Position numbers and translations under genes: made by a program
Part shown: positions 1 through 13,436 of the stretch, piece after piece
Position numbering within the stretch: position 1 is the stretch's first letter
Layout of the letters: each line of letters opens with the position of its first letter
Notes under the pieces: model-generated
The model's database searches: none
What the model saw: the letters and a program-made list of their open reading frames with translations, nothing else
What the model was told of the DNA's origin: nothing
DNA from: an uncultured bacterium
GTDB taxonomy: Bacteria > Lernaellota > Lernaellaia > Lernaellales > Lernaellaceae
DNA length: 13,436 nucleotides
Assembly: GCA_964534375.1 (NCBI GenBank)
Contig: CAZHPN010000166.1
Coordinates: 1 to 13,436 of the forward strand
Reading direction: 5' to 3'

Positions 1-293
1 CGCCGGGCGTGGCCGGGGGAGAGGTCTGCGCCCGCCGAGAAAGGATCAGGCAAATCCGCTTTTCCAAGCGTCGCCGCTCTTTATCCTAAAGCCTATGCCG
101 ACACAGGGAGGGGCGGGAAATTTCGGGAACCGAAATTTCCGGGGAGAGGTCTGCACGATCAAGAACGAGCGAAATTCAGCCCTGCTTACGTCTTCGCGGG
201 TCTTAATCCAGCGCTGACGGGGATTGCGTTGGCACGCGCCGCCCAGCGGCAGTTGAACCCACTTCTCAAAGCAAGGTGCGGCCCGGCAACGGC

Positions 294-322
294 TTGCGAC
301 CCGGGGGAATCGGCGGCAAAAT
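294..322 (+). promoter_or_regulatory. Candidate sigma70-type promoter for the 365..3250 operon
   Basis: TTGCGA (294-299), 17-nt spacer, CAAAAT (317-322), about 40 nt upstream of the ATG at 365, which has a GAGGT Shine-Dalgarno sequence. Confidence 0.35.
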
Positions 323-364
323 GCGCCCGCTACGCTGTCCTCAACCTATCATTACGAGGTCGAC

Positions 365-1135
365 ATGCGAATTCTGCTTGTTTTTTTGAGCTTTGCGTTT
401 TTCCTGCTGTTCACGGCCTCGGCCCGCGCGCAAATGGCCAAGCCGCAGGTGGCCGATCGCGAAACCGGCCTGGACAAGGTGCAACTGCTCAAAAACGACC
501 AGGTGCTGTACAACATGCGCTGGAGCTACACGCGCGTGCAGGAGGGCGGCAAGACCTTCATCGTGTGCAAGACTGCCGGCGACAACGACAAGAAAGGCGC
601 CGAACGAATCGACTGGACCGAGGAATCGAAAATCGAAGAACTGCCCGACCGCTTCCGCACGGTGTTCTGGAAAAAGACCTCGACCGGCGCCGAGCAGATG
701 GATTGGGAACTTCGCTACCATTGGGACGCCGGCAACGCCGCGTACAGCTTCACCGACCGCGCGGCCGGCAAGAGCGAAAAGAAGACGTTTGCGATCGACA
801 AGAACACGTTTCCCGGCGACGCCGTGTACATCGTGCTGCGCGGCTTCCCGTTTGAAAAAGGCGCGGGGACGGTGGTCAACGCCAAGGTGCTGAACACCGA
901 CGGCACGCTCTCGGGCGGGCAAGTCATTCATCGCGGCGAGGAAAAACTGACCACGCCGATGGGCACGTTCGACACCTACAAACTCGAACTCAAGCCGACC
1001 GGCGCGCTCGGCCTGCTGCCGACGAAGCTCTTCATGTGGTTCACGAAGGACGCGCCGCACCGCGTGGTGCGCTTCGACGGTTTCGAGGGCCTCAGCCGCA
1101 CCAAGACGGTCGTCCACCAATACGAGGCGAAATAG
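365..1135 (+). CDS. Exported DUF3108-like protein (256 aa)
   Basis: Hydrophobic signal peptide ending in ARA-Q; SD gaggt; C-terminal GEEKLTTPMGTFDTYKLEL...MWFTKDAPHRVVRF resembles the DUF3108 pattern; GC-rich third codon positions. Confidence 0.7.
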   Translation: MRILLVFLSFAFFLLFTASARAQMAKPQVADRETGLDKVQLLKNDQVLYNMRWSYTRVQEGGKTFIVCKTAGDNDKKGAERIDWTEESKIEELPDRFRTVFWKKTSTGAEQMDWELRYHWDAGNAAYSFTDRAAGKSEKKTFAIDKNTFPGDAVYIVLRGFPFEKGAGTVVNAKVLNTDGTLSGGQVIHRGEEKLTTPMGTFDTYKLELKPTGALGLLPTKLFMWFTKDAPHRVVRFDGFEGLSRTKTVVHQYEAK

Positions 1136-1139
1136 CCGC

Positions 1140-2180
1140 ATGCGCTTCATCGACGAAACGACGATTACGGTCATCTCCGGCGACGGCGGCAACGGCTGCA
1201 TGTCGTTCCGGCGCGAGATGTATCGCCCGCGCGGCGGCCCCGACGGCGGCGACGGCGGCAAGGGCGGCGATGTCGTCTTCGTCGCCGACAACGCCAAGCA
1301 AACGCTCAACGACCTCGCCTACAAGCCGCTCTACCGCGCCAAGCGCGGCGTGCACGGCAAGGGCAGCGACCTGCACGGCCGCGCCGCGCCGGACCTGCGC
1401 GTCCACGTGCCCGCCGGCGTGATCGTCTACGACGCCGACACGGGCGAACAGCTCACCGACCTCGACCAGCCGGGCGTCGAGTGGATCGCCGCCAAAGGCG
1501 GACGCGGCGGCCGCGGCAACGCGCGGTTTCTGTCCAACGCCAACAAGGCCCCGACGCGCCACGATCCGGGCGAGGCGGGCCAGACGCGGCGGCTGCGGCT
1601 GGTGCTCAAGACCCTGGCGGACGTCGGCCTGGTCGGGTTTCCGTCGGCGGGCAAGTCGTCGTTGATCGGCGCGATTTCCGCGGCGCATCCGAAGGTCGCG
1701 TCGTATCCGTTCACGACCTTGAAGCCCAACCTCGGCGCCGTCGACCTCGACATCAATCGCCGCTTCATCGTCGCCGACATCCCCGGCATCATCGAGGGCG
1801 CGCACCATGGCGCCGGTTTGGGCCAGCGGTTCTTGAAGCACATCGAACGCACGCGCCTGCTGCTGCACATCCTCGACCTCGACCCGCAGACCGGCCGCGA
1901 TCCGATCGCCGATTTCGACAAGCTCAATATTGAACTCGCCGCCTTCAGCGAAGCGCTCGGCCGCCGGCCGCAGTTGATCGTCGCGAACAAGATCGACCTG
2001 CCCGACGCCGCCGAGAACCTCGCACGCGTGCGCGCCGAAATGGCGCAACGCGGCCTGACGTTCCTGCCGATCAGCGCCAAAGAGGGCCTGGGGATCGTCG
2101 AACTGCTCGCCGCGCTCGGCGCCGCGCTCGACGAAACGGGCCGGGCGGAAAAGGCGGCGGAGACCAAGGAGGAACCGTGA
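1140..2180 (+). CDS. obgE: GTPase ObgE/CgtA (346 aa, no C-terminal OCT domain)
   Basis: Gly-rich Obg fold (GDGGNGCMSFRRE..PRGGPDGGDGGKGG); G1 GFPSAGKS, G2 YPFTT, G3 DIPG, G4 NKID, G5 ISA. Confidence 0.98.
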   Translation: MRFIDETTITVISGDGGNGCMSFRREMYRPRGGPDGGDGGKGGDVVFVADNAKQTLNDLAYKPLYRAKRGVHGKGSDLHGRAAPDLRVHVPAGVIVYDADTGEQLTDLDQPGVEWIAAKGGRGGRGNARFLSNANKAPTRHDPGEAGQTRRLRLVLKTLADVGLVGFPSAGKSSLIGAISAAHPKVASYPFTTLKPNLGAVDLDINRRFIVADIPGIIEGAHHGAGLGQRFLKHIERTRLLLHILDLDPQTGRDPIADFDKLNIELAAFSEALGRRPQLIVANKIDLPDAAENLARVRAEMAQRGLTFLPISAKEGLGIVELLAALGAALDETGRAEKAAETKEEP

Positions 2181-3250
2181 ACTATGCCGTCATGATGGCC
2201 GGCGGGGCCGGCACGCGCTTCTGGCCGCTCAGCCGGCAGACGTTGCCCAAACAACTGCTGCCCATCGGCGACGACCAAACGTTGCTCGCGCGCGCGATCG
2301 GCCGCGTCGCGCCGCTCGCGCCGGCCGCCCGCGTGCTGATCGTCACCGGCGAGGCCATCGCCGCGCCGATCGCCGCCGCGTTCCCCGAGGTGCCGGCGGC
2401 CAATATCATCGCCGAGCCGCTGCGCCGCAACACCGCGCCGTGCGCCGCCGTCGCGGCGAAGATCCTGCTGGACCGCGACCCCGACGCGGTCATGGCGCTG
2501 CTGCCTGCCGATCACGTCATTCGCAAAGAAGACGAACTGCGTACGCTGCTGGCCGCAGCGTTCGCGGTCGCCGCGCGCTCCGACGAATTGCTCACGCTCG
2601 GCGTCAAACCGCAGTATCCGGAAACCGGCTACGGTTACATCGAAACCGGCGACCCCTTGGACGAGGAAAACAGCCGGCCGTATTTCCGCGTCGCCGCCTT
2701 TCACGAGAAACCCGACGCCGCGACCGCGCAGCATTTTCTCGACAGCGGCCGGTTCCTGTGGAACGCGGGCATCTTCGTGTTTCGCGCGTCGGTGTTCTTG
2801 CGCGCGGTGGCGGCGGCGATGCCGGATCTCGCGGCGGCCGTCGCCGAAATCGACGGCTGCGCGCCGCCGGAAAAAATCGGCGCGGCGCTGGCGCGACTGT
2901 ATCCGGCGCTCGCGCCGACTAGCATCGACCACGGCGTGATGGAAAAGGTGAGAAACATTTTGGTCTTTCCCGCCGATATCGGCTGGAGCGACGTCGGCTC
3001 GTGGACCGCGTTGCGCGAACTGCACCCGGCCGACCCGCACGGCAACGTCGGCCAAGGCGACTTCCTCGCGCTCGACGGCGGCGAGAACACGTTCTATGCG
3101 CAGGGCGGCGTGGCGGTCGCGGTCGGCGTCGAGGGGCTGATCATCGTGCATACGCCCGACGCGACGCTCGTCGCGCGGCGCGACGACGCGCAGGGCGTGA
3201 AGCGCGTGTTCGAAGAGTTCGAACGACGGGGATGGAAGAAATACTTGTGA
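2177..3250 (+). CDS. manC: Mannose-1-phosphate guanylyltransferase (monofunctional, no C-terminal cupin PMI domain)
   Basis: Motifs MAGGAGTRFWPLSR..PKQ, EPLRRNTAP, PADH, ETGYGYI, FHEKPD, WNAGIF, SIDHGVME, WSDVGSW; GTG start overlaps the obgE stop (GTGA). Confidence 0.92.
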   Translation: MNYAVMMAGGAGTRFWPLSRQTLPKQLLPIGDDQTLLARAIGRVAPLAPAARVLIVTGEAIAAPIAAAFPEVPAANIIAEPLRRNTAPCAAVAAKILLDRDPDAVMALLPADHVIRKEDELRTLLAAAFAVAARSDELLTLGVKPQYPETGYGYIETGDPLDEENSRPYFRVAAFHEKPDAATAQHFLDSGRFLWNAGIFVFRASVFLRAVAAAMPDLAAAVAEIDGCAPPEKIGAALARLYPALAPTSIDHGVMEKVRNILVFPADIGWSDVGSWTALRELHPADPHGNVGQGDFLALDGGENTFYAQGGVAVAVGVEGLIIVHTPDATLVARRDDAQGVKRVFEEFERRGWKKYL

Positions 3251-3262
3251 TGTTTTTGGTTA

Positions 3263-3290
3263 ACCGCAGATTACGCCGATTTGCGCAGAT
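3263..3290 (+). repeat. Left inverted repeat, three degenerate CGCAGATT-type units
   Basis: accgcagattacgccgatttgcgcagat; matches the reverse complement of 3845-3872 at 25/28 positions. Confidence 0.9.
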
Positions 3291-3295
3291 CTGCG

Positions 3296-3332
3296 CGCGC
3301 CAAATGTCGTCGCGGCGCCGACGTTTGGCGCG
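3296..3332. repeat. 14-bp stem-loop upstream of the GxxExxY gene
   Basis: cgcgccaaatgtcg (3296-3309) pairs with cgacgtttggcgcg (3319-3332), one G-U pair. Confidence 0.75.
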
Positions 3333-3346
3333 GACAGCGTGATTTC

Positions 3347-3748
3347 GTGACAGCGCCGAACGAAAGAGATCCGCGTACGTACGCGATCATCGGCGCCGCG
3401 ATGGAGGTTCATAGGCGGTTGGGTCGTGGATTTTTGGAGGCCGTTTACCAGGCTGCCTTGGCGCGAGAACTGACAGCGCGGGGGATTCCCTTTCGTCGCG
3501 AAGTGGAACTCCCTGTTTTTTATCGCGGAGAGCCTTTGGAGGCGAAATACCGGGTCGATTTTATTTGCTATGATGACGTGATTGTCGAACTCAAGGCCAG
3601 CGCGAGCGTCACAGCCGCCGATGAGGCGCAGCTTATCAACTACTTGCGGGCTGGCAGCAAAACGGTCGGGTTGCTTCTTCATTTTGGCGGCCCAAGTCTT
3701 GAACATCGCAGATATGCGTTCACGCCGTCGTCGCCGCCGGCGTTTTGA
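3347..3748 (+). CDS. GxxExxY protein (PD-(D/E)XK nuclease superfamily), about 133 aa
   Basis: IIGAAMEVHRRLGRGFLEAVY (GxxExxY), YRVDFICYDDVIVELKA (D..ExK), AQLINYL, GLLLHFG; GTG at 3347 chosen over the ORF-track start at 3281, which lies inside the repeat. Confidence 0.93.
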   Translation: MTAPNERDPRTYAIIGAAMEVHRRLGRGFLEAVYQAALARELTARGIPFRREVELPVFYRGEPLEAKYRVDFICYDDVIVELKASASVTAADEAQLINYLRAGSKTVGLLLHFGGPSLEHRRYAFTPSSPPAF

Positions 3749-3789
3749 CGCAAAGGAAAGGCCGATGTTGCCCGCAGTTTCGCAGAGAT

Positions 3790-3839
3790 GCCCGGATCGG
3801 CCGAGTTGCGCGCAATCGCGCAACTCGGCCGATCCGGGC
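3790..3839. repeat. Perfect 23-bp hairpin with a 4-nt loop (CAAT)
   Basis: gcccggatcggccgagttgcgcg / cgcgcaactcggccgatccgggc are exact reverse complements; no U-tract directly after it. Confidence 0.95.
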
Positions 3840-3844
3840 GAATT

Positions 3845-3872
3845 ATCTGCGGTAATCTGCGTAATCTGCGGT
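3845..3872 (-). repeat. Right inverted repeat of the GxxExxY element
   Basis: atctgcggtaatctgcgtaatctgcggt, followed by an A-run up to the namZ ATG. Confidence 0.9.
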
Positions 3873-3880
3873 AAAAAAAA

Positions 3881-5005
3881 ATGACCACCACGACAGTGCA
3901 ACCTGGCTGCATCGAGTTGCTCGACCGCGCGGCGGAACTGCTCGGCGGCGCGCGCGTCGGCCTGCTCGCGCACCAGGCCTCGATCCTGCCCGACCTGTCC
4001 TATTTGCCCGATCGCCTGCTCGATCATCCGGCCGTGCGGCTCGTCGCGCTGTTCGGTCCGGAGCACGGCCTCGCCGGCGCGGCGCAGGATCAGGTGGGCG
4101 TCGGCCGCTCCGTTTACCGCGGCGCGCCCGTCTGCTCGCTCTACGGCAAAACCGAGGCCGATCTGCAGCCGACGCCGGAGTCGCTTGCCGGCATCGACAC
4201 GCTGGTTGTCGATCTGCAAGACGTCGGCGCGCGCTATTACACCTTCATCTACACGATGGCCTATTGCCTCGAGGCCTGCGCGGCGGCGGGCAAGCGCGTC
4301 ATCGTGTGCGATCGGCCGAATCCGCTCAACGGCGTCGCCGTCGAAGGGCCCGTGCTCGAGCCGGCGTTCGCGTCGTTCGTCGGCCGTTTTCCGCTGCCGG
4401 TGCGGCACGGCAAAACCATCGGCGAACTAGCCCGGCAATGGAACCGCGAGCAGGGCTGGAACGCCGAGCTGCTCGTGCTGCCGTGCTCCGGCTGGGATCG
4501 CCGGATGTGGTTCGACGAAACCGGCCTGCCGTGGGCGCCGCCCAGCCCGAACATGCCGACGCTCGACACGGCGACCGTGTACCCCGGCGGCTGCCTGGTC
4601 GAAGGAACGAATTTGTCGGAAGGCCGCGGCACGACGCGCCCGTTCGAAATCGCCGGCGCGCCGTGGCTCGACGGCCGCGCGCTCGCCGCCGAACTCAACG
4701 CCCTCGCCCTGCCCGGCGTACATTTCCGGCCGATTTCGTTCGTGCCGACGTTTCACAAATTCGCGGCCCGGACCTGCGAAGGCGTATTCGTGCACGTCGT
4801 CGACCGCGACGCCTTCCGCCCGTTCGACGCCTACCTGCATCTGATCGCCGCCGCCCGCCGCCAGAGCCGCCGCGACTTCGCCTGGCGCACCGAGCCCTAC
4901 GAATTCGTCAGCGATCGGCTGGCGTTCGATCTCCTCTGCGGCACGGATCGCATTCGGCGGGAAATCGAAGCCGCAACGGCGTTCAAGAATGATTTGTCGG
5001 ATTGA
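3881..5005 (+). CDS. namZ: Exo-beta-N-acetylmuramidase NamZ family (DUF1343), no signal peptide, C-terminus appears short
   Basis: Motifs LFGPEHG, SLYG, DLQDVGARYYTFIYTM, DRPNPLNG, LPVRHGKTIGELA, PSPNMPT, EGTNLSEGRGTTRPFE.GAPW. Confidence 0.92.
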   Translation: MTTTTVQPGCIELLDRAAELLGGARVGLLAHQASILPDLSYLPDRLLDHPAVRLVALFGPEHGLAGAAQDQVGVGRSVYRGAPVCSLYGKTEADLQPTPESLAGIDTLVVDLQDVGARYYTFIYTMAYCLEACAAAGKRVIVCDRPNPLNGVAVEGPVLEPAFASFVGRFPLPVRHGKTIGELARQWNREQGWNAELLVLPCSGWDRRMWFDETGLPWAPPSPNMPTLDTATVYPGGCLVEGTNLSEGRGTTRPFEIAGAPWLDGRALAAELNALALPGVHFRPISFVPTFHKFAARTCEGVFVHVVDRDAFRPFDAYLHLIAAARRQSRRDFAWRTEPYEFVSDRLAFDLLCGTDRIRREIEAATAFKNDLSD

Positions 5006-5096
5006 CAAAACCTGGGGGGGCGGATTACAAGGAATTGTTATTGACTACAGAAAATGCGGACAAGACTGAGACGACATAAAATCAGGCGTCCCTCGT

Positions 5097-5123
5097 GTTG
5101 GGACAGGTCTCCGTGCCTGCCCC
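5097..5123 (+). repeat. REP-like imperfect palindrome
   Basis: gttgggacaggtctccgtgcctgcccc; stem gggacagg/cctgcccc; 20/27 identical to the reverse complement of 10321-10347. Confidence 0.6.
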
Positions 5124-5183
5124 ACGTTTTCGCATCCGCGCCGATTGGCGCGGCGGCCCGGCGCGGCGGCATGGAATGACCGG

Positions 5184-5210
5184 GGCGGGTGGGGACACCC
5201 GCGCTCCCAG
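5184..5210 (-). repeat. Second REP-like palindrome of a different class
   Basis: Minus strand reads ctgggagcgcgggtgtccccacccgcc; stem gcgggtg/cacccgc with a 5' TGGGA leader. Confidence 0.5.
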
Positions 5211-5251
5211 GGGTCCGCGGTCGGTCGACCGCGGCGGCTCCGCGTGAGGCT

Positions 5252-5276
5252 CGTTTGACTTGCCGCTGTTTTGCTC
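5252..5276 (+). repeat. 25-bp exact direct repeat, left copy
   Basis: cgtttgacttgccgctgttttgctc, identical to 7665-7689. Confidence 0.97.
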
Positions 5277-5315
5277 TTCTGCGGCAAATGAGTATTGCGC
5301 CCGCGGAATTCGCCG

Positions 5316-7463
5316 TCACGGCCCCGAAAAATGCAGAATCTCGGCGTATTCACCCACGGCGAACACGTCGTTGGGCGCCGTTCCCGCAACGGCGTAGAGC
5401 GGCATGTCGCCGCTATTGGCGATCGATGACCACGTTGACCCGTCGTAGTGCAAGATCAAGCTGGGCTCGTTGAAACCGGCCACCGTGCCCACGGCAAACA
5501 CGTCTGTCGGCGAATCGCCCCAAATCGCGTACAAAACTGTCGGATTCGGCCCCGGGTTCCACTCTTCCGTCCACGCATTTCCGTCGTAGTGAACGATCGT
5601 CGAATATTCGGGATACGCGGCCGTCGCCGCGTAAACGTCCGACGATGAAAAGCCCCAAAGGCTCAAGATATATGCGCCTGGCGCGACGGTCGTCGTCGAC
5701 CAGCTCGACCCGTCCCAGCGCCAAACCGCCTCGTACGCGCCCGCGAAGATGTCCGATGGCGAACTGCCCCAAAGAGCTTGGAAAATCGACCCGTCAGGCG
5801 CGATGGCGGACCAGGTGGAGCCGTCATAGTGCAACAGACCGCCATTGGGGGCGTACCCGGTTGCGTACACATCCGACGCGGAAAATCCCCATACTGCAAA
5901 CAGCGCCTGTGTCGCGGGCGTGCTCATCGTTTCCCACTGTTCGCCGTCATAGTGATAGATCGCGCCTGGACCCGGGTTCGGGACTATGAACACCCCGCCG
6001 ACGGCGAACACATCCGACGGCGAATCGCCCCAAATGGCGTTCAGTGGCGCCGTTTCCCGGATGCCGGTCGCCGTCAGCGACCATGAAGAGCCGTCGTAAT
6101 GGGAAATGGCGCCGGGGCCGTAATCCTCGCCCGCGGCCACGGCGAAAACGTCGGAAGGCGACGCGGCCCATACGCCGTGCAAGCCGCACAAGGCGAAAGT
6201 CGTGATCTCGCTGGAAATCGTCGACCACGTTGCCCCATCATAATGATTGATCACCCCCGGCGCGCCCACCGCGAAAACATCGGAAGGCGAACTTCCCCAG
6301 ATACGGTTGAGCCCGCCGTCCATCGGCTGGCCGGCCCAAACCACGGACCACGCCGTTCCATCGTAGTGCACGATCGTCTGGCCGCCCTCGCCCGGGTTCC
6401 AATTGTTTGCCGCGACGAACACGTCGGACGATGAGCTTCCCCAAATGCCGCTGAGCGCGTATCCCGCGAAACTGGCCGTTTGCGCCCACGAAGAGCCGTC
6501 AAAGTGCGAAATCATCGAAACGCCCGGGGCGGGACGATAGGAGAACGAAAGGGCAAAAACATCCGCGGGCGACGCGCCCCAAATGTCCTCGACAGTGGTG
6601 CTGGACGCTTGCCCGCTGATCATCGGCGACCACGATTTCCCGTCATAGTGATAGATCGCCCCCTGGTCGCCGCCGGCGAAAACGTCGGCGGACGACGCGC
6701 CCCAAATCGAGTAAAGGTTTGCGCCCTGCCACATCGCCTTCCATGAGGTTCCGTTGTAATGGACAATGTTGTTCATGCCCAAGCCGACGGCGAATACGTC
6801 CGTGGCCGAGGCGCCCCAAACGCCGTACAAATCGTCGGTGGCGGGGCTTGCCATCGGCGCCCATGACGACCCGTCATAATGAAATATCACGCCGGAGACG
6901 GAGTCGGCCGCGAAATCCAAAAGCGTCCCGACGACAAACACGTCCGCGGGCGAACTTCCCCAGACCCCGTACAGGGTCGCGACCGTCCCGCTCGCCATCG
7001 CCGTCCACGCGGAACCGTTGAAATGCAAAACCGTGCCGATGTCGCCCACGGCAAAAACGTCCGCCGGCGAATCGCTCCAGACGGCCTTCAGGTAGTTGCC
7101 CAGCGGCAAGGGATTTTGCCAGCACCACCCGGTCGGGCTGCAACCGGCGCTGATGTCGTCGTCGTTGTCGTCGTCGTCATTGTTGTCGTTGTCATTGTCG
7201 TTGTCATTATCGTCGTTGTCGTCATCATTATCGTCGTTGTCGTTGTCATCGTCATTATCGTCGTTGTCGTCATCGTCGCCGGTCGGCGAAGAGTCGTCAT
7301 CCCCGGCGGGCGATTGATCGTCATTGTCGTCATCGTCGATCGGCGGCGCCGGCGTATTGTCGATCGTCCGTTTCGCCCGGCTGCCGGCGCCGCCGCAGGC
7401 CGCCGCCGCCGCGAGGATCACGGTCAACAAAAGAGCAGCAACCAACAGCCGAAAACCTTTCAT
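5316..7463 (-). CDS. Lipoprotein with an Asp/Asn-rich linker and 14 WGxSxxDVFAVG...HYDGxxW repeats (probable tandem beta-propellers)
   Basis: MKGFRLLVAALLLTVILAAAAA-C lipobox-like signal; long D/N tract; 14 repeats of about 40-50 aa counted by eye; ATG at 7463 is preceded by GGGGGCGGTG (alternative start 7475). Confidence 0.85.
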   Translation of the reverse strand: MKGFRLLVAALLLTVILAAAAACGGAGSRAKRTIDNTPAPPIDDDDNDDQSPAGDDDSSPTGDDDDNDDNDDDNDNDDNDDDNDDNDNDNDNDNNDDDDNDDDISAGCSPTGWCWQNPLPLGNYLKAVWSDSPADVFAVGDIGTVLHFNGSAWTAMASGTVATLYGVWGSSPADVFVVGTLLDFAADSVSGVIFHYDGSSWAPMASPATDDLYGVWGASATDVFAVGLGMNNIVHYNGTSWKAMWQGANLYSIWGASSADVFAGGDQGAIYHYDGKSWSPMISGQASSTTVEDIWGASPADVFALSFSYRPAPGVSMISHFDGSSWAQTASFAGYALSGIWGSSSSDVFVAANNWNPGEGGQTIVHYDGTAWSVVWAGQPMDGGLNRIWGSSPSDVFAVGAPGVINHYDGATWSTISSEITTFALCGLHGVWAASPSDVFAVAAGEDYGPGAISHYDGSSWSLTATGIRETAPLNAIWGDSPSDVFAVGGVFIVPNPGPGAIYHYDGEQWETMSTPATQALFAVWGFSASDVYATGYAPNGGLLHYDGSTWSAIAPDGSIFQALWGSSPSDIFAGAYEAVWRWDGSSWSTTTVAPGAYILSLWGFSSSDVYAATAAYPEYSTIVHYDGNAWTEEWNPGPNPTVLYAIWGDSPTDVFAVGTVAGFNEPSLILHYDGSTWSSIANSGDMPLYAVAGTAPNDVFAVGEYAEILHFSGP
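7155..7339 (-). repeat. Imperfect GAY/AAY triplet repeat encoding the poly-Asp/Asn linker
   Basis: Runs of tcg/ttg/tca triplets on the + strand; protein DDDDNDDQSPAGDDDSSPTGDDDDNDDNDDDNDNDD... Confidence 0.9.
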
Positions 7464-7545
7464 CACCGCCCCCATTCGCGCCGGGCAACCCGCGCGGGCA
7501 TGTCAAATGCGCCGTCGCCGCAAGTCCATTTCGCTCTGTTGTTTC

Positions 7546-7575
7546 AGCGTATCGCACGTCGCCGGAAAAAGGCAA
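7546..7575 (-). promoter_or_regulatory. Candidate promoter for the propeller lipoprotein gene
   Basis: Minus strand TTGCCT (7575-7570), 18-nt spacer, TACGCT (7551-7546). Confidence 0.3.
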
Positions 7576-7664
7576 GCCCAGCCGCACCGGCAGCGCGCAA
7601 TCGGTCGATTCCCGGAAACGGCTGGCGCCGCAACGCCTGACCGCTCTCGCTGGCCGGCCGGCCA

Positions 7665-7689
7665 CGTTTGACTTGCCGCTGTTTTGCTC
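7665..7689 (+). repeat. 25-bp exact direct repeat, right copy
   Basis: Identical to 5252-5276; the copies are 2413 bp apart. Confidence 0.97.
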
Positions 7690-7696
7690 CTTTAAT
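7668..7696 (+). promoter_or_regulatory. Sigma70-type promoter for the GH57-like/lipoprotein operon
   Basis: TTGACT (7668-7673), 17-nt spacer, TTTAAT (7691-7696); SD aggaaagga before the ATG at 7732. Confidence 0.65.
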
Positions 7697-7731
7697 CGCG
7701 CAGGTCAGTCCCCTTCAGGAAAGGAAACGTC

Positions 7732-9573
7732 ATGATTTGCCGGCACAGCTTGTTGGGCGGTTTCCGGATGCGGGCGGCGTGCTGTCTGCTCACGGCGTCG
7801 GCGTTGGTCGCGGCGTTCGCCTCGGCCGCGGCGGCGCAGGAGCAGCAGAAGTTCGCCGCGGCGTTGTTTCACTGCAACTTGCAATACGTGGAGGGCGGCA
7901 CGCTCGGCATGCTGCCGCTGCCCGGGTTGCTCAACGTCTTTCCGAATTGGGAGCAAGGCAACAACGCGATCGAGGACATGATCATCGAGCGCAGCTTCGA
8001 GCCGCTGCTCGACCTCTATGCCAAACACCCGACGTGGGGCCTCGACATCGAGATGGAGAGCTACTACCTCGAAGTGCTGGCGGCGCGCCACCCGACGGTG
8101 CTGGCGAAGCTCATCCAGTTGATCCAAAACAACCAGGCGGAGGTCATCAGCTTTCACTATTCCGCGCAGTTCTTCCTCGCCTACGGCCGCACCGCCTGGG
8201 ACCATTCGGTCGCCGAGGTGAAAGCCGATTTCACGGAATACGGCGTGCCGCTGTCCGACGTCGTCTTCGCGCAGGAGGGCCAGTCGGGCATGGGCATGGC
8301 GACGGCGATGGCGGCCAACGGCTACAAGCACATGGTGTGGCCGAAAAATCTTTGGATCTACCAGCACGGCTCGTTCACGCCGGCGCCGCTGTACGCCTTC
8401 GGCAATCTGGATATGGTTCCGGCGCCGCTCGACATCAATTACAACAACGGCCAATTGCAGCTCACGTGGACCTACCTCGACGACCAGGAAATCTGGGCGA
8501 CGAACGGCATCGACCCCTATTTCCCGCCGTTTTTCATCACCTGCCAGAGCTGCATCGACGCCTATGAAACGCAACTGGAGCAGCTTGAGACGAACGGCTA
8601 CAAGATCGCGCGCGTGACCGATTACATCGCCGCCGTGAACGCCCTGAACATCGCGCCGGCCGCGCCGCCGCCGCTGTTCGACGGCACGTGGCAACCGAGT
8701 TCGACCGACGGCGTTCATCGCTGGCTCGGCGGCCTCGGCACGCTCTTTTTCGAGTCCGACGGCGAGCGCGACAACCACGTCCACACGCTCAATGAAATCG
8801 CCTTCCGCGAGTTGCAGGCGGCCGAGACCATCGCCACGGTCGCGGGTTTGTCGGTCGCCGACGAGATCGACGTCTTGTGGCATTTGCTCAACCTCGGCAT
8901 GGGCAGCGACGCGACGGGCGTCAACCCCATCGGCAGCGAGGCCGGCTTCGGCATTTCGCACGCCGCCGAGGTCGCGCGGCGCGCCCGCGAAATCATCGAG
9001 GAGGGCAAAACGAAGCTGGGCCTGACGACCGCGGCGATCGACATCGCCGCCGGAACCGCCGTCGCCGGAACCGCGCCGGCCGAGCCGCCGATCGTGGCCA
9101 GCGGCCCGGTCGAGCCGCAAATCGACGTCACCGGCCGCGTGGCGACCTCGACCTGGCGCCAGTCTGCCGACAACCCGCAGCTCTGGCGGTTGGACATCGG
9201 CTTCAGCGCCGGCGCCAACCGCACGATTGCGGTCACGTTCCCCGGGACCTCGACGGAGGTCGTCTTCACCCACGCCCTGGTCGACAACGAACCGGTCATC
9301 TTCAACCGTTCGGATTTCACCTTCGACCACTGGTGGATGCCGCTGCCCAACGGCATGCTCAATCTCGACGACGACCTGTTCGTCATCGCCGATCTGAGCA
9401 TGGTCCACGTCGCCGCCAAGATCGTCCTGACCGACGGCTCGGCGACGTTCCAGGATGACACCGCCACCGTCGATTCGGCCATCAACTGGCGCTTCTACTT
9501 CCTGCGCGGCACGCCCGCCGACGCCCTCGCTTTCGCCAACGGCCTGAACATCCAGCCCACGCTGGTTCGGTAA
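7732..9573 (+). CDS. Secreted GH57-like glycoside hydrolase with an uncharacterised beta-rich C-terminal region
   Basis: Signal peptide ending in AAAA-Q; ALFHCNLQY resembles GH57 region 1 of the archaeal alpha-galactosidase group (recalled as LVFHGNLQY); IIERSFEPLL, EVISFHYS and FAQE fall where the GH57 conserved regions and nucleophile Glu are expected. Confidence 0.65.
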   Translation: MICRHSLLGGFRMRAACCLLTASALVAAFASAAAAQEQQKFAAALFHCNLQYVEGGTLGMLPLPGLLNVFPNWEQGNNAIEDMIIERSFEPLLDLYAKHPTWGLDIEMESYYLEVLAARHPTVLAKLIQLIQNNQAEVISFHYSAQFFLAYGRTAWDHSVAEVKADFTEYGVPLSDVVFAQEGQSGMGMATAMAANGYKHMVWPKNLWIYQHGSFTPAPLYAFGNLDMVPAPLDINYNNGQLQLTWTYLDDQEIWATNGIDPYFPPFFITCQSCIDAYETQLEQLETNGYKIARVTDYIAAVNALNIAPAAPPPLFDGTWQPSSTDGVHRWLGGLGTLFFESDGERDNHVHTLNEIAFRELQAAETIATVAGLSVADEIDVLWHLLNLGMGSDATGVNPIGSEAGFGISHAAEVARRAREIIEEGKTKLGLTTAAIDIAAGTAVAGTAPAEPPIVASGPVEPQIDVTGRVATSTWRQSADNPQLWRLDIGFSAGANRTIAVTFPGTSTEVVFTHALVDNEPVIFNRSDFTFDHWWMPLPNGMLNLDDDLFVIADLSMVHVAAKIVLTDGSATFQDDTATVDSAINWRFYFLRGTPADALAFANGLNIQPTLVR

Positions 9574-9584
9574 GGAGGCCCGCC

Positions 9585-10148
9585 ATGCACCGCCGATTCC
9601 TGCTGCTCCTCGTGCTGTTGACGCTCGCTTTCGCCGCGGCGCTCGCCTGCCAAAGCGCGAGCAGCAGTTCGTCCAGCCATCACGCCGAACCGACGCCCTC
9701 CGACGACGACGACGACGACGATTCCTCGCCGGCCGCCGATGACGACGCCTCGCCGGGCGTCATGCGCGTCTTCGACGCGGTGTTCGAGTTTCGCAATAAC
9801 TGCCACATCGTTTGGTACGAGAGCGGCGACACGCTTGCCAACGCCACCGTGCAATGCGGCAAAGGCTACGGCGACGATTTGATCGCGGCCGGCGTGACCA
9901 TGAGCGCCAGCGGCAGCGTGCTGCGCTTCCCCGAGGCGTTCCACGAAATTCACACGTTGACGTTCCAAAGCCCGCCGATCGCCGGCGGCCCGTGCGGCGC
10001 CCAACCCATCCAGTTGGCGATGTCGCTCAGCGGCCAGCAGGGCGTGGCCGAGCGCTTCGGCGGCATCGCCGCCTACTGCGGCGCGACCATCACCGGCACG
10101 CCGGCGCGCATCCTGCGGCTCGTCACGCACTGGGGGCATCCGGAATAA
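9585..10148 (+). CDS. Hypothetical lipoprotein with a Ser/Asp-rich linker (187 aa)
   Basis: Strong SD aaggagg; MHRRFLLLLVLLTLAFAAALA-C lipobox; poly-Ser and poly-Asp linker; four further Cys in the mature domain. Confidence 0.8.
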   Translation: MHRRFLLLLVLLTLAFAAALACQSASSSSSSHHAEPTPSDDDDDDDSSPAADDDASPGVMRVFDAVFEFRNNCHIVWYESGDTLANATVQCGKGYGDDLIAAGVTMSASGSVLRFPEAFHEIHTLTFQSPPIAGGPCGAQPIQLAMSLSGQQGVAERFGGIAAYCGATITGTPARILRLVTHWGHPE

Positions 10149-10320
10149 GGGTCGATATCATCAAAAGGCGGCCGCAGCGGCCGCGTGTATGACAACCCCC
10201 CCCCGCTAGGGGTTGTGACAAGATAATAGCGGGTAGGGATACTCGCGCTCTGACGGAAGCACAGTCCCGCTTCGGGCGGGATTGGAAAAGGATTGCGCCC
10301 GCAGGCGCGTCATCTTTTCG

Positions 10321-10347
10321 GGGGCGGGCGCGGGGACCCGCCCCTGC
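10321..10347 (-). repeat. REP-like palindrome related to 5097-5123
   Basis: Minus strand reads gcaggggcgggtccccgcgcccgcccc; stem ggggcggg/cccgcccc. Confidence 0.6.
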
Positions 10348-10374
10348 CGGTCAAAGTGGGGTGGAAAACGACTG

Positions 10375-10404
10375 TTGACAGCCGGAACCCGCTTGCGTAA
10401 CTAT
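10375..10404 (+). promoter_or_regulatory. Candidate promoter for the S9 peptidase
   Basis: Perfect TTGACA (10375-10380), 17-18 nt spacer, weak -10 TAACTAT (10398-10404), about 45 nt upstream of the ATG at 10450. Confidence 0.45.
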
Positions 10405-10449
10405 GGCATCAACACGCATCAGTTCGGAACTCTTAACTTGGGGGAACTC

Positions 10450-12927
10450 ATGAAAACGAGCATTTCCTGGCGTTGGCTCGGATGCCTCCTGCTCATGGGG
10501 CTCTTCGCCGCAATCGCGCACGCGGAGGATTTGACCTACCAGCTTCCGCCGGCGGCGATTGCGGATGTGGTCAATGCGCCGCGGACGCCCTTCGGAATTC
10601 TCAATCCGCAGGGCAGCACGATATTGCTGGGCGCGCCGGTCCTCTATCCGCCCATCGGCGATCTGGCCAAACCGATGTTGCGGCTGGCGGGGACTCGTCT
10701 CGACCCGACGACCAACGGGCCGCATCACCCCACGACGTGGAAAAATCTCATATTCAAATCCGTGCTGGACAAGAAGGAAACGCCGGTCCGCTTGCCCGCG
10801 GGCGTCCGGCCCGGAAAATTCGCTTGGAACGCCGCCGGCACGCGCGTCGCCTTTGAGAGCACGACCGACAACGGGATCGAGCTCTGGGTCGCCGACGCGG
10901 CCACGGGCGATGCCCGGCGGATCCCGGGCGTCGTGCTCAGCGACATGCTATGGGGCCGGCCGTTCGCCTGGATCTCGAATGGAAAGCGGCTGCTGGTTCG
11001 GCTGGTTCCGGCCGACCGCGGCGCGCCGCCAGCGCCGCCCGCGGCGCCCAGCGGCCCCAAAATCCTCGAAGCGCGCGGCGTAACGAAGCCCACCAGCACC
11101 TACGAGGCGCGCGACGTGCTGAAAAACGAATTCGACGCGCGCCTGTTCGACTACTACGCGACCGCGCAATTGGCCCTGGTCGATCCGGACACCGGCGCGA
11201 TTTCGCGCGTGGGCAAACCCGCGATTTACGATCGGGCGGCCGTGTCGCCGGACGGAAAATATATCGCCGTGTGGAGCCTGCATCGCCCGTATTCCTACGA
11301 ATTGACGGCCGACCGGTTCCCGATGGACATCGACGTATGGACCATCGCCGGCGAGCCGGTCTGCAACGTCGCCCGGTTGCCGCTGGCCGACCAGGTGCCG
11401 ATCCACGGGGTGCGCACCGGGCCGCGGAACGTGAATTGGCAGGCGACCGAGAACGCGACTTTGACCTGGTCGGAGGCGCTCGACGGCGGCGACTGGCGAA
11501 ACAAGGTTCCCTTCCGCAGCCGAATCATGCGCATTCAGGCGCCGTTCAAGGGCCAGCCGGAAGAGTTGTTCAAAACGCAGTTGCGGTCGGGCGGCATGAT
11601 GGACATGCAATCCGGCCGGCAGGGTTGGGTCTGGGCCGTGGATGAAGACCGCCATTGGTTGCAGTACATCGTGGCCGACCTGAGCCAGAGCCCGGCCCGG
11701 CTTCGCGTGGTGTGGGAGGGTTCGCGGGATGAATCGTACGGCGATCCGGGTTCGCCGGACATGGTGCAATTGCCCAACGGCTGGTGGGTGGTCCGCGTGC
11801 ACGACGGATCGGTGTTTCTCGGCGGAAACGGCGGCACGCCGGAGGGCGATCGGCCGTTCTTGGATCGGCTGGATTTGGCGACCGGCAAAAAAGTGCGCCT
11901 GTTCCGTTGCGACCAGGAGCACGACGAATCGTTCATCGGCTGGGTTCACGTCGAACAAGGCTTGTTCCTGACGCGCCGGGAATCGCCGACGGAGCCGCCG
12001 AACTTTTTCCTGCGCCGGCTGACCGACGAAATCAAGGCGGCGCCCAAGGGCGAGGCGGCTTTCGAGTCCACGATGACAACCGTGACGGAATTTCCCGATC
12101 CGGTTCCCGCGTTGCGGAAGATCGCCAAGCGGCTGGTCACCTACAAACGCCCGGACGGGGTCGAGCTTTCGTTCATGCTGCTGCTGCCGCCGGATTACAA
12201 GCCGGGGACCCGTTATCCGACCGTGATCGAGGCCTACCCGCTGGATTACACCGACAAGGGCGTCGCCGGCCAGGTGCGCGAGTCGCCCCGGAGTTTCATG
12301 AGTTCGTGGGGCCCCGACGTCCAGCTTCTCGCGCTGGCCGGCTACGTGGTGCTGTACAACGCCGCGATCCCGATCGTCGGGCCGTCGATGAAGGCGTACG
12401 ACACCTATATCGAGCAATTGACGGCGAGCGCCAAGGCGGCCATCGACAAGGCGGTCGAAATCGGCGTGACGGACCCGAACCGCGTGGGCGTGATCGGCCA
12501 CAGCCACGGGGCCTTGATGGTCGCCAATCTGTTGGCGCACACGACGCTCTTCAAGGCCGGCGTGGCGCGCAGCGGCGCCTACAACAAGACCCTGACCATG
12601 TTCGGCTTTCAGAGCGAACGGCGGACGCTGTGGGAGGGGCGGGAAACCTACCTCAATGTGTCGCCGCTGTTTTTCGCGGACAAAATCAAGGCGCCGCTGC
12701 TGCTCATTCACGGCGATCTCGATCAGAACCCCGGGACCACGCCGTTGCAGTCGGAACGCATGTTCGAGGCGGTCCGCGGCGTCGGCGGCACCACGCGCCT
12801 GGTGATGCTGCCGTTCGAAGGCCACGGCTATCAGAGCCTGGAATCGGTGCAGCATGTCCTTTATGAAATGGTGCGGTGGTTCGACATGTACGTGAAAAAC
12901 GCGCCGGGCGGGCAAGGGACGAAATAG
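10450..12927 (+). CDS. Secreted S9-family serine peptidase (prolyl oligopeptidase clan, resembling glutamyl endopeptidase/S9D)
   Basis: Signal peptide MKTSISWRWLGCLLLMGLFAAIAHA; SD ggggga; YQLPP..I N-terminus; catalytic motifs GHSHGA, DQNPGT, EGHGY; ARSGAYNKTLT.FGFQSERRTLWE. Confidence 0.92.
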   Translation: MKTSISWRWLGCLLLMGLFAAIAHAEDLTYQLPPAAIADVVNAPRTPFGILNPQGSTILLGAPVLYPPIGDLAKPMLRLAGTRLDPTTNGPHHPTTWKNLIFKSVLDKKETPVRLPAGVRPGKFAWNAAGTRVAFESTTDNGIELWVADAATGDARRIPGVVLSDMLWGRPFAWISNGKRLLVRLVPADRGAPPAPPAAPSGPKILEARGVTKPTSTYEARDVLKNEFDARLFDYYATAQLALVDPDTGAISRVGKPAIYDRAAVSPDGKYIAVWSLHRPYSYELTADRFPMDIDVWTIAGEPVCNVARLPLADQVPIHGVRTGPRNVNWQATENATLTWSEALDGGDWRNKVPFRSRIMRIQAPFKGQPEELFKTQLRSGGMMDMQSGRQGWVWAVDEDRHWLQYIVADLSQSPARLRVVWEGSRDESYGDPGSPDMVQLPNGWWVVRVHDGSVFLGGNGGTPEGDRPFLDRLDLATGKKVRLFRCDQEHDESFIGWVHVEQGLFLTRRESPTEPPNFFLRRLTDEIKAAPKGEAAFESTMTTVTEFPDPVPALRKIAKRLVTYKRPDGVELSFMLLLPPDYKPGTRYPTVIEAYPLDYTDKGVAGQVRESPRSFMSSWGPDVQLLALAGYVVLYNAAIPIVGPSMKAYDTYIEQLTASAKAAIDKAVEIGVTDPNRVGVIGHSHGALMVANLLAHTTLFKAGVARSGAYNKTLTMFGFQSERRTLWEGRETYLNVSPLFFADKIKAPLLLIHGDLDQNPGTTPLQSERMFEAVRGVGGTTRLVMLPFEGHGYQSLESVQHVLYEMVRWFDMYVKNAPGGQGTK

Positions 12928-13067
12928 CGGGGTTCGGGGTTCGGGATTCGGGATTCGGGATTCGGGATTCGGGATTCGGGATTCGGGATTCGGGATCCGG
13001 GATTCGGGATTCGGGATCCGGGATCCGGGATCCGGGTTCCGGGTTCCGGGGTCCGGGATCCGGGATT
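12928..13067 (+). repeat. Heptanucleotide tandem repeat, 20 units of consensus CGGGATY
   Basis: Units: cggggtt x2, cgggatt x7, then mixed cgggatc/cgggatt/cgggttc/cggggtc; begins on the base after the peptidase TAG. Confidence 0.97.
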
Positions 13068-13123
13068 TCGCGGCTAAACAAATAAACAAATGACTTTAAA
13101 CAGCAAATAAACGTAATTTACGC

Positions 13124-13139
13124 TGTTTCACGTGAAACA
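13124..13139. promoter_or_regulatory. parS: parS chromosome-partition site (ParB binding)
   Basis: TGTTTCACGTGAAACA, a perfect palindromic match to the universal bacterial parS consensus, intergenic. Confidence 0.9.
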
Positions 13140-13231
13140 TTTGGATAGGAGTTTTCGCGCGGCCGGACGGCGTTTTGTAAAAATTACGAAACAAAGCCAA
13201 TTTTGTGAGGCGAGCAGTTGACGGCGCGCCA

Positions 13232-13436
13232 TCAGCGTTGGTGCGGCGCCAGGGGAATATATTGGTGCAGGACGTCCTTGTCGGCGCGGAAGGCGGCGAG
13301 GTCTTTCTTGCCCAGGCAGAAGAAGAGGATTTCCATTTCTTCGATCACGCGGCGCAGGGCTTTCTTGACGGGCTCGGGGCCGAGGAGCGCCGGCTTGAGC
13401 AGCGGGGCCGCGATGCCGGCGAGGTCGGCGCCGAGC
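13232..13436 (-). CDS. fni: 3' end of type-2 (FMN-dependent) isopentenyl-diphosphate delta-isomerase, cut by the window edge; absent from the ORF track
   Basis: Manual translation LGADLAGIAAPLLKPALLGPEPVKKALRRVIEEMEILFFCLGKKDLAAFR...PHQR* fits the IDI-2 C-terminus (LGAD..G.A.P.LK.A...EL...MF..G); other FMN TIM-barrel enzymes are not fully excluded. Confidence 0.7.
   Translation of the reverse strand, partial: LGADLAGIAAPLLKPALLGPEPVKKALRRVIEEMEILFFCLGKKDLAAFRADKDVLHQYIPLAPHQR

Follow-up and report, generated by a model that had tools for sequence, protein, structure and literature searches.

A GxxExxY nuclease gene and its tandem-unit inverted arms at a manC-namZ junction: a probable horizontally moving nuclease-plus-hairpin cassette

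Introduction

In the 13,436-nucleotide stretch of bacterial DNA analyzed here (the window), two genes of sugar metabolism, a manC-like gene and namZ, are separated by an insert of about 630 bp (3251-3880) whose ends are inverted repeats and whose single gene encodes a GxxExxY nuclease. What is this insert, and do its complementary ends matter as DNA or as RNA? A preliminary description of the locus proposed that the element had inserted into an ancestral TGATG stop/start overlap with duplication of ATG, and that its RNA ends pair so that the insert is looped out or excised, restoring the coupling of manC to namZ. We examined the locus, its relatives, and the source genome for evidence bearing on this and other explanations.

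Results

The window locus consists of the following features.

2177..3250, + strand: upstream host gene, manC-like, encoding mannose-1-phosphate guanylyltransferase (Pfam NTP_transferase at E 1.3e-38 and ManC_GMP_beta-helix)
3253..3257, + strand: T5 run outside the left arm, pairing with the A-run in the predicted stem
3263..3290, + strand: left arm, three tandem units (CGCAGAT 3265-3271, degenerate CGCCGAT 3274-3280, CGCAGAT 3284-3290)
3291..3337, + strand: imperfect palindrome between left arm and ORF (23-nt arms, 83% complementary; genome copy count 1)
3347..3748, + strand: GxxExxY/PDDEXK_3 nuclease gene, 133 aa from a putative GTG start at 3347 (Pfam and NCBIfam matches)
3790..3839, no strand assigned: perfect palindrome (23 bp, 4-nt loop; single copy in the genome) between ORF stop and right arm
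3845..3872, + strand: right arm, three reverse-complement tandem units (ATCTGCG 3845-3851, 3855-3861, 3864-3870)
3873..3880, + strand: A8 run directly abutting the namZ start codon, read from the sequence
3881..5005, + strand: namZ (exo-beta-N-acetylmuramidase), the downstream host gene (Pfam NamZ_N, E 6.5e-75; NamZ_C, E 5.4e-46)

The manC-like ORF also matches NCBIfam GMP_PMI with a score under that model's cut-off. Its stop codon, TGA at 3248-3250, overlaps an ATG at 3250-3252, and namZ starts with ATG at 3881-3883, immediately after the A8 run. Read directly in the sequence, no Shine-Dalgarno motif lies upstream of namZ; AAGGAGG is present ahead of manC and of an ORF at 9585. The inverted repeat arms, 44 nt each, extend over 3247-3290 and 3845-3888 and are 80% complementary, while their inner 28 nt (3263-3290 and 3845-3872) match at 25 of 28 positions when counted by hand. 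Both arms are built of tandem 9-10-nt units with the consensus CRCAGATT. GC content is 0.535-0.62 within the insert versus 0.64-0.735 in the flanks; the PDDEXK_3 gene is the only gene inside, with no transposase, and neither promoter-like nor + strand terminator-like sites were found inside the element. The sequence facts given in the preliminary description, namely, the stop/start overlap, the T5 and A8 runs, the 25/28 inverted repeat, and the lack of a Shine-Dalgarno motif, are therefore all present, as is the inserted, lower-GC, inverted-repeat-bounded element with a GxxExxY nuclease as its sole gene. The two internal palindromes (3291..3337 and 3790..3839) were considered as dispersed repeats and rejected, both being unique to this locus. 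Many hairpins across the source genome have TTTTTG ... CAAAAA borders similar to those in the window. Rfam models searched against the window (E <= 1) yielded no rRNA and no known RNA family, the palindromes giving only weak matches to miRNA models.

The longest ORF form of the GxxExxY gene begins at TTG 3281. The protein matches Pfam PF13366 PDDEXK_3 (E 2.9e-38; 131.3 bits against a cut-off of 22) and NCBIfam TIGR04256 GxxExxY (E 6.8e-40; 136.1 bits against a cut-off of 35), and one word-limited search returned 5434 relatives at E <= 1e-5. G28, E31, Y34, D71, E81, Q95, N98, and Y99 are invariant across 27 aligned sequences, including that of the window, which also keeps E20 (invariant) and K83 (near-invariant). 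The catalytic-type residues D71 and E81-x-K83 are intact. The AlphaFold2 model (pLDDT 89.8) has a PD-(D/E)XK core fold (alpha-beta-beta-beta-alpha-beta); its best Foldseek match in the PDB was Cas4 SSO0001 (4ic1; E 5.4e-4, TM 0.57), and further matches comprised RecE/lambda exonuclease, AddAB nuclease domains, and Hjc, with 2wiw/1gef at E 0.01-0.02. A PDB sequence search with the same protein gave nothing at E <= 1, PADLOC returned Cas4b only (E 0.004) and no defence-system membership, and a single PHROGs family, of unknown function, was matched. The gene adjoins neither CRISPR nor repair genes in the window. RNA-library contigs from two studies (X8 and X9) cover 3584-3775 only, and such contigs cannot show RNA ends; the uncovered parts are uninformative. 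In the accessible text of the one classification paper found, the function of GxxExxY is listed as 'Unknown' (PMC3424549).

The preliminary description anticipated that other GxxExxY loci would carry paired arms of the CGCAGATT type, and this was borne out. Among the 79 closest-homologue loci, 63, in more than 10 phyla, have at least two CRCAGAT units upstream and at least two reverse-complement units downstream, and 72 have at least one unit on each side; the reversed-sequence control gave 0 of 79. This unit count was used in place of an inverted-repeat-strength control with mismatched flanks (median 14.5 versus 21 observed; 12/79 loci above the 99th percentile), which is uninformative because different loci share arm sequence. 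All 10 intact GxxExxY loci in the source genome and its class carry inverted arms of tandem units on inspection by eye, and five other genomes have arms at all 16 of their GxxExxY loci, one of them degenerate. The upstream neighbour lies on the same strand at 26 of 30 callable loci, and none of 111 GxxExxY loci elsewhere adjoins manC or namZ. Cassettes also fit closely into the gap from one gene's stop codon to the start of the next gene, with medians of 10 nt after the stop and 21.5 nt before the start (n = 32 each, from crude ORF calls).

On the protein tree, unit type follows the protein and not host taxonomy. The CRCAGAT label requires 4 changes versus a shuffled mean of 13.9 (0/500 shuffles as low), and all unit labels together require 15 versus 18.8 (0/200 as low), P values that overstate the case given the non-independence of related loci. 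Members of the CRCAGAT clade come from a mixture of Planctomycetota, Acidobacteriota, Verrucomicrobiota, Chloroflexota, Nitrospirota, Pseudomonadota, Bacteroidota, and one archaeon. Co-inheritance alone, we note, would likewise make unit type track the protein tree. The two arms co-vary: core positions are complementary in 980 of 1022 cases and the spacer positions between cores in 196 of 278, and the variable R position is concordant between arms in 116 of 145 pairs versus 89 expected (Fisher P = 5e-8). Furthermore, the reading frames of many homologues run into the right arm, so that the arm belongs to the gene's 3' end.

GxxExxY matches occur in just 5 of the 17 genomes of the class, and the best non-self homologues of the window protein, 65-72% identical, come from other phyla. 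For the second GxxExxY copy of the source genome (C16, with CGCGAATGCA arms), no closer relative was found within the phylum (17 genomes), and unit type was compared with protein type in five other genomes. Taken at the level of sequence, these comparisons establish that gene and arms form one heritable unit moving between genomes and phyla and that each protein subfamily keeps its unit sequence. We favor, with a probability of roughly 0.6, the interpretation that the window insert is a horizontally moving cassette of a nuclease gene and its cognate hairpin, resembling REPIN/RAYT systems and rRNA intervening sequences (IVSs) in design but a member of neither.

We compared the junction with those of relatives. 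In the nearest relative, L089, whose NamZ is 80% identical, the corresponding manC-namZ junction is occupied by a CGCAGATT hairpin without a gene and reads TGA, then TAG, a hairpin with 30-nt arms, 24 nt, and a GTG start. A more distant relative (G001) has TGA, a plain 10-nt spacer, and ATG; a second, out-of-frame ATG overlaps its TGA. The remaining five family-level relatives have another gene upstream of namZ. The orthologous site therefore exists in three states: gene cassette in the window, solo hairpin in L089, and empty in G001.

These junctions bear directly on the proposed insertion into TGATG. Removal of 3253-3883 does leave TGATG, the outer stem closes in the RNA fold of 3235-3900 (z = -9.2 versus 20 shuffles), the source genome has an RNase III gene, and cassettes generally lie about 10 nt from the stop and about 20 nt from the next start. 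However, the ancestral overlap finds no counterpart in either relative lacking the gene, the spacer in G001 and the hairpin plus GTG in L089 being different junctions, and the out-of-frame ATG on the TGA of G001 indicates that such an overlap arises easily. As for the 3-bp target duplication, the 3-base ATG match is literally there, but it is missing from the relatives (absent in L089), and inspection by eye revealed no target-site duplication next to the arms at 63 homologous loci. The TGATG overlap and the apparent ATG duplication are a coincidence. RNA pairing as the selected function is also unsupported: arm mismatches comprise 55 G.T and 62 A.C (P = 0.58), that is, no G.U excess of the kind that sense-RNA wobble would leave, and the units keep their sequence across phyla, something a mere stem does not need. 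To our knowledge, no mechanism rejoins an mRNA once RNase III has cut it. Insertion into TGATG with RNA-level rescue is thus very improbable. In four public runs, no empty-site or insertion polymorphism was seen, which, like the missing target-site duplications, counts against the cassette reading. No contig joined manC to namZ without the insert; one DNA run (X2) has the entire stretch unchanged and another run (X4) has pieces of it. A lone apparent joint from 3188 to 3952, with 2242 other letters between and one side of 21 nt, was rejected as another organism or a repeat.

How do gene-less hairpins relate to the gene? The source genome has about 83 tandem-unit hairpin loci against 3 GxxExxY and 8 PF05635 (23S-rRNA-IVS protein) loci; its CRCAGAT-type gene is a single copy, with at least 25 cognate solo hairpins. 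Gene-bearing and gene-less hairpins have their arms in common, not their loops. Four genomes with a CRCAGAT-type gene contain 117, 184, 84, and 26 CRCAGAT doublets. GCCAAG doublets number 108 in the sole genome with that gene type (G043) versus 1-27 elsewhere, and CACAAAG doublets number 16 in a genome with the gene (G045) versus 0-4 elsewhere. Of the 17 genomes of the class, 14 have no more than one GCAGATT doublet; G000 has 34 and G016 has 6. There are exceptions: G041 has the gene and 0 doublets, G009 has 14 GCAGATT doublets yet CACGGAG-type genes only, and G004, in which PF13366 has no match, contains 11 CGCGAATG-like doublets. Gene-less hairpins with given units are thus mostly abundant where the matching gene is present, and the match is imperfect.

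These numbers could also mean that tandem-unit hairpins are intergenic repeats of the SSR/STRR type, either belonging to the host or spreading on their own, in whose loops GxxExxY and PF05635 ORFs merely survive best, the arms being no part of the mobile unit. Hairpins far outnumber both kinds of gene in the source genome, one stands without a gene at the orthologous site in L089, and others stand without a matching gene in G004 and G009. Moreover, the PF05635 genes of the source genome also lie between tandem-unit inverted arms (5 of 5 above the cut-off, plus C98); since this unrelated cargo family has the same arm design, a host process, and not the cargo, may determine the design. Convergent heptamer pairs of Xanthomonas, too, come with no reported cargo in the available part of their description (PMC4692102). 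On the other hand, across more than 10 phyla one protein clade is found with one and the same unit (63/79 loci), a pairing that random lodging in local hairpins would not yield, and the arm that homologues read into is their gene's own 3' end. We regard this explanation as unlikely.

An unlikely variant of the cassette reading is homing, in which the nuclease would cut cognate gene-less hairpins, for example, as extruded cruciforms, and repair from a copy that bears the gene would bring it into the loop, with the arms as homology. In its favor are the predicted fold, related to Cas4/RecB-type nucleases and Hjc resolvases, the shared arms and differing loops, and the three states at one site. 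Nevertheless, the source genome has one CRCAGAT-type gene copy against at least 25 cognate solo hairpins, and the cassette copies of G042 are tandem and not dispersed.

Finally, the hairpins might be REPIN-like repeats moved by a Y1 (RAYT/IS200-type) transposase, with GxxExxY as a passenger. The source genome has 7 Y1_Tnp matches. Eleven identical CGCAGATT hairpins, together with about half the members of a second family, are carried within a different repeated element that has ends of its own, so their spread need not involve GxxExxY. That element has subterminal hairpins and a conserved left-flank target, which we take to be an IS200/IS605-like pattern. However, all three full-length Y1_Tnp genes lie between palindromic repeats of another kind and not between tandem-unit arms, and the window cassette lacks the outer ends of the CGCAGATT-carrying element. 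Movement of the cassette by Y1 is the least probable of the alternatives and highly doubtful.

Discussion

We return to the nuclease-plus-hairpin cassette as the preferred reading. The PD-(D/E)XK gene is enclosed by a long inverted repeat, each arm comprising two or three CRCAGATT units. In the mechanism that we envisage, the nuclease would bind its own units, probably several copies presented on hairpin or cruciform DNA, and cut there, and cutting would cause the cassette, and derivatives of it without the gene, to be copied or lost. The GxxExxY gene, presumably without a promoter of its own, would be transcribed by read-through of the host operon, in whose transcript the long stem would be a plausible RNase III site.

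More tentatively, a new class of hairpin elements may have GxxExxY nucleases as its cognate enzymes: each subfamily would read its own arrayed unit of 7-10 nt and cut the DNA in folded form, whereby the element is copied or removed, and ORF-bearing rRNA IVSs would be an rRNA-resident branch that carries S23p/PF05635 as alternative cargo. We consider this possible but less likely than not. If rRNA IVSs are such a branch, their origin would be explained; the IVS protein family has the same arm design outside rRNA, which bears on that question. The numerous GxxExxY family gains a functional hypothesis, and the link between subfamily and unit is a candidate for protein-DNA recognition. If the link holds, it would explain intergenic hairpins that number in the hundreds per genome across many phyla, are now filed as simple repeats, and shape operon spacers beside start codons. 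Paired with recognition units of 9-10 nt that look programmable, the small nucleases could also become tools.

We found no description of the gene-plus-arms cassette in the literature on GxxExxY/PDDEXK_3, IVSs, STRR, or heptameric SSRs; this very widespread kind of selfish cassette is apparently undescribed. Several known systems resemble it in part. As in REPIN/RAYT systems, a usually low-copy gene is flanked by a cognate repeat that has many gene-less copies in the same genome (with the exceptions of G041, G009, and G004). The enzyme is a PD-(D/E)XK nuclease, however, and not a Y1/HUH tyrosine transposase; the arms are arrays of tandem units; and the cassettes cross phyla freely, whereas REPIN-RAYT is described as mostly vertical in the accessible parts of two reports (PMC3116915, PMC3337134). 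Heptameric SSRs (Xanthomonas GGGAATC; Nostoc GGGGAYT/STRR) are likewise short, tandem, and intergenic. According to the available portion of the Xanthomonas study, GGGAATC heptamers occur as 70-75 inverted pairs per genome that could form stem-loops or cruciforms; that portion does not link them to an enclosed gene and uses 'hypothetical protein' 0 times (PMC4692102). The units described here, by contrast, are 9-10 nt long and follow the nuclease subfamily. Like MITEs and insertion sequences, the cassette is intergenic, ends in inverted repeats, and has derivatives without the gene; it differs from them in having no transposase family, no visible target-site duplication, and internally repetitive arms. 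Cas4/RecB-family and Hjc-type PD-(D/E)XK nucleases have a fold in common with the modeled window protein, which is just 133 aa and has no extra domains.

The preliminary description drew a parallel with rRNA IVSs. In the sections of a review available to us, ORF-bearing 23S rRNA IVSs of Coxiella, Leptospira, Xanthomonas, and Brucella carry an S23p/PF05635 gene, the small ORF lying in the loop of a stem of terminal inverted repeats of about 28 bp; their GC content is below that of the host, their distribution is sporadic, horizontal transfer is inferred, and their origin is termed 'unclear' (PMC4990558). The analogy holds for anatomy: the window element is enclosed by a long stem of complementary ends, as seen in both the repeat and the RNA fold, and PF05635 genes of the source genome have the same arm design. 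It fails for location, the window element lying in an mRNA intercistronic spacer and not in a 23S/16S rRNA helix. The cargo differs as well, a PD-(D/E)XK nuclease here and a four-helix-bundle protein in IVSs, and the window arms, unlike those of IVSs, are arrays of a conserved 9-10-nt unit.

Architecture of the cassette between manC and namZ

In the window, a single gene separates the manC-like gene from namZ; profile searches assign it to PDDEXK_3 (E = 2.9e-38) and to the TIGR04256 GxxExxY family (E = 6.8e-40). An inverted-repeat search placed outer arms of 44 nt each at 3247-3290 and 3845-3888, with 80% complementarity; in the inner 28 nt, 25/28 positions matched when counted by hand on the sequence. 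Both arms are arrays whose units measure 9-10 nt. The parts are as follows.

2177-3250, + strand: manC-like ORF; its TGA stop (3248-3250) shares a base with an ATG (3250-3252), and a T5 run comes next
3265 and 3284: CGCAGAT units of the left arm, with a degenerate copy at 3274
3845, 3855, and 3864: three units of the right arm, in reverse complement
3881-5005, + strand: namZ, starting directly after an A8 run and without a Shine-Dalgarno sequence

In the window, AAGGAGG precedes manC and the 9585 ORF but not namZ. GC content is 0.535-0.62 in the insert versus 0.64-0.735 in the flanks. The features that the preliminary description had listed (the stop/start arrangement, the runs, the arms, the lone gene, and the lower GC) are all present, and the long RNA stem that it drew between the element ends closes in the predicted fold of 3235-3900 (−311.4 kcal/mol; z = −9.2 versus 20 shuffles). 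Between each arm and the ORF is an internal palindrome (3291-3337 and 3790-3839), one of the two forming a perfect stem of 23 bp; they are single-copy in the genome and missing from the nearest homologous cassette. Elsewhere in the window, the sizeable ORFs at 5316-7475 (−), 7732-9573 (+), and 9585-10148 (+) have no Pfam or NCBIfam family and at most sub-threshold Pfam matches (DUF6087, Rax2).

GxxExxY genes lie between tandem-unit arms across phyla

The genome holds two more GxxExxY copies, one on contig C16 flanked by CGCGAATGCA arms and one on C43 between GACGCAGAG/CACGGAGGA-type arms, the latter cut off by another repeat. Within the class, here equivalent to the phylum, the family is found in 5/17 genomes, and, as judged by eye, each of the 10 intact loci is flanked by inverted tandem-unit arms, with seven unit types among them. 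Paired inverted repeats, which the preliminary description proposed looking for at other GxxExxY loci, were also found in a survey of the 80 best homologous loci from species-representative genomes. Among the 79 with both flanks available, 63 had at least two CRCAGAT units upstream and at least two reverse-complement units downstream, and 72 had at least one unit on each side. A mismatched-flank control, tried first, was uninformative because the loci have arm sequence in common; the reversed-sequence control for the unit count gave 0/79. Cassettes typically end in ATC followed by CRCAGATT on the left and AATCTGYG followed by GAT on the right. The surveyed loci, with protein identity of 54-70%, come from Acidobacteriota, Planctomycetota, Verrucomicrobiota, Chloroflexota, Methylomirabilota, Nitrospirota, Pseudomonadota, Bacteroidota, Hydrogenedentota, and one Thermoplasmatota archaeon. 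Moreover, arms are present at 16/16 GxxExxY loci in five further genomes, where unit type tracks protein type. These data demonstrate that a unit of gene plus arms exists and spreads across phyla.

Two further observations concern individual loci. Many homologues (loci L166-L245) end in KSAxSA/SVKSA-like tails, encoded by the right arm (AAATCTGCG...); thus, the ORF reads into the repeat. In G042, one of the five further genomes, three identical cassettes (C1:3352731-3353958; L258, L260, and L263) form a tandem array with a period of 443 bp, and every copy has CRCAGAT arms of its own.

Co-diversification of unit type and protein

The protein tree comprised 41 of 104 collected loci: 10 without a unit call were left out, as were 53/75 CRCAGAT rows by subsampling, with 20 random rows, the window, and the nearest homologous cassette (L065) retained. 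Three supported clades correspond to CRCAGAT (with CGCGAAT as sister), to "...AG" units, and to CACGGAT/ACAGGAT, and these clades mix host phyla. The CRCAGAT label required 4 changes on the tree versus a shuffled mean of 13.9 (0/500 shuffles as low), and all unit labels together required 15 versus 18.8 (0/200 as low). Unit type therefore co-diversifies with the protein.

To describe constraint on the arms, we used 69/79 loci with an inverted-repeat score of at least 16, taking position counts from those whose aligned arm contains two or more cores. Core positions were complementary between arms in 980/1022 cases and variable spacer positions between cores in 196/278, the R position co-varied between arms (116/145 concordant versus 89 expected; Fisher P = 5e-8), and mismatches comprised 55 G.T/T.G versus 62 A.C/C.A (P = 0.58), figures that overstate the constraint because the alignment was chosen for maximal matches and the loci are related. 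Core and spacer complementarity and the R covariation indicate that unit sequence and arm complementarity are both maintained, while the balanced mismatch classes mean that nothing favors sense RNA as the selected form.

Gene-less hairpins and a nested element

The 12-mer around the first unit has 13 exact occurrences in the 6.3-Mb genome. A genome-wide scan found ~83 loci with internally periodic inverted-repeat arms, whose unit families include CGCGAATGCA, TGGGARTTC, AAGGAA, GGATCAACA, CACAGAG, and CRCAGATT; most have a loop of 30-150 nt and no gene. We counted such solo hairpins as unit doublets. CRCAGAT doublets numbered 117, 184, 84, and 26 in four genomes holding a CRCAGAT-type gene; none were counted in G041, where the arms of the only cassette are degenerate. 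GCCAAG doublets numbered 108 in G043, which has two such genes, versus 1-27 elsewhere (controls, 3-10). For CACAAAG, G045, with a single gene of this type, had 16 doublets and G044 had 4, the other genomes having none. Across the class, the count of GCAGATT doublets was 34 in the window's genome (G000), 14 in G009, 6 in G016, and ≤1 in the other 14 genomes; CGCGAATG-type doublets numbered 114 in G000, 18 in G006, and 11 in G004. The exceptions to the match between genes and hairpins are G009 and G004, which lack a matching gene, and G041, which lacks solo copies. Altogether, arms co-vary, and matching solo hairpins occur.

Part of the hairpin spread is owed to another vehicle, since CGCAGATT hairpins ride inside other ends in a ~215-bp element with 11 near-identical copies in the genome and in about half the members of a second family, which has at least 14. 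Examples of the ~215-bp element (locus L076) are as follows.

G000, C33, ~14230-14450, − strand: one copy
G000, C55, ~29640-29860, + strand: one copy

The element, presumably IS200/IS605-like, is bounded by fixed outer ends and contains a short hairpin on the 5' side, the inner hairpin with CGCAGATT arms, and a GC hairpin on the 3' side. A (C/A)TCTGTAC-like sequence invariably flanks it on the left, and the sequence on its right picks up again at TCTG(T/C)G; this places it, as a nested parasite, within the right arms of hairpins of the CACAGAG/CACAGAT type. The second family is older, and about half of its copies have the outer ends of the ~215-bp element. A variant of the element truncates the third GxxExxY gene (C43:18873-18998; L003) after ~43 profile positions. 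The three full-length Y1 transposase genes in the genome are flanked by repeats different from the tandem-unit arms.

Three states of the manC-namZ site

Among family-level relatives, manC adjoins namZ only in G001, where the junction reads TGA, 10 nt, ATG, and a chance out-of-frame ATG also overlaps the TGA. The closest relative found, metagenome contig L089 (NamZ 80% and ManC 75% identical), carries at the same junction a gene-less hairpin with CGCAGATT arms of 30 nt (83% complementary) and an 11-nt loop; it ends in ATCC...GGAT and is followed by 24 nt and a GTG start. The site is thus known in three states: empty in G001, solo hairpin in L089, and gene cassette in the window. Either the L089 lineage lost the gene from a cassette or the window lineage gained it in a preexisting hairpin. 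The preliminary description had proposed exact insertion into a TGATG overlap with duplication of ATG; the junctions of G001 and L089 differ from this, and we reject it. Neither manC nor namZ neighbors any of 111 other GxxExxY loci.

Probable operon context and presence in RNA libraries

The GTG start of manC (2177-2180) overlaps the obg stop (obg ORF, 1140-2180; manC ORF, 2177-3250), which suggests a single operon made up of obg, manC, the cassette, and namZ. No promoter-like or + strand terminator-like sites were found inside the element. In homologous loci (crude ORF calls, n = 32 for each distance), the median distance was 10 nt from the upstream stop codon to the first unit and 21.5 nt from the last unit to the start codon that follows. 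Among 71 loci examined, the upstream neighbor was on the same strand in 26/30 callable loci and the downstream neighbor in 26/34. RNA-library contigs from two studies covered 3584-3734 and 3606-3775 without differences, which gives presence in RNA libraries alone, RNA ends and expression level not being readable from them. The genome encodes RNase III. Tentatively, the gene may be read through from upstream transcription and the stem may be cut by RNase III.

The protein and its possible action

The GxxExxY protein has 133 aa from an inferred GTG start at 3347, with the invariant E20, G28, E31, Y34, D71, E81, Q95, N98, and Y99 and the near-invariant K83 all present. The top PDB fold match of its AlphaFold2 model (pLDDT 89.8) was Cas4 SSO0001 (E = 5.4e-4; TM 0.57), and others among the best were RecE/lambda exonuclease, AddAB nuclease domains, and Hjc; neither a sequence-level PDB relative nor membership in a defense family was found. 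We put at about 0.5 the probability that the nuclease drives copying or loss by recognizing its own units in folded DNA and cleaving at them.

Comparison with known systems

In excerpts of the sources, GxxExxY receives passing mention only (PMC8934634), and PDDEXK_3 is listed with function unknown (PMC3424549). No published description of a GxxExxY gene-plus-arms cassette was found in the literature searched. The convergent heptamer repeat pairs of Xanthomonas differ in that no enclosed gene is reported in the excerpted text (Rehm et al., PMC4692102). According to the excerpted account, the Coxiella intervening sequence (IVS) contains an S23p ORF, has a terminal stem of 28 bp, is cleaved by RNase III, and is of unclear origin (PMC4990558). 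The 23S-rRNA-IVS protein family, PF05635, has 8 matches in the window's genome; the 5 above cut-off and the one on C98 are flanked by inverted tandem-unit arms, and the remaining 2, weak matches, are ambiguous in this respect. The six flanked loci (L078-L083) are as follows.

C6:28648-28962
C72:2045-2341
C291:1862-2158
C14:46055-46354
C42:14920-15216 (with an internal TGA)
C98:15954-16199

Their arm units differ from locus to locus and include GGTTCCG, CAGTAG, GAACAGC, AAGGAA, ATGCGGA, and ATGGGAC. In this genome, the IVS protein family thus has an arm design like that of the GxxExxY cassette.
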